From a virus (lineage: Duplodnaviria; Heunggongvirae; Uroviricota; Caudoviricetes): a stretch of DNA of 64,000 nucleotides. Positions within the stretch are counted from its first letter, which is position 1; each line of letters starts with the position of its first letter. A model generated the notes under the pieces. That model worked only from the letters and a program-made list of their open reading frames with translations. It searched no databases and was not told the origin of the DNA. The DNA lies in IMG/VR virus record IMGVR_UViG_2974615235_000001, positions 1,236 to 65,235 of that record. One strand, written 5' to 3'. Made by a program: the position numbers and the translations under genes. This document shows, one piece after another, positions 1-64,000 of the stretch.

Positions 1-316
1 ACATGGCTTTAAAGTTAGGAAAGACCCTGCTGGACATACAGCAAGGAAAGGAGAAAAGGCTGAATCATTCCTTACAGCTTGTGAACATGGCTTTGTTTAC
101 ATTGTAAGAGATTCATTTACTCCCGCATCTTATGACTGGCTTATGGGACAACTTGAAGTATTTAACCCTAACGAAAAGTCTACATCCTCTTATAAAGACG
201 ATGCGATGGACGCATGTGCTTCTGGTTTTAACTACTTAAATGCAAAACCTAATACCACAGTTCAGATGCTTCCTGATATTAACTCACCAACTTTAAAGAG
301 TCAACTTGGAATTTAA
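1..316 (+). CDS. terminase large subunit, C-terminal fragment (5' end outside window)
   Basis: Frame open from window edge to TAA 314-316; acidic ...YKDDAMDAC... segment typical of terminase nuclease domain; sits directly upstream of portal. Confidence 0.4.
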   Translation, partial: HGFKVRKDPAGHTARKGEKAESFLTACEHGFVYIVRDSFTPASYDWLMGQLEVFNPNEKSTSSYKDDAMDACASGFNYLNAKPNTTVQMLPDINSPTLKSQLGI

Positions 317-322
317 GGAATT

Positions 323-1834
323 ATGTCAGACGAAAAAGAAATAGATATTAAAAAGGCTGAGGCAAATCCTGACTCTAATTCAAAAAGACTCAGGTTAGGT
401 GAGGTAGGAACTCCTTACATTAATGCTGTAGCTGGCATCATCAAAGAGGAGGCTCGTAGAGAGTTACAATTCCCACGATGTCTTCAAACTTATGATGAGA
501 TGAGACAGAATGCCACTATAGCTGCTGGTCTCACTGTTAATGAGGTTTTCCTAACTAAGTCCTTAATGAATGTGAAGGTTCAAGCAGGAGACCCTAACAG
601 CGAGAAGTCTGTAGAGTTTGCCAATGCTTTAAACTGGAACTTTAAGAATTTAGTAGGACAAACTTGGTATGATGTAGTTACTGCTTTGATTACCTACCAA
701 CAGTATGGGTTCTCTTGGTTAGAGAAAGTTTATGAGAAAAACTCTAGCAAGAATTTCCCTTACAAATATAAGATTAAAAAGTTAGCACCTCGCTCTCAGA
801 AGAGTATTAAAGGTTGGTTAATGGATGAGGATGCAAGGGAGCTTAAAGGTTTAGAACAATGGCCTCAGTCACTCCTAGCTAACCCTTATCAACAATATGT
901 AAGTGGTCAGAAGTTTGGTACAAGCCCTGTGAAGCTACGTAGAGACAAGTTCCTACTCTTCTCATGGGATAATAAGAACCATAACCCTCAAGGCATATCT
1001 CCTCTTAACGGCTGTTACAGGGCGTATAAAGAGTTGAGTATGATAGCTAGTTATGAAGTTACAGGTGTTTCTAAAGATCTTGCTGGTGTGTTGGTTCTAC
1101 GTGTTCCTACTGACATTATTAATAAAGCTGCTGAAGACCCTTCTTCTCCCGAAGCTGCTTCACTGGCTCAACTTCAAAAGAATGCAGCGAGTGTTCATGC
1201 AGGCGATCAAACGTATATGCTCTTAGGGAGCGATACAATTGACGGAAGTGGTTCTGGTCACAGGGCATACGATGTAACACTCCAAGGTGTTGAGGGTGGT
1301 AGTAAGTCTTACAAAACTACTGAACTTATTCAAGAACGTAAGAAACAAATACTAGATAGCTTAGGTGCAGGTTTCCTTAACTTAGGTAACGACGGTGTAG
1401 GGTCTTATGCGCTTGCAACAGGTAAACAATCCTTACATGCTCACTACATGGAAAGACACCTTATATTTATTAAGAGTGTTTTAGAGAATGACTTATTCAA
1501 ACAGTTAGCTGAAATCAACGATATTGAATTATCTCAAGATGAAATGCCTGTTATTGAATATGGTGATTTAGACGAGCCTGATTTAGATACTATGAGTAAA
1601 GTAGTACAGAGAATGGGTTCAGTTGGAATGCTACCTAAAGAGAAGAGTTTCCTTATTAAACTTTATGAGTCTATGGGTTTTGATACCTCTATGTTTGAGG
1701 ATATGACTGACGAAGAGTTCTTAGAGTTGCTTACAGAGGACACTAGCGCGGCTGGCGAAGGTCTTGGCACTTCAGGTACGGGAATGACACAATCCGAGGG
1801 TGCAAGCTCTACAACAAACAGTGAGAACGCTTAA
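323..1834 (+). CDS. portal protein
   Basis: 503 aa ORF immediately after terminase and before protease/scaffold/capsid; size and position typical of portal; acidic C-terminus. Confidence 0.55.
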   Translation: MSDEKEIDIKKAEANPDSNSKRLRLGEVGTPYINAVAGIIKEEARRELQFPRCLQTYDEMRQNATIAAGLTVNEVFLTKSLMNVKVQAGDPNSEKSVEFANALNWNFKNLVGQTWYDVVTALITYQQYGFSWLEKVYEKNSSKNFPYKYKIKKLAPRSQKSIKGWLMDEDARELKGLEQWPQSLLANPYQQYVSGQKFGTSPVKLRRDKFLLFSWDNKNHNPQGISPLNGCYRAYKELSMIASYEVTGVSKDLAGVLVLRVPTDIINKAAEDPSSPEAASLAQLQKNAASVHAGDQTYMLLGSDTIDGSGSGHRAYDVTLQGVEGGSKSYKTTELIQERKKQILDSLGAGFLNLGNDGVGSYALATGKQSLHAHYMERHLIFIKSVLENDLFKQLAEINDIELSQDEMPVIEYGDLDEPDLDTMSKVVQRMGSVGMLPKEKSFLIKLYESMGFDTSMFEDMTDEEFLELLTEDTSAAGEGLGTSGTGMTQSEGASSTTNSENA

Positions 1835-2337
1835 TGGATAAGAAAACATTATTAGAAAAGTTTGCAGAGTTCCTAGATACGAACATAGGAGGCTCTCAGG
1901 CGAATCATAAAGAATACGTTGAGTCAGATACTACTTTAGTGAAATCTCTTGATACAATGGAGCGTAGGGCGTTATACGTAGCCTTAGAACCTCAAGACGA
2001 TATGGATAATGTATCAGACCTACATGGCGATTACTATGACGCTATTACAGTAGAGAAAGCTTGTAACAGTTTCAATAAACACTCCAATAAAGCGGGGCTG
2101 TTCCACGAGTACGTAGTAGATAGTGAGCTTGTTGAGATTGAACAGTCATGGATTAACCCTGCTGAGTTCACAACGGAAGAAGGTATCACTATCAAGAAGG
2201 GTACATGGTTAATGTGGTTACATTTCCCTAAACCTGACAATGAAGAAAACGACACTATATGGCCTGATGTACTCTCTGGGGAGTTCTCTGGTATTAGTGT
2301 TGAATGTGGTGGAAGAGGATATGAACTAGATGCCTAA
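1834..2337 (+). CDS. prohead protease-like protein (XkdF/S78-like family)
   Basis: 167 aa; ATGA overlap with portal stop; C-terminal ...KKGTWLMWLHF...IWPDVLSGEFSGISVECGG resembles the XkdF-type pattern found between portal and scaffold genes. Confidence 0.4.
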   Translation: MDKKTLLEKFAEFLDTNIGGSQANHKEYVESDTTLVKSLDTMERRALYVALEPQDDMDNVSDLHGDYYDAITVEKACNSFNKHSNKAGLFHEYVVDSELVEIEQSWINPAEFTTEEGITIKKGTWLMWLHFPKPDNEENDTIWPDVLSGEFSGISVECGGRGYELDA

Positions 2338-3229
2338 AGCTAAACGAGTTATTACAGAGTTTAATTTCGAAGAAGAAGGTGCAAGTATCCACTTAGTTTC
2401 TAAGAAACAAGGCGGTGCTGCTAACGGATTCAAAACTCTCATTAAGAAGTCTAACGCTACAAGTAAACTACCTGATGTAGAAGAAGTAGAAGTGGATATT
2501 CAAAAGAAATTAGAACAGATTAAAGTCACTATGTCAATGGAGGAGTTTTTACAAAAGTTCTTCCACATGTACTACGATGACGCAGAATTGCTTACCGCAA
2601 TGTTAGGGTTCAAAACTGAGCATGAAGCTTATATGGAAACCCTAGAAGAAGACTCAGAACCAATGACCTACTCAGATTACATTGCTAGTAAGCTGTCAAG
2701 TTTTGAGATTATGAAGTCGATGCACGAAGGAAACTACGAACAAGCTTCTGCATTAGATTACGTTACCATTCTTGAATTACAAGAAAACTTAGAAAATAAA
2801 CTAAACGAGGAAATGATGGATAAAGTATCTATTGAAAAATCTCTACTAGCTGACCTAGAAGATAAGGCTGGCAAACTTGATGCAGAAATTGAGGTTAAGA
2901 AGTCTCTTGAAGCGCAAGTACAAGAACTAACAGAACAGCTTGACACTATTAAGAAAGCCCAAGTAGAAGCAGAAGAAGCTGCTATGAAGGCACGTCTAGA
3001 AGGTGTAGTTGCAGAAGATAAGATTGAATCATTGGCTAAATCACTGCTTGACATGGATAAAGAAGCTGCTGACCTTATGATCGACACACTTACTAACGCT
3101 CAGAAGAAAACAGAAGAGTCTGACCTTTTCGTAGAGAAATCTTTGGAAGGTGAACCTGAAATTAAATCAGACAAAGAAGAACGAGAGCTTGCCATGCAAA
3201 AGGCTCTTGACGAAGCTTACTCTAAGTAA
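2330..3229 (+). CDS. scaffolding protein
   Basis: 299 aa, very acidic, long predicted coiled coil (EIEVKKSLEAQVQELTEQLDTIKKAQVEAEEAAMKARLEG); located between protease and capsid. Confidence 0.55.
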   Translation: MPKAKRVITEFNFEEEGASIHLVSKKQGGAANGFKTLIKKSNATSKLPDVEEVEVDIQKKLEQIKVTMSMEEFLQKFFHMYYDDAELLTAMLGFKTEHEAYMETLEEDSEPMTYSDYIASKLSSFEIMKSMHEGNYEQASALDYVTILELQENLENKLNEEMMDKVSIEKSLLADLEDKAGKLDAEIEVKKSLEAQVQELTEQLDTIKKAQVEAEEAAMKARLEGVVAEDKIESLAKSLLDMDKEAADLMIDTLTNAQKKTEESDLFVEKSLEGEPEIKSDKEERELAMQKALDEAYSK

Positions 3230-3260
3230 TTATAAACGATAACAAATAGGAAAACAAATA

Positions 3261-3728
3261 ATGACTGTTATTGCTACTAAAAATGATGCACAGGTACTGT
3301 CTGGTGTATTAATGGATGACCTAGCAGGTCTAGTCCTTGACCACAACTTTGCACACCGTCAGACCCTTACAGAGGCTTCTGCTACTGATGTTAAGATTGG
3401 TGATGTAGTTGTGTATGACTCTGTAAATGACCAATGGGAACTTGCTGCTACTGGTGCAACCCTTGATGGTGACAGCCCTCTAGGTTTCGGTCTAGGCGTT
3501 GTAGTTGGTTTTGAATCACTAGGTGACACTTACACACAAAATATGACTTCTGGTAACGTTGTTGTTCTTTATCAAGGCGCAGTAAATGTTAAGGAAGCAG
3601 GCTTAAACTTTGGTGGTCTGAACGGCACTGAAACCGCAGCAGCTAAAGCTCAATTAGGCAAACAAGGTATTAAATTGATGGCTACTACTAGTGGCGTAGA
3701 AACTTCTTTCTACAGTGCATCAGTTTAA
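3261..3728 (+). CDS. small head protein (possible decoration or accessory capsid protein)
   Basis: 155 aa Gly/Val-rich ORF with RBS, directly upstream of major capsid gene. Confidence 0.3.
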   Translation: MTVIATKNDAQVLSGVLMDDLAGLVLDHNFAHRQTLTEASATDVKIGDVVVYDSVNDQWELAATGATLDGDSPLGFGLGVVVGFESLGDTYTQNMTSGNVVVLYQGAVNVKEAGLNFGGLNGTETAAAKAQLGKQGIKLMATTSGVETSFYSASV

Positions 3729-3758
3729 TCTAAAAGAATAATAACGGAGATATAAAGA

Positions 3759-4844
3759 ATGAAACTTGGTCGTTTTGACGTAACTAAAGCAGTACGCGCA
3801 CAAGGTGATATGAATAGCCTACATGACTTAACTGGCATGATTAGCAAGTCACCAAACATCCCTACTCTTATGAGTGATCTACTAGGTGGCTCTATCGAAT
3901 CAGAGTTCCTATCAACTAACACTTTTGAGCATGACTCAACAGAACGTTTCATCGCTGACATTAAAGATAAGTCTTTCAGTGAACGTGGTGAAGCATTTGA
4001 CCAACGCGGTGAAACTAAAACTCACCTATTCAAAGTTCCTAGCTTTGGTATCCAAACTCACATCAAGCCATCTGACGCGCTACGTCGTCGTGTAGAAGGT
4101 ACTAAAGATGAGATGGAAACTATTGACCGTCTAGTAGCTAAAGATATTGCTGACATTCAGAAGTCTTGGGCTTTGTTTGAAGAGCGTCAGATCGTATCTA
4201 CTATCACTACTGGCAGTTTGTATGTTCCTAATGGTTCTGTACAGTCTTATGACTTCTACGCAGAATACACTGCTAACAATGCAGCTAACCGCCCTTCTGT
4301 AGAGTTTAACTTTGCAGATGACACTGCTTACCCTCGTGAAGTAGGTGAAGAGGCTCGTAACTTCATTGCTGATAACCTTCTTGATGGTCAGACTATTGAT
4401 GGCTTTATCTGTCTGTGTGGTAAAGAGTTCTTCAAGCAACGTATCTCTCACCCTAAAGAAGAGCAAGCAATGGTACAACGTGCTGGTATCTTAGGTCAAG
4501 ACCCTCTTATCGACCGCCTAGATAACTTCACTAATGGTGCAATGTACCGTAAGTACCGTGGTGCGGATGACATCCTTTACGTAGAGTATACTGCTAAAGT
4601 TGGTGGTCTTCCACTAATCGCAGATGACGAAGGTTACATCATGCCATTGAATGCTGGTTCAGTATTTACTCGTGCGTATGCTCCTGCTGAAACTATGCAG
4701 TATGCAAATACTACTGCTCAATCTCAGTACGCTTGGAGATTCGATGATGAGTTCTCTGGTACTAAGCTTTACTGGGAATCAAACCAAGGTCTATATTTGA
4801 CCAACCCTAACACTATCGTAAAAGCTACTATCAAGCAGTCTTAA
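3759..4844 (+). CDS. major capsid protein
   Basis: 361 aa ORF with strong RBS (GGAGAT), follows scaffold, followed by a terminator hairpin; codon usage suggests high expression. Confidence 0.6.
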   Translation: MKLGRFDVTKAVRAQGDMNSLHDLTGMISKSPNIPTLMSDLLGGSIESEFLSTNTFEHDSTERFIADIKDKSFSERGEAFDQRGETKTHLFKVPSFGIQTHIKPSDALRRRVEGTKDEMETIDRLVAKDIADIQKSWALFEERQIVSTITTGSLYVPNGSVQSYDFYAEYTANNAANRPSVEFNFADDTAYPREVGEEARNFIADNLLDGQTIDGFICLCGKEFFKQRISHPKEEQAMVQRAGILGQDPLIDRLDNFTNGAMYRKYRGADDILYVEYTAKVGGLPLIADDEGYIMPLNAGSVFTRAYAPAETMQYANTTAQSQYAWRFDDEFSGTKLYWESNQGLYLTNPNTIVKATIKQS

Positions 4845-4858
4845 TAGTGTTAACTCTA

Positions 4859-4891
4859 AAGGAGGGGCATTCGCCCTTCCTTACTTTGTTT
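4859..4891 (+). terminator. rho-independent terminator after capsid gene
   Basis: aggggcattcgccctt hairpin followed by T-rich tract (ccttactttgttt). Confidence 0.45.
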
Positions 4892-4901
4892 AAGGAAAGC
4901 C

Positions 4902-5342
4902 ATGATAGACATAAACTATAATGATCCAACAAGCGTTGTTCGTAGCAACATTGGTGATCCTAACAAACGTTATGTAAGCGACAACACTATTACATCAGCC
5001 CTTGCTAAGAATGATGGTGACATAGATAAAGCCTCTATCCTTATAATGGAGACTATGTTAACACACTTCTCCATACAAGCTGACGAAAGCAGGACAGATG
5101 ATGTATGGTACAAGTTCACTAAACTTTATGAAAGGTTTAAAAGTCGATTAGACGAGTTTAAGAATAGTAATTCCTCTAAGCATGGTATCCCTATTATTAT
5201 AGGTGGTACACGTATTAGCGAGAAGAATGCTGTAGTACAAGACGTTGATTCTTTCCTCCCACACTTACTGGATGATTGGAGAACTCTTCAAGAACAAGTA
5301 AGACTTGTAGATGAGGCTAAGGCAAGATACGACAATGTTTAG
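4902..5342 (+). CDS. head-tail connector / head completion protein (hypothetical)
   Basis: 146 aa, first of four small ORFs between capsid and sheath, the usual position of neck proteins. Confidence 0.3.
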   Translation: MIDINYNDPTSVVRSNIGDPNKRYVSDNTITSALAKNDGDIDKASILIMETMLTHFSIQADESRTDDVWYKFTKLYERFKSRLDEFKNSNSSKHGIPIIIGGTRISEKNAVVQDVDSFLPHLLDDWRTLQEQVRLVDEAKARYDNV

Positions 5343-5829
5343 TGTAAAGGTGACTCGTAAAACACGTAATCTTGAGAAACTAGTGGATAAGTTAGAAGCT
5401 TTATCCAAGGAACATGTAGAAACAGGCGTATTTGCTGAACAAGGTGAACACCCTAAAACTGAAATGTCTTATGTACAACTCGCAGTAATGCATGAGGAAG
5501 GCGATGGCAATTTCCCCCCTCGTACAGTAAGACCATTGATAATGAATTCTATGAAAGAGAAGCCTTTTATGGATAAAGTATCACAACACCTTAATAAGTA
5601 TTTATTTAAAGATGTTAGTCTTAACTACGCACTAGGTTACATTGGGCAAGATATGGCTATGATAGGTAAATCGTTCTTTGGTGTTATTAATAATCCGTGG
5701 ATGAAAGGTAATGCCCCTAAGACGATAGAACTTAAAGGCAAGAATACACCACTAGTAGATGAAGGTTTCTTTAAAGATACTTGGGCTTATAAAACATCCG
5801 TTAACAACATTGTAGTGGAGAGTGTATGA
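5311..5829 (+). CDS. head-tail adaptor (hypothetical); alternative start ATG 5335 overlapping the upstream stop (ATGTTTAG)
   Basis: 172 aa ORF in neck-gene position; translational coupling. Confidence 0.3.
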   Translation: MRLRQDTTMFSVKVTRKTRNLEKLVDKLEALSKEHVETGVFAEQGEHPKTEMSYVQLAVMHEEGDGNFPPRTVRPLIMNSMKEKPFMDKVSQHLNKYLFKDVSLNYALGYIGQDMAMIGKSFFGVINNPWMKGNAPKTIELKGKNTPLVDEGFFKDTWAYKTSVNNIVVESV

Positions 5830-6194
5830 TTGATTTAATGAGAACACATTCTATACCTCTTTACAGACGGTCTGAGGAAGAAGGGTATCTTAACAATGAA
5901 GGTGAATGGGTTCAGGCACAATTTAAAGACGCTGAAATACTAGAGTGTAATGTACAACCTCTGCGAGATGGTAAGACTAAAGTAATACTTCCTGATGGAG
6001 TGCGTACAGACCATGTTATCGTTATACGGTCTTTCACTAGAATAACTGTAGCGGATATGTTAGACGACACAGAAGGTGATGAGGTAGAGTATCAAGGTAA
6101 AAGGTTTGAGGCTTTTAAAGAGGAAGACTTCTCTGAGTATGGGCTTATGTCAGACCACTACAAATACTTGTTTAAAAGGAAAGACCAACAATGA
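5826..6194 (+). CDS. neck / tail completion protein (hypothetical)
   Basis: 122 aa; ATGA overlap with upstream gene. Confidence 0.3.
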   Translation: MIDLMRTHSIPLYRRSEEEGYLNNEGEWVQAQFKDAEILECNVQPLRDGKTKVILPDGVRTDHVIVIRSFTRITVADMLDDTEGDEVEYQGKRFEAFKEEDFSEYGLMSDHYKYLFKRKDQQ

Positions 6195-6802
6195 ACTTAG
6201 ATGATTATTTAAAAGGTCTTACTAAAGTAACCTCGGAACTAGTAGGGAGTAGATTAGCTATTGCTAAAGGTTCTAACCCTATACCAGCGGTCTTTATAGC
6301 GCGTCAGAAGCATCCTAAGACGTTTTATCCCTATGGGGTATGTGACTATATAGGGAAAGGTAATTATGGCTCTAGGAAGGCGTACAGTTCGTTTAATGAG
6401 GACTCTACAGAGTATACATCCTACTTCAATCGTAGATTAAGACTAAGAGTAGCTTTTTACGGGAAATATGGGGATAACGTACTAGATACGGCAGATGAGT
6501 TAGCCAGTAGATTGAGAACCTCTAAAGGACAACAAGTACTGAGTAGATATATGCCTTGCGCTGGTCTTATGTCTGTATCAGAACCCACTTATAGAGATGA
6601 ACTACTTACTACGGATTACGAAGAGTTTGCTTCTATTACGTTAGACTTCCATATCATATCTGAGATAGTAGACCTTGACTTCTACGCAATTGAACAAGCT
6701 CCTATAGAAGGTGGTCTAGTAGAGGCGGGTAACACTCCTGACATAGACGCTGAGATAGAAGAAATCGCAACCATAACAACAGAGTTTAACCAAAGTAATT
6801 AG
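6191..6802 (+). CDS. tail terminator / sheath initiator-like protein (hypothetical)
   Basis: 203 aa; overlaps upstream stop; immediately precedes putative sheath gene. Confidence 0.3.
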   Translation: MNLDDYLKGLTKVTSELVGSRLAIAKGSNPIPAVFIARQKHPKTFYPYGVCDYIGKGNYGSRKAYSSFNEDSTEYTSYFNRRLRLRVAFYGKYGDNVLDTADELASRLRTSKGQQVLSRYMPCAGLMSVSEPTYRDELLTTDYEEFASITLDFHIISEIVDLDFYAIEQAPIEGGLVEAGNTPDIDAEIEEIATITTEFNQSN

Positions 6803-6810
6803 GAAAAATA

Positions 6811-8172
6811 ATGACCTATAGAAATTTAACAAACATTGACATTGCGTTAACGGATGTTGGTGTAACTGCGCAAGGGTTTGGTACTCCTCTCTTTGCATCG
6901 TCTCACCGTTACTTCCCTGAACGTGTACGTGCTTACACATCACTACAAGCTGCATCAGAAGATTTACCTACAAACTCTAATGCTTATAAAGCTGTACAAG
7001 GTTTCTTCTCCGTAACACCTGCCCCTGCTGTGGTAAAAGTAGGTCGTAGAGAGGCTGACTTAGAATTGAGTGTTGCTAGTGGTGCTACTGGGGCTTCTTT
7101 AGTATTCCATGCTAGTGACGCAGGTACACCTTACTCAGTGGTAATTAATATTACTGGTGAAGCTGACGAAGATGCAGTAGCTTCTGCTATTGCCGCTGCT
7201 ATCGAAGGTGACTCTGATGTAGGTGGTTTAGTTGTTGCAAGTGCAACAGGTAGTACTGTCTCTATTGACGTAGCAGGCGCAGGTTCAGAGTTTTGGGTAG
7301 CTAACCTTTCAAAAGAATTGTCAGAAGTATACAACACTACTGAAACTGCTAGTGACCTTATTACTGCATTGTCTGACGAAGATGACGACTACTACTTCTT
7401 TACTTGTGAAGACCACTCAGATACATTCGTACAAGCAGCATCCGCTGAGATTGAAGCCCGTCTTAAAATGTACTTCACCTCTATTCAATTGTCAAATACA
7501 TTGACAGCTTACAATGAAGGTGCTGCTACTGACTTAGGTGGTATTATTAAAGACTCTGGAAGAGACCGTACTAAAGTATTCTTCCACCACAATGCTGATA
7601 CAGTGTTCCCTGAATGTATTCATGTTGCTGGCAATGCTACCTTTGACGCAGGCAGTGTCTTATGGGCCAATATTGCACTCCCATTAAGTGTATCTCAAGA
7701 CCCTGTTACTGGTAAAGCATTGAGTGCTACTCAGAAGGGATACTTAGAGGACCGTAACATTTCTTATATGGAACGTGGCGCAGGTAATGGTGTAGTAACC
7801 TCCACAGCTATTCTACGTAATAACAAAGTTCCTAGTGGTAATTGGATTTCTACTATTCGTGGTAGAGATAATATGCAAGTAGATTTAGCAGCAGAGATGT
7901 TATCACTACTTACAGCACAACGTGGTACTAAACTACCTTATACAGACGAAGGCATTGACTTAATTAAGTCTTCTGTGCGTAACGTATTAGACCTCTACGT
8001 CCTACGTAACTTCATCAAAGATAACTACGTATTAGACTTCTTGACAGAATCACAATCTTCTATTTCTGACAAGCAAGCAGGTGTATACCGTGGTGGTAAA
8101 TTCCAATGCGAACTGCAACAAGGTATCTTGTTCGTAGATTTATCTGGCTCACTTTCAATCGACTTAGGATAA
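6811..8172 (+). CDS. tail sheath protein (contractile tail)
   Basis: 453 aa; followed by a 174-aa tube-size ORF, a chaperone with frameshift and the tape measure (canonical myovirus order). Confidence 0.5.
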   Translation: MTYRNLTNIDIALTDVGVTAQGFGTPLFASSHRYFPERVRAYTSLQAASEDLPTNSNAYKAVQGFFSVTPAPAVVKVGRREADLELSVASGATGASLVFHASDAGTPYSVVINITGEADEDAVASAIAAAIEGDSDVGGLVVASATGSTVSIDVAGAGSEFWVANLSKELSEVYNTTETASDLITALSDEDDDYYFFTCEDHSDTFVQAASAEIEARLKMYFTSIQLSNTLTAYNEGAATDLGGIIKDSGRDRTKVFFHHNADTVFPECIHVAGNATFDAGSVLWANIALPLSVSQDPVTGKALSATQKGYLEDRNISYMERGAGNGVVTSTAILRNNKVPSGNWISTIRGRDNMQVDLAAEMLSLLTAQRGTKLPYTDEGIDLIKSSVRNVLDLYVLRNFIKDNYVLDFLTESQSSISDKQAGVYRGGKFQCELQQGILFVDLSGSLSIDLG

Positions 8173-8177
8173 TATAG

Positions 8178-8702
8178 ATGTCAACTTTTATTCAAACTTA
8201 TAATCCTGATCAAGTACGTGTCAACTGGGGCGGTAAATTCAACATTGACGGTTTTGCTGACGGTACTTTCATCACAATGAATCGTAACAGCCCTCGTAGC
8301 GAAGTAGTTGTAGGCGCTAAAGGTGATAACGCTATCACTAAAAGTGCTGACTTCTCTGGTATGATTGAGCTTACACTACTACAGAATGCCCCTGCTAATG
8401 AATACCTCTCTTACATTATGTCTTCAGAGGATCTTGCTGGTGAGTTCATTCGAGCTACTATTGAGGTTACTGACCCCTCTGGTAGTGTACTGTCTATTGC
8501 ACAACGTTGTCACATTCAAGAACCTGCCCCTGTTACATTAGGCGATGGTCAGAATGCTAAGACTTGGACTTTCTACTGTGAAGACTTGAAGTACTTATCT
8601 GTGCCAAGTGGCCTAGCAGCAGGTAAGGCTACACAGACAGCAGCAGCAGCCTACGGTGCATTGAAAACTGTAACAGATAGTTTAAAAACTGTTACACGAT
8701 AA
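8178..8702 (+). CDS. tail tube protein
   Basis: 174 aa directly after sheath; strong terminator downstream. Confidence 0.5.
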   Translation: MSTFIQTYNPDQVRVNWGGKFNIDGFADGTFITMNRNSPRSEVVVGAKGDNAITKSADFSGMIELTLLQNAPANEYLSYIMSSEDLAGEFIRATIEVTDPSGSVLSIAQRCHIQEPAPVTLGDGQNAKTWTFYCEDLKYLSVPSGLAAGKATQTAAAAYGALKTVTDSLKTVTR

Positions 8703-8725
8703 TAATTATAATATGTAAACTTGAA

Positions 8726-8761
8726 GGGGCAAATAGATTAATTTCTGTTTGCCCTTTTTTA
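8726..8761 (+). terminator. rho-independent terminator
   Basis: gggcaaa ... tttgccc stem followed by TTTTTT (8755-8760). Confidence 0.65.
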
Positions 8762-8777
8762 TTCAAAGGAGAAAGGT

Positions 8778-9236
8778 ATGTTACCAAAATATTCAGATAC
8801 AACAGTGAATGGCAAGAGCATTCGTATTAAATTACTTCCAGCTTTAACAGTAGGTATTCCTACCGCACGTAGACTTCTTAATATTATTGCCCCTGCTGTA
8901 GGTGGAACATTAGATGGTTTAAGACACGATGATTTCATTCATGGCGCACCTAAGACATTCTCTGAAATGGCTCTTGTAGTGTGTAAGCAATTAGAAGAAG
9001 CAGAAGTACACCAGATTATGTTTACTCTGCTAGAACACATGGAAGTAAATAATAAAGTAGTTAACCTAGATGAGTATTTCATGGGTAACTATGGTGAGAT
9101 GATTGAGATACTAGAGTTTGCTCTAAGGGAAAACTTCCAAAGTTTTTTTACGGGCAACGGTATGAAGGAGCGTTTTCACAAAGTAGTGGGAATGATAATG
9201 TCGGGTCAAACACAAGAAGAGTCCTCTCAAGAGTAG
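8778..9236 (+). CDS. tail assembly chaperone (G-like, frame-0 product)
   Basis: 152 aa ORF immediately upstream of tape measure; contains a T7 slippery run near its 3' end. Confidence 0.6.
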   Translation: MLPKYSDTTVNGKSIRIKLLPALTVGIPTARRLLNIIAPAVGGTLDGLRHDDFIHGAPKTFSEMALVVCKQLEEAEVHQIMFTLLEHMEVNNKVVNLDEYFMGNYGEMIEILEFALRENFQSFFTGNGMKERFHKVVGMIMSGQTQEESSQE

Positions 9237-9448
9237 AGAACTGTAAATCTTTCACACAAGAGAAACAGTTATTATACAGGGTTTACAATAGTGAATACAA
9301 CAAAGAAACTCTGCATACACTTCTTGACATGACAGTGAATGAGTTCTTTGACCATTTAGAGGCTGTAACGATATATGAGGATTTATCTAAAGCTGCTCAT
9401 AAAGATCATGAGGAAGATATGAAACGTAATAACAGAGGTGGAAGATAA
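8778..9448 (+). CDS. tail assembly chaperone, frameshifted long form (GT-like; -1 shift at 9143-9149)
   Basis: After the slip the -1 frame continues ...FFYGQRYEGAF...NNRGGR and ends at the TAATG overlap with the tape measure start; conserved G/GT arrangement of tailed phages. Confidence 0.5.
9143..9149 (+). other. -1 programmed ribosomal frameshift slippery heptamer T_TTT_TTT
   Basis: Run of 7 T in frame X_XXY_YYZ of the chaperone ORF; the -1 frame is open from 9107 to TAA 9446-9448. Confidence 0.55.
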
Positions 9449-11385
9449 TGGCTACCAATGTAGAAAAGTTTGTAGTTGATTTAGGGTTTAATGACGCTGA
9501 CCTAAAGAGACTTAAAGAACTTTTAAAACTCCAACAGACCGCAGATAAGAATGCACCTAAGAGGCTTCAGCAGACTACTAAGCAAGTCAATGAGGAAAGG
9601 AAACTCAACACTTTGGCTAATAAACGGCTTCAGATGAAGAAGCTCATAGCTAAAGCAGAGAAAGAGGGGGTGGCTGTCACTAAGTACAAGAAATCCCTTT
9701 CCGCTGCTAAGAAAATTGAGACTCTTGAAAAGCGTAGGATTGAACTTGAGGAGTTGTTCTGGAAGGCAAAGGAAGCTAATCAGAAAAAGGCCCAAGCTGC
9801 TAAACAGAAAGAGTTAAACACTGAAAAGAAAATAACTCAAGAGAAAGTTAAACAAACCTCTCCTTCTTTCTCTGACAGACGTAATGAAGTAAGGATGAGA
9901 AATGCCTTCGTCGAGAAGGTAGGGTTACGGGTTGAGAAATCTGGAGGCAGTCAGGGAGATATAGATGCCTTCAAGAAGAAAGCTAAGGCTGCCTACGGAT
10001 ATAAAGCTTCTGTTGCAGAGCTTAATAATGAGTTAAACAGATATGCTCATAAGCAACGTCAAGCTACTATGAGGACACGTAAGGCTAACCTAGCCATGCA
10101 AGGGTTGAATGACTCTACAAGGCACATGGTTAGGTCTTACGCTTCTTTGTATGCTGTCTTTGAAGCTACTACCGCTATCAATAGGACAGGTCAGCAGTTT
10201 GAGGCTATGAACTCTGCTATGTTGGCTGCAACAGGTACTTCTGAAATGGCTGCTAATGAGGTGGCGTTCCTTGATAAGATGACCTCTCGATTAGGTCTGT
10301 CCTTATTAGATACCTCAGACGCTTATACTAAGTTCTTGTTTGCTTCAAAAGGTAAGCTTGACCAAGACCAAACTAGGGAACTCTTTACAGGGTTATCTGA
10401 GCTAGGCACAACGTTAGGCGTTTCTAAAGAGAGAATGAAACTCTCAATGAACGCCATTACTCAAATGATGAACAAGGGAAAAATTTCTAGTGAAGAACTT
10501 CGCCTGCAATTAGCTGAAAGTTTGCCCGGCGCAATCCAAATATTCGCTAGATCAATCAATAAATCAGAAGCTGAACTTTTTAAAATGATGGAGAATGGAG
10601 AACTCCTAGCAGCAGATGTCCTTCCTAAAGTAGCTAAGGAAATGAAGAAAGTGGCTGCTGTAGGTTTAGAAGATAAACTAGACACATTACGTGTTGCTCA
10701 AGGACAATTCTTTAATGAGTTACAGAAGGCACAAGACACCATATTCCAAAGTGGATTTGCTGAAGGACTCAAGGATATGTTCTTTACCATATCAGAGTTC
10801 CTAAAAGGAAATGAGGACTCTTTGGAAGGTTTTGGTAAAGGTTTTAAAATGGTCTTCAATCTCATGGACGGAGCTTTAAAGCTAATACTCCCTATATTAG
10901 GTGCAATAGGTAGGGCTTTAGGCACAGTACATGATAGTCTTACGGCTATATTCGGGGAGGACTTATTCATAGATGCAGGTACACAAGTTAGTGGTTTAGG
11001 TCTAGCATTTACAGCCCTAGCGGTTAAGATGTCTCCTGTATATAGAATGGCATTAGCTATTATAGGTGTGATGGATGAAATAGCTGCCTTGTTTAGCACT
11101 GGTAGGTTAGGTATTCTAGAAGTAGCGTTAGGGAAAGATATTGACATAAGCAAAGCTGACCTAGACTTATTCGACATTGTAACAGCTACGAGTAATCCTA
11201 TGAAATTAATGGAACTAAACGAGAAGATGAATGGGTCGTCTGGTGTGTTTACTGATGTTAATAGAAGTAGGATAAACAATTCCTTAGAGCTTAAAGTGAC
11301 CACGGATAAAGAGTCCACTGTAGAAGTTGTTAAGAAGGAACTCAGCAAGGAATATGATGTTAACATACTATCAGGGGCGTTTTAA
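9448..11385 (+). CDS. tail tape measure protein
   Basis: 645 aa; N-terminal basic coiled coil, Gly/Ala-rich hydrophobic C-terminal part; position after the G/GT chaperone. Confidence 0.7.
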   Translation: MATNVEKFVVDLGFNDADLKRLKELLKLQQTADKNAPKRLQQTTKQVNEERKLNTLANKRLQMKKLIAKAEKEGVAVTKYKKSLSAAKKIETLEKRRIELEELFWKAKEANQKKAQAAKQKELNTEKKITQEKVKQTSPSFSDRRNEVRMRNAFVEKVGLRVEKSGGSQGDIDAFKKKAKAAYGYKASVAELNNELNRYAHKQRQATMRTRKANLAMQGLNDSTRHMVRSYASLYAVFEATTAINRTGQQFEAMNSAMLAATGTSEMAANEVAFLDKMTSRLGLSLLDTSDAYTKFLFASKGKLDQDQTRELFTGLSELGTTLGVSKERMKLSMNAITQMMNKGKISSEELRLQLAESLPGAIQIFARSINKSEAELFKMMENGELLAADVLPKVAKEMKKVAAVGLEDKLDTLRVAQGQFFNELQKAQDTIFQSGFAEGLKDMFFTISEFLKGNEDSLEGFGKGFKMVFNLMDGALKLILPILGAIGRALGTVHDSLTAIFGEDLFIDAGTQVSGLGLAFTALAVKMSPVYRMALAIIGVMDEIAALFSTGRLGILEVALGKDIDISKADLDLFDIVTATSNPMKLMELNEKMNGSSGVFTDVNRSRINNSLELKVTTDKESTVEVVKKELSKEYDVNILSGAF

Positions 11386-11993
11386 TGGCTAGTGAAATAT
11401 TTCTAATACACCAACCTGAAGCAGGGGGTCTTGTAGAGTACTTTGAGTTAACATGTACTACAGACATCACAGTAGAGAAAAGAAGTACGGTAACAGATGT
11501 CCCTGTGGAAGCGGGGTTTTCTGTAGCAGATAACGCTTTCGCAGAGCCTACAAGGTTTTCGATTAAAGGTGTTCTTACTAACATTGTCAATGTATCTTTA
11601 GATTACTATAAAAGCCCTGAAGAAACTATTAAAAGTTTACACAGTCTAATGGACCAAGGTACATTATTCACTTTGTCAGCAGACAACACTTTGGATAGTT
11701 ATGATGACGTGGTTATTGAATCTATGTCTATAGTTAAATCTAGGGGAATGGGTACTTCTTGGAATGCAGATATTAGCATGAAGCAAGTAGGTGTCACTAA
11801 TAAGGCACGTAATGTCACTTTCCCTCCACAGCAACCTGATACAGAGAAACAATCATCCGCTAAGAGAAAACAAAGTAGTAACAATACAGAAGAAAAAGAG
11901 TTAGAGTTTACTACCTTTGTAGAAGGAGGTAAAGCCCTCGTAGAGTCTAGTTTCTTTTATGGTATTATCAACGCAACAGTAGGAGGGGAGTAA
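11385..11993 (+). CDS. tail/baseplate assembly protein (hypothetical)
   Basis: 202 aa; ATGG overlap with tape measure stop. Confidence 0.3.
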   Translation: MASEIFLIHQPEAGGLVEYFELTCTTDITVEKRSTVTDVPVEAGFSVADNAFAEPTRFSIKGVLTNIVNVSLDYYKSPEETIKSLHSLMDQGTLFTLSADNTLDSYDDVVIESMSIVKSRGMGTSWNADISMKQVGVTNKARNVTFPPQQPDTEKQSSAKRKQSSNNTEEKELEFTTFVEGGKALVESSFFYGIINATVGGE

Positions 11994-12353
11994 ATGTTAT
12001 ACATAAACAACGCAGACGCTCCTTACTCTGAACAAAGAGTTACCCTAGGTGCTTCTAACTATATCATAGAGTTAAAATTCAACTCAAGGAATGAAGGTTG
12101 GTATCTTAACTTACTTTCTTCTGACGGACAAACCTCTTTAGTGACGGGATTAAGATTAAAACCTAATCAAATAATAACTAACAGATACTTAGTAGAAGAT
12201 TTTGAAGGGGCTTTAGCTTGCCTTAGAACTAAGAATGATTACAGTGTACTTTCCAGAGATAATTTAGGGAGAGACAAGGTGTATAGGATTGTGTGGTTCA
12301 ATGAGACTGAGTTAGAAAACTTAGGAGCAGAAGATGTCGTACAACTATCTTAG
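11994..12353 (+). CDS. tail/baseplate protein (hypothetical)
   Basis: 119 aa in operon. Confidence 0.3.
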   Translation: MLYINNADAPYSEQRVTLGASNYIIELKFNSRNEGWYLNLLSSDGQTSLVTGLRLKPNQIITNRYLVEDFEGALACLRTKNDYSVLSRDNLGRDKVYRIVWFNETELENLGAEDVVQLS

Positions 12354-13365
12354 ATACTACGAACTTATTGTAGGCTTCCCTGATACTTATAGATTAGTCT
12401 CTCCTGAGTACCCTTCCCTTAATGCCACTGACTCTGCTGACCTTACTTTTGACCAAAAACCTTTGAACTTTATGACGGTACAGAGGGCAGAGGGTAAAGG
12501 GGTGTCTGTATCAGAGAACCAATTAGTAGCTAAAGTTGGGGGAACTACTCAATCTAAGGGGTCTAATGCAAGGTCTTGTGTGATTACAGTACACAACCTA
12601 TCGGAGGATACAGTTCAAAACCTTACACAGAAGAATCTCAAGGTTATACTGAAAGCAGGTTATAAAGACGACTACGACCAAGATAACTTACCTGTAGTAT
12701 TTTCTGGACAAATAAAGTCAAGCAAGAGGGTACTTAGTAGAGATGTAAATGCGGTAGAGTTAATCTGCGAAGACGGTTACACTCCCTCTAACGCTGTTAA
12801 GGTTAATAAGACCCTCAAGTCAACTCCCTCTAAAACAATCACTGCTAATGATGTATTCGACTACCTCTTGTCTGTTTGGAATAAGAATGGTATTGCCTCT
12901 ACCAAAGATTCTATAAGATTTGACGAACTGCCTATTCACCCTAGTACAGTTCCTTTTAGAGGGGGTTGGACAGGGGAAGGGTATCTCAGGGATCGTATGG
13001 ATGAGATATGCGATGCTTTTAACTACCAATGGTATATCGTTAATGGGACTATCTACATCCAATCTGCTTTCTCAAATAAAGTCAGGGAAGTTATTGAGTT
13101 AGATATGTCACTAGTTAAAGGGATACAAGATGGTAATGAGAACTATAAGAATGACTCCAACCAAGAAGGGAAGTCTCGTATAAAAGTTACTACTTTTCTG
13201 AATGGGGCTATTACAGAAGATAAATTTATTAACCTTACACCTGCCGCCAACGGGAGTAAAGGAAGGACAGATTATACAGGACTTTATAAAGTAATTTCTG
13301 TTAGTCACTCTTTAGATTACAGGGGTAACAAATGGGATACAATAGTGGAGTGTGAGAGCTTATGA
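12334..13365 (+). CDS. baseplate hub-like protein (hypothetical)
   Basis: 343 aa between tape measure and spike/gp25-like genes. Confidence 0.35.
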   Translation: MSYNYLRYYELIVGFPDTYRLVSPEYPSLNATDSADLTFDQKPLNFMTVQRAEGKGVSVSENQLVAKVGGTTQSKGSNARSCVITVHNLSEDTVQNLTQKNLKVILKAGYKDDYDQDNLPVVFSGQIKSSKRVLSRDVNAVELICEDGYTPSNAVKVNKTLKSTPSKTITANDVFDYLLSVWNKNGIASTKDSIRFDELPIHPSTVPFRGGWTGEGYLRDRMDEICDAFNYQWYIVNGTIYIQSAFSNKVREVIELDMSLVKGIQDGNENYKNDSNQEGKSRIKVTTFLNGAITEDKFINLTPAANGSKGRTDYTGLYKVISVSHSLDYRGNKWDTIVECESL

Positions 13366-14084
13366 TAAACCTTACAGAAGTAATACAATCTCATATTAAC
13401 AAAGCTATGTTTAACCTCAATACTTGTGTTCCTGCTTATATTACTGAGGTGGTGGAAAAAGGGGACTTTATAAAAGAAGTATCTGTTAGAATTGTTAATC
13501 AGAAGTCCTACAAGAGTGGAGAAATATTTGAGAGGAATGAAATTACTAACGTCCCTATTTTATTTCCTTCCAGTTCTGAAGGCATAGTATCGTTCCCTGT
13601 TAAGGTAGGAGATACAGTATTGCTTCTATTTTCTCAAGAAGATGTAGACACGTTCCTGCACGACGGTACTAAAGATAAGCCTCCTCAAAGCTTCCGCAAG
13701 TTCTCTTTAACAGATGCAATAGCAGTCCCTTGTGTCCACCCTACTAACTCAGACATAAAAGCCCACAAGGACAATTTCCAGATAACATTTAACGATTTTA
13801 AGCTGTCTGTAAAGCCCTCTGGGGAGACTTCTCTTGAAACTAATACTAGCGTATCAACTAACGCACAAAACCTCATAGAGAGCGTTACAGGGCGTTATAA
13901 GGTAGATTCTAGTATTACAGAGGTAACTTCTGATACGGTAACTATAGGGAATGGGTCTGTTGATATAGTTCAGTACTTATCTGACCTTACTGAGGAGATT
14001 AGTAATATTACGGTAGGTGGAACTCCAATAGATAATAAAGCTAAATTTACAGAACTTAAAGCCTTAATAGACGAACTCAAGTAG
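13362..14084 (+). CDS. baseplate spike / assembly protein (gpV-like, hypothetical)
   Basis: 240 aa directly upstream of gp25/W-like gene as in P2/Mu-type baseplate clusters. Confidence 0.35.
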   Translation: MINLTEVIQSHINKAMFNLNTCVPAYITEVVEKGDFIKEVSVRIVNQKSYKSGEIFERNEITNVPILFPSSSEGIVSFPVKVGDTVLLLFSQEDVDTFLHDGTKDKPPQSFRKFSLTDAIAVPCVHPTNSDIKAHKDNFQITFNDFKLSVKPSGETSLETNTSVSTNAQNLIESVTGRYKVDSSITEVTSDTVTIGNGSVDIVQYLSDLTEEISNITVGGTPIDNKAKFTELKALIDELK

Positions 14085-14091
14085 GTGATAT

Positions 14092-14457
14092 ATGTCCGAT
14101 ATTAAATTAACAAAAGGTGGGGATATTGATCTTACGAGTGGTAGGGTTACATTACTTTCCACTGAACAAGAATCCACTACACAAAGACTTCTCATCAAGT
14201 TAAAGACTTACAGAGGTGAGTGGTACTTAGATATATCTCAAGGTATCCCTTACTTTCAGAGAATCTTTCAAAGAGGTGGGAACGTAAAGAGTGTTGCTGA
14301 CACAGTGATTAAGAATGCTATTCAAAATGATGAAGGTGTTATCTCCTTAGATAGTTTTGAGTCTACTCTTAGTCCTAGCGGTAACTACTCTTTAAACTTT
14401 AAAGTGACATCTATCTCTGGTGATATTGTCAGTGTACAACAAAATATAGAATTTTAG
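14092..14457 (+). CDS. baseplate wedge protein, gp25/GPW lysozyme-like family
   Basis: 121 aa; size, charge pattern and ...YRGEWYLDISQGIPYF... region typical of GPW/gp25 family. Confidence 0.6.
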   Translation: MSDIKLTKGGDIDLTSGRVTLLSTEQESTTQRLLIKLKTYRGEWYLDISQGIPYFQRIFQRGGNVKSVADTVIKNAIQNDEGVISLDSFESTLSPSGNYSLNFKVTSISGDIVSVQQNIEF

Positions 14458-14467
14458 AAGGTGATAT

Positions 14468-15913
14468 ATGTCCTTAACTGAAACAGGATTTAACGCAAGA
14501 CGTTTCACTGATATTAGGTCTGAGATGTTTGAGGAGATGGTAAGTAACCTTGCTATTGAGTTGGACACTTCCCCTAACCAAGTGTTAAGCATCATAACAA
14601 ATATATTCGCATCCTCTGTCACAGACATTGAGGAACTGGCACAAGCAGTAGCTGATAACTTTAACATAGATAAGGCAGAAGGGAAATACTTAGATGACCT
14701 TGTTGCTATTGTTAAACTAAGACGTTTAGGAGAGAGTTACACTACGGGGGTTATCCATGTAGAGAGTGTTAATGTAAGCTCCTCTATCCCATCAGGGACG
14801 ACTTTCTCTGATACCCAAGGGAATGAGTACACTAACAGTATCGCGGCTTCTGTAAGCAATCTAGAGGCCACTAAGGTTACAATACAGCCTATTGACACAA
14901 GTGGTATCTTCTCTGTTGTCATAGACGGAACTACTTTTAGTGTTACTTATCAGAATACAACTTCAGCGGGGGCTATTGTAATAGCACTCTACAATGAGAT
15001 ACTAGCATCTGCTCCTACTAAATATAGTTTAGGTTTCCCCTCAAATAGTGCATTAGAAATCGAATTAAACGACAAGTCTAACACTATGTCTGTTGTACCT
15101 AATGCCAATATGCAAGTTACCTCTGTGGAAGTTCCTGTTGTAGTGACAGCAACCGAAGTGGGTGTTATTGACCCAGAGGTGGGTACTGTCAGTAATATCA
15201 ACACCAATGTAGCAGGCGTTCAATCTGTAACTAACTACTTCAGGCTCTCTGTTGGTAGGGAGCGTGAGACAGATGAGGAACTACGTGTAAGACAACAAGG
15301 TAGTACACAGATTGCTGGTAGTGCCACTGCTCCTGCTATGTTTGCTAAACTTTCAAATATTATTGGCGTGTCTCAGGTGAGGGTGTTTGAGAATAAGAGT
15401 GGTTTCATTAACACAGGGGGTCTCCCTTACAAGAGTTTTGAGTGCATAGTTCAAGGTGGTGATGAACAAACGATAGCAGATACTATCTATAACACAATGC
15501 CTCTAGGGGTTGAGACCTATGGAGAAATTACTACCATTGTTCAAGATTATGCAGGTAATAATGAAGCAGTAAGGTGGTCAAGACCTACTCTCAGATATAT
15601 TAATGTTAAAGTTACCTTTGACGCTTATGACGAAGAGACTTTCCCTGATGATGGTATTCAAACTATTAAAGATACTGTGGTAGAGGTAGGTGAAGCCTTA
15701 ACCCTAGATGAGGATGTTATCCCACAGAGATTCTTGGGGCACATATACAATGCTGTTACTGGGATTGCTGAAATGACAGTAGAGGTAGGTACAAGTGTTA
15801 ACCCTGCTTCACCTACCCCAGATGAGGTTCAATACTCAACAGACCGCATAGCGATAGATGGTAGAACTAAGGCAGACTTTGACTTAGTAAGGATACAGGT
15901 TGTCCAACAATGA
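14468..15913 (+). CDS. baseplate J-like protein
   Basis: 481 aa directly after the gp25-like gene, as in P2 J / T4 gp6 clusters. Confidence 0.55.
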   Translation: MSLTETGFNARRFTDIRSEMFEEMVSNLAIELDTSPNQVLSIITNIFASSVTDIEELAQAVADNFNIDKAEGKYLDDLVAIVKLRRLGESYTTGVIHVESVNVSSSIPSGTTFSDTQGNEYTNSIAASVSNLEATKVTIQPIDTSGIFSVVIDGTTFSVTYQNTTSAGAIVIALYNEILASAPTKYSLGFPSNSALEIELNDKSNTMSVVPNANMQVTSVEVPVVVTATEVGVIDPEVGTVSNINTNVAGVQSVTNYFRLSVGRERETDEELRVRQQGSTQIAGSATAPAMFAKLSNIIGVSQVRVFENKSGFINTGGLPYKSFECIVQGGDEQTIADTIYNTMPLGVETYGEITTIVQDYAGNNEAVRWSRPTLRYINVKVTFDAYDEETFPDDGIQTIKDTVVEVGEALTLDEDVIPQRFLGHIYNAVTGIAEMTVEVGTSVNPASPTPDEVQYSTDRIAIDGRTKADFDLVRIQVVQQ

Positions 15914-16593
15914 TTCCTTTAAGAAAAGAACATGAACCACAAGCATACGATAGGTTATTAGAGCAATTTAAAGACAAACCTAATGTAATGGCTCTACTCA
16001 AGGGTTGGATGAAAGGGGTACAAACCACAGAAGATTCTATATTTGACTTACTTAACAATAGGTCTATACAAACTGCCATTGGTGTTCAATTAGACAACAT
16101 TGGAAAATTAGTAGGGGCACAACGTAAGGGTAGGTCAGATGAATCTTATAGAGAGTTTATCCAACTACAAATACTAATCAATAACTCTGAGGGCACTCCT
16201 AACGATATATTGGAGATCCTAGCCCTCATCACTGATGCAAGTATTGTTAAGAGTTTTCCTCACTATCCAGTAGGAGGGAGTCTTTACACTAACGGAAGTA
16301 GAATACCCGCTAATTTAGCCTCCACCCTCACAAAAGCGGCCCCCATAACACATGGGGATATCCACATATACCATGACCCCAACAATGATTGTTTAATCCC
16401 TGTGGAGGCTGTTAGAACATTAGGTATCTTGGTAGATAATGATGGTAATGAGATTGTGGATAATAATGGCAACAACATTGTCGTAGGCGGGTTAGGGGCA
16501 GAGATATCTCAGAATACTTGGAGAGGTGTTTTAGCTGAATCAGATGGCTCAATAACTGAGGTTGGCATTCCTTGTGAAGGCTACACAAAATAA
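15910..16593 (+). CDS. baseplate / tail fiber attachment protein (gpI-like, hypothetical)
   Basis: 227 aa; ATGA overlap with the J-like gene. Confidence 0.35.
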   Translation: MIPLRKEHEPQAYDRLLEQFKDKPNVMALLKGWMKGVQTTEDSIFDLLNNRSIQTAIGVQLDNIGKLVGAQRKGRSDESYREFIQLQILINNSEGTPNDILEILALITDASIVKSFPHYPVGGSLYTNGSRIPANLASTLTKAAPITHGDIHIYHDPNNDCLIPVEAVRTLGILVDNDGNEIVDNNGNNIVVGGLGAEISQNTWRGVLAESDGSITEVGIPCEGYTK

Positions 16594-16608
16594 TTAATAG
16601 GATAAGAA

Positions 16609-17322
16609 ATGGCAATTAATGCAGATAACGTTAAATGGGCTGACCAGAGTGTCAATGACCCTGTAACAGGACTCCCTAATAAAGTACAACCTACCGCAGA
16701 GTTTCAAAATGATGGACTCAAATCGGGAGAACCTTTACGAAGGGACTACCTAAACTACATGTTTAATGAACACCATGGGATGTTTGCTGACCTTCAACAA
16801 CAAATTAATGACTTAGTGTTAACTGACGTAGGGGGCGCTGTACTACAGCAGATCTACCATGTTGGTGCATATTACATGAGTGACAGTTCTCAGAGTCCCG
16901 CAACACGATTTGGCTTTGGTACATGGGAACGTGTAAGGGGTAAGTTTATTGTTGGTATGGACGAGGGTGACTCTGACTTTAATGCTGCTGGTAAAACTGG
17001 TGGTAGTAAGACTCACTCTCACAGTAATAACCTTTCTATTAATAGCGCAGGGTCACACACCCATGAAGTTAGTAGAGAAGACTGGGGTAGCTTACAACAA
17101 AGTCAAGGTAGTACTCCTAACCTACCGCAACCTACAACTCAGGGTAGGCTAGTGACAGGTTCAGGTAGAGGAGGGGATGAGTTAGAGCCATTAGGTGAAG
17201 CTTCTGGTGACAAAACAACCTCTACTTCAGGTTCACATACCCACACGATGTCAGGTGGGATTAACTCCTCTAGTAATGTCCCTCCCTATAGAGCCGCATA
17301 TATATGGGTAAGAACCGCGTAA
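16609..17322 (+). CDS. short tail fiber / tail-collar-domain protein with three HxH motifs
   Basis: 237 aa; Gly/Ser-rich; SHSHS, SHTHEV and SHTHTM motifs; C-terminal ...NVPPYRAAYIWVRTA like phage tail-collar domains. Confidence 0.45.
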   Translation: MAINADNVKWADQSVNDPVTGLPNKVQPTAEFQNDGLKSGEPLRRDYLNYMFNEHHGMFADLQQQINDLVLTDVGGAVLQQIYHVGAYYMSDSSQSPATRFGFGTWERVRGKFIVGMDEGDSDFNAAGKTGGSKTHSHSNNLSINSAGSHTHEVSREDWGSLQQSQGSTPNLPQPTTQGRLVTGSGRGGDELEPLGEASGDKTTSTSGSHTHTMSGGINSSSNVPPYRAAYIWVRTA

Positions 17323-17371
17323 TACCTTCTGTACTCTCAGAGGGGATTCCCTCAATATTTAAGGATACACA

Positions 17372-20300
17372 ATGGCACAATTTGAGATTACAGACTTTCC
17401 AGAAATAGCTACGTTAACAGACGAAGAAAACTTTGTATTCTATGTTAAGAGGATTACGGATGGACAAGATTATAAGATTAAGCTAGGCAACTTTCAAGGG
17501 TTAATTCTTGATACTGTGTCTGGACAAGGTGAAGACTTTATACAACAGATAGTAGACCAATTACTACCTGATATAGAGTCTTCTTTTGAACAAGATTTAG
17601 AAGATCAAGTAGCAGAAGCCATAGCCTCTGAAAGAGTTCAAAGGGAAATTGAACTAAAGATTGATGAAATACTAGGGGAGGATTTTGAGAACCCCTATAC
17701 CACCATTGTTGCTGAAGTTAACTCTGTTATCGACAATGCACGTACTAACAAGAAGTTCTCTAAAGAGATTACTCTAGTAAATAATACGCTTGATGTAGTT
17801 AACAATGAAAAATTACCTGCACTACAAGAGGAACTAGATAACCTAAACAATGTAGTGTTACCGCAAGTTAATGCCACTATTGCTCAAGTAGAATCTGATT
17901 TAGCTACTCTTAATGAGGTAGACTTACCTGAGTTAGATACCTCATTAGAGGCTCTGGATGACTCTCTGACAACATTAAATGATGTAACCCTACCTGCCCT
18001 AGAGGGAAGATTAGCACAAGCTGAGATTGAGTTACAGAACCTCAACGCAGTAGACTTGACAGTATTACAGAATGAGCTAGACCAGATTAATGAAGATTTA
18101 GATACACTTAATAATACTACATTACCTGCACTAGAAGCCACTGTACAAGCCGTACAAGACGATTTAGACAATCTTGACCTTACTGGGTTACAGAATGATT
18201 TAAACGCGGCACAGAGCGATATAGACACTCTCAACAACACTACTATCCCTAATATCAATACTACGTTAGGAGGTCTAAGCACAGACTTAGATAACCTTAA
18301 CAATGTAAAGCTACCTGAGATAGATAGTACCTTAGGTGAGTTAGAGAATAACTTGCTAGACTTATCTGATGAACTTACCCTCTTAGATGAGAATACAGAA
18401 GAACTCAATGAAGCACTGTACATTGTTGAGGATATAAATAGTATCCTTGAGAATAGACAAACTCTTAGAGAGCAACGTAAGTCCTCTAATGTATTGGGGA
18501 GAGATTTAGACAACCTTAACCAAGTGGTGTTACCTAATGTACAAGAAACATTAGAAGCTGCTAGGGTTGACATATCTACTCTTAATAACACAACTATCCC
18601 TTCTTTACAAAACTCTGTAAGAGACACCGCTGCTAGTGTTGACACATTGGGGGATAAGTTCCCTATTACGGAAACAGATATAACTGATGGGGCGATCACT
18701 ACTCCCAAGATTGCGACTAATGCAGTCACAGCTAATGAGATACTGGCAGGAACAATAACCTCTAATGAGATTGCTGCCCTTACTATTATTGGTCAGAATA
18801 TCTTAGGAGAAACAATTTCCGCTGACAAACTAATAGCTAACACAATCACTGCCAATGAGATAGCCTCTGAGACTATCACAGGTAATGAGATTGCAGCTAA
18901 CAGTGTCAACGCGGATAGGCTCGTTGCTAACAGTATTACTGCCGCACAGATAGATGCAGGCACAATTACTGCCAATGAACTTTCTGCTGACAGTGTAGAC
19001 ACCTTACAGTTAGTAACTGATTCCGTGATAGCAGATAAGATTGCATCTAACGCAGTTACAGCAGATAAGATACTAGCAGGGAGTGTTACCACTAATAAAC
19101 TATTCTCAGGGGCGGTCACTACAGATAAACTCTTCGCAGGGGCTGTAACCTCAGAGAAGATAGAGTCTCGGACTATTGTAGCAGAGAATATCCAGCTTGG
19201 TACTCTAACAGGTAATGAGATTGCTGTAAATAGTATTAATGCAGACAGGATTGTGGCTAACAGTATAGGCGCTAATCAGATCGCTGCCAATGCTATCACC
19301 GTAGATGAACTTGCTTCTAATAGTGTAACCTCTGTTAAGATTGTATCTGGCGCTATTACGACTGACAAGATGACAGCTAACACAATTAACGGTGACAGGA
19401 TTACTGCTAACACATTAGACGCATCTAAAATTGTTGCTGAGAGTATATCTGCTAGAGAGATTGCCGCCTTATCTATTACAGGTGATTTAATTAAAGGTAA
19501 TACGATAGAAGGGGATAAACTTGTAGTTAACTCTATCTCTGGTGACAGGATTACTACTAACACTCTCAATGGTAATAAGATTACCGCAGGGACTATCAGC
19601 GCAGACAGACTAGTGGCGAATAGCATCACTTCGGGGCAACTTGCTGCTAATAGTGTCACAGCCAGTGAGATTCAGGCAGGTAGTGTCTCTACAGATAAGA
19701 TGGTAGCCAACAGTATTAACGGTGACAGGATTACTTCTAATACTTTACACGCTGATAAAATCGTAGCAGGGACTATTGGTGCTAGAGAGATTACTGCTAA
19801 TAGCATTACAGCAGGAGAGATAGCGTCTCTTACCATAACAGGTAACGAAATCAAAGGTAATAGCGTTCACGCTGATAAGATCATTGCCAACACGATTGGA
19901 GCTAGAGAGATTACTGCTAATAGTATTACATCTGATGAGATTGCCGCTAACACTATTATAGGTGGCAATATCCTCGGTAATACTATCACAGGTGATAAGA
20001 TTAAGGCTAACCAGATTGATGCTAGTCATATACAAGCAGACGCTGTTGAGGCTGATGCTATCAAAGCGAGGGTTATCACAGGAGACAAGTTAGCCTTTGA
20101 GACTATCACAGGTGATTTGATAGCAGCCAATACATTAACCACTAAGAACCTTGTAGTAAGTGACTTTGAGAATCTTACCTATGGAAGTGACTTTGAAGTG
20201 GCAGAGGAAATTCCTTGGGATTTGTCAGACCCTAGCATTTATGTAGTTAACGCAACCAACATATCTCAAAATGCATTACAATTTGCCTCTGAGGGGAGTG

Positions 20301-21664
20301 GTACTAGAAGCACGAGATTGAACTATAACCCAGAAGCTTCTCCTAATGAGGAGTGGTCATTGGAATATGACTTGTATACCACCAATGATTGGAATGGAAG
20401 TTCAGGTAACAGCAAGTTCAGGTTATCAGATGATCTCACCGGAGATTACTTAGCAGACGACCCTTTTGTGAACACAGGGGGAGGGTGGCTTAAAAGAGAG
20501 CATACTTTTACTTTCTCTAGCCCTGCAAGAGTAAATATCCAAATGTGGGCTAATCACACGACGGGTTTTCTTAGAATTACTAATATTAAACTTAGACGTA
20601 AGAAAGCAGGAAACCTTATAGTAGATGGTACTATCACAGCAACTCAGATAGCCGCCGAAGCGATTACTGCTACTAAGCTTAGTGCTGATGCCATAGATGG
20701 TAAACTCATTACAGGGACAATCCTACGCACTTCTGCAAGTACCTCTGTACCAAGAGTTGTTGTAGGCGACCCTTCCTTTCCTTTGTGGTATGGAACGGGG
20801 AATATTTCTACACAGAACATGGTGTTTGGGTTACTCTCTAACGGTACAGCCTATGCACAGAACCTTGTTATAGAGGATAACTCTGTGTTTAAAGGAAACC
20901 TTGTAGCAGCGAGTGGTACATTAGGAACTATAACTTCTGGAACTATCACAGGTACTACGATAAATGGTAACACTATAACAGGTGGTTCTATATCAGGTGC
21001 AACTATATCAGGTAATACTATTACAGGTGGGACTATAAGTGGTACTACTATTACAGGTACAACCGTTACAGGGGGTTTAATACGGACAGCTTCCTCTGGG
21101 TATAGGACAGAGCTTGACGATGGGACATACATGATATGGTCAGGTACTGGTACTAAGAATGACAGTAATGGTATATTCTGGGTTAAGAAGAATGGTACTG
21201 GTTTTATTAAAGGTGACTTCTTTCAAGGGGAAATTCTTGAAACTAAAACTGCTACGTTCTCTGATACAGCGAGTTCGTCAGGTAGTGCTTCTTTGACACA
21301 CAACTCTGCGGGTAAGGCTGTAACTATTAACACTCTTGGTACTTTAAACCTTGAAATGTCCGGAGACCAAAGAGACCAAGCAGGTAAGCTTCAGATAAGA
21401 GTGAGAGTAAAAAGAGGTAGCACTGTTATAGACAGCTATAACGACTATCCCTCTAATGTGGCATACTTGAATGAACCAGAAGCTAATATAAATAAAACCT
21501 TTTTCCGTTTCAGGTCATCTAATTTCTTTTTTGACACTACAACCTCGACAGGTGATAGAACTTACACCTTAGAGGTAGACTTCATAAACGGAGGGGCATC
21601 AGGGACTGTAGCTGTTCCTAATATAGGCGGTTCTATCAAAACCGAAGAAAACAAACTTGCATAG
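17372..21664 (+). CDS. long tail fiber protein (repeat-rich)
   Basis: 1430 aa; about 21-aa LDxLNNxxLP repeats, then about 40 copies of an 11-aa (A/G)N(S/T)ITxxxIxA repeat, then C-terminal TI(T/S)G heptad-like repeats. Confidence 0.7.
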   Translation: MAQFEITDFPEIATLTDEENFVFYVKRITDGQDYKIKLGNFQGLILDTVSGQGEDFIQQIVDQLLPDIESSFEQDLEDQVAEAIASERVQREIELKIDEILGEDFENPYTTIVAEVNSVIDNARTNKKFSKEITLVNNTLDVVNNEKLPALQEELDNLNNVVLPQVNATIAQVESDLATLNEVDLPELDTSLEALDDSLTTLNDVTLPALEGRLAQAEIELQNLNAVDLTVLQNELDQINEDLDTLNNTTLPALEATVQAVQDDLDNLDLTGLQNDLNAAQSDIDTLNNTTIPNINTTLGGLSTDLDNLNNVKLPEIDSTLGELENNLLDLSDELTLLDENTEELNEALYIVEDINSILENRQTLREQRKSSNVLGRDLDNLNQVVLPNVQETLEAARVDISTLNNTTIPSLQNSVRDTAASVDTLGDKFPITETDITDGAITTPKIATNAVTANEILAGTITSNEIAALTIIGQNILGETISADKLIANTITANEIASETITGNEIAANSVNADRLVANSITAAQIDAGTITANELSADSVDTLQLVTDSVIADKIASNAVTADKILAGSVTTNKLFSGAVTTDKLFAGAVTSEKIESRTIVAENIQLGTLTGNEIAVNSINADRIVANSIGANQIAANAITVDELASNSVTSVKIVSGAITTDKMTANTINGDRITANTLDASKIVAESISAREIAALSITGDLIKGNTIEGDKLVVNSISGDRITTNTLNGNKITAGTISADRLVANSITSGQLAANSVTASEIQAGSVSTDKMVANSINGDRITSNTLHADKIVAGTIGAREITANSITAGEIASLTITGNEIKGNSVHADKIIANTIGAREITANSITSDEIAANTIIGGNILGNTITGDKIKANQIDASHIQADAVEADAIKARVITGDKLAFETITGDLIAANTLTTKNLVVSDFENLTYGSDFEVAEEIPWDLSDPSIYVVNATNISQNALQFASEGSGTRSTRLNYNPEASPNEEWSLEYDLYTTNDWNGSSGNSKFRLSDDLTGDYLADDPFVNTGGGWLKREHTFTFSSPARVNIQMWANHTTGFLRITNIKLRRKKAGNLIVDGTITATQIAAEAITATKLSADAIDGKLITGTILRTSASTSVPRVVVGDPSFPLWYGTGNISTQNMVFGLLSNGTAYAQNLVIEDNSVFKGNLVAASGTLGTITSGTITGTTINGNTITGGSISGATISGNTITGGTISGTTITGTTVTGGLIRTASSGYRTELDDGTYMIWSGTGTKNDSNGIFWVKKNGTGFIKGDFFQGEILETKTATFSDTASSSGSASLTHNSAGKAVTINTLGTLNLEMSGDQRDQAGKLQIRVRVKRGSTVIDSYNDYPSNVAYLNEPEANINKTFFRFRSSNFFFDTTTSTGDRTYTLEVDFINGGASGTVAVPNIGGSIKTEENKLA

Positions 21665-21671
21665 GTGCTTT

Positions 21672-21995
21672 ATGAAATTACCTCTTTACGGAGGAGTCCT
21701 TTTAGGTCTTCTCCTTTTAACCACAGGATGTGAAGATAGTAAGCCTCTTGTAAAGAAAGACTTTGATAATACAGGGCAAGAATTAGTCTTAACTGTACAT
21801 ACATACGATTCTTTACAACAACTCAATAATAATGTACGTGAACCTGCTCTTGGTTTAAAAGGGCAAGCTTATTTACTAGGAAACGATTGTGAAATCAAAC
21901 TTTATGAACCTAAGTCATTGAGAGAAGATGATGAGTTTGCCCTTACATTAGGGCATGAACTTATGCACTGCCTCTATGGTAACTATCATAAATAA
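21672..21995 (+). CDS. small lipoprotein with HExxH motif (possible superinfection-exclusion lipoprotein)
   Basis: Signal peptide plus lipobox LLTTG|C; C-terminal GHELMHCLYGNYH; AGGTG RBS; the alternative ATG 21657 overlaps the fiber stop. Confidence 0.5.
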   Translation: MKLPLYGGVLLGLLLLTTGCEDSKPLVKKDFDNTGQELVLTVHTYDSLQQLNNNVREPALGLKGQAYLLGNDCEIKLYEPKSLREDDEFALTLGHELMHCLYGNYHK

Positions 21996-22014
21996 TTAAT
22001 CAGGATAACATATA

Positions 22015-23124
22015 ATGGCTGTAAATCCAGTACAATTTTTAGTTGCTTCAAATGCAAGCATAACAGATGGGTCTAAGATAGTAAATATCTCAGGTAATGT
22101 AGACTGTAGTAGAGTATATTCTGGTACAGCGGTATTCCTTGGCGGGGCTGATAACCCTGCTGAGGCTGTCTCTGGCACAAGCCCAGATGGAAGCGGTAAT
22201 TCTACAATCACTTTACGTAATAACTGGTCTCAAGGGGATGTAGTTAATCAACAGATGGTTACATTCAATACGAATGAGGGTCTTGCTGAGGCTATTTCTA
22301 ATGTAAGGGAGATTGTTAGTAATGTCTCTGCTATAGAGGATTTAGCTACGCAAGGTCTTATCAAGAGGATTGATGATAATAACTATGAAGTAGTGAATAT
22401 ATCTTCTCAAGGGGAGTCTCTCATTACGGCCAATGACGCTTCTAGTCAAAGGAGTGTGATGGGGTTAGGTAGTGCTGCTACGAAGGATGTAGGCACTGCC
22501 GCTGGCAATGTGATGGAGGTAGGGGCTTTTGGTGTAGGTGTAAACCAAACGACAATAATTAGTGATATAAACGCGGTTACAGATGGGTCATCTGGTTTCT
22601 ATGGAATAAATAACGGCACAATAGGAAAGCCAGAATTTGGGGGAAATACCTTCGGAGTTGTAACCAAATTTCCTTATACCAATTTTCAGCCACAACTATT
22701 TACTGGTAGCGTTGGAACTGGCAACCCTACCGCAGCCATACGAGTTTACGACGATCTTACGAGTTCGTTTTCTGATTGGTTAGAGTTTCACCACAGCGGT
22801 AACACTAACTTTAATGAGTTTGGTGGAAATGTTGGAGACACCATTGCAACGGGCGCAGCGCATGGAGCGAACTATGCTAGTTTTGAGTTACCTATTAACA
22901 GTACAAGCTCCCCCGCAGGGGTAAGTGTAGCAGGGGCTTTTTCTGTTGTCGCTAAGAGCGGTACAGCCACTAGAGTAGCTAGTACTACTGTTAATTTTAG
23001 TGGTGCAGACAGTAGTAAAAAAATTGCGGTGGTTAGTGTCACATCATCAGGGGCTTTTACGGCAGGTGAGGTATTAATTCTACGCAGTGCAGCTAACAAC
23101 TCTAAAATAACAGTAAACTTCTAA
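22015..23124 (+). CDS. second fiber / receptor-binding-like structural protein (hypothetical)
   Basis: 369 aa Gly/Ser/Thr/Asn-rich protein after the long fiber. Confidence 0.3.
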   Translation: MAVNPVQFLVASNASITDGSKIVNISGNVDCSRVYSGTAVFLGGADNPAEAVSGTSPDGSGNSTITLRNNWSQGDVVNQQMVTFNTNEGLAEAISNVREIVSNVSAIEDLATQGLIKRIDDNNYEVVNISSQGESLITANDASSQRSVMGLGSAATKDVGTAAGNVMEVGAFGVGVNQTTIISDINAVTDGSSGFYGINNGTIGKPEFGGNTFGVVTKFPYTNFQPQLFTGSVGTGNPTAAIRVYDDLTSSFSDWLEFHHSGNTNFNEFGGNVGDTIATGAAHGANYASFELPINSTSSPAGVSVAGAFSVVAKSGTATRVASTTVNFSGADSSKKIAVVSVTSSGAFTAGEVLILRSAANNSKITVNF

Positions 23125-23136
23125 TAGGAAATCAAC

Positions 23137-23724
23137 ATGCTTAAATTTATAGACGAAAACGACTTTTTATTAGTTGATACCTACAAAGAAAATGAAGATG
23201 GTTCTGTGTCATGGGTATATGACGAAGGGGAGGGGCTTCCTACACACTCTGGTGTTATCAGGGAAGGTTTCAAAAGGTTCACACAATACCCAGATGGCTC
23301 TGACAAGGAAATAGACGTATGGGCTAAGTTATGGGAACTACATAATGATGAACAAGTGTCTATCAATGTTCTTCCCGTAGACATACAACTTCTAAGAGAC
23401 AATGCTAAACAAGTGGTAAACTCTCAAAGAGATAGTCTTATCAACGGAGGGGTCTCTTTCAATGGACACACTTTCCAAACAGACGCTACCTCTATCATGG
23501 ATATGATGAGAGCAATCATGGCAGGGATAGACACTACATGGCTCACTGCTGATAACCAACAAGTCCCTATGACTAATGCAGGTATGGTAGCTCTAGGAGG
23601 CGCTGTAGCTGCCCACAAAGAGAGTTTAGTGTTTAAGGCAAGAGTACATAAGGACAACATTGAAAGTCTTGATACAAAGGCTGACATTGACGATTATGTA
23701 GCTACAATGTCTTGGGAGGACTAA
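23137..23724 (+). CDS. possible tail fiber assembly chaperone (hypothetical)
   Basis: 195 aa ORF following a fiber-like gene. Confidence 0.2.
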   Translation: MLKFIDENDFLLVDTYKENEDGSVSWVYDEGEGLPTHSGVIREGFKRFTQYPDGSDKEIDVWAKLWELHNDEQVSINVLPVDIQLLRDNAKQVVNSQRDSLINGGVSFNGHTFQTDATSIMDMMRAIMAGIDTTWLTADNQQVPMTNAGMVALGGAVAAHKESLVFKARVHKDNIESLDTKADIDDYVATMSWED

Positions 23725-24134
23725 TGCAAGTAATCCTAGGAACAAGTAATAGCATAGGGAGTCTAGCTATTAGACTCCACAACTTTAGTAAGTGGTCTCA
23801 TTGCGGAGTTATTATTAATAACAAAGTTATTGAGGCAACAGCAGGGCATGGGGTAGTTGAATCTACTCTAGAGTCTTTTAAGAGTCGCTATCCTAAATGG
23901 AAAATTATAGAAGTACCCCATAAAGGTGATTACCAGAAAAGGTTGTATGACCAAATAGGTAAGTCTTACGATTGGGGTGCTATCTTTAAGTTTGTCTTTA
24001 GAGGTGATTGGTCTGATACAGACAAATGGTTCTGTTATGAGTTAGCCGCTTATGCAAGTGGTGTATTGAATAATAAATATTTAGATAGGGTGACAGCCAC
24101 TCATCTATTAATGATAAGTGAGGAAGAAACGTAA
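23712..24134 (+). CDS. putative cell-wall hydrolase (permuted papain-like NlpC/P60-type fold); endolysin candidate
   Basis: 140 aa; His (..KWSHCG..) preceding a Cys in ..WFCYELAAY.. as in permuted NlpC/P60/YaeF-like enzymes; heads the lysis cassette. Confidence 0.3.
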   Translation: MGGLMQVILGTSNSIGSLAIRLHNFSKWSHCGVIINNKVIEATAGHGVVESTLESFKSRYPKWKIIEVPHKGDYQKRLYDQIGKSYDWGAIFKFVFRGDWSDTDKWFCYELAAYASGVLNNKYLDRVTATHLLMISEEET

Positions 24135-24511
24135 TGGCTATAAGCCCAGAGTTAGTATCTCTAGTATCTGCTGCTCTTGCTACAGGAAGTGGTGTAGGGA
24201 ATGTTTGGTTTTGGTATGACAAGAAGAAAGGCGATAAAGCGTCAGAAGCCTTCCAAAAGAAACTAGACTTGTTAGATACTTTAGTAGATGACCTAGCTAA
24301 ACAACAAGTAGAACACGATAATAAATTTATCACAGAAGAGCAGACAAGAAAACTTTTACAAGAGTATTTCGCTGAACTTAAACAATCTTGGTCAGACACT
24401 AATTCTGACGTTAAAGATATTAAAAATAACCTTATGGAGTTGACCATGCAATTAAGAGTTCTAAATGCTGTAAGGGATATAGAGAAAGAACTTACGACTA
24501 AGAAGGAATAA
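24134..24511 (+). CDS. membrane protein, single N-terminal TM plus coiled coil (holin/antiholin-like)
   Basis: 125 aa; hydrophobic N-terminus LVSLVSAALATGSGVGNVWFWY; ATGG overlap with upstream gene. Confidence 0.3.
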   Translation: MAISPELVSLVSAALATGSGVGNVWFWYDKKKGDKASEAFQKKLDLLDTLVDDLAKQQVEHDNKFITEEQTRKLLQEYFAELKQSWSDTNSDVKDIKNNLMELTMQLRVLNAVRDIEKELTTKKE

Positions 24512-24513
24512 CT

Positions 24514-24963
24514 ATGAAAGCCTTTATCGTAGATGATGACCCTATTACATTAACACTGGTTGCATTTATGCTTAATGAGGAGGGAGTAGAGACGCAGTAT
24601 TGTCTCTCTCCTGTTCCAGACAACCTCTATAAGGATATAGAGGAATTTCACCCTGACGTAATTATACTAGATATTTACTTAGAAAACGAAAGTGGTTTTG
24701 AAGTAGCTAAGAAGATACGTCAGAGTGAGAAGTTAAAAGATACACCTATTGTAGCTATATCAGGATCACATTCCGTAGAGGATAAACTACAAGCCTTTGT
24801 AACAGGGTTCATTGACTATATCCCTAAACCTTTCACTAAAGATGAGATACTCCAAACAGTGCGTAAATATGGTTACTCTAGTGAGATACTCAGATTGTGT
24901 GAAAGAATTAATAAAAGGGAGGAACTAGATCGTGAGTTATATTTTAAGTTTGATAAAGAATAG
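24514..24963 (+). CDS. stand-alone response-regulator receiver (CheY-like REC) domain protein
   Basis: 149 aa; complete REC signature: DDD (7-9), phospho-acceptor Asp in VIILDIY, Ser in AISGS, Lys in IPKPF; no output domain. Confidence 0.65.
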   Translation: MKAFIVDDDPITLTLVAFMLNEEGVETQYCLSPVPDNLYKDIEEFHPDVIILDIYLENESGFEVAKKIRQSEKLKDTPIVAISGSHSVEDKLQAFVTGFIDYIPKPFTKDEILQTVRKYGYSSEILRLCERINKREELDRELYFKFDKE

Positions 24964-25342
24964 GAAACTAGTTATAGGGATTGTTGTTGTAGGATTGCTA
25001 GGTATTAGTGCTTACTTAGGTTGGAATAGGTTAGAATCATCTATCTACCAAGAGGGTTACAGTGCTGCTGTAATAGAATACCAAGGTAAGCTACAAAAGG
25101 CCCAAAAGGAATATAATAGGGAAATTGAATATAAGCTTACACAACAAAGAACCTTACTCGCTCAGAGACATAAGAATGAGATGCGTAGGTTAGAAGCCGA
25201 ATCCGTGGTAGATAAAGAGGTTCAAACTGTCACAGAATACATAGAGGAAAAGATTTATGTTAAAGAAGAGTGCGATATTGTTCCTCCTGATCTTAACAGG
25301 ATGTTCAACAACTCCATCGACTCCATCAACGGAAGTAAATAA
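24932..25342 (+). CDS. i-spanin (Rz-like)
   Basis: 136 aa; N-terminal TM (LVIGIVVVGLLGISAYLGW) then charged coiled-coil periplasmic domain; the o-spanin is embedded in another frame. Confidence 0.6.
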   Translation: MSYILSLIKNRKLVIGIVVVGLLGISAYLGWNRLESSIYQEGYSAAVIEYQGKLQKAQKEYNREIEYKLTQQRTLLAQRHKNEMRRLEAESVVDKEVQTVTEYIEEKIYVKEECDIVPPDLNRMFNNSIDSINGSK

Positions 25343-25556
25343 GATTGATGAGAAGCTCCTAGAAGCCCCTATAAGCCCTTCTTTGTTAGTACCCTGTAGG
25401 GTAGCTTACCCTTTAAAGAGATATGCCTCTGAAGGCTCTCTCAGAGAGTTCTACGAGGTGTCTATATACAATCTAGGTCAGGTTAATAAATGCTACAATA
25501 AAGATGAGGCTTTAATAGAGGAAGTCAAGGAGAGGGATAATGTGGGGAAAGATTAA
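25257..25556 (+). CDS. o-spanin (Rz1-like outer-membrane lipoprotein)
   Basis: 99 aa; signal peptide plus lipobox LILTG|C; Pro/Ser/Thr-rich; starts inside the i-spanin gene in the +1 frame. Confidence 0.65.
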   Translation: MLKKSAILFLLILTGCSTTPSTPSTEVNKIDEKLLEAPISPSLLVPCRVAYPLKRYASEGSLREFYEVSIYNLGQVNKCYNKDEALIEEVKERDNVGKD

Positions 25557-25803
25557 AGAGTTCTTTACACACAAGTCTCTTAGAGAGTTAGCCACTACAT
25601 TGAATGCTTTCTGTATTGTAGAGATAGTTGTAATAGGGTTCTTCTCTTGGCAAGCTTACGACTTACTACAGTGGTATAAAGAGATCACTACTCCTGTCAC
25701 ATTTAACGCTACAGCATTTTGGGCTGCTATCAGTGGTATTGTTGCGGCAGTGTTTAGCGCATTGAAGTATATAAACCACACATATGAGGCTCGTAAGGAA
25801 TGA
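25540..25803 (+). CDS. holin candidate (two TM helices)
   Basis: 87 aa; two hydrophobic segments (FCIVEIVVIGFFSW; FWAAISGIVAAVFSAL); adjacent to spanins. Confidence 0.45.
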   Translation: MWGKIKEFFTHKSLRELATTLNAFCIVEIVVIGFFSWQAYDLLQWYKEITTPVTFNATAFWAAISGIVAAVFSALKYINHTYEARKE

Positions 25804-26033
25804 TAGAGATAGAAGTAGAAACCACTATGGAGATATGGAGAACAAAGGATACCACCTTCACTGTGATGTACCCTTTCCCTAATGTGGCTTATATAAAAGG
25901 GCTTAGAGGGAGTTTCACAAGGGAGTTGAGAGACTCTATGAAAGAGATGCTTAAAGAAAGAGGGATTACTCTTGTTCATTATGAACGTAGGAGACCTGAC
26001 GGAAGGCATCAAACCTTAGCAGTGGAGATATAA
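25800..26033 (+). CDS. hypothetical protein
   Basis: 77 aa ORF, overlapping start/stop. Confidence 0.3.
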   Translation: MIEIEVETTMEIWRTKDTTFTVMYPFPNVAYIKGLRGSFTRELRDSMKEMLKERGITLVHYERRRPDGRHQTLAVEI

Positions 26034-26593
26034 TGGCTACGATAATTAATCATTACATGAGCAAGATAACAGATTTATTCACTAAACAAGGCAGATCCGT
26101 AACAAGTCTTATAGAAAGCGGTGGATGGGTGTTTAAACAAATAGACACATACACGGAAGCGTCACCTCTTACAGTAGTACAAGGTAATAAGGTTAAACTT
26201 ACTATTCCTCTACAAGACGAAGGCTTCTTCCGTAGTAAATACTTTGAGCTGTCTTACGACTATACCTCACAGAAATTCACTCCTGTTACGGAAGATGATG
26301 TATACCTTGCTAACTTCAGAATGAAGGCTAAACCCTCTACACAGGCAGGTTATCTTAATTTCACTTTAGAATCTCCTAACGTTAGTTATAACCCTCTAAA
26401 TGGGGGAACACTTACATTCACAAAGAGCGCCAATGAAGAACATTTCTTCAGCCCAGATCTCACAGTTTTTATAGGGGAGGATGTAAGACAAAATGGAATA
26501 GAAGTTTGGGTAGAGGCAGTAGATTGTGATGTAGAAATTTATGATTATAGTTTTCTCATTACAAGACTGTTCAGCGATAAAAGGAATCCTTGA
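26033..26593 (+). CDS. hypothetical protein
   Basis: 186 aa ORF; ATGG overlap. Confidence 0.35.
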   Translation: MATIINHYMSKITDLFTKQGRSVTSLIESGGWVFKQIDTYTEASPLTVVQGNKVKLTIPLQDEGFFRSKYFELSYDYTSQKFTPVTEDDVYLANFRMKAKPSTQAGYLNFTLESPNVSYNPLNGGTLTFTKSANEEHFFSPDLTVFIGEDVRQNGIEVWVEAVDCDVEIYDYSFLITRLFSDKRNP

Positions 26594-27000
26594 TGGAATT
26601 ATTAAGACGATATTATGACGATAGGACAGAAGGTAAGTGGATATTCCCTGATGACTCTTATTGTTTCAATTTAGAGAGACCTTGGCTAAACAATAAAGTT
26701 AACGAGAGTTGCATTCCAGAGGGTACGTATATTGTATGCGAGGATTCGACAGGGAAACATCAGTGGTTTAAGTTTAAGGATGTACCTAATAGAACCTTCA
26801 TTGAAATGCACCCTGCATCTAAAGTTTCAGAGTTACTAGGGTGTCTAGCTCCTTGTATGGAACTCCGTAATGGGTATGCCTATCGTAATAAAGAAGCATT
26901 AATGAAATTCAAAGAATGGTTTCCTAATAAAGGTGAATGCTTCGTAGTTACGATTAGAAAATGGCATCCTAGAAGAGATGGTAAATGGAGAGAGGAATAA
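26590..27000 (+). CDS. hypothetical protein (Cys/His-rich, possible hydrolase)
   Basis: 136 aa ORF, last gene of the + strand block; followed by repeat element and terminator. Confidence 0.35.
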   Translation: MMELLRRYYDDRTEGKWIFPDDSYCFNLERPWLNNKVNESCIPEGTYIVCEDSTGKHQWFKFKDVPNRTFIEMHPASKVSELLGCLAPCMELRNGYAYRNKEALMKFKEWFPNKGECFVVTIRKWHPRRDGKWREE

Positions 27001-27066
27001 CCCTCATAAGAGCCTCTGTAAAGCTCTCTCAGAAGAGTTCTCCTAAAAGATGATACATTGTATAGC
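27001..27066. repeat. intergenic repeat element, copy A
   Basis: ccctcataagagcctctgtaaagctctctcagaagagttctcc ... cattgtatagc; shares core with elements at 30511, 37976, 44109 and 61900. Confidence 0.55.
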
Positions 27067-27077
27067 TTATACAAGAA

Positions 27078-27112
27078 AGCCCCTCAGATTGCTCTGTAGG
27101 GGCTATTTTTAT
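27078..27112. terminator. bidirectional rho-independent terminator between convergent modules
   Basis: agcccct (27078-84) / aggggct (27098-104) stem followed by atttttattta; A-run upstream serves the opposite strand. Confidence 0.6.
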
Positions 27113-28615
27113 TTATAAAGATTGTTTAACTCTCTCACGAATCTCTTGTAGCGAATGCTCTACTCGAAGAATTCCATCTTTAAAGACTGTCTTTAACTCT
27201 CCTTGACTTTCCTGTTCAGGTGTTTGTTGGTCATATAATACATATTCCCCTTCTTCAAGTTCTACACGTAGTAACCCTTTGGCAGACTTCTTCTTAGAGT
27301 CCGTGGCAGGGTCTTTACATACATCAACTTGATCGCCATCCCATACCACAGATGTAGCTTTAACGGCGCTGCCATGTGTATCACGAGTGACATACTGATA
27401 AGAGTAACTCCCTACACCAAGAACTACATTAGGAACAAAACCTTTAGCTTCAAGGCGCTTAATAATCTCCGCTTGACGTTCTAGAGTAATAGAGTCCCCA
27501 TAGATAGCACCAATATGGGAATCTAAGAGTTTATAACCTTGTTCTGTTTCAGTTCCTCCGAACAAATCCCATAGGCACTCCACTAGTCCTTTTTCCTCTG
27601 GGGTAGTGCCTTTCCCGAACTCATCAATAGTGCCACATAAAATGTCCACAGGATCGCCACTATCAGGGCGAATTACAAATGTACCATCTCGTGAAAGAAT
27701 GTCTTCTTTAAGTTCCACTAAGCCTTCATTTACGAATGCCCAGAAGTCAAAGCTATCGGATACGTGCGACAGAATACCTGTAGGCACTTTAGAGAACAAG
27801 TAACGTACATACTCTACCTCCGCTTCTAGTTTAGTAATACCTTTCTTTTCTACCATTCCCATAATATAACTAGTAGTAGTTGAATGTTCTGTAGCTGGTA
27901 CTGACACTCCTACCAATTCTTCCTCTACATTGGCATTATAATATTCTTCTGCAAAAAGAATACCACTTATAGTGTCTGTTCCTGCGAAGCTACACAGATG
28001 TCCGAAATCAGCCATTGCAGCGGCTTGTCTTCCAAACATCCCCCTTGCAGAGAAATTATGACACATGAAAGGTATCATGTCTAAATCACCTCCAGTACGT
28101 GTAAAGCTGTCAGTAAAAGCCCTCAAATACTCTTTGGCTGTGGTTGCACTGGTCTGTATAGGCCAATTCTCGTTAGAAAATGCAGTCTCTATATAATTAC
28201 TCAGCCAAGAAAAGTTCGGGTGAGTATTCTTGAAGGTAACAGGGGGTACACCGTAAGGTACAGACACTCCTTCTGGTAGTGCTTTAATTTCTATTGGTAA
28301 ATAACCTAGGTCGTGTAAATCCTCAAAGTGCGATACATCATAATCCATATTTAAACCTGAGTCGCAAATAAGTTTAATACGTGATATAACTTCATCCTTA
28401 GGTTGTGAAAAGAATGTGGTGTTCCACTCATCAATTAAGTAATCCTTGATAAAATACTGAAGACCAACAAAAACAACTTCGTTTGAGTTTGTGTTAGATA
28501 GTTTACCACTACGAGAGGTGTAATTAGAGTAAACTTCAGTAATACCCTCTCCGTAAGCGAATTTATGGAATTTCTTGTAAAAATCTGTGTGAGCTGTTGC
28601 GAATTTAATTGTCAT
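27113..28615 (-). CDS. nadV: nicotinamide phosphoribosyltransferase family protein (NadV/Nampt-like; possible nicotinamide ADP-ribosyl transferase)
   Basis: 500 aa; length and overall sequence typical of the Nampt/NadV family; paired with a PRPP-synthetase-like gene. Confidence 0.65.
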   Translation of the reverse strand: MTIKFATAHTDFYKKFHKFAYGEGITEVYSNYTSRSGKLSNTNSNEVVFVGLQYFIKDYLIDEWNTTFFSQPKDEVISRIKLICDSGLNMDYDVSHFEDLHDLGYLPIEIKALPEGVSVPYGVPPVTFKNTHPNFSWLSNYIETAFSNENWPIQTSATTAKEYLRAFTDSFTRTGGDLDMIPFMCHNFSARGMFGRQAAAMADFGHLCSFAGTDTISGILFAEEYYNANVEEELVGVSVPATEHSTTTSYIMGMVEKKGITKLEAEVEYVRYLFSKVPTGILSHVSDSFDFWAFVNEGLVELKEDILSRDGTFVIRPDSGDPVDILCGTIDEFGKGTTPEEKGLVECLWDLFGGTETEQGYKLLDSHIGAIYGDSITLERQAEIIKRLEAKGFVPNVVLGVGSYSYQYVTRDTHGSAVKATSVVWDGDQVDVCKDPATDSKKKSAKGLLRVELEEGEYVLYDQQTPEQESQGELKTVFKDGILRVEHSLQEIRERVKQSL

Positions 28616-28617
28616 GT

Positions 28618-29151
28618 TTATTTCTCCTCTCTTGAAAATTTATGTCCTCTGTGAGTCTTTTGCTTTCCTTTAAGAACTGCGTGGACATTTCTCCAATCAA
28701 AACCTAAGTCTTTTAAATCTTGATTGCCGTAGCATTTTGCCACAAGATTGCCTCCCATGTCAAACACTTTTGTTACGAACTTAGAATTTCTCGCCTCTTT
28801 ACCGAAAGGGTTAGATATAAGACCTTCTCTTGTAGCATGTTCCATATTCTCTTTTCTAGTATTCCATTCTAGATTTTCTAGCATATTGTTCAGCCTATTA
28901 CCGTCTATGTGGTTGACCTCTGGTTTATTTTCAGGGTTAGGTATAAAAGCTTCAGCTACCATACGATGTACACTTCTAGAATATTTAACACGAGATACAC
29001 ATAACCTCACCCTATAGCAGTTAGTTTTGTGATGTTCTTGTGCAAGGATATGGCCTCTTTTATTTCTGACCTTACCTAGATTGCTTACCTCGTAATTTTC
29101 AGGGAATTCTAGGCTATCTTTCCACACCTCCTTAGTAAAGCTTTCCATCAT
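28618..29151 (-). CDS. HNH homing endonuclease (NUMOD/AP2-like DNA-binding region)
   Basis: 177 aa; ...YEVSNLGKVRN... N-terminal module, H-N-H core EVNHIDGNRLNNMLENLEW; inserted between nadV-like and prs-like genes. Confidence 0.65.
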   Translation of the reverse strand: MMESFTKEVWKDSLEFPENYEVSNLGKVRNKRGHILAQEHHKTNCYRVRLCVSRVKYSRSVHRMVAEAFIPNPENKPEVNHIDGNRLNNMLENLEWNTRKENMEHATREGLISNPFGKEARNSKFVTKVFDMGGNLVAKCYGNQDLKDLGFDWRNVHAVLKGKQKTHRGHKFSREEK

Positions 29152-29980
29152 TAAACTCCATAACGTCTGTTTTATTTATATAACCTCCTACGGTCTGATA
29201 ACAGTATACTTTGTCGAAAATACCTCTTAGTTTAGATAAACCTTTAGGGGCAATCAAATGAGTGACATAAAGATCAACCGTACAACCCATTTCCTTAAGA
29301 ATCTCGCCTAACGCAATGTGCGTCCCGCAGTAATCACCTATGTCATCTACAATGATTACACGGCTTCCTACAGGTAATGTTGTATCTAATTCAGTCTTAA
29401 TAATACGCCCTGTAGAAATATCTCTTTCTTTAGAAGCTTGCACTACAGGAATACCTAGCACTTCCCCAATTTTCTTAGCTTTCTCTGTAGCACCTTTATC
29501 AGGGGAGATTACATAATCCCATTTTTGTGCATAGCCATCGTGACGTTTACAAGTGTACTGGAAACAAGATGTTTGGTCTGTGTGAGAAACCTCTGTGTTA
29601 AACATCCATTGCCCTTTAATTTCATTTAAGTTGTGTACATCGTATAAATGCACTTTGGAGAAAAAAGGGAAAACAGTTTCCATAAAAACTTTAAGAGGTT
29701 CTGGGTTTCCTTCCTCAAACATTCTGTCTGCCCTAGCATAAGGGAGGTAAGGTAAGTGAAGCTCTCTCTCCAAATCCTCACATCCCATTAACCACAGTGA
29801 GTTGTATATAAGGTCAATCTCTTCTCTGACCTGTTTACAAGGTGTGGTAGGGCAAACATTGAAATATAAGGTACCTTTAACTTTGTAAATAGCAGTGTCA
29901 ATTTTACAAGTTAATGCCCCATCAGAGTGTTCTAACCATTCAACCTCTATATTTTTATTATCTGCGAATAATGTAATCAT
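29132..29980 (-). CDS. prs: ribose-phosphate pyrophosphokinase (PRPP synthetase)-like protein; possible ADP-ribose pyrophosphokinase
   Basis: About 282 aa from ATG 29980 (RBS GGAGG); YARADR motif (cf. Prs YARQDR) and PRPP-binding loop VIIVDDIGDYCGT; the track's longer N-extension lacks an RBS. Confidence 0.6.
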   Translation of the reverse strand: MITLFADNKNIEVEWLEHSDGALTCKIDTAIYKVKGTLYFNVCPTTPCKQVREEIDLIYNSLWLMGCEDLERELHLPYLPYARADRMFEEGNPEPLKVFMETVFPFFSKVHLYDVHNLNEIKGQWMFNTEVSHTDQTSCFQYTCKRHDGYAQKWDYVISPDKGATEKAKKIGEVLGIPVVQASKERDISTGRIIKTELDTTLPVGSRVIIVDDIGDYCGTHIALGEILKEMGCTVDLYVTHLIAPKGLSKLRGIFDKVYCYQTVGGYINKTDVMEFNDGKLY

Positions 29981-30245
29981 AATTATTCCCCTCCAATTCA
30001 ATAATGTCATACTCTGTAATAATAGCCGTCTTAGCCCCACAACTAATAATAGGCTTCCCATCTGTAGATGTCAACACCTTAGCTACAATATTTCCTTCAG
30101 AGTCTACGATACCCACAGCGTTACTTCTAAGAGTTACCTTACCAGATGGCGTATTGCTAACACGTATCGCTGGTTGAAGTTCTCCTTCCCATTTCTTTTT
30201 ATTATTAGCTTGAATAGCATTCTTACATACACATATATAAGCCAT
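29958..30245 (-). CDS. hypothetical protein
   Basis: 95 aa; strong RBS GAGGAGG upstream of ATG 30245. Confidence 0.4.
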   Translation of the reverse strand: MAYICVCKNAIQANNKKKWEGELQPAIRVSNTPSGKVTLRSNAVGIVDSEGNIVAKVLTSTDGKPIISCGAKTAIITEYDIIELEGNNYDYIIRR

Positions 30246-30248
30246 TAA

Positions 30249-30497
30249 TTATTCCTCCTCGTAACAACATTGGACAGATACATCACGGTACACTACGTAA
30301 GACCCCTTATACAAACCTTTAATCCTCCTTATACAAGAACGACTGGCCTTGTGCTTATGTCGGTTTGAAAGTCCTGTAAGGATATAATCACATGTCGTAC
30401 TAAAAACTCCTTTTGACAATTCACGAATAATAATTAAAACCATTCCAAATAATATTACACCAAAGATCAAACTAATTACTATTAAATTCTTATCCAT
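30249..30497 (-). CDS. small membrane protein
   Basis: 82 aa; N-terminal TM; RBS GGAGG. Confidence 0.4.
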   Translation of the reverse strand: MDKNLIVISLIFGVILFGMVLIIIRELSKGVFSTTCDYILTGLSNRHKHKASRSCIRRIKGLYKGSYVVYRDVSVQCCYEEE

Positions 30498-30510
30498 AAT
30501 TCCTCCTGTA

Positions 30511-30597
30511 CCGCCCTCTAAGAGCTTATCTATTGCATACCTACCCTACCGTACCTCTTTATAGAGAACTCTATTGAGAGAGCTTCTGAGGGTGTTT
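30511..30597. repeat. intergenic repeat element, copy E (inverted-repeat arms ccctctaagagctt / gagagcttctgaggg)
   Basis: Shares the agctctctc-aga-agttctc and ccctc(t/a)taagagc submotifs with other copies. Confidence 0.5.
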
Positions 30598-30601
30598 AAG
30601 C

Positions 30602-31117
30602 TTACTTAATACTCTTGTTCCACTTAGATATTAACTTAGTTGCTTGTTTTAAGTCAAGTCCATTATGTCCACTTTCTATAATATTCTTGAAACTATTAGC
30701 ATCAGTATGACAAGCCACTACATTACCTTTTACATACCCTTTATTACTGTCTATGCGGTCTATAGTAAGAGTTCTTTTTGTAAGGGGTAGTCCTGTGTAG
30801 TAACACTTCTTAGCCTTCATAATATTCTTTACAGAGGTGAACGATAAGCCAAACTCAATGCCACGTTCTTTTGCGTTGTTGTACTTGGAAGACAGTTTTC
30901 TAGCTACCATGACATCGAAGGGTTCACCTTCATCAATACCACTGACTGAAACTGTCGTAGGTTCTTGGTACATGTCAGGGAAAACTTGTAGTAGCTTCTT
31001 CTCTATTGCAGACGACAACTTGAAAGAAGGAAATCTTGTGAAGTAATCGTCAAGTTCTTCCCTGTTTCTTTGGTCAATACAACGGTTAATATTCTTTAGC
31101 CAGTCACTTCTAATCAT
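30602..31117 (-). CDS. HNH endonuclease
   Basis: 171 aa; C-terminal ...IDRIDSNKGYVKGNVVACHTDANSF.. H-N-H core. Confidence 0.55.
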   Translation of the reverse strand: MIRSDWLKNINRCIDQRNREELDDYFTRFPSFKLSSAIEKKLLQVFPDMYQEPTTVSVSGIDEGEPFDVMVARKLSSKYNNAKERGIEFGLSFTSVKNIMKAKKCYYTGLPLTKRTLTIDRIDSNKGYVKGNVVACHTDANSFKNIIESGHNGLDLKQATKLISKWNKSIK

Positions 31118-31140
31118 TTCCTTCTCCTCAAATTTCAGGT

Positions 31141-31179
31141 AATAAAAAATCCTATAGACCGATTATGATCTATAGGATT
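31141..31179 (-). terminator. rho-independent terminator (minus strand)
   Basis: 11-bp perfect stem aatcctataga / tctataggatt; minus-strand transcript followed by U-run (plus-strand aataaaaa). Confidence 0.55.
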
Positions 31180-31190
31180 CGTCTTGTCAA

Positions 31191-31541
31191 CTAGTTTTGT
31201 GGTTTATTTTCTTTTTTATACTTAACCATCTCATCGAAATATTCTTTTCGTTCTTTAGTAGAAATAGTAGGTCTGGTATTATCCTTTATTTCTACTGACT
31301 TCTCTGTCTGATACATCTCCAAAGTTTTAACATCTAGGTTTTTATTGTAATCTGTTGTGTGCTTATATGTATTATCCGTACCTAACATGAGAAGCAACAA
31401 GACTACAAAAGACACTAGCAGGTAAATCTTAGTTAGTAGATTCCTGTTAGACTTACTAATAACTAAACCTGCAAGATAACCCATAGTTATGACTATAAAT
31501 ATAGGAACGAACTCTAAGAGGATATTAATTACATACTCCAT
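31191..31541 (-). CDS. membrane protein (two N-terminal TM helices); possible partner of SPFH protein
   Basis: 116 aa; hydrophobic N-terminus, charged C-terminus. Confidence 0.4.
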   Translation of the reverse strand: MEYVINILLEFVPIFIVITMGYLAGLVISKSNRNLLTKIYLLVSFVVLLLLMLGTDNTYKHTTDYNKNLDVKTLEMYQTEKSVEIKDNTRPTISTKERKEYFDEMVKYKKENKPQN

Positions 31542-31550
31542 GTAAACTCC

Positions 31551-32444
31551 TTATCGAATTTGATTGCCTACAGCCACTTGAGTGGCAATACTGTCTACCA
31601 TGTTAGAAGGGATGATCATCTTATTATCCGACTTTGCCATTTCATACATAATTTGAATATTATGGTATTGCAGGTACTCTGGCGTGACAGTAGATGCCAT
31701 GATACGGTTAACTTCTGCCTCTGCTTCTGCTTTCTCTACATCAATCTTACGTTGAAGTTGTTGCTCTTGGAGTTTACGCTCTAACTGTACTTTAGAAATC
31801 TCTAGTTGTGCATTCTCCTGCTCAATACGTTCTCTGCGTTCTGCTGCTAACTCTTGCGCTTTAGTTATAATCTCTGGGTAAGCTACATCCGCTAACCCGA
31901 TGTAACGAACTAAGAATGGTGTTGTTTGTTGTAATTCCTTTCTCAATTCATTGGCAAGGATAGTGTTAATACCCTCACGGCTAGAAGCAATCTCAGCTAT
32001 AGTATACTCTGCCAAAAGTTCACGCGCCTTAGAGCGAACTAGCTGTTGCGCATAAGTAGTGTAAATCTTACCTAAAGGTATCTGCTGATTAATAGCTGGA
32101 ATGCGATCAAACAACGAGTCATATTGTGCAGGGTTAGGTGTTAGAGTGAGTCGGATGTCGAAACTCATTTTTAGCTTATCTTTTGGCATGAACAACTCCA
32201 TACGCTCTGTGTAGGAGGAGTCTGATACATCCATAGTGATAAGCTTATCACAGTATGTCCAACACTTATCTAAGCGGAATTTAGAAGTGGTAATAACCCC
32301 CTCCTTATACCCGTTTTTCCCCATCACCTTGCCAACATGCGCAGGAGGAACTTCCACTTTTTCTCCCCAGAAGCACCCACCTAAAGAGAATGCCAATACA
32401 CCTATTGCTAATACCTTGCCTAAACGTTTTTTAATATTCTTCAT
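31551..32444 (-). CDS. SPFH/band-7 (HflK/C-, stomatin-like) domain lipoprotein
   Basis: 297 aa; lipobox FSLGG|C; central SPFH-like region; C-terminal Glu/Gln/Arg coiled coil typical of HflKC/flotillin proteins. Confidence 0.55.
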   Translation of the reverse strand: MKNIKKRLGKVLAIGVLAFSLGGCFWGEKVEVPPAHVGKVMGKNGYKEGVITTSKFRLDKCWTYCDKLITMDVSDSSYTERMELFMPKDKLKMSFDIRLTLTPNPAQYDSLFDRIPAINQQIPLGKIYTTYAQQLVRSKARELLAEYTIAEIASSREGINTILANELRKELQQTTPFLVRYIGLADVAYPEIITKAQELAAERRERIEQENAQLEISKVQLERKLQEQQLQRKIDVEKAEAEAEVNRIMASTVTPEYLQYHNIQIMYEMAKSDNKMIIPSNMVDSIATQVAVGNQIR

Positions 32445-32474
32445 AAATTACCTTCTCCTTTTAAAAATTTAAAT

Positions 32475-32517
32475 ATAACCCTGAAACTCAGGATTGATAC
32501 AAAGTATACAGGGTTAT
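32475..32517. terminator. hairpin (ataaccctg ... cagggttat) with flanking T-tract; possible terminator between nrdA and the SPFH gene
   Basis: 9-bp stem with 25-nt loop, followed by ttttctt on the plus strand and a T-rich tract on the minus strand. Confidence 0.3.
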
Positions 32518-32543
32518 TTTCTTACGTCAACATTTATTTTAAA

Positions 32544-34253
32544 TTAACTTTCACACGCTACACAAACCCCTTTACTAGCATTAACTCCTGCTTGCGACCT
32601 AATGTAGTAGAGGCTCTTAATATTCTCGTCATTGGCGGCTACTGCATGTACATACATAATGTAAGCAGGGTCTTCCTCTGCGTCAAAAGCTAAGTTTAAG
32701 GACTGAGCTTGCGCTTGTTTGTATTTGTCCATAGCTTTCTGTCTACTAGAAGCAAGACGTATTACAGAGGTCTGGTCTATCTCAAAGAATGTCTTAAACA
32801 CTTCTTTCTCTTCATCAGACAAGAAATCTAGATGTTGGCAACTACCTTTGTTAGCCTGAACACTGTCTATTACTTCCTCTGTGTATTGTCCGTGTTTCTT
32901 CAACAGTTCCGCAAATAGGGGGTTGATACGGAACAGACCCCCAGAAGCACTACCCTCCGTGTAGGCGTTACCGTACCAAGGAGTAATACCTTGGCTCTCA
33001 CTTCCAAAGATAAGGGCACTAGTTACGTTAGGGGCTAATGCTACAGTGTGAGTATTACGTACCCCATAACCTTTGCACCACTCAGGTTCTCCCCACTCTT
33101 TAGCCATCCATTCAGACGCCTTACGTGCGTTCTTAGCCAAGTGGTCGAAGATTTCATTGTTCTTCATGTGAGCCTCAAAAGATTCAAAAGCTATCATATT
33201 CTTCTGTAAGTAAGAATGGAAACCTGAGACACCTAAACCTAATGCCCTGCTTTTCTCTGTACCACGCACCGCTTTCTCAAGACCTTTAACCCCACGAGCC
33301 TTTTCTAGGAAGTAACTTACAAGGCAGTCTAGGAAAACTGTCATCACGTATACAGCGTCTGTGTCTTTCCACTCATCATAAGTAGAACATACCATACCAC
33401 TAAGAACACAAGTGTACGTATGTTCTTCGTCAGAGTGTAACGTAATTTCCGTACAAAGATTACTTGCTTTACTACTTAAACCTAATGCTTCATACATAGG
33501 GGGTTGCGCCCGTTTAACTTTATCAGGGAAGTATAAGTAACCTCTCCCTGTAATCATCTTTGTAGATAGAACCCTTTGCATCCTAGCTACTAGGTCTTCA
33601 TCCTCTTCGTTAAGTCCTTTTACGTCCTCATCATAAAGGTTGTACCCTACGTTAGTCCCTTCCGGCTCATTCTTAACGTAGTTAGCTATCTCCCAGAAAT
33701 CGTTATGCTGTAGATCAATATAACCTGCCCAAGCCCCTCTACGTGCCCCGCCTTGTGACACCTTCTGCGACATGGTAACAAAGTCTTCTGCTACAGGTTG
33801 TACCCCGTTAGCCTTGCCACCACGAGATATAGATGCCCCACGCTCTCGGATACCACCTAAATAAGAGCTAGTACCAAAACCCTCTTGACTAAGCACTGCA
33901 CACTCTTTAAGGCTGTCGTAGAAGTCGTAAATAGAATCACCTACGTAGTTACCACTACATGACACTGGCATACCATAGTCAGTACCAGCATTCCCTAGCA
34001 CAGGAGTAGCTAAGTAGGCATGGTTGTCCATAATACACTCTTTCCAACGCCTTTTAAAGTAGTCTGTATTAGAGGGACAATGATTCCCTACAGCATTAAC
34101 TATACGATCAATCTGTTCTTCGAAAGTGTCTACACCTTTCATGTATTTAGTAAAGGCTTGCCAACTTAGTGTAGTAAACCAATCGGGGAGTTTACCTTCC
34201 TTTTGTAACTTCTTCCTCTCTTTAGAGAACTCCTCAAAAATACTATCCGACAT
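32544..34253 (-). CDS. nrdA: ribonucleotide reductase class I alpha subunit (compact, no ATP-cone)
   Basis: 569 aa; catalytic NxCxE (SNLCTEITL); C-terminal Cys pair (CVACES); overlaps and precedes nrdB. Confidence 0.7.
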   Translation of the reverse strand: MSDSIFEEFSKERKKLQKEGKLPDWFTTLSWQAFTKYMKGVDTFEEQIDRIVNAVGNHCPSNTDYFKRRWKECIMDNHAYLATPVLGNAGTDYGMPVSCSGNYVGDSIYDFYDSLKECAVLSQEGFGTSSYLGGIRERGASISRGGKANGVQPVAEDFVTMSQKVSQGGARRGAWAGYIDLQHNDFWEIANYVKNEPEGTNVGYNLYDEDVKGLNEEDEDLVARMQRVLSTKMITGRGYLYFPDKVKRAQPPMYEALGLSSKASNLCTEITLHSDEEHTYTCVLSGMVCSTYDEWKDTDAVYVMTVFLDCLVSYFLEKARGVKGLEKAVRGTEKSRALGLGVSGFHSYLQKNMIAFESFEAHMKNNEIFDHLAKNARKASEWMAKEWGEPEWCKGYGVRNTHTVALAPNVTSALIFGSESQGITPWYGNAYTEGSASGGLFRINPLFAELLKKHGQYTEEVIDSVQANKGSCQHLDFLSDEEKEVFKTFFEIDQTSVIRLASSRQKAMDKYKQAQAQSLNLAFDAEEDPAYIMYVHAVAANDENIKSLYYIRSQAGVNASKGVCVACES

Positions 34254-35244
34254 ATTCTAAACTCCATACAAAATCTTTCTCAGGCCAGTCCCTATTATAA
34301 GAAGAACCTAACTTATAGAAAAAGTCGTGTTGTGTGTCACCACCAATCATTTTATAGAACCACTTTGCGATAGGGTTGTAGGAAGGATTGTAAATCTTAT
34401 CCAATCCTAAGTTCTCTAAGCAAAAGTCTATACGGGATTCTACAAATCTTTCCATCTGCGTAGCTGTAATCCCTTTAATATTCCCTTTAGCGAATACCAT
34501 ATCTATAATACGTTTCTCATGTTCCATGATTGTCTTCGCAGCCTTGTATAACTTTTCTTTAAGTTTCTCTTCCTCATTCTCTGTGTATCCTAATTCTTTC
34601 ATCTCTTTAAGTAGGTTTTTAAAACACCAAGCTCCTGTTTCAGAGTGTAAGTTCTCGTCCTTAACAGAGAAAGTTAAGCCAGAGTGTATATTAGGCAGTT
34701 TGTTCTTCCCCTCTGCTTGGAAGTGCATAAGGAATGCAAAACTAGAATAGAGAATAGCCCCTTCCACCATACTGAATACCCCCACAGAATAAAGATCATC
34801 TTTATTACCTACACAGTCGTCTAAGAAGTTCATTCTAGACTTTAGAAGGGGGTCATCTGTAAAAGAGGAGTAGAACTCGTCATTGTCTAATCCTAGTAAC
34901 TCGTCTACACGTTGATAGAATCGACTGTGTACATTAAGCTCAATGTTACTAAAACAAGCCCCTACCATCTCAAACTCTGGTCGAGGGAACATTCGTTTAA
35001 ATCTGCCTCCCCAGTACTCATTACCCGCTAAAATTTCGTATTGAGTGAACAGACTTAGGGTAGTCATTACTCCGTGTAATTCGGCTTCGTCTAACTCTGT
35101 TTTAAGGCAATGTAAATCTTTCTCTACTTTAGGTTCGGTAGGTAGCCAAAATATTTCATTTTGTGTCTGTACCGCCTCAAGCAACTCAGGGTGGTCGTAT
35201 GTCGGTATTGTTTTCTTTATTTGACATCTAGGTTTCAATTTCAA
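34243..35244 (-). CDS. nrdB: ribonucleotide reductase class I beta subunit
   Basis: 333 aa; ferritin-like di-metal motifs (VEGAILYSSFAFL; KDENLHSE), C-terminal tail. Confidence 0.75.
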   Translation of the reverse strand: MKLKPRCQIKKTIPTYDHPELLEAVQTQNEIFWLPTEPKVEKDLHCLKTELDEAELHGVMTTLSLFTQYEILAGNEYWGGRFKRMFPRPEFEMVGACFSNIELNVHSRFYQRVDELLGLDNDEFYSSFTDDPLLKSRMNFLDDCVGNKDDLYSVGVFSMVEGAILYSSFAFLMHFQAEGKNKLPNIHSGLTFSVKDENLHSETGAWCFKNLLKEMKELGYTENEEEKLKEKLYKAAKTIMEHEKRIIDMVFAKGNIKGITATQMERFVESRIDFCLENLGLDKIYNPSYNPIAKWFYKMIGGDTQHDFFYKLGSSYNRDWPEKDFVWSLEYVG

Positions 35245-35250
35245 TTCCTC

Positions 35251-35622
35251 TTATCCAATCAGCTTCTTAACAAATGCTTTCCATTCTTTATCTTTACGAA
35301 TAGTGCCTACATAGCGTTCCCCATTCACAAAGTTGCCTCCAAAGGTTAAATGTCCACATATCTGACGTTCTACAGATTCATTTAAGTCTAAGCCTAGCGA
35401 ATGTAATGCCTTATCCATAATCTCTCGCGGAGGACGTGGTACAGCCATGTGAATGTTTGTAGCGTCTTCTATAATAGCTTCTAATGTTGATGTACTCATT
35501 CCCCGTACATTGTTTACAGCCCATTCTTTGTAGATGTCTGTTTGACACACATCAAAGATTGATACTTCATGTTGATTATCTTCACGTTCTTTTTGTTCTA
35601 GTGTGTATTCGATGTTATCCAT
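35251..35622 (-). CDS. hypothetical protein
   Basis: 123 aa ORF between thyX and nrdB. Confidence 0.35.
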   Translation of the reverse strand: MDNIEYTLEQKEREDNQHEVSIFDVCQTDIYKEWAVNNVRGMSTSTLEAIIEDATNIHMAVPRPPREIMDKALHSLGLDLNESVERQICGHLTFGGNFVNGERYVGTIRKDKEWKAFVKKLIG

Positions 35623-36299
35623 TATTTGTTCTCCATAAATTTAACTAAGTTAGGAAAGTATTCGCGTAATACTTCTCTACATTGTTCTGCTAACCAAATG
35701 TGCTCTAGTTGAGTGCCGTTACCTCCACGTAAGCCACAGTAATGTAACCAAGTTCTCATAGTAGCATTCATATACATATTACTCATAGTATTGCCTTCAG
35801 GAAGAACCACACGCGCACATTCTTTAGCAATACCTCGTTTTATAGCCCACTTATAAGCCTCTGTTGCCTCTTTGATTACTCTTGTTTGACGTTCTTCCCA
35901 AGCTTCTTGTAAGTAGTCGTCTTCTAGAGCGATACTGTTCTGTCGATTCTTAGTGTCTTGTAGTCGTGCCTCACGTAGTACAAACATTTGCTCATCTACC
36001 TCTGCATAGCGTTGGCTAAACTCTTGAAATGCGGCACTCTTGTGACGTAGAACTTGTCGGCTAATGTCACGAGGGGATTTCATTTCAATAATAGCATTAC
36101 TCATCTCAAACACAGACCAATGGGAGTTCTTCGCACAGTAAGTAAGAAGTTTATCCGCTGTATTAAAGTTCTCTTGGTTTTGGGGAGAGCTAACCCTTGC
36201 GGTGTAACTGATAATACCTTCACTGTCAGGGATAAAATCTACTACAGGAGTAGTCACTGCGATAATACGTGTCTCTGCTTTATATTGTTTTAAATCCAA
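35622..36299 (-). CDS. thyX: flavin-dependent thymidylate synthase
   Basis: 225 aa; ThyX signature RHKSAAFQEFSQRY (RHRxxxxxxxSxR). Confidence 0.75.
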   Translation of the reverse strand: MDLKQYKAETRIIAVTTPVVDFIPDSEGIISYTARVSSPQNQENFNTADKLLTYCAKNSHWSVFEMSNAIIEMKSPRDISRQVLRHKSAAFQEFSQRYAEVDEQMFVLREARLQDTKNRQNSIALEDDYLQEAWEERQTRVIKEATEAYKWAIKRGIAKECARVVLPEGNTMSNMYMNATMRTWLHYCGLRGGNGTQLEHIWLAEQCREVLREYFPNLVKFMENK

Positions 36300-36515
36300 T
36301 TATAGTCCCTCCTTCAACTTCTTCATAATATTCTCTGCCCCTACAACTGATACCTTACCACTCTCAATCAAAGCAGGAATACCTCTCACACCTGCCTTTT
36401 GAGCTTCTTCCATGTTAGTGTCAATGTCTAACACCTCTACGTCAAGGTTATTTTCTTCGATATACTTCTTTACAGGCTGACAAGCCGAACACCAAGCCGC
36501 TGATGCTAATTTCAT
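36300..36515 (-). CDS. glutaredoxin/NrdH-like redoxin
   Basis: 71 aa; CxxC (WCSACQ) thioredoxin-fold active site; linked to nrd genes. Confidence 0.55.
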   Translation of the reverse strand: MKLASAAWCSACQPVKKYIEENNLDVEVLDIDTNMEEAQKAGVRGIPALIESGKVSVVGAENIMKKLKEGL

Positions 36516-36736
36516 TCTTTCTCCTCTTCTACTTCTAGGAATAACTTCTTTGCTAATTCTAAACCTTTAATAAGGCGGTTAACCTCGTGGATGTCTAATA
36601 CCTCTGTGAGGATGTCTACTGCCAGTAGTTTACCACCTTCCCCGTTTACAAACTCTAGAGTTATATTGTCGTCAACAACAATTTCCTCTACCTCTTCCTC
36701 GATAGGATCACCTTCTAAATTCACTCTCACAATCAT
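36512..36736 (-). CDS. hypothetical acidic protein
   Basis: 74 aa; ATGA overlap. Confidence 0.3.
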   Translation of the reverse strand: MIVRVNLEGDPIEEEVEEIVVDDNITLEFVNGEGGKLLAVDILTEVLDIHEVNRLIKGLELAKKLFLEVEEEKE

Positions 36737-36760
36737 TCTCCTTTATTTAAGGTAGAGATA

Positions 36761-36788
36761 TATTCTACCACAATTTTGTCTAAAGTCA
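36761..36788 (-). promoter_or_regulatory. sigma70-like promoter candidate (TTGACT-N16-TAGAAT, minus strand)
   Basis: Plus-strand attcta 36761-66 and agtcaa 36783-88; about 25 nt upstream of the ATG at 36736. Confidence 0.3.
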
Positions 36789-37133
36789 ATCACTACTTTC
36801 GTTAGCTTCGTTTAACCAGCTTATCTCTATCCTACACGGCTCATGTCTGGTGATTTGATATCCCCTCTCCTCTAGCTCCTCTACTAGGAAGTTAACATAT
36901 TCTTCTTCTGAGAATACTTGTCCTTCGAAGTTGTAGTTTACCTTACTAGCACTACTTAACATATCAGCCGAAAAGATAACGCTATTATGTACTTTAAGGG
37001 TTAAAGACGGGAAACCTTTACTAGCTAGATTGCGAATGTTTTTAACCACCTCGCATCTAAAGTCCGCCATTGTCTCCGCATTTACCTCTTTTAGAGAAAA
37101 AGAATTCGCATGAGGTATTTCCGTTTTAGTCAT
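36786..37133 (-). CDS. hypothetical protein
   Basis: 115 aa ORF. Confidence 0.3.
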   Translation of the reverse strand: MTKTEIPHANSFSLKEVNAETMADFRCEVVKNIRNLASKGFPSLTLKVHNSVIFSADMLSSASKVNYNFEGQVFSEEEYVNFLVEELEERGYQITRHEPCRIEISWLNEANESSD

Positions 37134-37143
37134 ACTTTACCTC

Positions 37144-37797
37144 CTATTCACAAACTAAATTAGGTTCTTTGAAACATGAATGCCCTTTTAATACTTTCCC
37201 GTTCTCATTAAAGAACACTACAAAGTCCTCCCCTTCAAAAGAACGTACTTCTTTACTTACTGCGTGTTGCGGATACGCTTGAACAACTTCTGCATAGTAG
37301 CTTTCAGTGTACTCTTCCAAAGGAATAAATTTTGATAAATTACTCTCCAACACGCTTTCACAGTTTGCTTCGTAGTGTGTTTCATCGCATACCAATACAG
37401 TAAGTAATGTATGTACCATAGCTGAATGGTCTGAGTAGAAATCATAATTATGGAAATCCTCTGGTTTAGTGTCAATGTAAGTGTTAAGTTCTTCTTCTAA
37501 ATCTAACGCATTGTAACCTTGGTCGAAACAAGAATCCCAGTAATACAGGAAATCTTTCTCAGGTACTAAAGGTGCTAATGTAACTAGCCCATCAATAATA
37601 CCATCCATGAACTCTATTTCATTCTTGCTATCAATAATCTCTTGTAGTTCACTCTTGATAATGGGAATCTGCTTAGACTCCACTACTCCATCAGGGTTAG
37701 CGATAGCATTGAATTTATACACTTCTCTGTGAAACCATGTCAAATCGTAGTCGTAGTGTCTTAGTAGTTTACTCTTATACATTCTATTCCTCCTCAA
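37144..37797 (-). CDS. hypothetical protein
   Basis: 217 aa ORF. Confidence 0.3.
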   Translation of the reverse strand: MRRNRMYKSKLLRHYDYDLTWFHREVYKFNAIANPDGVVESKQIPIIKSELQEIIDSKNEIEFMDGIIDGLVTLAPLVPEKDFLYYWDSCFDQGYNALDLEEELNTYIDTKPEDFHNYDFYSDHSAMVHTLLTVLVCDETHYEANCESVLESNLSKFIPLEEYTESYYAEVVQAYPQHAVSKEVRSFEGEDFVVFFNENGKVLKGHSCFKEPNLVCE

Positions 37798-37975
37798 TCT
37801 GTTTAGAGATGTCTTTTATTTCCTTACCTGTCTCAATGATAACTTGCTTAACTCCTCCTGCCTCGTTGACAGTGTGAACTAAGTAAGAACAAGACCCTAC
37901 AAAGGCTACTGCCATCAGTATCATAATACCAATTACTGCCTTAATAATATTATTTGATGTTTTACGTGTATTCAT
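37784..37975 (-). CDS. small membrane protein
   Basis: 63 aa; one TM; RBS AGGAGAT; preceded by conserved upstream element. Confidence 0.35.
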   Translation of the reverse strand: MNTRKTSNNIIKAVIGIMILMAVAFVGSCSYLVHTVNEAGGVKQVIIETGKEIKDISKQIEEE

Positions 37976-38068
37976 TTTATATCTCCTATTTGCTCCTGTA
38001 AAGCTCTCTCGGAGGACTTCTCACCTCTCCCTATACAATCACCTTACTTAATGTTTAAACCTCTTAAA
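37976..38068 (-). repeat. intergenic repeat element, copy B (about 85 nt upstream element with TAAGGTGATTGTATAGGGAGAGG core)
   Basis: Minus-strand reading ggtttaaacattaagTAAGGTGATTGTATAGGGAGAGGtgagaagtcctccgagagagctttacaggagcaaataggagatataaaATG; roughly 75% identical to copy D (not computed). Confidence 0.6.
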
Positions 38069-38075
38069 ATGACTC

Positions 38076-38726
38076 TCAGGTGCTCTTAATCATACGCTCG
38101 AACCACTCTGTTTCCTCTGGAGTTTCTACTTGAGAGTACCTGTCTCCCCAAAGTTTACTATGCAGTTGGTCTAAATCCCTAATGTAAGTAACTCCCTCTG
38201 CACCTTGGTTAAAAGGATAAGATATAAGGTAAGTGTCAATCCCTAAGTTCTTAGCCTTTAGTGCATGGTCTTTATTATCCTCTACAAACACTGCGGGGTC
38301 AAGACGTTTTAACACTTTTTCTTTGCACTGGCCTAACCCTAGAATGATAGTATCGCTGATAAGGCCATCGAAAACTACACGAAGGTAATCCTCTCTAAAA
38401 GAATTATTATAGGGGCAACTCCCAAAGGAAGTCACTACCACTACCTCATACCCTAGACTAACAAAACCTCTGATAGCTTCTTTTGCATTGTCTAACGGGT
38501 ACAAGCATCTTGGGAATCCGTTGAACTCTTTTACTAAGGTTACGAAGTCCTCCTTACACATATTGAGGCCATCTTTCGCTTCAAACCATGTGTGCATATC
38601 GTAGGTGTCTTGGTTAGATAAAGGGTCTATGTGCCATCCGTATGTTTGCTCCACCCAATCAATAAAACCTCCATGCCAGTCTAGCAATACTCCGTCACAA
38701 TCCAGTGCTATAATTTGCTTAGTCAT
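38076..38726 (-). CDS. HAD-superfamily 5'(3')-deoxyribonucleotidase-like protein
   Basis: 216 aa; N-terminal DxDGV motif (ALDCDGVLLDW) typical of HAD phosphatases/NT5C-type nucleotidases. Confidence 0.5.
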   Translation of the reverse strand: MTKQIIALDCDGVLLDWHGGFIDWVEQTYGWHIDPLSNQDTYDMHTWFEAKDGLNMCKEDFVTLVKEFNGFPRCLYPLDNAKEAIRGFVSLGYEVVVVTSFGSCPYNNSFREDYLRVVFDGLISDTIILGLGQCKEKVLKRLDPAVFVEDNKDHALKAKNLGIDTYLISYPFNQGAEGVTYIRDLDQLHSKLWGDRYSQVETPEETEWFERMIKST

Positions 38727-39207
38727 TTAAAAACTCCTCTTGAAAGTATTTATCTACCATGTCCCTCCCTTCAGAATTAAGTGTTACGTTGTGCATACCT
38801 CTGATATGCCCTATAGGGAAATCGACATTAACTCCCTCCGTGAAAAGGTCGTCAATAAACTTTTCAAACTTACCTTCCTTAGCGTCAATCTCACCTTCTT
38901 TCTTCTGCCAGTACTTACTCTGACTCCCAAAGTGGTACGCTAAGAAAGCTGCATTACACATGATATGACCTACATGAGGTAAACCGCTCTCAGGGTCTAC
39001 ATCCTCCCCTGAGTAGAATGCGTCTATGTGCCTTAACATACTGTCTAAGAGTTTATCTTTAGGGAAGCCCCTTTGCCAGTTGTTCCTTTCATATTTATTA
39101 GCTCCGAACTCCATTACTGCCACCATATCTTTTAAAGCTGGCATTACGTCAAGGATGTAGCTTAGTTCAGGTTTATTATCGTTAAATCTCATTGCTTGTT
39201 CTGTCAT
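38719..39207 (-). CDS. putative nucleotide pyrophosphohydrolase (dATP/dGTP diphosphohydrolase-like N-terminal domain)
   Basis: 162 aa; GANKYERNNW...LPHVGH pattern; weak recall-based assignment. Confidence 0.25.
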   Translation of the reverse strand: MTEQAMRFNDNKPELSYILDVMPALKDMVAVMEFGANKYERNNWQRGFPKDKLLDSMLRHIDAFYSGEDVDPESGLPHVGHIMCNAAFLAYHFGSQSKYWQKKEGEIDAKEGKFEKFIDDLFTEGVNVDFPIGHIRGMHNVTLNSEGRDMVDKYFQEEFLND

Positions 39208-39215
39208 AGCCCCTC

Positions 39216-40439
39216 CTACGCCAACTGTATCACATGAAAATCTTTAATAGTGTTACGTCCAATACGTTCCTCTGGTGTATGTAACATTACCACTTGAGAT
39301 GGTACAGAACTAAAACCAATAATCCCTGAATACTCTGTACCACCCTCATCTACCCCAAAGAATGCTCCGTTTAATACCAGACGGTGGCTATCATAAGAAC
39401 ACGTATGGTGCATATCCCCACACCTGAAGTACTCTACATGCTTTTTAATCTGCTGTCCACGTTTTTTCATTTGGTCTGTCATAGATTTTTCTGTGGCGGA
39501 GTTGAAATAACCATGTTCTGCAATGAGGTAGTTACCATAAATGTTAAGGTAACCAAATACACCCTCTGGAATTATAAAGTCTACATTCTTGAAGTCACAA
39601 CCCTTGGCTAGAAGTTCCCATGTCTTGTAAATAGTGTAGTCATAGCTGTATAAGCCTGCTTTAAACATGTCCATTCCTTTGTGTTGACTACTTCCATGAT
39701 TTCCCGCAATACACAATACGTCAGTATCAATCCCTAGAGAAAACAGAGGGTACAAAACTTTTTCCCAAACATACGTAATAGCGTTTGCCATTTGTTCTGA
39801 TAAACCACTATCGGTAGATGTGGCAGATTGGATACCATGCTTCATGTGGTCTTCTACAATATCACCTAAAGACTCAAAAACAATACGCTCAATGTAGTAA
39901 CGATCTGACATACGATCAATGTACGCAAGGATTTCTTTACCGTACTCTTCTATAGCCTTGATAGCCTTTTCAGTATTAAATTGTTCCCCTACCTTGCCAA
40001 TTTGTAAATCACTGAAAAGAATCTCTACTGTAGCAGGAGGTTTATTATCTAAATTATCTTTTTTAGGTAGTTCTACTACAGGGTTAGGGTTAATACGACC
40101 TACAACGTTCTCTACAGCTTTAATGTGTGCTTTAAAGTTAACGTCTTGGTCAAATACCTCTCGTTGTATTCTACGTAACTGTGTGTTAGTACGTTGTGCT
40201 GTACGCAGACGCTTGGCTAAGTTAGAGATTGCAGTGTCGGGGCTTTCACAAAGAGTCTCAATCTCTGCGTCATTAAGTTCCTCTTCCTCAGATTCTGATA
40301 AACTTGCAATATAACTGTTGTAGTAATCATTAATAGTGCTCTTACCTCGACCAATCATTTCACCAATCTTACGAGAGGCTGTACCTTTCAATTTCTCTTC
40401 TACAATGACTTTCTTCTCTTGCTCTGTTAATCGACTCAT
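39216..40439 (-). CDS. SbcD/Mre11-like calcineurin-type metallophosphoesterase with N-terminal HTH
   Basis: 407 aa; motifs FSDLQIG (motif I), IAGNHG (GNHD/E), CGDMHH; N-terminal HTH-like KGTASRKIGEMIGRGKSTIN. Confidence 0.5.
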   Translation of the reverse strand: MSRLTEQEKKVIVEEKLKGTASRKIGEMIGRGKSTINDYYNSYIASLSESEEEELNDAEIETLCESPDTAISNLAKRLRTAQRTNTQLRRIQREVFDQDVNFKAHIKAVENVVGRINPNPVVELPKKDNLDNKPPATVEILFSDLQIGKVGEQFNTEKAIKAIEEYGKEILAYIDRMSDRYYIERIVFESLGDIVEDHMKHGIQSATSTDSGLSEQMANAITYVWEKVLYPLFSLGIDTDVLCIAGNHGSSQHKGMDMFKAGLYSYDYTIYKTWELLAKGCDFKNVDFIIPEGVFGYLNIYGNYLIAEHGYFNSATEKSMTDQMKKRGQQIKKHVEYFRCGDMHHTCSYDSHRLVLNGAFFGVDEGGTEYSGIIGFSSVPSQVVMLHTPEERIGRNTIKDFHVIQLA

Positions 40440-40658
40440 CTACTCCCCCTCTTTCATTTTAAAACTTTCAATCTCTCTGATACACTCTTTACTTAGTTCC
40501 TCTTGTCCTCTTAATATAGCTGCTGCTGTACATACAGAGACCATACTTTGACACTCACTATTAGAGAAAGTCTCTTTTAAAGCTAGTTTTTGAAACGGCG
40601 CTAATGTTAATTCTAATTCCTCTAAAAATTCTTCATACTTCTCTGATAACTTACTCAA
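40440..40658 (-). CDS. hypothetical protein
   Basis: 72 aa. Confidence 0.25.
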   Translation of the reverse strand: MSKLSEKYEEFLEELELTLAPFQKLALKETFSNSECQSMVSVCTAAAILRGQEELSKECIREIESFKMKEGE

Positions 40659-40840
40659 TTCAATTCTCCTTTATCTTTACTAATATCACCAAACATACTC
40701 ATCCTACCATCACGTACTTCTTTTTGCATAGATAAATATTCGTAGTAGTCCGACATGCGTTCGAAGCAAATTGTACTTTTAGAATCCTTCACCTCTGTAA
40801 CTATAACCATGGCGAAGTGTCCTTCTGGGATATCACTCAT
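40655..40840 (-). CDS. hypothetical protein
   Basis: 61 aa; ATGA overlap. Confidence 0.25.
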   Translation of the reverse strand: MSDIPEGHFAMVIVTEVKDSKSTICFERMSDYYEYLSMQKEVRDGRMSMFGDISKDKGELN

Positions 40841-41093
40841 TACCTACCTCCATATAAACTATTCTAACCTTTACAGCCTCTAATTCTACATCAGGGTCGG
40901 TATAATGGTCCTTGTATTTAGGATAAAATCCATGCCTTTTAAAAGCACTTTCAGCTTTACCTTTACTGTTGTAAGTCAATATTCTTTCATTAGCAGAATC
41001 AGCAACTTTAACAAGCTTTCTATCTCTAGGATTCCCTGCTGCAATTACCTTCCTACACTTAGACACGATAATCCATGTATCTTTCTCAATCAT
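40833..41093 (-). CDS. hypothetical protein
   Basis: 86 aa. Confidence 0.3.
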   Translation of the reverse strand: MIEKDTWIIVSKCRKVIAAGNPRDRKLVKVADSANERILTYNSKGKAESAFKRHGFYPKYKDHYTDPDVELEAVKVRIVYMEVGNE

Positions 41094-41251
41094 ATTACTA
41101 ACCTCCTACCAGATAATCTCTAAACATATCTATCATTAACGCCCTATCTTTCAAGTCTTCCTCTGTTATATCACTTGATTGCACAAGAAACGTCAACTCT
41201 TTGCAAAACTCTTGTACATCGCTCTCTAAACCTTGTTGTAGGGAGAGTATA

Positions 41252-41887
41252 TCATTCTCCATTATAAGTCTCCTTCATAAAAGCCTCTACAAGTTGTTTG
41301 CGCCTCTTAGTCGCGTTGCTTTCTGGCTTAATACCTAAACCTTCTAGTACTTCGTTTACTATACCTTGTTTCTCCATCTCTATAACTTCCTTAGTAGCCT
41401 TAGCCTCCTCAAAGGTTATACCTTGCCTTTCCGCATAGGATTTAATTTTATGGGCTTCCTTCTTCACTAACTGCAAAGAATCTGGGGGAGGTACGAGGTG
41501 CTTTATAAACTCTAGTATATCTTCCTCTGATAGTAGAGACACATTACCGTGTTTATGATCCACCTCAGACGCACTTTTTCCCACCCACTCTCCTGTCAGC
41601 GCACAGTAGCTGCCTGTCTTAGCTCTCCCTGTATACCCGCTTGGAGGTTTACTAACATTCTTATTTTTAAAGTCCAGTTTTATTGGAGACTTCTCCCAAA
41701 GCCCCCTTCTCAAACCTCCCCGCAGGTAAGACCAAAAAGATGCCTCTGTTTTCCATATATGAGGATACCACTCCCAAGGTTTAAATGGTTCATCTGTACT
41801 CACTATTTTCCCTCCAGTAATTAAGCACATCAGGTCTTCTAACGATTCTAGACAAGTTAGATTCGGATACTTCAAATTTCCTCGCAA
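41252..41887 (-). CDS. hypothetical protein (possible nuclease-related; C..TGE..EVDHKHGN)
   Basis: 211 aa ORF. Confidence 0.3.
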   Translation of the reverse strand: MRGNLKYPNLTCLESLEDLMCLITGGKIVSTDEPFKPWEWYPHIWKTEASFWSYLRGGLRRGLWEKSPIKLDFKNKNVSKPPSGYTGRAKTGSYCALTGEWVGKSASEVDHKHGNVSLLSEEDILEFIKHLVPPPDSLQLVKKEAHKIKSYAERQGITFEEAKATKEVIEMEKQGIVNEVLEGLGIKPESNATKRRKQLVEAFMKETYNGE

Positions 41888-42602
41888 CCTCTTTTAAACT
41901 CTCCCTATTGACATATACACAATCCAACATAGTAATAAAGTCCTCAGGTGGTAGGTTATTCTTGTAAGGCTGGTTGAATTTTTCTGCCCGTTTCCCTTTA
42001 ACTGCCTCTCTTAAAGACCAACCTCTTTTTAGTCTGTAGGTTAGAGTGTTCTGCTTTACTCCTATTTTATCTGCCAGTTCTGAAAGGGTGTACCTAGTAC
42101 CTTCATACTTTACAATATGGTTAGCTGAGAAATTATTACATTGCTGTTTTTGAGTTGCCCATCTACAATTAGTTGGCTCATAATCCCCTTCGTTATCTTT
42201 TCTATCTAAACTATAAGTGTTGTCAGGTTTTTCTCCTACGTCTTTTAAGAAATTCTCAAAGGATTCTAACCATCTGTCACACACCTTTATGCCTCTGCCT
42301 CCGTACCTGTGGTAACTAGGGTGATTGCCGTGGTAACATCTCGCTATCATTCCTCTGTATGTTTTGTACAAAGGGTGGTAGGAAAGTCCATGCGTCACCT
42401 TACTTTTGTTAATATGGTTAACTGTGCAATGATTACAACCTTTAGTGCCTCTATTTCTCATATTGGAAATAAGTCTTTCTTGGATATTGCCACAAGAGCA
42501 TATAATATCTAGTTTACGTACTCCGTTAAAAAACACCCTGTTTATTTTAAAACCTCTGTAAATATCCCCCTCTTTGAGATTTCCGTCTTTAGTTTTCCTC
42601 AT
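41790..42602 (-). CDS. HNH homing endonuclease
   Basis: 270 aa; Cys-rich zinc module and YSLDRKDNEGDYEPTNCRWATQKQQ HNH_3-type core; C-terminal DNA-binding region. Confidence 0.6.
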   Translation of the reverse strand: MRKTKDGNLKEGDIYRGFKINRVFFNGVRKLDIICSCGNIQERLISNMRNRGTKGCNHCTVNHINKSKVTHGLSYHPLYKTYRGMIARCYHGNHPSYHRYGGRGIKVCDRWLESFENFLKDVGEKPDNTYSLDRKDNEGDYEPTNCRWATQKQQCNNFSANHIVKYEGTRYTLSELADKIGVKQNTLTYRLKRGWSLREAVKGKRAEKFNQPYKNNLPPEDFITMLDCVYVNRESLKEVARKFEVSESNLSRIVRRPDVLNYWRENSEYR

Positions 42603-43689
42603 CCAACATCCCCATCTTTTTAAGAATCTTCTTAATACAAGTCTTATCGTCTTCCTTACGTTTCATATAAGCAAGCTGAAATTGCATATCAAGCACGTCT
42701 AACCAAGTTGCAGTATGTTTATTATCTTGCCAATCTAAATACTCGAAAGGTTCTTCACCATACCACTCTTTGTATTTCTTAACAATAAGTTCTAGGCATT
42801 GTTTGTGGTTAGAACATTTTTGTAAAGCTGTATAAGCAGTCTTACTTCCCCATCTAGGTTTCTTGCGTTTCTCCCCAATCTTACCATCTATAAGAACCCT
42901 AGTGTAAGTGTCACGACTGCAATAGTTGTCAGCCCCATCTGCACATATAATCTGGTAGTAGAGAAACTTCCAACCCTCTCCTTTTACGTCAGGGACTTTC
43001 AAAGTAGTGTCAATCCACAAGTCACCGAACCCTTTGACAAAATGAGGCTCTTCCTCTTTCTCGTAGTTAAACCACCAACCCTCTGCTTGACGTGCATCTT
43101 TGTCTTGGGTGGCCCCGATAACCTTACTACCCTCTTTAAATCCCTCTGTCACACGTATGACAACTTGATCGTCTGTTTCCATTCCATCTATCTCTATAGC
43201 TCCTAGAGAATTGATTGCGTAAGTTTTCAATTCTTTAAGCAACACAGGTCTGATAGTGTTTTCACGATTTCCTTTATACTTTACCGCTAAAGGTAGTTCG
43301 TCTCTAAAATTACCTGTACCATCAATGTACAACTCCATGTTGTCGGGGTGACATTTAGTTTTCTTACAGATATTGTCTAGTCTACGCTTAAGAGTGTTAA
43401 TGGCAAAGCTAACTTTCTCAGGCTTCTGTACGTCTTCTACTTCAAAAAGTTCTTTGTCAAAGTCAATACCTTGCATGAACTCTCTGAACTGCGTTCTGTT
43501 CTTAAACAACCCTATGCCTAGTGAGAGTGTATTAGTGTATTGTACAAGGCGCTCTTCACAAGCAGCAGCCGTGATAAACACTTGCTCGTCCATATCAATA
43601 ACCAAAGTCACATCAGGGTCAACCTCCCAAGGGATGATATCCTTTAAGTCATCTTCTGTGACCTTTCCTTTCTTAGTGAATTTCTTCAA
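42589..43689 (-). CDS. putative 5'-3' exonuclease / flap endonuclease (RNase H-like, PIN-5'nuclease fold)
   Basis: 366 aa; acidic clusters LVIDMDEQVF, EIDGMETDDQVV, ICADGADNY resembling FEN/T4 RNase H/T5 D15 metal-binding motifs. Confidence 0.4.
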   Translation of the reverse strand: MKKFTKKGKVTEDDLKDIIPWEVDPDVTLVIDMDEQVFITAAACEERLVQYTNTLSLGIGLFKNRTQFREFMQGIDFDKELFEVEDVQKPEKVSFAINTLKRRLDNICKKTKCHPDNMELYIDGTGNFRDELPLAVKYKGNRENTIRPVLLKELKTYAINSLGAIEIDGMETDDQVVIRVTEGFKEGSKVIGATQDKDARQAEGWWFNYEKEEEPHFVKGFGDLWIDTTLKVPDVKGEGWKFLYYQIICADGADNYCSRDTYTRVLIDGKIGEKRKKPRWGSKTAYTALQKCSNHKQCLELIVKKYKEWYGEEPFEYLDWQDNKHTATWLDVLDMQFQLAYMKRKEDDKTCIKKILKKMGMLDEEN

Positions 43690-43817
43690 TAGTGTTCTCC
43701 TCTTGTTATGTGCCTATATCATCACATTACCTCTGATATTACCTTTAATGTTCTCATATAGACACACTACGTTGTATACAAAAATAGAGGGAAGGAAAAG
43801 CTCCCTCCCTCTTTAGA

Positions 43818-44108
43818 CTATCCCTCAGATTGCTCTTCTTCAGGATAATCACGTTGCCCTGTCAAAATTTCATGATTACTCAAAGCCGTAGCACGTTCTT
43901 CAATCTCATCTTCAATCTTATTCTTATCAATCTGTACTTTCACCACAGCGTTAAACTCTTTAGGAGTGACACCGTACTTCTCTACCGCGTCGTCTACGAT
44001 AGCTTTCTTATCCTCTCGTAGCATCTTGATTTCATTCTCAAGGTTAGCTACATTCTGTACCTTTTGTAGGTAGTCCTTACGTTGTGCTTTATCTTTAGGG
44101 ATGTACAT
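43818..44108 (-). CDS. hypothetical protein
   Basis: 96 aa coiled-coil-like; preceded by repeat element copy C. Confidence 0.3.
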   Translation of the reverse strand: MYIPKDKAQRKDYLQKVQNVANLENEIKMLREDKKAIVDDAVEKYGVTPKEFNAVVKVQIDKNKIEDEIEERATALSNHEILTGQRDYPEEEQSEG

Positions 44109-44232
44109 ATTTACTCTCCTTATAATTCTCTTTGTAAAGCCCTCTAAGAAGACTTCTCTGTAAAGGTATACAATGCCTTTAATTTAGTGAGAAGTCCTCT
44201 CAGGATGGCGTATGCTTCGTTATATGACGTTA
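44109..44232 (-). repeat. intergenic repeat element, copy C
   Basis: Minus-strand aaggcattgtatacc...gagaagtcttcttagagggctttacaaagag; also gagaagtcctctcagg on the plus strand at 44187-44205. Confidence 0.5.
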
Positions 44233-45195
44233 TTAATCTTCATCATCTAAGTTAAACGGATTCTCATCATCCTCTGGTTCTTCGTCAGGTTCTTGTTCTA
44301 CCTTAGAAGGACGTTTTGGTTTAGTGACAGTCTTTTTAGGTTTATCTTCCTCAGAGCCATCACTAGAACCACCCCCTAGACGACCTGCCTCCTCAAGCTC
44401 TTTCTTCAAACCAGAATCATCCCATTCCTTAGCTAGTTGAAGACGTTTAAGAATTTTACTATTAATCTGTTTAAGGTCTTCCTCATCATTGCCTCCGTCC
44501 ATCATTACTGCGAATGGCTCAATGTCATGCTCTGGCATAGGAATAGCTTTAGGCTTATTAGCAGGACTAGAGATTTTAACATTCATAAACTTCTCATCTT
44601 CCGACCAAGAGGCTTCAATACTCATCATAAACTCTGCACCAAGTAGTTCTCCTAAATCGAAGTCCTCTGGAACTTTACCCTTCTTAACTCCCGTCACTTT
44701 ACACAATGTAGCGATACGTGATTTAGGATTATAACCGTCCTTACTAGGATTAAGTGCGATAGGAGAAGCTGCCCCTTCCCAATCACCTGCTAGTAGTTCA
44801 CGGTAAGGTTTGAAATCTTCCTCATCCGAGTCTGAAGCAGGGTGCTTAGAGTAGTCAATGAGGATAGACGGGAAATCTACTGTCATCACTACTGTATCGT
44901 TGTCGCGGTTCTTAACGTAGAACTTGTCACCTTCAACACGACCAACACCTACTTTAATAAGTTTGTTCTGTTGTTCCGTATCTTCCCAATCGTATTCACG
45001 TTCTGCATCTTGGGGAGATTGCAAACCAGTGTCTACGATCCCTGAAATGAAGCATGGTTGTGTAGGCTCATCCCCGTCCTCAGTTCCTTCCATAATTCGA
45101 TCATATACGTAGTCATTCCACTCTTTCCATTGCTCATTAGAGATAGAAGAACCACCACCAGTGTTTACTTTAGCCTTTTTCTTAAATTTACTCAT
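44233..45195 (-). CDS. putative single-stranded DNA-binding protein (acidic C-terminal tail)
   Basis: 320 aa; extremely acidic C-terminus ...EPEDDENPFNLDDED reminiscent of SSB tails (DDDIPF); located next to the polymerase/helicase genes. Confidence 0.4.
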   Translation of the reverse strand: MSKFKKKAKVNTGGGSSISNEQWKEWNDYVYDRIMEGTEDGDEPTQPCFISGIVDTGLQSPQDAEREYDWEDTEQQNKLIKVGVGRVEGDKFYVKNRDNDTVVMTVDFPSILIDYSKHPASDSDEEDFKPYRELLAGDWEGAASPIALNPSKDGYNPKSRIATLCKVTGVKKGKVPEDFDLGELLGAEFMMSIEASWSEDEKFMNVKISSPANKPKAIPMPEHDIEPFAVMMDGGNDEEDLKQINSKILKRLQLAKEWDDSGLKKELEEAGRLGGGSSDGSEEDKPKKTVTKPKRPSKVEQEPDEEPEDDENPFNLDDED

Positions 45196-45434
45196 TACTT
45201 AGTTTCTCCTTCTGTGATTTTACCAGTTTGTTTAATTACTTGTACACTCTCATTTGGTTGAGGCGTAAGGTACAGTGTTGTGCCTTCGATAACAGCCTTT
45301 AGAGTGTTTGTTACTTTACAAGGCACTACCGTAGTAGCATTGTTTAAGGACTGTTGTACAGGGAATCCTGCAATATTGCCTTGCAATACGATAGTGTAAT
45401 ATTGTGTAGGGTCTACGTCAATAGTTTCTGACAT
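45195..45434 (-). CDS. hypothetical protein
   Basis: 79 aa; ATGA overlap. Confidence 0.3.
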   Translation of the reverse strand: MSETIDVDPTQYYTIVLQGNIAGFPVQQSLNNATTVVPCKVTNTLKAVIEGTTLYLTPQPNESVQVIKQTGKITEGETK

Positions 45435-45659
45435 TTATTTACTCTCCATTTTACGTTTCTGAATTTGAATACCTCGACTTACAAAGTCACCAATAATCTT
45501 ATGACCATCCATCACCTTCTCACGGTTATATCCTGCGGGACGACCATTAGTAATGTCATAAAGAAAATTATTCTCAGCAATCTTCTTTACAGACTCTTGT
45601 ACCACTTGAGGACTATCTTGTCCTAGTGATTGTAATAAATGAATTACTTTGTTAAACAT
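45435..45659 (-). CDS. hypothetical protein
   Basis: 74 aa. Confidence 0.3.
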   Translation of the reverse strand: MFNKVIHLLQSLGQDSPQVVQESVKKIAENNFLYDITNGRPAGYNREKVMDGHKIIGDFVSRGIQIQKRKMESK

Positions 45660-45671
45660 GTTTACTTCTCC

Positions 45672-45860
45672 TTATTCAAAAATTTTAGATAGACTCATAA
45701 AAAATAACACAATCACTAACAAAACTGCGGCTGGCAACCACATTGGCGAGAGAACCCACCACCAAGACCAATCAATATTATCTGTAAGCTTTAAACCTAC
45801 AAATAACACCGTTAGTAATGTGCAAATTCCGATACCACCTGATTGATTGTTGTCACTCAT
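45672..45860 (-). CDS. small membrane protein
   Basis: 62 aa; two hydrophobic segments. Confidence 0.3.
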   Translation of the reverse strand: MSDNNQSGGIGICTLLTVLFVGLKLTDNIDWSWWWVLSPMWLPAAVLLVIVLFFMSLSKIFE

Positions 45861-45923
45861 TTTACTTCTCCTTTTCTCTAGTTTATAAGCATATTATACC
45901 TGAACTGAAATAATATGCAAGGG

Positions 45924-46517
45924 TTATTTTAAATTAATTTTAGTTTCTCTATAAATCATAAGCATTTCAAAAGCAGCTCGACCATTAATAAAACTTGAAA
46001 TAGACGTTCTACTTCTTCCTAGAGCTTTTGCTATTTCATTAATAGAGTAACCTTTATGTTCTAGGATTGCAATATTTTTAGCGTCATTTTTTGTAAACCT
46101 ATTATACTTCCTCCCTACCTTGACGTTGTTAACTTTACCCGCAGAAACTCCATGTTGGATATTCTCAGAAGGCGTACACCACTCTAAGTTACATGCCCTA
46201 TTATCTTTATGATCACTATTAATATGATTTACTTGTGTTTTACTATCAGGGTTATCATTACCGCAAAAATGCTCTGCTATGAGTCTATGCAGATAATAAC
46301 TTTTGTACACCCTATTCCCGTAACAAAGCCTGATCGTTAGATATAAGCTTGTATGTTTAGATGGGGTCAATACTCTACCTTTTACAATCTTAGAGAATCC
46401 ATTTTTATTAACAACCTCTCTATCGAGAGAGCGAACTCTCCCTTCACTACTGACCTCGTATAAACCTTCAAAACCGTTCACTCCTTTCCAAGTCTCGCTA
46501 TTACTAGTGACAATCAT
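45924..46517 (-). CDS. HNH endonuclease (with NUMOD-like helix)
   Basis: 197 aa; GLYEVSSEGRVRS N-terminal, VNHINSDHKDNRACNLEW H-N-H core; C-terminal HTH-like KNIAILEHKGYSINEIAKALG. Confidence 0.65.
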   Translation of the reverse strand: MIVTSNSETWKGVNGFEGLYEVSSEGRVRSLDREVVNKNGFSKIVKGRVLTPSKHTSLYLTIRLCYGNRVYKSYYLHRLIAEHFCGNDNPDSKTQVNHINSDHKDNRACNLEWCTPSENIQHGVSAGKVNNVKVGRKYNRFTKNDAKNIAILEHKGYSINEIAKALGRSRTSISSFINGRAAFEMLMIYRETKINLK

Positions 46518-48966
46518 AATACGTTTTTCCTGTCTTATAACCCCCGTTCAAATCTATGGCAAATTGAGGGGGTTCTTCATTTGCAAAATGGTCAGGTCGC
46601 TTTTTATGATATAAATATATCTGTTTTGCAGACCAAGTATAAGCATCCCCCGTTAATTTACCTGCTTCATCCTCGTAACCTTTCTCTACCTCTAAAAGTA
46701 GTTCATCATGTACCGAGCATACTATTTTCATTTTATCAGAAAGTCCTAACTTTTTAACATCTTTTGACAATTTTATTGTAGCAAGTTTCTGTGCTAAAGC
46801 CTCAAAACCTTGGTCAATAGTGTTAAAAGATTTATGACTACTATTATTCCATAGCCAATAACCGAAAGCAAGAGGTAACATGAAACCACCTCCATACTTG
46901 TAAGTCTTCTCGTAGTATTTGAGAACGTCTATCACCGTGTCCAAACCCATCTGCTCTAAGAACTTTTCTTTAGCTTTAGCTCCATCCCTTTCAGATATAC
47001 CTACAGTCTTTCCTACTTTAGCACCACTAGCCCCAAATATGATCGAAAAAGAACCACCTTTGCTTTTCTTACGTTTTAAGCTCAACTTTTCTATAAGAGT
47101 GTGGTCTTGTGTACGTACAGCCTCTCTCCAATCCTCATCTGACACCATACCTAGCATACGCGTATTAACACAGTGCGCAGTTTCACCTACGTACTTACCA
47201 TCTTCGTCAAATTCCATGCCAGCCGCGACATTGTTGTAGTAATCCCAATTATTTGCATAGTATGCAGCTATAGATAACTGTGCAGACTTCATATCAATAC
47301 CGACTAGCACGTTACCCTCCTCCGCGATAATACAACTTCTAATCTCTTTCCCATACAAAGCAGATTCAGAGGGAGCATTTACCCAAACCCTGTGGGACGA
47401 CCTACCACTCCTCGTGGCAAAGTTATTCACTCCCGCAGGAATCCTACCATCCTCCCTAACATAACTTAGGATACCTTTGTTCTCAGGGTCTTTAAAGTTC
47501 TCTAAGAAATTACGTCTATGTTTGTACGTATTGTATTCAGCTATCTTCTTACCTAATCCTTCGGGCAACTGTTCGTAGTCGTCATCTGTTAATTTAGGAC
47601 TTGACACAAGGTACTCCCCTTTCTTAACAATCTTAACCAACTGATTATCGTAGTGAGCTTTACGAGGCCACCTAACCTCAGTATCTTCTTCTACTTTAAT
47701 GTAGTTGTCATTAACATCAGTTTTTAGATTCCATTCTTCAGCTTCTTTCCAACCAAGTTTAATTAGAAACCCTTTTACAACTTCATGTTGTGTTAGTTTA
47801 GAAGGCTCTATACTAATCCTTGTGAAAGCACCACAAACTATGTCAGTGTCCTCTGGCTCTAAATCAAAGTGGTTACATGTATTCTGATTTAATACTTTAG
47901 TTTCCCACTCTTCCTTATAAATATTCCACCCTTTAGTATCACCATGTTTACGTTTGATAACGTCTGTAACCTCTTTCTTGGTATCAAAAGAGGGAACTCT
48001 GCCTAATGTAGAGTGTTCAGCTTTCCATGCTTTATGTTTCTGAGTGTTATAGTATTTAACAGTAGGCTTATGAAAAGGTTTCTCAATGACATCTACAACC
48101 TCCCCGTCTTTTTTCTTTTTAATCCACTTCTCTCTAACCCTACTAGAGTCAAAACCAAACAACTCAGACATTTCTCTCCGACTTATTTTAGGAGTAGACC
48201 CTTTAATAGTGGGAGGTAATTGAGGTTCAATTTCTTTACGTAGTATCTCTAACTTTTCGTCTAAGTCTTTAATACAACGTCTAGCATGTTCAATGTCAAT
48301 CTTAACACCATTCTGCTCTTGGCGGAAACACTCAATAGCATACTGACCTTCAATATCTAATGCTACGGAGAAATCTACCCCGTACCGTTCTTTTAACAGA
48401 GAAGCTTCTTTCTCAAGCATTAAGTAGCAACTAGCTTGTATCTTACAATCCTCTATAACCCTGTGCATCTTGAAAGCGTCTATTGTAGTCCAGTCTGTTA
48501 TCTCAGGCTTATTCACACCACACTTAATACCGTAAGCTTTAAGACCATGAGGGCTTTTAGCACCTTTAGGTGTAGGACGTTCAAACCATTGTACTTTAGA
48601 CTGTACAAATGTGTCGTGGTAGTCCTTACGTTTAATAGTATTATCAGGCCATATCTTGTCAATTACGTGCTTATCGTAACCATACGCATTATGTATAATT
48701 AGCTTACTACCATTAGCAACTGCCTTCTCCCAGAACTTAATCCCCTCGTCCAATGTACCGACTCTGGCAGGGATTGTGTAAGTTTTATTATCGTACGGGT
48801 CTGTCACTTCTACATTGTCAAATTCAGGATGATCATGAAACAGTAATACCCCCTCTGTCTCTATATCAATAGAACAAAGACAATGTATATCTTTCTTAGT
48901 ATGAACTTTGTCATAGAAGCCTACCGCCTCAATATCTGAGGCAAGTAGTCTATTTTTATATTCCAT
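46504..48966 (-). CDS. DNA polymerase, family A (3'-5' exo plus polymerase domains)
   Basis: 820 aa; N-terminal exo motif DIETEG; motif A GIDMKSAQLSIAAY; motif C SVHDELLLE. Confidence 0.75.
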   Translation of the reverse strand: MEYKNRLLASDIEAVGFYDKVHTKKDIHCLCSIDIETEGVLLFHDHPEFDNVEVTDPYDNKTYTIPARVGTLDEGIKFWEKAVANGSKLIIHNAYGYDKHVIDKIWPDNTIKRKDYHDTFVQSKVQWFERPTPKGAKSPHGLKAYGIKCGVNKPEITDWTTIDAFKMHRVIEDCKIQASCYLMLEKEASLLKERYGVDFSVALDIEGQYAIECFRQEQNGVKIDIEHARRCIKDLDEKLEILRKEIEPQLPPTIKGSTPKISRREMSELFGFDSSRVREKWIKKKKDGEVVDVIEKPFHKPTVKYYNTQKHKAWKAEHSTLGRVPSFDTKKEVTDVIKRKHGDTKGWNIYKEEWETKVLNQNTCNHFDLEPEDTDIVCGAFTRISIEPSKLTQHEVVKGFLIKLGWKEAEEWNLKTDVNDNYIKVEEDTEVRWPRKAHYDNQLVKIVKKGEYLVSSPKLTDDDYEQLPEGLGKKIAEYNTYKHRRNFLENFKDPENKGILSYVREDGRIPAGVNNFATRSGRSSHRVWVNAPSESALYGKEIRSCIIAEEGNVLVGIDMKSAQLSIAAYYANNWDYYNNVAAGMEFDEDGKYVGETAHCVNTRMLGMVSDEDWREAVRTQDHTLIEKLSLKRKKSKGGSFSIIFGASGAKVGKTVGISERDGAKAKEKFLEQMGLDTVIDVLKYYEKTYKYGGGFMLPLAFGYWLWNNSSHKSFNTIDQGFEALAQKLATIKLSKDVKKLGLSDKMKIVCSVHDELLLEVEKGYEDEAGKLTGDAYTWSAKQIYLYHKKRPDHFANEEPPQFAIDLNGGYKTGKTYYDCH

Positions 48967-48969
48967 TTA

Positions 48970-50973
48970 TTATTCTCCATCAAAAGGGTTAATGTCCTCC
49001 TCCACATTATCAGGTTCAAATGGAGGCTTATCTTCATCTATGTTAGCAGGTTTTTTAGGTTTACTAAACTTTTTCTTTGGCTCGTTTCCCTCTTCGGAAG
49101 GGGGTTCACCAAAGAACTCCTCATAATCATGTATTGTATGAGATTCATTATCATAGTACCACATACCAGCTTTACCGCTGCGTCCTGTCCACCTACACTT
49201 AGGTACTTCTATCTCTGTGACATTCTTCATTACAGGATCTTCTGAGAGTTTATCCCTTGTAGCGAATATATTACAGCCACCACTCTTAGCGATATTAGAT
49301 ACACCTGAGAAGTCATCCTCTGTAAGCTTACGTACCACTCTATTGCCATTTTTATCAATGTGTGTCTTTCCTTTGGTAATATGACAAATATTAATAATAC
49401 TAATACCGTCAGAGATAATGCCCTTGAGGTATTTTATAAAAGCGGTCTGTTCTTCTAATGATACCCCTTCAAACAGGTCATTAATAGGATCTATTACAAT
49501 AAACTTACAGTCATACTTCTTAATGAGTTTGTCAATTTGTTTTTTAACGTCAACTAAAGTACCTTCCCTGCCATCTAGTAGTACATATCTAGGCTCTCCA
49601 TTGTCGTGTTCTCTTAGTTCCCTACGTTTCTCTTGTACCCAATCTTGTTGTACAAACTCTACTGCTTCTTTAGGGTCTTCTATAAGCTGTATCTTGTGAC
49701 CAATGTGCCTACTTAACATAGTAGTTTGATATTGACCTGCATTAAGTTCTAGCGAAAGGATACCTATTTTATAAGGAGAATTAAATATCCAGTAATAGAT
49801 CATCTCGTTAGCAATGGTAGTCTTACCTCCACCTGTTTGCGCCCCAAGATTAACTAAATACCCTAAAGGTATCCCCCCCGCCATTAGTTTCTGAAGCTCC
49901 TTCATAAAGCTAGGGAGAGGAATCTTAGGACGAGACAATTCTATCTCCATCTCATCATCAGCGTCTTTAGAGGTTTTAACTGTGTCAGGTATATAAGGTT
50001 TAGCATTGTAGAAATCACGTATAAATTGCTTATGCTTTCCTTTCTGTAGCATATCATTAGGGTCTTTACCAGACCACGTTACAATATGTACTTTCTCCGC
50101 TGGTAATACATCAATACAGTTAACTAAGGCTTCTTTACCTGCTTTATCAGAATCTAACGCAAGGTAGATGTTATCAAAGGTATCTATCCAGTCATATTGT
50201 GCTGAAAGTTGTTTATACGCACTGCCTTCCCCTGTTGTAGGAGACACAATAGGAAATTGGTCATAGTCTTCTTGTCCTCTGGATTTGTTATACTCAGAGA
50301 ACATCTGATAAGCAGCCGCCTTATCCTCTTCTCCTCCTACAATTAACAGATATTTACCACCTCCTTTTTTCCAGCGCACTTGTCCAGAAAGTTGATTAGT
50401 GATTCCTGTTAAACCTAACTTGCCGTATTTGAAATTCTTAGGGTGGTTGCGGCATTTGAACCCTACAATTTTACCATCATTATCTGTTTCAGGATAATAA
50501 CGTGCTACAACCTCTCCTTGTTTATTTACTTTAGTGAGGTGTCCGTAGAATTTATTAGCTTCATCAGAAATACCTCTATAACCATGTCCTTTAAAGCCAA
50601 TCTCTTTCATAAAGTCTTTGGCTTCTTGTGTGGTTAAAGGTTCTGCTTTAGGTCGTTTTTGAAAAGTTTTCTTCTCTTTTACAGAGCCATCCTCTGATAC
50701 ACCTAATTCCTCCGCATGGCTAGATTTAGCAACCATTTCCTTAGAGAATACTTGAGCGCATGACCAACAATGTGCATCATAAGAAACTTCACCTTCTTCA
50801 TTTATATGTTCGTAGATGTCCATAGCATCAGAACTTCCACATTGTCTCAAACGAGGAAAGTCCTCAGAAAAGTTCTCTATAAGTTCATCCGCTATACAAT
50901 AGAACTTTTGGGATAGACGATCTCCTGATTCATATTCTTTATCTTCTTTCTTGTTCTTTGTAATCTTCTTCAC
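48970..50973 (-). CDS. primase-helicase (zinc-ribbon/TOPRIM primase fused to DnaB-like helicase, T7 gp4-like)
   Basis: 667 aa; N-terminal Cys4-type ribbon, central acidic TOPRIM-like region, Walker A GAQTGGGKTT, acidic C-terminal tail ...EEDINPFDGE. Confidence 0.7.
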   Translation of the reverse strand: MKKITKNKKEDKEYESGDRLSQKFYCIADELIENFSEDFPRLRQCGSSDAMDIYEHINEEGEVSYDAHCWSCAQVFSKEMVAKSSHAEELGVSEDGSVKEKKTFQKRPKAEPLTTQEAKDFMKEIGFKGHGYRGISDEANKFYGHLTKVNKQGEVVARYYPETDNDGKIVGFKCRNHPKNFKYGKLGLTGITNQLSGQVRWKKGGGKYLLIVGGEEDKAAAYQMFSEYNKSRGQEDYDQFPIVSPTTGEGSAYKQLSAQYDWIDTFDNIYLALDSDKAGKEALVNCIDVLPAEKVHIVTWSGKDPNDMLQKGKHKQFIRDFYNAKPYIPDTVKTSKDADDEMEIELSRPKIPLPSFMKELQKLMAGGIPLGYLVNLGAQTGGGKTTIANEMIYYWIFNSPYKIGILSLELNAGQYQTTMLSRHIGHKIQLIEDPKEAVEFVQQDWVQEKRRELREHDNGEPRYVLLDGREGTLVDVKKQIDKLIKKYDCKFIVIDPINDLFEGVSLEEQTAFIKYLKGIISDGISIINICHITKGKTHIDKNGNRVVRKLTEDDFSGVSNIAKSGGCNIFATRDKLSEDPVMKNVTEIEVPKCRWTGRSGKAGMWYYDNESHTIHDYEEFFGEPPSEEGNEPKKKFSKPKKPANIDEDKPPFEPDNVEEDINPFDGE

Positions 50974-51130
50974 ACACTACTCCTCGATAGTCACCCAATC
51001 ACAGTCAATAGTTACCCCTTCTAGGACTAGAGACACCTCCAGAACTCCCTCTCCTTCGCATTGAGAATCATAACCTACACTGATTTCTAAGTTCTGGTGT
51101 AAGTATTGTTTAATATCGTCTTTGTCCATA

Positions 51131-51388
51131 TCATCCTCCTAATTCACACATCACATCAATCTCATTTACTCGTAGGTCATGCTCCATAGAGGTTTCTCTA
51201 ACCCCTAAATCATCCCAATCCTCTTCATCAAACATATCCCTCTGATCCCCTCGTGTAAGCTCCTGTAATTGATTCTCAAGAGACTTTAGGTATTTCTTGT
51301 CCGATTGCACCTCTTTAGATTTAACCTCGATAGAACGCTTCACAGAAACGATTTTGTATTCTAATTCTTGTTTAGTCAACATCCACAA
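51131..51388 (-). CDS. hypothetical protein
   Basis: 85 aa. Confidence 0.3.
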   Translation of the reverse strand: MWMLTKQELEYKIVSVKRSIEVKSKEVQSDKKYLKSLENQLQELTRGDQRDMFDEEDWDDLGVRETSMEHDLRVNEIDVMCELGG

Positions 51389-51602
51389 CTCCTTCTAAAT
51401 CAACCTCACTAAGATGTACAAAAAGTGCATTTCTTTTTAAATGTACCCCCACATCTTCTCCTATATAAACTTCTACACGTACCCCATTCTCCGTGAAGCC
51501 TTTATAAACAATATGCCCGAAACCTTGTAAGAGGGGGTAAGGGTAACTATAAGGCTCTACGTAATTGATGTTTAAGTTAATCTTCATCCCTTTTCTCCTC
51601 AA
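51372..51602 (-). CDS. hypothetical protein
   Basis: 76 aa. Confidence 0.3.
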   Translation of the reverse strand: MRRKGMKINLNINYVEPYSYPYPLLQGFGHIVYKGFTENGVRVEVYIGEDVGVHLKRNALFVHLSEVDLEGVVDVD

Positions 51603-51795
51603 CCTTCTTATTAAGATATTCCAAGTTGTCTCTATTAGCCATCCCTTGTGCAGACGCTAGATTAGCGATACATGCTACGAAGAATATTCCTGCTAACGTT
51701 GCATCTGGGGCACAGAATATCCCAAAGAAACAAGCTATAGCAATGTAAAAGTTTAACTGGTGATACGCTCTGCTAGGGAGTCTGTCTTGTTTCAT
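51577..51795 (-). CDS. small membrane protein
   Basis: 72 aa; hydrophobic core. Confidence 0.3.
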   Translation of the reverse strand: MKQDRLPSRAYHQLNFYIAIACFFGIFCAPDATLAGIFFVACIANLASAQGMANRDNLEYLNKKVEEKRDED

Positions 51796-51798
51796 GTG

Positions 51799-52083
51799 TC
51801 ACTCCTCCATAGCTTCTATAGTACGTCTCACCTTGATGTTGTACTCTTTACAAAGGTGATACGTATAGAATAAATCAAAAACAAACAGAATGCAAGTGAT
51901 TACATATAAAACAGGAACAAACATACCAAAGAAGAATAACACTACATAAACAAGACCTCCTACATTATCCCCTAGATAAAACCTATGTAGCCCGACGCTC
52001 GCCAATAAAGCCCCTAACAAATAAGCAATAAACACATTCTTCTTACGTGAATCGTACAGTATCTCTTGTTGAAAATTAGTCAT
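51799..52083 (-). CDS. membrane protein (2 TM)
   Basis: 94 aa. Confidence 0.3.
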   Translation of the reverse strand: MTNFQQEILYDSRKKNVFIAYLLGALLASVGLHRFYLGDNVGGLVYVVLFFFGMFVPVLYVITCILFVFDLFYTYHLCKEYNIKVRRTIEAMEE

Positions 52084-52474
52084 TAGTTTTCTCCTCTTCT
52101 AAATACTTATCTAAAGTTTGCTCTATTAATTGTAGAGACTTGCCCCCAATATCTTGCACACGTTCACTGTCTACAATCTCCTCCACTCCATAGGCAGCTA
52201 ACATAGCGTAAGAAATTTCTTTTGTAGGGGTAAGTGTGAGAAATGCACCTGCCACTAAAAAACTACCTAAGAATCTTTTAGCCCACATCGTGTAAATAGT
52301 GTGCATATCTTTACTTAGGTCGTCATATCCTACACCTTTTATCAACAAACACACAAAAGTTGCGATTGCGGAAGCTCCTGCTATAAAACCTAAAGCCTGA
52401 TTCAGCTTCTCTACCAAACCTAACAAATAAACAATAAAAACTAAACTCATAATCTTCTCCTTAAATAATACCAA
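52076..52474 (-). CDS. membrane protein
   Basis: 132 aa, multiple hydrophobic segments. Confidence 0.3.
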   Translation of the reverse strand: MVLFKEKIMSLVFIVYLLGLVEKLNQALGFIAGASAIATFVCLLIKGVGYDDLSKDMHTIYTMWAKRFLGSFLVAGAFLTLTPTKEISYAMLAAYGVEEIVDSERVQDIGGKSLQLIEQTLDKYLEEEKTND

Positions 52475-52619
52475 CTTGTTTACAGAACCATAATCCTACT
52501 ATGAAAGAAAAAATGTAGCAAGGTAATTCTAACAATAATTTTGACTTCATGTTACGTGTCTCTATAGAAATTCCCATCAACAACAACCATAACGCCAATA
52601 CTAATGCAATGTAAATCAT
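52461..52619 (-). CDS. small hydrophobic protein (52 aa; below the ORF-track length cutoff)
   Basis: ATG at 52619 preceded by AGGAG 6 nt upstream (minus-strand ctttataggagataagattATG); 14-nt overlap with downstream gene start. Confidence 0.3.
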   Translation of the reverse strand: MIYIALVLALWLLLMGISIETRNMKSKLLLELPCYIFSFIVGLWFCKQVGII

Positions 52620-52630
52620 AATCTTATCTC

Positions 52631-52876
52631 CTATAAAGTTAAATTCTTAACAACAATTTTCTCACCACAACAAGGGCAAGGGTGTAGAGGGTGAAACTCT
52701 TGGGTATCATACTTATCGTAGTGAAACCATCCATCTCTCATAGAACCATCCATCTGTAGATAGTAATCATCTACATCAATCTTACTAGCTATTACATCTA
52801 AGTCTAATACACTTCCGCAGCTTTTGCAAGAGGTAAAGTTAAGATTCACCATAATTATTCTCCTCCCCATTCCCAT
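52631..52876 (-). CDS. zinc-ribbon protein
   Basis: 81 aa; CKSCGS ... CPCCGEK. Confidence 0.3.
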   Translation of the reverse strand: MGMGRRIIMVNLNFTSCKSCGSVLDLDVIASKIDVDDYYLQMDGSMRDGWFHYDKYDTQEFHPLHPCPCCGEKIVVKNLTL

Positions 52877-53154
52877 TGGTCATGTAACACCTGTAGTAGT
52901 TTTATAGTGTTACTTAAAGACCTCCTATTGTCAAATAACAAAGTAACTTGCTCCTCCTCAGAGGCCTCCTCTAAAGTTAGTGCCTTTTTATCTATACCGT
53001 CCTTACAGTAAGAGAACAAAAGACCTTTAAAATTCTCATCTTTTACAGTAAACATCTTCATTCTGCTGTCACCTAGGTAGAGGTGTGTGTTCATAATTGG
53101 TGTACCTTGCTCCACTCCAAAACTGTGAAATATCCCATACTGATTACTCATCAT
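52855..53154 (-). CDS. hypothetical protein
   Basis: 99 aa. Confidence 0.3.
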   Translation of the reverse strand: MMSNQYGIFHSFGVEQGTPIMNTHLYLGDSRMKMFTVKDENFKGLLFSYCKDGIDKKALTLEEASEEEQVTLLFDNRRSLSNTIKLLQVLHDQWEWGGE

Positions 53155-53165
53155 TACTCTCCTAT

Positions 53166-53570
53166 TTAAATTTCCAGTGCATCAACTAAAACCATCTTAT
53201 CAACAAGTGCCATAGATTGTACATCACTTTCTATAAGGAATTCTTGTGGTACTTTATATACTGAAATCTTAGCCACGTCTAACTCTCTTACATATCTTAT
53301 AGCGTCTTCATCAATATAGAACCAATCTATAAGTTGGTCTAAAGAACTAAAACAGAAACGGTACTTCTTAATTACACTTCCCACACAGTAAGGACGAAGA
53401 ACTGGGTCATAATGGGGCAAGGGATGTTTGTCTGCTAAGTATTCCCCTTTCCTAAACAAGATATTAGCTATGTAAGTGTCCTGCTCTTCTAAGTAACCAC
53501 CTCTATATGCACCATTATTTCCTGTTATTATATCTCCAGTTTTTGATTCTAATCTGTAAACAAGTGGCAT
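53166..53570 (-). CDS. hypothetical protein
   Basis: 134 aa. Confidence 0.3.
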   Translation of the reverse strand: MPLVYRLESKTGDIITGNNGAYRGGYLEEQDTYIANILFRKGEYLADKHPLPHYDPVLRPYCVGSVIKKYRFCFSSLDQLIDWFYIDEDAIRYVRELDVAKISVYKVPQEFLIESDVQSMALVDKMVLVDALEI

Positions 53571-53573
53571 AGT

Positions 53574-53771
53574 TTACTCTCCTTCCCCTAAGTAACTACG
53601 TAAATCACTCAAAGCTTCTTCATAATAAATAGATCCTTCTCTCCAAGTAGCCAAATCCTCTGCTACTCTTTCAAGACGTTTAACTTTAAGTTGTGTCTTG
53701 TTTAAAAGTTCAAACTTACTTTCATCGTCCAACTCGTTGAAGTATTCTCTTGTGTCTAGTGTTAATTTCAT
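53574..53771 (-). CDS. hypothetical protein
   Basis: 65 aa. Confidence 0.25.
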   Translation of the reverse strand: MKLTLDTREYFNELDDESKFELLNKTQLKVKRLERVAEDLATWREGSIYYEEALSDLRSYLGEGE

Positions 53772-54127
53772 AGTGACTCTCCTTCTAATTTTCTGAATAA
53801 GATAGCGTCACGCCTCTGCTCGTTGTAAAGGTCTCTTGTTTTAGGGTGAACTTGTAAAGCATAGTCCACACAAGCATGTCTAGAGACAAAACCCTCTACT
53901 TTCGTAGCTGTCTGTAGACAATCCTCTACGTCAGTTACCATCACAGTCCAACCTGCTTTATGTTTGTCCTTTATGACATAGCATATAAAGTGTTCCCCCA
54001 GAAAGAACTTTTTCCAATGATCCCAATTTCCATGCTTCTTAAACTCAAAATCGTAGGGTTTTCCATCTACGAAACCAAAGTACTTACTCATAATTACTCT
54101 CCCATTTAAAATCCTCTCTGCAATCAA
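53768..54127 (-). CDS. hypothetical protein
   Basis: 119 aa. Confidence 0.3.
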   Translation of the reverse strand: MIAERILNGRVIMSKYFGFVDGKPYDFEFKKHGNWDHWKKFFLGEHFICYVIKDKHKAGWTVMVTDVEDCLQTATKVEGFVSRHACVDYALQVHPKTRDLYNEQRRDAILFRKLEGESL

Positions 54128-54221
54128 TTCTAAGAGGACGTAATTCTTACCAATACCGTTGTATACTTAAAGGGTAGATCTCTTGTTATAGTGGCTTACA
54201 GGGCGTTATACGGCCACCTAA

Positions 54222-54488
54222 CTAACCTTCACCTAACTTCTGCAATTTCAATAAGTAAAAGGTAGTACAATCTAAATCTCCGAACACATCAGAATACACT
54301 ACATCTACCTCAATATGCCCATATTTATCTTCTTCCACGTTAACAACCTTCTTATGAGAACCTACTACACCTAGTTGTTCATAAATACAATCTGGGTGAT
54401 TAGCTAGTTGCACTTGGAAATGAGCATGACTTCTTACAAAATAGCCTGTACTACCTTCAATTGTTTTGTTTGTTGATACTAAATACAT
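54222..54488 (-). CDS. hypothetical protein
   Basis: 88 aa. Confidence 0.3.
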   Translation of the reverse strand: MYLVSTNKTIEGSTGYFVRSHAHFQVQLANHPDCIYEQLGVVGSHKKVVNVEEDKYGHIEVDVVYSDVFGDLDCTTFYLLKLQKLGEG

Positions 54489-54511
54489 AATTGTTTCTCC
54501 TAATTTAAGAT

Positions 54512-54970
54512 TTAAAAGTTTTCGTCTTCAACAGGTGTAGCTGCTGGTCTTCCAAATTCTCTACGAATAGATGCACAACGTTTGGAACACGACTTCCCAT
54601 ACCCACGTTTCAGGTCTGCAACACGGGCTTCATATACAAAGCCACAAGCACATTTCATCTTTTGTTTCTTACCGCGAACTGGTTTTTTATTTTGTCTTTT
54701 AGTTTCTGCAATTTCTTTACGTTTTGTTGCTCTTGAATTAAGTTCTTTATCAAGAATGTGAACCCATTCCCCCCATTTATCATCATCACATTCAAACGTA
54801 GATGAACCTGAGTGCATACGCGCCACTCTGAGTGCATTTTTTAAATGTGGCACTGACATTTGAGATACTGGAATGCTGTCGTTCCAGTGAGGTACACTTC
54901 TTGTTAACCCTTCATAAGCGGGGTCATACGTCATCTCGTACCCACCTGCATCTTCTGCGCCTTGTCCCAT
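54512..54970 (-). CDS. early protein with C-terminal basic Cys-rich (zinc-ribbon-like) tail
   Basis: 152 aa; first minus-strand gene downstream of the divergent promoter; CACGFVYE...CSKRCAS. Confidence 0.35.
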   Translation of the reverse strand: MGQGAEDAGGYEMTYDPAYEGLTRSVPHWNDSIPVSQMSVPHLKNALRVARMHSGSSTFECDDDKWGEWVHILDKELNSRATKRKEIAETKRQNKKPVRGKKQKMKCACGFVYEARVADLKRGYGKSCSKRCASIRREFGRPAATPVEDENF

Positions 54971-55043
54971 ATTACCGCCTAAGATTGTTTATTACGGAAG
55001 TCTACACCGCTAGATGGCTTCCATTTTCGATAACTTGTGATAT

Positions 55044-55072
55044 ACTATACACAGACATTAAGATGATGTCAA
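55044..55072 (-). promoter_or_regulatory. sigma70-type promoter for minus-strand early/replication operon (TTGACA-N17-TATAGT)
   Basis: Plus-strand tgtcaa 55067-72 and actata 55044-49 read as a consensus -35 and near-consensus -10 on the minus strand. Confidence 0.45.
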
Positions 55073-55301
55073 CAAGGGAATTCAAATAAAATGAAAATAG
55101 TAAATAATACATCGCATCAGGGAACAATCTTAAAAGATTTCCTTGACACAGAGTACGAATGTAGTTTAGAGTTATTCCACATTATCTTATTCCTGTCGAA
55201 GTTCTATGACTTTGTTATTGATGATGGGAATGTGGTAGTGTGTGATAAAGAGTAAATCTCTTATTAATACAGATACTTAATGTTAATTGTTAAAATAACA
55301 G

Positions 55302-55329
55302 TTGCATTTGAAAATAACTATGTTATAAT
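55302..55329 (+). promoter_or_regulatory. strong sigma70-type promoter (TTGCAT-N16-TGtTATAAT extended -10)
   Basis: ttgcat 55302-07, tataat 55324-29 with TG at 55321-22; about 20 nt upstream of the RBS of the HTH gene. Confidence 0.55.
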
Positions 55330-55349
55330 ATATACACGAGGTAGGAAAA

Positions 55350-55589
55350 ATGAACAACTACTTAGATAAGCTTAAAGAAAGCTTGATAGACCAAATGGTG
55401 AAAGCTATGAAAGAGAATAATATCTCAGCATACAGGGCAGCTAAAGAAAGTAATGTTAACCCTGCATACATGAGCATACTTCTAAACAAAAAATCGAATG
55501 CCACTTTAGACCGAATAATTACAATAGCGGAGGCTATAGGACTTAAAGTAGATGATATTATTTTTAGATTAGAGGTTGACAACAAGTAA
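55350..55589 (+). CDS. XRE/Cro-like helix-turn-helix transcriptional regulator
   Basis: 79 aa; HTH-like segment ISAYRAAKESNVNPAYMSILLN; first gene of the + strand early region; RBS GAGGTAGG. Confidence 0.5.
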   Translation: MNNYLDKLKESLIDQMVKAMKENNISAYRAAKESNVNPAYMSILLNKKSNATLDRIITIAEAIGLKVDDIIFRLEVDNK

Positions 55590-55599
55590 TCTATATGCT

Positions 55600-55715
55600 T
55601 TAATGTAAGAAATACCTATTGTTGTAAGGAAATGTGCGGTTTTACTCTACCCTAAATCGCAATACAAGTAATAAACAAAAGGGTGTAAGAAATACTCCTT
55701 ACAACAATACAATTA
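55600..55715. repeat. direct repeat GTAAGAAATAC (x2) plus inverted repeat tattgttgtaagg / ccttacaacaata
   Basis: 55606-16 and 55686-96 direct copies; 55616-28 versus 55699-711 inverted; in the 450-bp non-coding region after the HTH gene. Confidence 0.5.
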
Positions 55716-55840
55716 TACTTCGTCTTTGACCAGACGCTCCATCATACGTAATACTAGCCAGTGTTAGGCAAAAGTATGAGATAAACAGTGAATAACGGGT
55801 GATATAAAAACTCCTACGATTTTGGTAGGCTCTATCCCAA

Positions 55841-55995
55841 GGTGATAGTTTCCTTCTAAGGATGAAACCTTAGCAAACAACCACTGATAAAGAGTGTAAT
55901 TGTTACTAACAGTCTTGTACTGTAATCGTATGATGTTACCATGATAGTGATAGTTCTAAAGGGACAATCTTTTAAAGGTGTCTCTCCTATCACCC
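55841..55995. repeat. GTGATAGTT motif repeats (two direct including tandem gatagtgatag, one inverted ctatcacc)
   Basis: 55842-50, 55942-55, inverted at 55988-95; operator-like arrangement upstream of the 56042 gene. Confidence 0.4.
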
Positions 55996-56041
55996 TAATG
56001 GTCTTGATACAGATCCGTCTAAAATTTGAGGAGGAGTCATA

Positions 56042-56467
56042 ATGAAAACAATTAAGACAACTGCAAGCGTGTCTATGGGCAGGAACAGTAATAATGAGTT
56101 TTACATACATGTAGAGGATGAACACTCTGGCAATAAAATAGTTTCTCTATCAATGGATGAGAAGGATTTTGCATTTCTTATTACAGGATTGCATGGGGTT
56201 AAGACTGACTGCATTTTACACAACGTCACTAATGTAGGTAAGAAAAGGGTAATTGAACGGGTGTCTATGCCTGAACCTGACGCTTTTGATAAGGGAAGCG
56301 TCAAAATGGCTGTGAGGGAACACTTTGAAAGGGAATATGAGGCTGAAGGTTGGAAACTTTGGGATGATGGTACGAGTAGTCAACAAAATTCGAGGGGACT
56401 TCATAACTTTATTGTAGTTAAATACGTACCTGTAGAAGATGATGTAGTGGTAGAAAAGTATTACTAA
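56042..56467 (+). CDS. hypothetical early protein
   Basis: 141 aa; strong RBS GAGGAGG. Confidence 0.4.
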   Translation: MKTIKTTASVSMGRNSNNEFYIHVEDEHSGNKIVSLSMDEKDFAFLITGLHGVKTDCILHNVTNVGKKRVIERVSMPEPDAFDKGSVKMAVREHFEREYEAEGWKLWDDGTSSQQNSRGLHNFIVVKYVPVEDDVVVEKYY

Positions 56468-56498
56468 TTACTAGACTGTGAAGGATAAGGAGAATATA

Positions 56499-56807
56499 AT
56501 GAATGACTTTACCCCAGACAAAAATGATATTACTAAAGTAAATGGTATGGATAGGCACGTAGTATGTGCAGCTAATAAGTTTCCTTGTGGTACAATTATA
56601 TGTGGTGCTAGGCATTGGGATGAAATTATGTGTACAGTGGCAGACAAACTAGGGTTAGACGGTGGCAAAGAGGAACAGGGTTTTATAGACCAATGGCAAA
56701 ACTTTATTACAAGAGAGGATGCCACTAAGATTGTTCTTGCTAATGAACAGTGTTTAAGGGAGACACCTTTAGAAGGTGATATTCTCTTTAGTGAGAATTT
56801 ATATTAA
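56499..56807 (+). CDS. hypothetical early protein (Cys-containing)
   Basis: 102 aa from ATG 56499 with AAGGAG RBS; the track ORF starts at an upstream GTG without RBS. Confidence 0.4.
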   Translation: MNDFTPDKNDITKVNGMDRHVVCAANKFPCGTIICGARHWDEIMCTVADKLGLDGGKEEQGFIDQWQNFITREDATKIVLANEQCLRETPLEGDILFSENLY

Positions 56808-56815
56808 AATACCCC

Positions 56816-56844
56816 TTGACATAACTATTTACTACACATAAACT
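56816..56844 (+). promoter_or_regulatory. sigma70-like promoter TTGACA-N17-TAAACT
   Basis: ttgaca 56816-21; taaact 56839-44; upstream of the 56875 gene. Confidence 0.4.
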
Positions 56845-56874
56845 AAGACGACATTAACAAAGAGGAGAAACATT

Positions 56875-57447
56875 ATGAAAAACGGTAAGTATAGATTGAA
56901 AGATGACAATGGTGTAGAAATCGAAGTAGAGAATTACGTTGCTTCTTTCACAAAGGTAGGGGGTCTCCTATTTTGGCATGTAGGGGAGAAGATTACTGTG
57001 GACCATTTAGATGAAAACTCTTGGGAACGTATCCCTGATGAATCACCTACATTCAAGAAGGGTGATAGGGTAAAAAGAAAAGATGGTACAAACTTTAGTA
57101 ATGGGGGTTATGTAGTCACTGTAGATGATGTTACAGATGAGTCTCGGATATGGCTTAAAGAAACAGCTACAGTTATTGACCACCAATCTTTAGAACTAGT
57201 TCAGATTTCCTCTGAACAACCTACCCCTACCCCACACAAGTATGCTGATGTAATCAAAGCTTGGGCAGATGGGTATGAGGTGCAGAGTTTTAATTGTGGT
57301 AAGTGGAATGACGTAAATTACCCTACATTCAACCCTGATCTAGAATGGCGTATCAAACCAGACAACCCTAACCAAGATAGAATCCTAGAAATAGAAAACA
57401 CTATCACTGAATTACAAAATGAATTAGAAGAGTTGAAACGCTCTTAG
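56875..57447 (+). CDS. hypothetical early protein
   Basis: 190 aa; RBS AGAGGAG. Confidence 0.4.
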   Translation: MKNGKYRLKDDNGVEIEVENYVASFTKVGGLLFWHVGEKITVDHLDENSWERIPDESPTFKKGDRVKRKDGTNFSNGGYVVTVDDVTDESRIWLKETATVIDHQSLELVQISSEQPTPTPHKYADVIKAWADGYEVQSFNCGKWNDVNYPTFNPDLEWRIKPDNPNQDRILEIENTITELQNELEELKRS

Positions 57448-57453
57448 AAGATT

Positions 57454-57502
57454 GCACCCTTGCCTGAGATAATGGTAAGGGTGTTTTTTTTTTTTTTTTT
57501 TT
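57454..57502 (+). terminator. rho-independent terminator with T19 tract
   Basis: gcacccttgcc / ggtaagggtg stem (one G.U position) followed by 19 consecutive T (57484-57502). Confidence 0.65.
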
Positions 57503-57510
57503 AATAGTAG

Positions 57511-57539
57511 TTGACATCATTAGAATGACAGTCTAGTAT
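57511..57539 (+). promoter_or_regulatory. sigma70-like promoter TTGACA-N17-TAGTAT
   Basis: ttgaca 57511-16; tagtat 57534-39; directly after the terminator, upstream of the 57572 gene. Confidence 0.5.
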
Positions 57540-57571
57540 TACAACCATCAAACAAAGAGAAGGGATAAATT

Positions 57572-58075
57572 ATGAGTTATACTGACAAGTGTTGTGGTGT
57601 TTGTAACGAATACCAAGATATATATGAAACAGGTAAGTTAGAAGTCTCAAAAACATTAGGATGGGTGTCTCCCGAGTATAAGAGGTTCTACGACACAAAA
57701 ACCAATGTTTGTGTGAAATGCATCAAAGATAAGGCACTAGATGGTGTAAATGTAAAAGATTTAAGGTTACATGTCTGGTACAATGAGCCTGAGAATATTA
57801 CTAAAGGTAGCACAATGTTTGTTAATCCTGATACAGGGAAATGGTGGTCTTGCCCTAATAATAGATTACTTAAAGACGAACAAAATTTATGCGATAAAAA
57901 ACTCAAGTACAGTAAAGCTAACCCCTACCTCTATTTTATTACAGGGGTTAATTTAATCAAACATGAAAGACTTTTCGGCAAACATAGCGGTATAAATTCT
58001 TCTGATAAAAGAAGATTAAGAAGAACTTTAAGGAAATTAGGGGTAAAAGGAAGGCTTAAAATGCTTATTGAGTGA
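57572..58075 (+). CDS. hypothetical early protein with N-terminal Cys4 zinc-ribbon and basic C-terminus
   Basis: 167 aa; CCGVCNEY...CVKCIKDK; C-terminal KRRLRRTLRKLGVKGR. Confidence 0.4.
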   Translation: MSYTDKCCGVCNEYQDIYETGKLEVSKTLGWVSPEYKRFYDTKTNVCVKCIKDKALDGVNVKDLRLHVWYNEPENITKGSTMFVNPDTGKWWSCPNNRLLKDEQNLCDKKLKYSKANPYLYFITGVNLIKHERLFGKHSGINSSDKRRLRRTLRKLGVKGRLKMLIE

Positions 58076-58085
58076 GGGATAAATT

Positions 58086-58295
58086 ATGGAACACTTAGAA
58101 TGTGTTATCGAGTTTACCAATAGTGAGAGAGAATGGATTGACCCTGTATTGTATGAGGACATACGTACAGAGAGTGGAGTTCTTATCGTGGAAAGTATGG
58201 TAGGGTACGTATATGAATACCCCTTAAAAGACATTGACAAGTGGTGCATACGTCCTTATAGTGAGGAAACTACTTACGACCCTATAGAGGATTAA
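58086..58295 (+). CDS. hypothetical protein
   Basis: 69 aa, RBS. Confidence 0.35.
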   Translation: MEHLECVIEFTNSEREWIDPVLYEDIRTESGVLIVESMVGYVYEYPLKDIDKWCIRPYSEETTYDPIED

Positions 58296-58298
58296 ATT

Positions 58299-58610
58299 AT
58301 GAAACGTGAGGAATTAGTAAGTGTATTGAAGGCAGCAAAAGTAGAGATCCTTAACGAGAAGGAATTTGGTGAACTTGATGATAACCTAAACCTTATCAGA
58401 GACCTATACTTTAAAGTGGGAGATATAGAGTACTACATTAATTGGTTTCACAATCTTATGAAGCTTTACACCGTAGGTACAACAGGGTTCACCGTATTCA
58501 CTAGAATAGAACATTCTGGTACATGGCCTAACAATTTTAAGCGTAACCTTCAGATGTATTACAATAAGGATTGTGTTTGTGTGATAGGACTAGAGAGGTA
58601 TCCAGTATGA
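58299..58610 (+). CDS. hypothetical protein
   Basis: 103 aa, RBS AGAGGA. Confidence 0.35.
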   Translation: MKREELVSVLKAAKVEILNEKEFGELDDNLNLIRDLYFKVGDIEYYINWFHNLMKLYTVGTTGFTVFTRIEHSGTWPNNFKRNLQMYYNKDCVCVIGLERYPV

Positions 58611-58915
58611 GCGAACAACTAGATTTATTTTCTTCTTATGAATGTGATCCTAGAGGTGCTACTGGTATTAAAATCTGGAGTAGGAATAGTGAGGAAGAAC
58701 TCCCCGATTTGTACTGTGGTATTACAGGAATTAAAGGACAGTATGTAGGGTTCTATGTCATTAATGGGGATTGGGATGGTAGATTAGACCTAGCTAATAA
58801 AACTATGACAATTTTTCATCCTTGGTACGAGGATACTGTGCAGTCTTACCACAAATATGAATTTATTTACGATAAAATTGAAGAAGTTCTTGACATAGAT
58901 GAAATCCCTTACTAA
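58607..58915 (+). CDS. hypothetical protein (start at ATG 58607, ATGA overlap with upstream stop)
   Basis: 102 aa from the RBS-supported internal ATG of track ORF 58571..58915. Confidence 0.35.
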   Translation: MSEQLDLFSSYECDPRGATGIKIWSRNSEEELPDLYCGITGIKGQYVGFYVINGDWDGRLDLANKTMTIFHPWYEDTVQSYHKYEFIYDKIEEVLDIDEIPY

Positions 58916-58918
58916 AAT
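58890..58918 (+). promoter_or_regulatory. sigma70-like promoter TTGACA-N17-TAAAAT
   Basis: ttgaca 58890-95; taaaat 58913-18; within the 3' end of the preceding ORF, upstream of the 58983 gene. Confidence 0.45.
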
Positions 58919-58982
58919 ACACATATTCAATAAGAAATCACATTGAACAATGTTACAATTATTAATCACAGGAGAAACAATT

Positions 58983-59600
58983 ATGAAAATTAACACACTA
59001 GATTACGTACGCACTGAAGCTTTCACTGTTGATGAGTTGAAAGAGCTGGAGAGTTTAGTTCTCTCTCAAGGGTATAACTTAACAGATGAAGTGAACAGTA
59101 ATTATGTAGAGAACTGGCTTGAATATGGAGTGGACGACGACGGTTTTGCTATTTTCTGGGGCAGAAAATTTTCTCAAGTGTGGGAAGGCAATGACATCAC
59201 AGACCAATTCCGTAACTACTTAGACAATGACAAAGGTGTAGTTGCAGAAGAGGAATCTTCTAAGAATAAGCCCTTCACAAAGGACAATTTGAAAGATGGG
59301 ATGGTTGTTAATTTTAGGGATACAGATTTCAAGGAAGGGGTAGTTTTTAGGGAACGTATCTTTGCCACTGATAAATCTCCCTACTCTAGAATCTCTTCTG
59401 GAGGAATAACTCAATTAGAGGAGTTACTTGATAACTTAAAACATGATAGTTACCCTGAGTACGACATTATGAAAGTATCCTACATGGATGAAGTTCTGTG
59501 GGAACGTGTAGAAGAAACTCCTGAACAAAAACGTATCAAAGAACTAGAGAAGATTATCTCTGACGCTCAGAAAGAGTTAGAAAGTCTTAGTGAAGAGTAA
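58983..59600 (+). CDS. hypothetical early protein
   Basis: 205 aa from ATG 58983 with AGGAG RBS (track start 58950 lies in the predicted 5' UTR). Confidence 0.4.
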   Translation: MKINTLDYVRTEAFTVDELKELESLVLSQGYNLTDEVNSNYVENWLEYGVDDDGFAIFWGRKFSQVWEGNDITDQFRNYLDNDKGVVAEEESSKNKPFTKDNLKDGMVVNFRDTDFKEGVVFRERIFATDKSPYSRISSGGITQLEELLDNLKHDSYPEYDIMKVSYMDEVLWERVEETPEQKRIKELEKIISDAQKELESLSEE

Positions 59601-59925
59601 TTTCTGGAGAGGATACAGAAAAGGGTGGTACAAAGGGTTTGTACTAGGAACACTCTATACAACTATTCTTTACACAATAGTTGTTATCTACTGGACAAAC
59701 TTACAAGGATTGTTCTTCTAAAATTAGAATGCCTATTATAGCCTCTCAGACACGTTCTGAGGGGTTTTCTTGTATATGCTAGTATGATTGTATACCTTAA
59801 AATTAAATCCTCTTAAAATGGCTTACAGGAGCTTACACTGAATATAGATAAGTATACACAAATGACACTAAAATAGATAAAAAGCGTAGACATAAGAATA
59901 ATTTCAAAATAATTGAAAATAATGT

Positions 59926-59953
59926 TTGACAGGGAGTTATTCTTTTGTAATAC
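59926..59953 (+). promoter_or_regulatory. sigma70-like promoter TTGACA-N16-TGTAATAC
   Basis: ttgaca 59926-31; taatac 59948-53 preceded by TG. Confidence 0.35.
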
Positions 59954-59984
59954 TTATCCCATCGAAACAGAGGAGACATAGATT

Positions 59985-60146
59985 ATGACTTTTTTATTAA
60001 TTTCAATTCCAACAGTTTTTGTACTATTCTTTGTGGTATCTTACAAAATAGTAAGCGACTACGAGAAAGAGAAATCTGTAGACGAGGAAATTATTAGAAA
60101 GTTAAGAGAAGAAACGTCACAACTACTCACGATAGAGGAAAAATAA
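59985..60146 (+). CDS. small membrane protein (53 aa; below track cutoff)
   Basis: ATG 59985 with AGGAG RBS at 59970-74; hydrophobic N-terminus FLLISIPTVFVLFFVV; first of three tightly coupled mini-genes. Confidence 0.35.
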   Translation: MTFLLISIPTVFVLFFVVSYKIVSDYEKEKSVDEEIIRKLREETSQLLTIEEK

Positions 60147-60147
60147 C

Positions 60148-60324
60148 ATGACAATTGCACAACAGATAATTTTGAATAGCAACTATGTAGCACAGGTTAA
60201 GTTTAAGGCAGGTATTCTTTGTAAGTCGTGTGACCTTAGTAACCTAAAATCTTGGTATTATTTTGAGGATGAAAGCTTTATTGAGGTAGAAAATGGAGAA
60301 GTAACGATAGGAGATAGTGAATAA
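60148..60324 (+). CDS. small protein (58 aa; below track cutoff)
   Basis: ATG 1 nt after the upstream stop; contains CKSC pair. Confidence 0.3.
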   Translation: MTIAQQIILNSNYVAQVKFKAGILCKSCDLSNLKSWYYFEDESFIEVENGEVTIGDSE

Positions 60325-60500
60325 TGAATATTGCAGAGACAATTGTAAAGAAAGCTAACGGAGATACAAATTCTGTCATGGAGTTGTCTAATAAACATGC
60401 TGTTGACAGAGAACAAGACTTTGCACAAGAGAAAACTTATTATTTCTTTGTTGACAATAGCGGAATCATTGTCCATAATGATCTTGTTGAAACATTTTAG
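60324..60500 (+). CDS. small protein (58 aa; below track cutoff)
   Basis: TAATG overlap with the upstream stop; ends TAG 60498-500 just before the RBS of the next gene. Confidence 0.3.
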   Translation: MNIAETIVKKANGDTNSVMELSNKHAVDREQDFAQEKTYYFFVDNSGIIVHNDLVETF

Positions 60501-60509
60501 GAGAAGATT

Positions 60510-60788
60510 ATGATTGATATTAGATCTATGACGAATGAAGAATTTAAACAGTTTACTAAGGGCAAGTTTTTTAGTGCTAAATTTATTAAGAAGGACGGGT
60601 CTCTAAGAGAATATAAAGGTGCTAGGGTAGAGGTTACTAAAGATAGTAAGTTCACAGTGCACAATAATGTAGAGCATAAGAAGAACCTTGTCAGTGTATA
60701 CGTCCCTAATGAGAAACGTCCTAGGGCGACTCTTAATTTAGAGACTGTTAAGGAACTGACTTTCCAAGGGAAAACTTATAAGTATTAA
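60510..60788 (+). CDS. hypothetical protein
   Basis: 92 aa; RBS AGGAGAAG. Confidence 0.4.
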   Translation: MIDIRSMTNEEFKQFTKGKFFSAKFIKKDGSLREYKGARVEVTKDSKFTVHNNVEHKKNLVSVYVPNEKRPRATLNLETVKELTFQGKTYKY

Positions 60789-60798
60789 GTATTAAGTG

Positions 60799-60828
60799 TT
60801 GACACAAGGATGTGTGTTAAGGTAGTAT
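60799..60828 (+). promoter_or_regulatory. sigma70-like promoter TTGACA-N18-TAGTAT
   Basis: ttgaca 60799-804; tagtat 60823-28; upstream of the 60856 gene. Confidence 0.35.
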
Positions 60829-60855
60829 TTGTTTTAGATTGTTAATGAGGAGATA

Positions 60856-61485
60856 GTGATGAGTGATTTAGAAAAGTTGTTTGAACATGCGCCAGAGGGT
60901 GCGGTTGAGTTAAGGGAAACTCTTAATGGTGGTTATTTAAGGTGGTTTAACAAAAATAACGATGCATGGGGAGGTAACGAATGGACCACACCTGACTGTG
61001 GAGAATATAAAACCCTAGCCACACGACCACAGCCACAGCGTAAAACGGTGGAGGATGCGGTTGATGAGCACAAGGGTAAGTGGCCTTTTAGTCTCGGAGT
61101 TATACGCATGGGTTACTCATCAAAACTCGAACATTACTTTGCTTTTGGACATGGCTATGATTTTTGTGAAGGGGAATACCTAGTCTGCACCCGCGAAGAA
61201 TTCGAAGCCTGTGTTGCTGCTAAGAGCGAGCCTGAGTGGACGCATATTTACAACGGGGAAGAGTGCTACATAGCTACAACATATAACGATTGTGCATGGG
61301 TTGTGCGAAGGATGACTGACGACAAGATTGTACTATTGGAAGACCTAAAACCCATCAAGCCTACAATCACAGAAAAAGAACGTGAAACAGTAGCTAAGTT
61401 TGTAGCGCGTATATACACAAAAGAAAGTTACGACTTGCGTAAAGAGTTTGACGACTTTGTTAATGAGCATGAGGTAGGAGAATGA
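60856..61485 (+). CDS. hypothetical protein
   Basis: 209 aa; RBS GAGGAG. Confidence 0.4.
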   Translation: MMSDLEKLFEHAPEGAVELRETLNGGYLRWFNKNNDAWGGNEWTTPDCGEYKTLATRPQPQRKTVEDAVDEHKGKWPFSLGVIRMGYSSKLEHYFAFGHGYDFCEGEYLVCTREEFEACVAAKSEPEWTHIYNGEECYIATTYNDCAWVVRRMTDDKIVLLEDLKPIKPTITEKERETVAKFVARIYTKESYDLRKEFDDFVNEHEVGE

Positions 61486-61685
61486 GTCTGGTAAGAGAAA
61501 ACTTATTATCAAGGTTAAATTACACGCCTTATTGCGGTGGAGAGTGTTGCAGGGCAATGCCTCGCACCTCTTTTAATGGTAGCCAGTTCCAATGCTCTAG
61601 TTGTGGTTGGGTTTCAAGGTTCGAGCATGAATTTATTGAGACGTACATTTCTAGGCAAGAACAACTACGCAAGGAGCAAGAGTGA
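61482..61685 (+). CDS. zinc-ribbon protein
   Basis: 67 aa; CGGECC...CSSCGW; ATGA overlap. Confidence 0.35.
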   Translation: MSLVRENLLSRLNYTPYCGGECCRAMPRTSFNGSQFQCSSCGWVSRFEHEFIETYISRQEQLRKEQE

Positions 61686-61879
61686 TGAGAGTCACACAAG
61701 TTTTAGAAGGGCAGTATATCCTCATAACAGAGGAAACTAACACACTCTTCACTAAGTACAGATACGATGTTCCACAGGATGTAGTTACTCTTTTCAGAGG
61801 GGATACTTACTTACATTCATTAAGAAATCCAGAGAAGTTTTTCGAGGCATGGCGAGCTTTTCAAATGGAACAAGACTAG
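61682..61879 (+). CDS. hypothetical protein
   Basis: 65 aa; ATGA overlap. Confidence 0.3.
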   Translation: MMRVTQVLEGQYILITEETNTLFTKYRYDVPQDVVTLFRGDTYLHSLRNPEKFFEAWRAFQMEQD

Positions 61880-61899
61880 AGGAAGAAACCTTTAGAAAT

Positions 61900-62009
61900 A
61901 TAACACCCTCAGAGCTATTCTAAGAGGGTTTAATTTTAACTAAGGTGATTGTATAGGGAGAGGGTAGAAGTCCTCTCAGAGAGCCATACAGAGACAATTA
62001 GGAGGGAAA
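61900..62009 (+). repeat. intergenic repeat element, copy D (inverted-repeat arm plus about 85 nt upstream element with TAAGGTGATTGTATAGGGAGAGG core)
   Basis: ccctcagagctattctaagaggg hairpin, then ggtttaattttaacTAAGGTGATTGTATAGGGAGAGGgtagaagtcctctcagagagccatacagagacaattaggagggaaaATG. Confidence 0.6.
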
Positions 62010-62270
62010 ATGAAACGATTAATACTAACACTAGGGCTGGCGCTATTTCTCACTGGGTGTGTGGAGGAAAAAGTGGTTTATTTGAATGAGAAAGGTGAAG
62101 AGTTAGCGCCACCTGCTAGAGCTATGCCTGATTGGAGCAATAACGTAAAGGAAATTTGTGTTAAAGGGGTTGTGTATTATCACACTACATACGGGGCTAG
62201 TGCAACGATGTCTCCTAAGATTATACCTAGTAACAACCAGTTCAATAAACCTTTTATAGAAAAATGCTAG
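62010..62270 (+). CDS. small lipoprotein
   Basis: 86 aa; signal peptide plus lipobox FLTG|C; RBS AGGAGGG; preceded by conserved upstream element. Confidence 0.5.
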   Translation: MKRLILTLGLALFLTGCVEEKVVYLNEKGEELAPPARAMPDWSNNVKEICVKGVVYYHTTYGASATMSPKIIPSNNQFNKPFIEKC

Positions 62271-62696
62271 AGACAGTTCCAGTTAAAAATTTGACCCGTT
62301 TGAGAGTCCCATTGGCTTAGTTGCTAGTGGGATTTTTCTTTTTAGGGATCGACACAAAAACCACTGAAGTCTAGAGTAAAAGCTGGCTAGGTTTTTGACC
62401 CAAAGGGGATTTTCTCTAGCCTAGAGGCAATCGTGATTAGGCTAGACACTTTTTTCATTAGAAAGCTAAGGAATTTTCATAAGGATAAGCATATATTAGA
62501 GAAACCTTTTATAATGGACAGCTTACATTCATGGGATTTATAGAGGGGATTTATTATATAAATGGCAAGTTGGCATGAAAATTAATAAAGCAAATAGTGT
62601 GCCAATTTATTTTCTATCGGGCAGGGTTGGTGTTTGTTTCGTACCGCATCAGCACCTATGGCGTTTTATTTATCAATTTGTAAAGCTAGTATAAAG

Positions 62697-62727
62697 AAAG
62701 CCCTCACATAATGCAAGGGCTTTTTGA
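62697..62727. terminator. hairpin terminator (aaagccct ... agggcttt plus T-run), likely bidirectional
   Basis: 8-bp GC-rich stem followed by ttttt on the plus strand; located between convergent genes. Confidence 0.5.
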
Positions 62728-62729
62728 AA

Positions 62730-62924
62730 TTATTTTACACCTAATTTTACTCTTCTAATGTTAAACCATTTTAAAGCCTTTTCTAAATCATTAAAAAAGT
62801 CTATTTCAATCATCTCACCCTCTTTACACAACTCTACAAAATAAGGCTTATTTTCTGAGCCGTCATTGCCTAATTTATAACTATGAGCTGTTAAACTTTG
62901 TTCAGTTTCTAATAGTGTTATCAT
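62730..62924 (-). CDS. hypothetical protein
   Basis: 64 aa, isolated minus-strand ORF flanked by terminator-like hairpins in an AT-rich segment. Confidence 0.3.
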   Translation of the reverse strand: MITLLETEQSLTAHSYKLGNDGSENKPYFVELCKEGEMIEIDFFNDLEKALKWFNIRRVKLGVK

Positions 62925-63104
62925 TTGTTCACCTTTTCATTAACTGGATTTATTGCCTCGAACAATTGAAAGACTACACTATCATATAAGAATGTAAAGA
63001 ACAAAATGTAATAAGCATAGAAGTTTTTAGAATAGTGAAAGTTTTACATTTATATTCATTTGTGTTTTAATCAAAAAATAATTTAAGAGTAACGGATAAC
63101 TACA

Positions 63105-63338
63105 ATGTATTTACTAGAAAAGAAAATTTTTGTTAATTCGGATAAAGGTAAAGCTCAAATTGTTGACGTGTTTTTAAATAACACATTATACGATCAAACA
63201 TCAGGTAAAACAGCGTGTGAGGTACACTACACTGCAATAAAAGAGGTTGGAGTCCTAAATAAAAGTTTTGATAAAATAGAGTTTTTTACTTATGTGGGTT
63301 ATTGGGAGATAAATTTCATAAAAAATTGTTTGACATAG
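63105..63338 (+). CDS. hypothetical protein
   Basis: 77 aa in AT-rich segment. Confidence 0.3.
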   Translation: MYLLEKKIFVNSDKGKAQIVDVFLNNTLYDQTSGKTACEVHYTAIKEVGVLNKSFDKIEFFTYVGYWEINFIKNCLT

Positions 63339-63401
63339 TGAGAATGCTTGTGTAGATTGCATGGCTTACAATGATGCATTAATAAATAAAGGTTTAAGAT
63401 T

Positions 63402-63785
63402 ATGGAATTAAAAGGTTTTGATAACAAAATATTAGTAGCTAAAAAAGAATGTGGTTTTTCACTTTACATGGTGCAATGGGGTAAATTGTGGCGTTATGCT
63501 TTGAATACGGCAGATGACGTGTCGAATTTTCACACGGTAGGGGACATTTACGACAACAAAACACACTATATAACTAACGCTTATGATTACGCATTAAGAC
63601 AAGGTTTTTCAGATAAAGAGGTATTGGAAAAATACCCGCGTAAAATCAGTCTAATGCTAGATAGCAATGAAGCAGTAGCTTTAAATACTGCCAAGTTTTT
63701 AATATCTAATAGTTCGAGTGACCACGCGGACCAATGTTTGTTGTATTTAAATAAGATTATAGATAGAATAAACATTGACAACTAA
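63402..63785 (+). CDS. hypothetical protein
   Basis: 127 aa; TTGCAT-N17-TAATAA promoter-like sequence at 63357-63385 upstream. Confidence 0.35.
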   Translation: MELKGFDNKILVAKKECGFSLYMVQWGKLWRYALNTADDVSNFHTVGDIYDNKTHYITNAYDYALRQGFSDKEVLEKYPRKISLMLDSNEAVALNTAKFLISNSSSDHADQCLLYLNKIIDRINIDN

Positions 63786-63834
63786 AAACACATAGTTTAT
63801 GGTTAACACTCAATCAATAAATAAGGTTTTAAAA

Positions 63835-64000
63835 ATGAATAAACTTATAGATTTTACCTCAATTCGTCAAAACTTCGATTCTACTTTACTTGCACAAATG
63901 ATAGAAGGCTTTACAGTTGCTTTAATCTGGCAAGATGAAGAGCTTGATCAATATTCTGATAAAAAAGTTAGTTATCATGCGAAGGAAAAGATTGAAAATG
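63835..64000 (+). CDS. hypothetical protein, 5' fragment (continues beyond window)
   Basis: ATG 63835, open to the window end. Confidence 0.3.
   Translation, partial: MNKLIDFTSIRQNFDSTLLAQMIEGFTVALIWQDEELDQYSDKKVSYHAKEKIEN

Follow-up and report, generated by a model that had tools for sequence, protein, structure and literature searches.

What is the sequence that stands, nearly unchanged, directly ahead of two unrelated genes on opposite strands of a lytic marine phage genome, and what does it do there? The window analyzed here, 64,000 nucleotides in length, is 100% identical to bases 1236-65235 of the strictly lytic Alteromonas phage vB_AmeM_PT11-V22 (V22; MN877442, 92,760 bp, genus Myoalterovirus). 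When positions 37983-38080 and 61907-62004 are paired without gaps, 79 of 98 are identical (81%), including a perfect 23-mer, TAAGGTGATTGTATAGGGAGAGG, at 38046-38024 on the minus strand (copy A) and at 61941-61963 on the plus strand (copy B). The near-identical element described in an earlier note on this DNA is real, the 23-mer occurring exactly twice in the 92.8-kb genome, and the genes that it precedes are indeed unrelated, ORF51 encoding a membrane protein and ORF98 a lipoprotein (BLASTP E = 4). No third copy of the 23-mer with up to three mismatches was found in the window or the rest of the 92,760-bp genome, and in the window none is expected by chance (100 shuffles). Given 79 matches in 98 positions, an unbroken run of 23 is only marginally unusual (P = 0.066). 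The spacing to the start codon, described as the same in both copies, is close without being equal, this core ending 48 nt before the ATG in A and 46 nt before it in B. Likewise, the bounds proposed for A (37976-38068) give the right location but end too early, as the element reaches about 38085. The similarity ends at the start codons and the ORF51 and ORF98 proteins are unrelated, so no duplication taking in coding sequence is involved.

Cassette A as a whole (37976-38085, minus strand; nhmmer E = 1e-33) runs from the ORF52 stop codon to the ORF51 ATG. Its left arm, CACCTGAGAGTCATTTTAAGAGG (38060-38082), overlaps that stop codon and forms a weak hairpin, with a run rich in T/A behind it. Next comes the conserved, promoter-like centre, TTTAAACATTAAGTAAGGTGATTGTAT (38033-38059), which contains TTGTATA and in which TAAGGT (38046-38041) lies 17 nt after TTTTAA. 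The 23-mer (38024-38046) extends from the centre into a variable spacer, AGGGAGAGGTG (38022-38032), which is V22-specific and is replaced in orthologs by unrelated sequence of equal length. The right arm, AGAAGTCCTCCGAGAGAGCTTTACAGGAGC (37992-38021), carries the family blocks GAGAAGTCCTC and GCyTTACAG, and is followed by the ORF51 ribosome-binding site AGGAG with the ATG (37973-37991). ORF51 itself (37784-37975), also on the minus strand, encodes a 63-amino-acid single-pass membrane protein with one N-terminal hydrophobic helix.

Cassette B (61904-62009, plus strand; profile E = 1e-31) has the same parts ahead of ORF98. The left arm, CACCCTCAGAGCTATTCTAAGAGGG (61904-61928), is terminator-like, with TTTAATTTT coming after a 5+3-bp hairpin; a terminator scan flags this hairpin on the opposite strand. 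Together with the left arm, the centre, TTTAATTTTAACTAAGGTGATTGTAT (61929-61954), makes up a 42-nt stretch, ATTCTAAGAGGGTTTAATTTTAACTAAGGTGATTGTATAGGG, that is identical between V22 and contig L022 of the TARA lineage. The 23-mer (61941-61963) is followed by the right arm, AGAAGTCCTCTCAGAGAGCCATACAGAGAC (61966-61995), and by ORF98 (62010-62270), an 86-amino-acid lipoprotein with the lipobox LTGC and a Pfam LPAM_1 match. Behind the gene stands a strong intrinsic terminator (62304-62343, plus strand), a stem then GGGATTTTTCTTTTT, conserved in L022. ORF98 is in this way a closed single-gene unit, made of upstream hairpin and T-run, centre, ribosome-binding site, gene, and strong conserved terminator.

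Relatives in which these cassettes could be compared came from metagenomes. Among GenBank phages there is no relative above 48% DNA polymerase identity and no match to the element, and IMG/VR searched with a 20-mer and with a right-arm pattern returned no matches. Homologs of ORF52 (65-78% identity) in a large metagenome protein collection led to the syntenic contigs L004, L008, L009, L010, and L006, and homologs of ORF98 (67%) to the TARA/Logan lineage L021-L025 and to L026; a centre-based pattern search of IMG/VR added L039 and L040. The same centre pattern gave 29 matches in bacterial genomes, which is at chance level (about 39 expected), and these were discarded. An orthologous A cassette follows the ORF52 homolog in L004, L008, L009, L010, and L039, and an orthologous B cassette precedes the ORF98 homolog in L021-L025. 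The A cassette is absent from L006; L003 and L006, being without the element, are uninformative.

In these comparisons the ~40-nt centre of the A/B type, TTCTAAGAGG-T-rich-TAAGGTGATTGTATAGGG, set in an opened hairpin, is conserved at a level equal to or above the flanking genes. For B, V22 and L022 share 93% in the centre-left part, 67% in the right part, and 92% in the ribosome-binding site, at 89% for ORF97 and 76% for ORF98. For A, the centre-left, right, and ribosome-binding-site values are 82, 68, and 71% against L004 (ORF52 71%), 78, 64, and 100% against L010 (ORF52 65%), and 69, 56, and 86% against L009 (ORF52 71%). All copies have the layout TTCTAA or TTTTAA, 17 nt, TAAGGT, and then GATTGTA, with TAGTAT at the TAAGGT position in L009 and in family member C (described below), and TAAGGT is always 69-73 nt from the start codon. 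At this fixed distance, the centre is under purifying selection in nine lineage copies.

Conservation is uneven within the 23-mer. The part TAAGGTGATTGTA is kept in the orthologous cassettes, L009 alone having diverged to TAGTATGGTTGGTA. TATAGGG is retained in five of the nine lineage copies; at the same positions (-4 to +3) L004 reads TACTAGG, L008 TACTGGG, and L009 GGTAGGGG. At AGAGG(TG/GT) the orthologs carry unrelated sequence of equal length (CTAGGTACTAGG, AAGGTAATAGG, GGGGTAGTCTA, and others); AGAGG is found in V22 only, and GAGAGG is missing from all relatives. Since AGAGG(TG/GT) has been swapped out and TATAGGG persists in only five of nine copies, the segment GGGAGAGG, which had drawn attention by its likeness to a T7 promoter, is largely V22-specific.

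The gene behind the cassette is also exchanged among relatives. Four different genes occupy this place: ORF51 in V22 and L010, the ORF50 homolog in L004, L008, L009, and L039, ORF98, and a 146-amino-acid ORF in L026 and L040. ORF51 is missing from L004, L008, L009, and L039, where the cassette directly feeds the ORF50 homolog. In L026 and L040, the 146-amino-acid ORF has been inserted ahead of the lipoprotein gene, with the cassette in front of it. Both ORF51 and this ORF can be present or absent directly behind the cassette.

An alignment of eight sequences, in which the right part comprises the 43 columns from TTGTAT to the ribosome-binding site, revealed a mosaic history. The left part and centre track orthology, with 95% identity between V22-B and L022-B, 88% between V22-A and L004-A, and 74% between V22-A and V22-B. 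In the right part, the two V22 paralogs are 79% alike, whereas identity to their orthologs is 53-67%; the B right arm, for example, is 79% identical to paralog A vs 67% to its own ortholog. As the right half is most alike between the two copies of V22 itself, these 43 columns indicate gene conversion between them within the V22 lineage. On this comparison the perfect 23-mer is a composite, in which TAAGGTGATTGTA is under selection and TAGGG to a degree, while AGAGG and the right arm would be common to A and B because the V22 copies exchanged sequence by gene conversion. That part of the A/B identity reflects gene conversion and not constraint, as indicated here, had no place in the earlier reading. 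Recent duplication, which that reading had named as something that would refute it, accordingly has a partial counterpart in the probable homogenization of the right part; coding sequence, included in that scenario, is not involved. In scans of genomes, caution is needed, as a striking T7-like motif can come from within-genome gene conversion.

The pair is also part of a wider family, not included in the earlier reading, whose members are intergenic palindromes. Searching the whole genome, as had been advised, yields no further copy of the 23-mer, whereas a profile derived from A and B and run on V22 finds about nine imperfect palindromes of ~100 nt, two of them of the A/B type, and others occur in related and distant marine phages. 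The family unit consists of a left arm, GCyCCTGTAAGGCcATTCTAAGAGG, a variable centre, and a right arm, (GAGAAGT)CCTCTTAGAGAGCCTTACAGGAGC, the two arms making up terminal inverted repeats. Copies within V22 are 60-80% alike. Member D (44109-44209, minus strand; E = 2e-8), ahead of ORF62, is a long hairpin of 15+6 bp with TTGTATA in its loop, and has an ortholog at L004:4232-4345. Member F (27001-27103, minus strand; E = 3e-6) occupies the convergent gap that follows ORF36, and no gene lies downstream of it; member C (59740-59834; E = 7e-6), behind the terminator of ORF91, fits the profile on either strand and has TGCTAGTATGATTGTATACC on the plus strand. Member I (54118-54206, plus strand; E = 1e-5), between ORF80 and ORF79, is conserved in L021 and has no significant fold, and member H (13803-13899, minus strand; E = 6e-5) lies antisense within the ORF19 coding region. 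Weaker still are a partial member E (25425-25473, minus strand), GATTGTATA plus a right arm placed antisense in the late-gene cluster, and the degenerate member G (30495-30595, minus strand; E = 0.1) after ORF40. A profile match inside ORF10 (J, 6297-6399) was set aside as a probable false positive, since it is part of a Pfam domain.

Members D, C, and I hold orthologous places in relatives. F-type cassettes occupy non-orthologous sites, namely, in V22, a convergent junction at 27 kb that has no gene and, in L021, the early region ahead of a 59-amino-acid ORF. In members C and F, strong terminators stand at the place of the left arm. The right-arm pattern retrieves members in marine metagenomes, and one carrier, L015, is a phage whose proteins share only about 25% identity with those of V22. 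Several members fold into single long hairpins (L015, z = -6.8; L004-D, -4.0; V22-D, -3.5; L021-F, -3.3) of 24-33 pairs without a U-tract, 15-25 nt ahead of the ribosome-binding site. The folds of A and B are not significant (z = -0.9 and -1.7), and these two resemble hairpins that the conserved centre has opened. Rfam covariance models gave chance-level matches only (E >= 0.9, far below gathering scores).

If the centre is a promoter, a polymerase or factor must read it, and candidates were sought in the whole genome. The earlier statement that the window holds no single-subunit RNA polymerase gene extends to the complete genome: tblastn and phmmer against the six-frame V22 translation returned no T7-like polymerase with E < 0.7, there is none in the annotation, and the sole large unassigned ORF, ORF155 (846 amino acids), is an Ig-like/PKD/SASA esterase protein. 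Polymerases, sigma factors, and promoters go unmentioned in the genome paper (PMC7289586). The recommended search for a phage sigma factor was likewise negative, with no sigma domain above threshold in about 30 hypothetical ORFs (Pfam, PHROG) and no homolog of phiEco32 gp36 in the six-frame search (best E = 0.2). ORF123 has a C-terminal HTH only, with a sub-threshold match to sigma region 4. ORF40 resembles the Srd-type sigma-70 decoys of T4, and such a decoy in V22 fits a modified host RNA polymerase. Near cassette B, ORF96, annotated as a "termination/antitermination" protein, has a confident AF2 model, with a pLDDT of 87, but only weak Spt5/KOW-like fold matches (E of at least 0.14), and has no Pfam, PHROG, or PDB sequence match. 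A sigma-70 consensus promoter scan of both gaps found none at either core. The putative -35/-10 pair TTCTAA-17-TAAGGT agrees with the sigma-70 consensus at only 3/6 + 3/6, or 6/12, positions and keeps the TAnnnT signature; it falls below the threshold of the scan. A second sigma-70-type match in copy A, TTTACA-17-TAAAAT, was rejected, as it overlaps the ribosome-binding site and ATG and is absent from B.

The explanation preferred here, which stands about an even chance of being right, is that A and B each represent an intergenic regulatory cassette of ~105 nt, conserved in the lineage of V22-like marine myoviruses, in which a terminator-like hairpin is joined to a weak promoter that depends on a factor and to a leader with a ribosome-binding site. 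The hairpin with its T/A-rich tail would insulate the downstream gene from upstream transcription. The ~40-nt centre, TTCTAA-17 nt-TAAGGT-GATTGTATAGGG, is most likely a weak promoter without a sigma-70 consensus, which the host RNA polymerase would read with the help of a phage factor. Transcription would start near TATAGGG, with the A of GTATAGGG as the predicted start. The purine-rich leader that follows could fold back on TTGTA before the ribosome site is reached. The cassette would descend from the wider and older family of long imperfect-palindrome intercistronic hairpins, and would serve whichever small accessory gene follows. Of the ideas that the earlier note had set beside a T7-type promoter, a phage-specific or factor-dependent promoter and a conserved 5' leader element plausibly remain the best readings. 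Against the promoter count the low agreement with the sigma-70 consensus and the negative searches for an activator or sigma factor. In addition, the "-35" shares sequence with the hairpin arm, itself conserved for its own reasons, and some family members, antisense or within a gene, are unexplained by a promoter model.

Functionally, such a cassette would be like the promoter-early stem-loops (PeSLs), which in T4-like phages are composite cassettes of terminator and promoter (PMC2839356, PMC4122927). Both are short repeated intergenic modules ahead of small ORFan genes that combine a stem-loop, an AT-rich tract, and a promoter (putative here), and in V22 the terminator-like stem-loop with AT-rich tract is the left-arm hairpin with TTTAATTTT. 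In both, furthermore, copies recombine and different genes are found behind the same cassette in related phages. However, a T4-like genome has about 50 PeSLs, with promoters that fit the sigma-70 consensus, whereas the V22 centre agrees at only 6/12 positions and has two copies. The V22 cassette also has a long leader, comes from a family of long palindromic hairpins, and occurs in an unrelated myovirus genus. Its few copies, its lack of a sigma-70 consensus, and its occurrence in another group of phages place it outside the PeSL family. A further likeness is to morons, in that ORF98 is a single accessory gene between an upstream hairpin with promoter-like centre and a strong downstream terminator, and in that ORF51 and the L026 146-amino-acid ORF are present or absent behind the cassette. 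Unlike V22, the phages in which morons are defined are temperate, with expression from the prophage, and in the V22 lineage it is the regulatory part and not the gene that forms the conserved unit.

Alternatively, the element could act in RNA only, without a promoter, as an intercistronic hairpin that is cleaved (as by RNase III at the R sites of T7) or that stabilizes or insulates the flanking messages and sets downstream translation; this account is a serious one but rather doubtful. In its favor are the long imperfect hairpins of D, L004-D, L015, and L021-F, close to ribosome sites and without a U-tract, and the better folding of the sense strand than the antisense in 13 of 18 comparisons, although the latter may reflect richness in G+U. 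In A/B-type copies, TTGTA is always paired with a downstream complement, TACAR, so its conservation could reflect RNA pairing instead of promoter function, and compensatory variants are seen (TTGTAC/GTACAG in L004, GATTGTAT/ATACAATC in L010 and L039, TTGTATA/TATACAG in L026). For a consensus hairpin of the eight sequences, 84.7% of cells pair vs 78.7 +/- 1.9% in shuffles (1/500), with 94% of cells paired in helix 1 of the A left arm, and the covariation score is 0.234 vs 0.157 (3/500), with five pairs of the apical helix changed on both sides; the structure tested came from the same eight related sequences that were used to score it. The RNAalifold consensus energy is weak (-4.2 kcal/mol) and carries no covariation bonus. 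Against an RNA-only role, the folds of A and B are not significant, the centre, the best-conserved part, is conserved as sequence, and almost nothing of the right arm needed for the hairpin is preserved in the B ortholog (67%), which leaves the A/B-type RNA structure suggestive. As the TTGTA partner shifts between copies, one consensus RNA structure for all members is not definable. The known RNase III sites of the T7 group are similar in being related intercistronic imperfect hairpins of one genome just upstream of ribosome sites, as in D, L015, and L004-D. They differ in that the arms of A and B are degraded, with non-significant folds, that there is no sequence relationship, and that the V22 hairpins are known from predicted folds.

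Matches to the motif reach beyond the V22-like phages. Directly behind gene 125, phiEco32 and about 79 genomes of Kuravirus carry CCTGTAAGCCTCATTAAGAGGCTTTTTTCTTTTCTAAGGTGATTGTATACC, in which a clear terminator precedes an exact copy of the 13-mer centre. The profile score of this look-alike is weak (E = 0.005-0.02 allowing for the mode of discovery), and about four chance pattern matches are expected. In addition, 13 marine contigs have the same 17-mer within an array of TTAAGAAGG-like boxes. Such matches hint at a wider distribution of the motif and prove nothing. A bolder proposal, which we regard as unlikely, would make the elements an undescribed palindromic cassette family that spreads horizontally across unrelated phages (V22-like myoviruses, L015, possibly phiEco32, and 50-94-kb marine contigs), with the TTCTAAGAGG and TAAGGTGATTGTATA boxes, read by a phage or host factor, forming a new promoter/operator class inside a processing hairpin.

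By analogy with phiEco32, GATTGTATA might itself be a single-element promoter for a phage sigma-like factor, as gp36 reads tAATGTAtA, with a start 6-8 nt downstream in the variable spacer. The two are alike in having a single short TGTATA-type element (PMC8948821, PMC4331800), and GATTGTATA agrees with the gp36 consensus at 7/9 positions (PMC8948821); phiEco32 has TAAGGTGATTGTATACC, with the exact TAAGGTGATTGTA, directly after a terminator. In V22, moreover, no 7-mer other than homopolymers is more enriched in non-coding DNA than TTGTATA (15/32, p = 3e-7), whose intergenic sites often follow terminators. However, about half of these sites point away from genes, and the motif varies in orthologs, L004 and L008 reading TTGTACT and L009 TTGGTAG. 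The phiEco32 look-alike is not among the six mapped gp36 promoters (PMC4331800). With no gp36-like sigma factor in V22, where the region-4 match of ORF123 is sub-threshold, a promoter of this kind is decidedly unlikely.

A very improbable alternative is that the elements are selfish MITE- or REP-like palindromic repeats spread through intergenic DNA, A and B being the youngest copies and having no regulatory role. Imperfect inverted-repeat arms around a variable centre, the occurrence in both orientations, and member H inside a coding region all suit such a repeat, as do F-type copies at non-orthologous sites, the lack of A in L006, and the member in the phage of ~25% protein identity. Correia/MITE and REP elements are likewise imperfect palindromes of ~100 nt in either orientation, able to carry promoter and processing functions. 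However, in different lineages A, B, C, D, and I keep orthologous positions, with conservation that equals or exceeds that of coding DNA, and the spacing to the ribosome-binding site is fixed. The V22 elements are also of low copy number and diverged rather than near-identical, and neither target-site duplications at the element ends nor a linked transposase were seen.

Lastly, the resemblance first noticed at this locus, to a promoter of T7/SP6 type read by a single-subunit RNA polymerase, can be rejected as an explanation with next to no reservation: TATAGGGAGA equals the T7 initiation region (-4 to +6), AGGTGA-nnn-TATAG matches the SP6 promoter, and TATAGGG occurs in five of nine lineage copies, but the genome encodes no such polymerase, the core has two copies only, where a T7-type promoter of ~23 bp recurs ahead of many middle and late genes, and GGGAGAGG, with its initiation region, is not conserved in the orthologous elements. 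Because that segment is largely V22-specific, the resemblance is best treated as coincidence.

If the composite regulatory cassette is what A and B are, the principle of PeSLs would extend beyond T4-like phages. The cassette could also be a compact promoter/leader candidate for engineering Alteromonas myoviruses. Proteins of the ORF51 and ORF98 type are candidates for superinfection-exclusion or lysis-related functions. A cassette driving small membrane and lipoprotein genes would, if this is true, be a landing pad, showing how accessory genes plug in to the genomes of lytic marine phages.

Among the imperfect palindromes of the V22 intergenic family, member H is a near full-length copy (window 13803-13899, minus strand) that lies antisense within the baseplate gene ORF19 (13362-14084, plus strand), C-terminal to the Pfam domain of the encoded protein. 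The element folds into a 30-pair hairpin (z = -2.1). It may be a palindrome inserted in frame, like the RPE elements of Rickettsia, or else an antisense signal. Directly downstream of the degenerate member G is an unannotated ORF of 82 amino acids (30249-30497, minus strand). Its N-terminus is hydrophobic, its RBS, GGAGGAATTATG, is good, and a Pfam search returned zero matches for it. Outside the window, a weak match to the right arm of the family is found at record positions 70857-70888, within a stretch of 1.6 kb (L002:23366-24986, record 69366-70986) that holds no annotated gene, tRNA or Rfam family.

Other intergenic signals of V22 include a run of 19 T residues (57485-57510, plus strand) after the terminator hairpin that follows ORF86, with a consensus TTGACA promoter directly after it. 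The relative L021 differs at the same spot, where it has a 59-aa ORF together with a cassette of the F type. Another intergenic motif that recurs, GGTAGCTACCCTACAGGGTA, is located at 25390-25420 (plus strand) and also in L019 (2610-2640), and 9 of the 19 occurrences of AGGGTAG/CTACCCT are in non-coding DNA.

In the relative L026 (6870-6940), the lipoprotein gene has ATA at the position of the V22 ATG, and an ORF of 146 amino acids is found between the cassette and this gene. The lipoprotein of L026 may therefore be in decay, or its translation may be coupled. At the start of L006, a V22-like contig, are what look by eye like two tRNA-like sequences (positions 1-165), in contrast to V22, which is without tRNA genes (PMC7289586).

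The V22 protein ORF96 (60859-61485, plus strand) carries the annotation "transcription termination-antitermination domain" and is one member of a marine-phage family with 80 or more proteins. Its AF2 model is confident (pLDDT 87) and consists of repeats of small beta-barrel type, with only weak fold matches to Spt5/KOW-like proteins (E of 0.14 or more). The PHROG matches of ORF40, the "anti-sigma factor" (30602-31117, minus strand), are equally good to the T4 Srd/sigma-70 decoy and HNH endonuclease families, and the annotation is therefore ambiguous. At 18695-21059 (plus strand), ORF24, a tail protein of 1430 amino acids, is made up of dozens of diverged 30-nt (10-residue) repeats, of families D1-D6. 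Additionally, a 197-aa ORF with NUMOD4/HNH_3 homing-endonuclease domains (45924-46517, minus strand) adjoins the DNA polymerase gene, in a 643-nt stretch that is without annotation in GenBank MN877442.

Beyond the V22-like phages, TAAGGTGATTGTATAGG is present in 13 IMG/VR contigs of 51-94 kb each (L030-L038, L041, L043, L045 and L046), for which the fetched DNA showed no protein similarity to V22. In these contigs it is set within an array of TTAAGAAGG/TTAGAAGRG boxes that looks iteron-like, and in L031 (10400-10640) it occurs as a tandem duplicate. A further look-alike is found after gene 125 of the coliphage phiEco32 (L076:1611-1672, NC_010324 about 74,620-74,680, minus strand) and is shared with about 79 Kuravirus genomes related to it. 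It comprises the left arm of the family, the T-run of a terminator and an exact copy of the centre, TAAGGTGATTGTATACC. This site is not among the mapped gp36 promoters of phiEco32. The likeness of the Kuravirus site to the V22 family may reflect either homology or chance.

Follow-up and report, generated by a model that had tools for sequence, protein, structure and literature searches.

What is the role of the 452 nt that separate the gene of a Cro/C1-type HTH protein from the next gene, ORF84, in the marine Alteromonas phage vB_AmeM_PT11-V22 (V22)? The window, i.e., the whole stretch of 64,000 nt that was analysed, originates from this phage, whose genome comprises 92,760 bp. The V22 paper gives a coding density of 90% and states that the phage encodes no recombinase, and V22 was reported to be devoid of non-coding RNA features. 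Positions below are those of the window unless given as record positions.

A non-coding gap between two plus-strand genes

The locus is organized as follows:

55350-55589, plus strand: ORF83, Cro/C1-type HTH protein of 79 aa
55590-56041, plus strand: gap under study, 452 nt, from the end of the HTH gene (55589) to the start of ORF84 (56042), i.e., record 56825-57276
56028-56034 and 56042-56044, plus strand: strong ribosome-binding site GAGGAGG and ATG of ORF84, read from the sequence
56042-56467, plus strand: ORF84, orphan protein of 141 aa, belonging to a V22-specific cassette

The gap is real and non-coding. The original prediction had described some 450 bp following an HTH regulator and holding no convincing ORF; both statements hold, as the flanks lie where it placed them, the six-frame PHROG scan was negative and the small ORFs have either no ribosome-binding site or no matching family. 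Indeed, each frame of the gap contains 7-21 stops, and the 89-aa minus-strand ORF (55856-56125) matched no Pfam or PHROG family. ARAGORN called no tRNA or tmRNA in the gap. Rfam 15 yielded no match at gathering score across the window and only noise at E up to 10 in 55200-56200. The HTH protein matched Pfam HTH_26 (6.8e-06) and HTH_3 (6.1e-05), together with PHROG repressor and regulator families, and has a homologue with 62% protein identity in a related genome, L025. Among 5.8 billion proteins, ORF83 and ORF84 each matched only themselves; ORF84 belongs to no Pfam or PHROG family, and peptide-pattern scans of IMG/VR for the flanking proteins gave no matches. ORF82 of the GenBank annotation (55280-55369) overlaps P1, the promoter of the HTH gene.

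Repeats, predicted promoters and a stable predicted hairpin

Several repeats had been noted in the gap, and further ones were listed here:

55604-55615 and 55684-55695, plus strand: 12-nt direct repeat TGTAAGAAATAC
55617-55630 and 55696-55709: perfect 14-nt inverted repeat, TATTGTTGTAAGGA and its complement TCCTTACAACAATA, with 65 nt between the arms
55664-55695, plus strand: bipartite direct repeat ACAAGTAAT-N11-TGTAAGAAATAC, copy 2; copy 1 (55582-55615, N13) runs from the P2 spacer through +5
55842-55850 and 55947-55955: 9-nt direct repeat GTGATAGTT, plus CTATCAC at 55987-55993
55740-55748 and 55927-55935: further 9-nt repeat pair
55856-55861 and 55868-55873: hairpin arms CTAAGG and CCTTAG

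All the repeats originally quoted exist, with coordinates shifted by 1-4 nt, but only the first cluster, i.e., the 12-nt direct and the 14-nt inverted repeat, exceeds chance. In 300 dinucleotide shuffles of the 452-nt gap, an inverted repeat of 14 nt was never reached and a direct repeat of 12 nt was reached in three. The longest chance repeat in these shuffles was typically of 8-9 nt, hence the GTGATAGTT pair, the pair at 55740-48/55927-35 and the 6-bp CTAAGG hairpin are at chance level, and neither the GTGATAGTT copies nor the hairpin is the notable feature it had been taken for. The arms proposed to pair across about 70 nt are perfectly complementary and form the longest perfect inverted repeat of the whole genome (loop up to 150 nt). 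Neither TGTAAGAAATAC nor the 14-mer occurs elsewhere in the window beyond chance, and GGTGATAGTT-like words are not enriched there (5 found vs 5.2 expected).

The first copy of TGTAAGAAATAC overlaps the last base of a predicted -10 hexamer and the first transcribed bases. The promoter elements are:

55302-55329, plus strand: promoter P1 of the HTH gene, read from the sequence (TTGCAT 55302-55307, 16-nt spacer, TGtTATAAT 55321-55329)
55576-55604, plus strand: predicted promoter P2 (-35 TTGACA 55576-55581, 17-nt spacer, TG 55596-55597, -10 TTTAAT 55599-55604)
55547-55611, plus strand: conserved block of 65 nt, about -64 to +1 of P2, 64/65 identical between V22 and L025 by pairwise alignment

Promoters were sought as a -35 box near TTGACA, a spacer of 16-18 nt and a -10 box near TATAAT. 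In our scan, P2 scored 11/12 plus the TG, being one of 16 sites in the genome at 11/12 or above; its -35 box falls inside the last codons of the HTH gene (V-D-N), and transcription is predicted to start near 55610-55612. Position 2 of the -10 hexamer is usually an invariant A. It is missing from the TTTAAT of V22 and L025 and present in the equivalent AATAAT of a second relative, L005. Because the standard promoter scan requires this A, it did not list P2. The TG one base upstream of the hexamer may compensate for the missing A; alternatively, P2 may be a weak promoter, or the block may be conserved for a different reason, e.g., as a recombination junction. P2 is identical in sequence in L025, and the homology between V22 and L025 ends at the predicted +1. 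Outside the block, the HTH gene has only 33-37 identities per 60 alignment columns with L025 (55-62%). At the same position, within a non-homologous HTH gene, L005 carries TTGACA, 17 nt and TGtAATAAT. As for P1, the segment from its -10 box to the ribosome-binding site is conserved in L025. No plus-strand terminator-like site was found within 54900-56500, including after the HTH gene; one weak site lies on the minus strand (55829-55813).

Several hairpins were predicted, among them these two on the plus strand:

55617-55709, plus strand: D1, 93 nt, with a perfect 14-bp stem (55617-55630/55696-55709) and a 65-nt interior
55938-56002, plus strand: D3, three-tiered, with GTGATAG/CTATCAC; -20.7 kcal/mol, z = -1.9, not significant

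D1 starts about 6 nt past the predicted P2 start and encloses an inner 7-bp hairpin (GCGGUUU/AAAUCGC) and the second copy of TGTAAGAAATAC. With its immediate flanks (55611-55715) it reached -25.0 kcal/mol (z = -3.9), and none of 200 shuffles was as stable. Of the RNA folding and covariation analysis that had been suggested, the folding part singled out D1, while the gap as a whole scored barely better than shuffles (z = -1.9 for the plus and -2.4 for the minus strand) and no other genome searched carries the V22 leader to provide covariation for D1 or any other helix. Folding z-scores discriminate poorly here, the covariation-supported RNA of the relatives (see below) scoring only z = -0.8. 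As to the origin of the perfect D1 arms, they could stem from a recent duplication or inversion rather than from selection. An invertible switch acting on these 14-bp repeats was considered and rejected, as the invertible segment would measure a mere 65 bp and V22 encodes no recombinase.

Conservation of the region in related phages was the other expectation, and it was seen for the 65-nt promoter block and for the stretch of roughly 30 nt at 55949-77 described below, the V22 gap sequence as a whole being found in no other genome searched. A blastn search in “distant” mode with the DNA of the region against 50,697 phage records returned V22 itself only, the exact inverted-repeat pattern had no match in IMG/VR or in 185,579 genomes, and a metagenome scan found again the L025 contig only.

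A structured RNA module at the same site in related phages

The position of the gap is occupied in two relatives by a non-coding module of about 500 nt, found in Myoalterovirus-like phages and displaying strong covariation with many compensatory base-pair changes. This conserved structured RNA, probably pseudoknotted, has no Rfam counterpart and has apparently not been described so far. Copies are found downstream of early promoters in both divergent regions of Myoalterovirus genomes, the relatives having two per genome, one for each early direction. Five copies were used:

L024, 38393-38930
L031, 6133-6620
L030, 1462-960, minus strand
L025, 4508-5030
L005, 6800-6380, minus strand

The L025 and L005 copies are HTH-proximal, directly after the Cro-like gene. 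The three distal copies each follow TTGACA, TTGCAA or TTGCAT and TATAAT, with the same distance from promoter to RNA start; helix P1 of the relatives' RNAs begins within roughly 5-20 nt of that start. V22 retains one distal copy at 86.4 kb of the record, outside the window.

The V22 gap shares the setting of the module, i.e., the plus strand, a promoter at a divergent early region and a preceding Cro-like gene, and was examined as a member of the family. This was rejected. With all filters off, an nhmmer profile of the five copies run on the whole V22 genome recovered the distal locus (86385-86932, E = 1.2e-161), a reverse-strand echo of its long hairpin and a weak match at 69374-69456, and nothing at E up to 10 in the gap. 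A covariance model, R1, covers the module core (helices P5, P4, P6 and P7 with the conserved junctions), helices P1-P3 being covered by the sequence profile. On the plus strand of the gap it gave at best 2.6 bits vs 83-113 for true copies, and all its matches in the window had E of at least 0.47. A MAFFT alignment of the gap with the five copies was not meaningful, and a resemblance of 55836-55925 to the P4/P6/P7 part, spotted by eye (CAACC...TTGTT, TAACAG), was not supported by the covariance model. The original option of a structured non-coding RNA gains support from the conserved promoter motif, the lack of a predicted terminator, D1 and the relatives' RNA at this site, but the V22 region is not a detectable member of the family.

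What the gap has in common with the L025 and L005 copies is the position, orientation and promoter, the promoter block with the initial transcribed bases (22 nt counted from the stop codon of the HTH gene), and a hairpin a few bases after the start. Traces of exchange were also found:

55612-56461, plus strand: V22 cassette (leader and ORF84), with its left junction at 55611
55949-55977, plus strand: module-like stretch GATAGTTCTAAAGGGACAATCTTTTAAAG, the sole internal resemblance to the relatives' module (junction of the second direct repeat and the first mini-hairpin)
56462-56481, plus strand: right junction of the cassette, after ORF84; its 20 nt recur unchanged at L025:5024-5043, where the relatives' module ends

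The stretch at 55949-55977 aligned locally with V22 record 86808-86837 over 30 columns, 25 of them identical (score 33, reached by none of 300 shuffles). The 14-mer ACAATCTTTTAAAG occurs in the genome only in this stretch and at record 86824, and the one-base-shorter ACAATCTTTAAAG lies at record 86856, in the distal module. The module includes a long hairpin flanked by a direct repeat of 11-20 nt, followed by AAAGA-N3-5-TCTTT mini-hairpins; the gap has GTGATAGTT twice, 105 nt apart (9-nt repeats being at chance level), no long hairpin between the copies and a single mini-hairpin-like unit, at 55949-77. The gap lacks the pseudoknotted core with its helices P3-P7, as well as the loops UAGUCAUCGUAUUA, GCGAUAGYCUGU, UAACAAG and UGGAAAC that the module conserves. 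It has neither the long hairpin with AAGAAGATAAT repeats on either side nor the series of AAAGA...TCTTT mini-hairpins. Judged from these sequence comparisons, the cassette appears to have replaced, or inserted into, the HTH-proximal copy of the conserved module, of which a trace of about 30 nt would remain at 55949-77. Relatives differ strongly from one another in this part of the genome.

Three further ideas were discarded. A pattern match to the module in a Treponema MAG was not confirmed by the covariance model and is thus attributed to chance. An HNH-associated RNA of the HEARO kind does not fit the module: HNH genes follow two copies only, they belong to two different families, and the Rfam HEARO model gave no match. 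Finally, a CRISPR-repeat mimic, suggested by the likeness of GTAAGAAA to the 3' end of a type I-F repeat, was dismissed as no repeat-like hairpin precedes it in the sequence.

A probable untranslated leader and its alternatives

Taken together, the gap is best explained, with a probability of roughly 0.5, as the untranslated, hairpin-capped 5' leader of a rightward early transcript encoding ORF84 and the following genes. Transcription would enter the gap from P1, with no predicted terminator to prevent read-through of the HTH gene, and a second time from P2, a sigma-70-type promoter with an extended -10 and a predicted start near 55611. The P2 transcript would open with about 6 free bases, followed by the very stable hairpin D1 formed by the 14-nt inverted repeat. 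The first copy of TGTAAGAAATAC would then simply be the -10/start region of P2, and the second would lie inside D1, beside its 3' arm. D1 most likely acts at the RNA level, either as a 5'-terminal stem-loop stabilizing the transcript or as a double-strand processing site, and its place corresponds to that of helix P1 in the structured RNA for which relatives use a promoter at this position. Downstream of D1, the leader (55710-56027) contains chance-level repeats only. As no close relative has this sequence, its function is inferred; the P2 start site, the formation of D1 in vivo and its mode of action are inferences too.

Such a leader has partial counterparts in known systems. In lambdoid phages, nutR of lambda (boxA/boxB) and putR of HK022 are leader elements downstream of cro. 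Like them, the V22 leader would act in cis, belong to an early transcript and lie between a small Cro-like HTH gene and further early genes, while the relatives' module, with two copies per genome and one per early direction, recalls the nutL/nutR and putL/putR pairs. However, the V22 leader is several times longer and has its own promoter, neither boxA/boxB nor a put-like two-hairpin fold was recognized in it, and no downstream terminator to override is predicted. No N-like partner was identified in V22, ORF96, annotated as a termination/antitermination protein, being without a Pfam match. 5'-terminal stabilizer stem-loops, such as that of the E. coli ompA 5' UTR, and the RNase III sites between T7 early genes are typically of 20-60 nt. 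As predicted, D1 resembles them as a long stable hairpin near the 5' end of a leader or between early cistrons, but it spans 93 nt with a large interior.

Some features of the gap would also fit protein binding. These are the bipartite direct repeat overlapping P2 and four TGTAAGRA words, at 55604, 55623, 55684 and, on the minus strand, 55696-703. ORF83 or another phage or host regulator could bind these words, or the bipartite repeat ACAAGTAAT-N11/13-TGTAAGAAATAC, one copy of which lies across P2 (55582-615) and the other 82 bp downstream (55664-95), thereby repressing or looping P2. Four such words in 106 bp (by our estimate, about 0.01 expected from base composition), a true palindrome, TGTAAGaaatactcCTTACA, at 55684-703, the overlap of one repeat copy with the -10/+1 of P2 and the neighbouring Cro/C1-type gene argue for this reading. 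The words are not independent, though, because they derive from one direct and one inverted repeat; one pair being direct and the other inverted, they misfit the operator design of a single dimeric HTH protein, and L025, with its 62% identical HTH protein, keeps only the first copy, i.e., the promoter itself. Cro/CI operator arrays (lambda OR1-3, 434, P22) consist of at least three similar palindromes of 14-18 bp between divergent promoters, and at least three similar palindromic sites overlapping the regulator-controlled promoters, its own included, were looked for here. The gap is like these arrays in its adjacent HTH gene and in short repeated words overlapping a promoter, but its sites amount to a palindrome (55684-703) and two direct words. 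They all lie downstream of the gene, and no TGTAAG word was found at P1 or in the divergent promoter region (54965-55350). The operator array of the original prediction thus receives no positive support, and protein binding is considered unlikely. A slightly smaller chance is given to a functional RNA of its own, processed from the P2 transcript, or to an analogue of the relatives' module in function though unrelated in sequence; it would do the job of the HTH-proximal module copy, for example cis-acting antitermination or priming. Promoter, position and orientation match those of the covariation-supported RNA in two relatives, the stretch of about 30 nt at 55949-77 resembles the third part of the module and several hairpins are predicted. 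Against it stand the negative profile and covariance searches (nothing at E up to 10; at most 2.6 bits vs 83-113), the lack of a terminator defining a 3' end and the chance level of the predicted helices other than D1. As V22 keeps an intact distal copy, the proximal one may moreover have been dispensable, and a 5' leader is considered the likelier role of the region.

A shade less probable again, the gap could be neutral mosaic filler that arrived with the ORF84 cassette or decayed from an old module, its repeats being the footprint of a recent duplication or template switch. This would account for perfect, undecayed repeats, sharp mosaic junctions on both sides, the lack of a homologue in any database searched and the variability of this part of the genome. 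Yet phage genomes are compact, V22 included by its published coding density, and the longest inverted repeat of the genome is unlikely to have landed by accident right at the 5' end of a transcript that has its own promoter. Far less probable is a replication origin, promoter-primed as in T7 and T4 or iteron-based, at the divergent switch of the genome. Transcription-primed origins include the T7 primary origin, oriF and oriG of T4 and ColE1 RNA II, and the gap is like them in having a strong promoter ahead of several hundred non-coding bases near replication genes: a T7-like polymerase and a primase-helicase are encoded a few kb away, and the strand switch, with the cumulative GC-skew minimum near 55000-55100, is about 600 bp distant. 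As the skew switch coincides with the gene-orientation switch, it is uninformative on an origin. Only two direct-repeat copies are present, where iterons were taken as at least three with an AT-rich unwinding element; the GC content (0.35-0.37) equals that of the flanks, the AT-rich minimum (GC 0.28-0.31) lying upstream at 55100-55400 and no unwinding stretch downstream; no origin motifs were found and nothing ties the region to initiation. The origin-like option of the original prediction is hence left without positive support. Least probable is a missed small protein gene, either the 31-aa GTG ORF (55634-55729), the 33-aa ORF (55941-56042) or the 89-aa minus-strand ORF. The first has AAGGA 3 nt ahead of its GTG and the TAA of the second overlaps the ATG of ORF84 (TAATG), but no frame matched Pfam or PHROG, the D1 stem would sequester the AAGGA, which is also too near the GTG, the 33-aa ORF lacks a ribosome-binding site, and the 89-aa ORF runs antisense into ORF84 without a promoter-like site.

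Considered alone, the region would give V22 a promoter that the annotation does not have, together with a long structured leader, which is useful for annotation but unsurprising. Its main value is as a lead to the conserved non-coding module in two relatives and at 86.4 kb of V22. In V22, nature would have knocked out or replaced the HTH-proximal module copy, which could help to work out the job of this RNA. It is a tentative idea, and an improbable one, that the region is a working, sequence-unrelated substitute for one of the two module copies. If this were true, leader RNAs would be exchangeable cassettes sharing a cis function, such as terminator-resistant early transcription or replication priming, and V22 would hold two different solutions in one genome.

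Gene setting of the gap

The window comes from Alteromonas phage vB_AmeM_PT11-V22 (V22; MN877442.1, genus Myoalterovirus; window coordinate = record coordinate - 1235), and the 452-nt gap (55590-56041) is immediately to the right of a strand switch: the leftward genes finish with ORF81 (end 54970), and the rightward ones begin at 55091. It is bordered by two genes, the second of which has a strong ribosome-binding site, GAGGAGG, at 56028-34:

55350-55589 (+): HTH gene before the gap, 79 aa, Cro/C1-type, with Pfam HTH_26 and HTH_3 and PHROG repressor families
56042-56467 (+): ORF84 after the gap, an orphan

Two uncultivated relatives were located via neighbouring genes. Relative 1, IMGVR_UViG_3300024581_001100 (loci L005, L026, L028, L030), has a primase-helicase 87% identical to that of V22, and relative 2, IMGVR_UViG_3300025191_000001 (L025, L027, L029, L031), was found via a 54-aa ORF at 55091-55255 (+), which has no GenBank annotation and no Pfam or PHROG family and whose protein identity is 74-85% in both relatives. 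The HTH homologue in L025 is 62% identical to the V22 protein; the HTH protein at the same place in L005 has no detectable similarity to it. The 30-aa ORF82 of GenBank (55280-55369, +), overlapping the HTH gene start and its promoter P1, is probably a spurious gene call. Across the strand switch, a leftward promoter (55044-55072, -; TTGACA, 17 nt, TATAGT) is kept in all three phages, and a conserved GGAAG...CTTCC at 54995-55040 would form a hairpin at the start of the leftward transcript, an indication that early transcripts here commonly carry 5' hairpins. Further right, ORF96 (60859-61485, +) is named 'transcription termination-antitermination domain-containing protein' in GenBank; no Pfam family matched it at E < 0.01, and the basis of this annotation could not be reproduced.

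Repeats, promoters and predicted leader

All repeats listed in the original prediction are present, with coordinates off by 1-4 nt. They were compared with 300 dinucleotide-preserving shuffles of the 452 nt, in which the longest chance repeat was typically 8-9 nt, a 14-nt inverted repeat never arose (0/300) and a 12-nt direct repeat arose in 3/300. From these counts, two of them are real features:

55604-15 and 55684-95: direct repeat TGTAAGAAATAC
55617-30 and 55696-709: perfect inverted repeat TATTGTTGTAAGGA / TCCTTACAACAATA

The GTGATAGTT pair, the CTATCAC complement and the CTAAGG/CCTTAG hairpin stay at chance level, as does a 9-nt long-range pair (55740-48 / 55927-35). Among perfect inverted repeats of the 92.7-kb genome (loop up to 150 nt), this one is the longest, and its hairpin, D1 (55617-55709), reaches -25 kcal/mol with z = -3.9. 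Folding of the whole region is only marginally better than that of shuffles (plus strand z = -1.9, minus strand z = -2.4). Two promoters are predicted to serve the gap:

55302-07 and 55321-29 (+): P1, TTGCAT, 16 nt, TGtTATAAT
55576-81 and 55599-604 (+): P2, -35 TTGACA, 17 nt, -10 TTTAAT, with TG one base upstream of the -10

The -35 of P2 falls within the HTH coding sequence, in the V-D-N codons. A genome scan returned 16 sites matching at least 11 of 12 positions, P2 among them; together with the promoter of the distal module copy described below, P2 is the intergenic site of this class farthest from its next gene (438 and 590 nt, respectively). Between V22 and L025, 64 of the 65 positions at 55547-55611 (about -64 to +1) are identical, compared with 55-62% in the rest of the HTH gene, and the similarity stops at the predicted start; the left junction is shared because of P2. 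A counterpart (TTGACA, 17 nt, TGtAATAAT, then GTAAG) occupies the same place in the unrelated HTH gene of L005. From this conservation and the counterpart, the conserved TAATGTAAG is read as the -10 and start region of P2, and the first copy of the direct repeat would be part of this promoter. At 55582-615 and 55664-95 lies a bipartite direct repeat, ACAAGTAAT-N-TGTAAGAAATAC, which appears to have arisen by partial duplication of the stretch from promoter to start; neither a usable -35 nor a usable -10 is present in its second copy. Since the -10 of P2 lacks the usual A at position 2, the promoter may be weak.

Most likely, the gap is transcribed rightward as a ~430-nt leader of ORF84. About 6 nt past the predicted start, the RNA would fold into the 93-nt hairpin D1, which has the same position as helix P1 of the relatives' RNAs, and D1 would act at the RNA level, by stabilising the transcript from its 5' end or by serving as a processing site. 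The remaining repeats of the gap would have no separate role. No plus-strand terminator-like site was found at 54900-56500, and transcripts from promoter P1 should read through the gap because no terminator follows the HTH gene. The sole terminator-like site of the area is on the minus strand (55813-55829, CCTACCAAAATCGTAGG then AGTTTTTATA), and the part of the gap to the right of it has no promoter-like site on that strand.

Cassette structure and alternative readings

The gap sequence is absent from the other phage records, viral contigs, metagenome contigs and bacterial genomes searched. In the relatives, the HTH gene is followed by a gap of ~650 nt (L025) or ~350 nt (L005), and these two gaps are much alike, with a mean column identity of 79% over the alignment that is much higher in the first 480 columns; the V22 gap resembles neither. 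Their sequence, hereafter the module, recurs once more in each relative, and V22 itself carries it at record 86385-86932, outside the window. Three traces of the module appear to be left around the V22 gap. The first 22 nt past the HTH stop codon match L025 at 21 of 22 positions; 55949-77 (~30 nt) matches the module's second direct repeat and first mini-hairpin in 25 of 30 columns, a score reached by 0/300 shuffles, and its 14-mer ACAATCTTTTAAAG occurs in V22 only there and in the distal module; and 56462-81, just past ORF84, is a 20-nt exact match to the module end of L025. Given these short traces, 55612-56461 (gap and ORF84) behaves as a cassette that either took the place of most of the module copy next to the HTH gene or was inserted into that copy. 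At L025:5296-6003 (+), a 49-aa ORF and a D12-class N6-adenine DNA methyltransferase stand in place of V22 ORF84/ORF85, which argues that the early region undergoes cassette exchange.

The V22 gap was considered as a member of the module family and was detectable neither by an nhmmer profile nor by a covariance model of the module core, R1. Run against the V22 genome with all filters off, the five-copy profile reported the copy at 86385-86932, together with an echo of its long hairpin on the reverse strand, and matched weakly at 69.4 kb; it reported nothing in the gap. R1 scored true copies at 83-113 bits and the gap plus strand at 2.6 bits at most; in the window it gave only noise, the best hit (E = 0.47) lying outside the gap. 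The weak match (record 69374-69456) is to the module's third part (AATCTTTAAAGAT) and adjoins a GC-rich hairpin with T runs; it falls in 1.6 kb without annotated genes between convergent blocks (record 69366-70986, L024:21366-22986, outside the window), where record 70753-66 also matches window 55622-35 exactly over 14 nt.

The structured RNA originally envisaged is upheld as far as D1 folds stably, and falls short over the whole region, where folding is marginal and neither the module family nor Rfam is matched; a stand-alone RNA, or one functionally analogous to the module, is possible but rather unlikely. In the window, no Rfam family reached its gathering score, with only noise locally at E up to 10, and the gap holds no tRNA or tmRNA; the V22 publication lists neither tRNA nor non-coding RNA (PMC7289586). 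An operator array for the adjacent regulator would fit four TGTAAGRA words and a palindrome at 55684-703, but these words are not independent of the direct and inverted repeats and are missing from the regulator's own promoter and the divergent promoter region, which makes this proposal rather unlikely. The origin-like region also suggested from the repeats is unlikely, the GC content of the gap equalling that of its flanks and the AT-rich minimum lying upstream (55100-55400). Every frame of the gap carries 7-21 stops and none matches a PHROG family, so that a small gene is unlikely, in agreement with the original prediction; the 89-aa minus-strand ORF dismissed there extends antisense into ORF84 and matches neither Pfam nor PHROG. 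Neutral filler, brought in together with the cassette, is possible but rather unlikely. As a feature the gap is of a common type, a probable promoter with a structured leader, within an early region of mosaic make-up.

The conserved module

The module is ~500 nt long, with two copies per relative genome and five copies in total:

L024:38393-38930: V22 record 86393-86930, outside the window, distal
L031:6133-6620: distal
L030:960-1462 (-): distal
L025:4508-5030: proximal, after the HTH gene
L005:6380-6800 (-): proximal, after the HTH gene

A canonical sigma-70 promoter immediately precedes each distal copy, and these copies occupy a second divergent intergenic region. RNAalifold predicted 61 pairs in the first ~290 nt, 24 of them kept through changes on both sides. 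In the core (helices P5, P4, P6 and P7), whose alignment was registered to the structure by hand and covers five copies from only three phages, 122/122 cells pair, with both-side changes in 18/26 pairs; sliding the 3' partner by 1-3 columns lowered pairing to 34-48%. Helix P3 (GCAGC/GUUGC in distal copies, GCACU/GGUGC in proximal copies) and P5 probably form a pseudoknot. Beyond the core lie a long hairpin of ~110-130 nt, flanked on both sides by the direct repeat AAGAAGATAAT, and then two to four mini-hairpins (AAAGA-N3-5-TCTTT). No ORF is common to distal and proximal copies, and no copy matches an Rfam 15 family or a tRNA.

HNH genes immediately follow two copies (L024:38974-39768, V22 ORF151; L005:5711-6250, -). 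Their Pfam families differ (HNH_3 with NUMOD4 vs HNH PF01844), as if free-standing homing endonucleases had been inserted independently beside a conserved sequence. The module's placement, twice per genome behind early promoters and in one case following a Cro-like gene, recalls that of the lambda nut and HK022 put sites, a likeness that offers no more than a lead. The module, with its many compensatory pair changes, is a candidate for a new structured RNA. It appears to be undescribed, both in the relatives and at 86.4 kb of V22, and it is a more interesting object than the gap itself.
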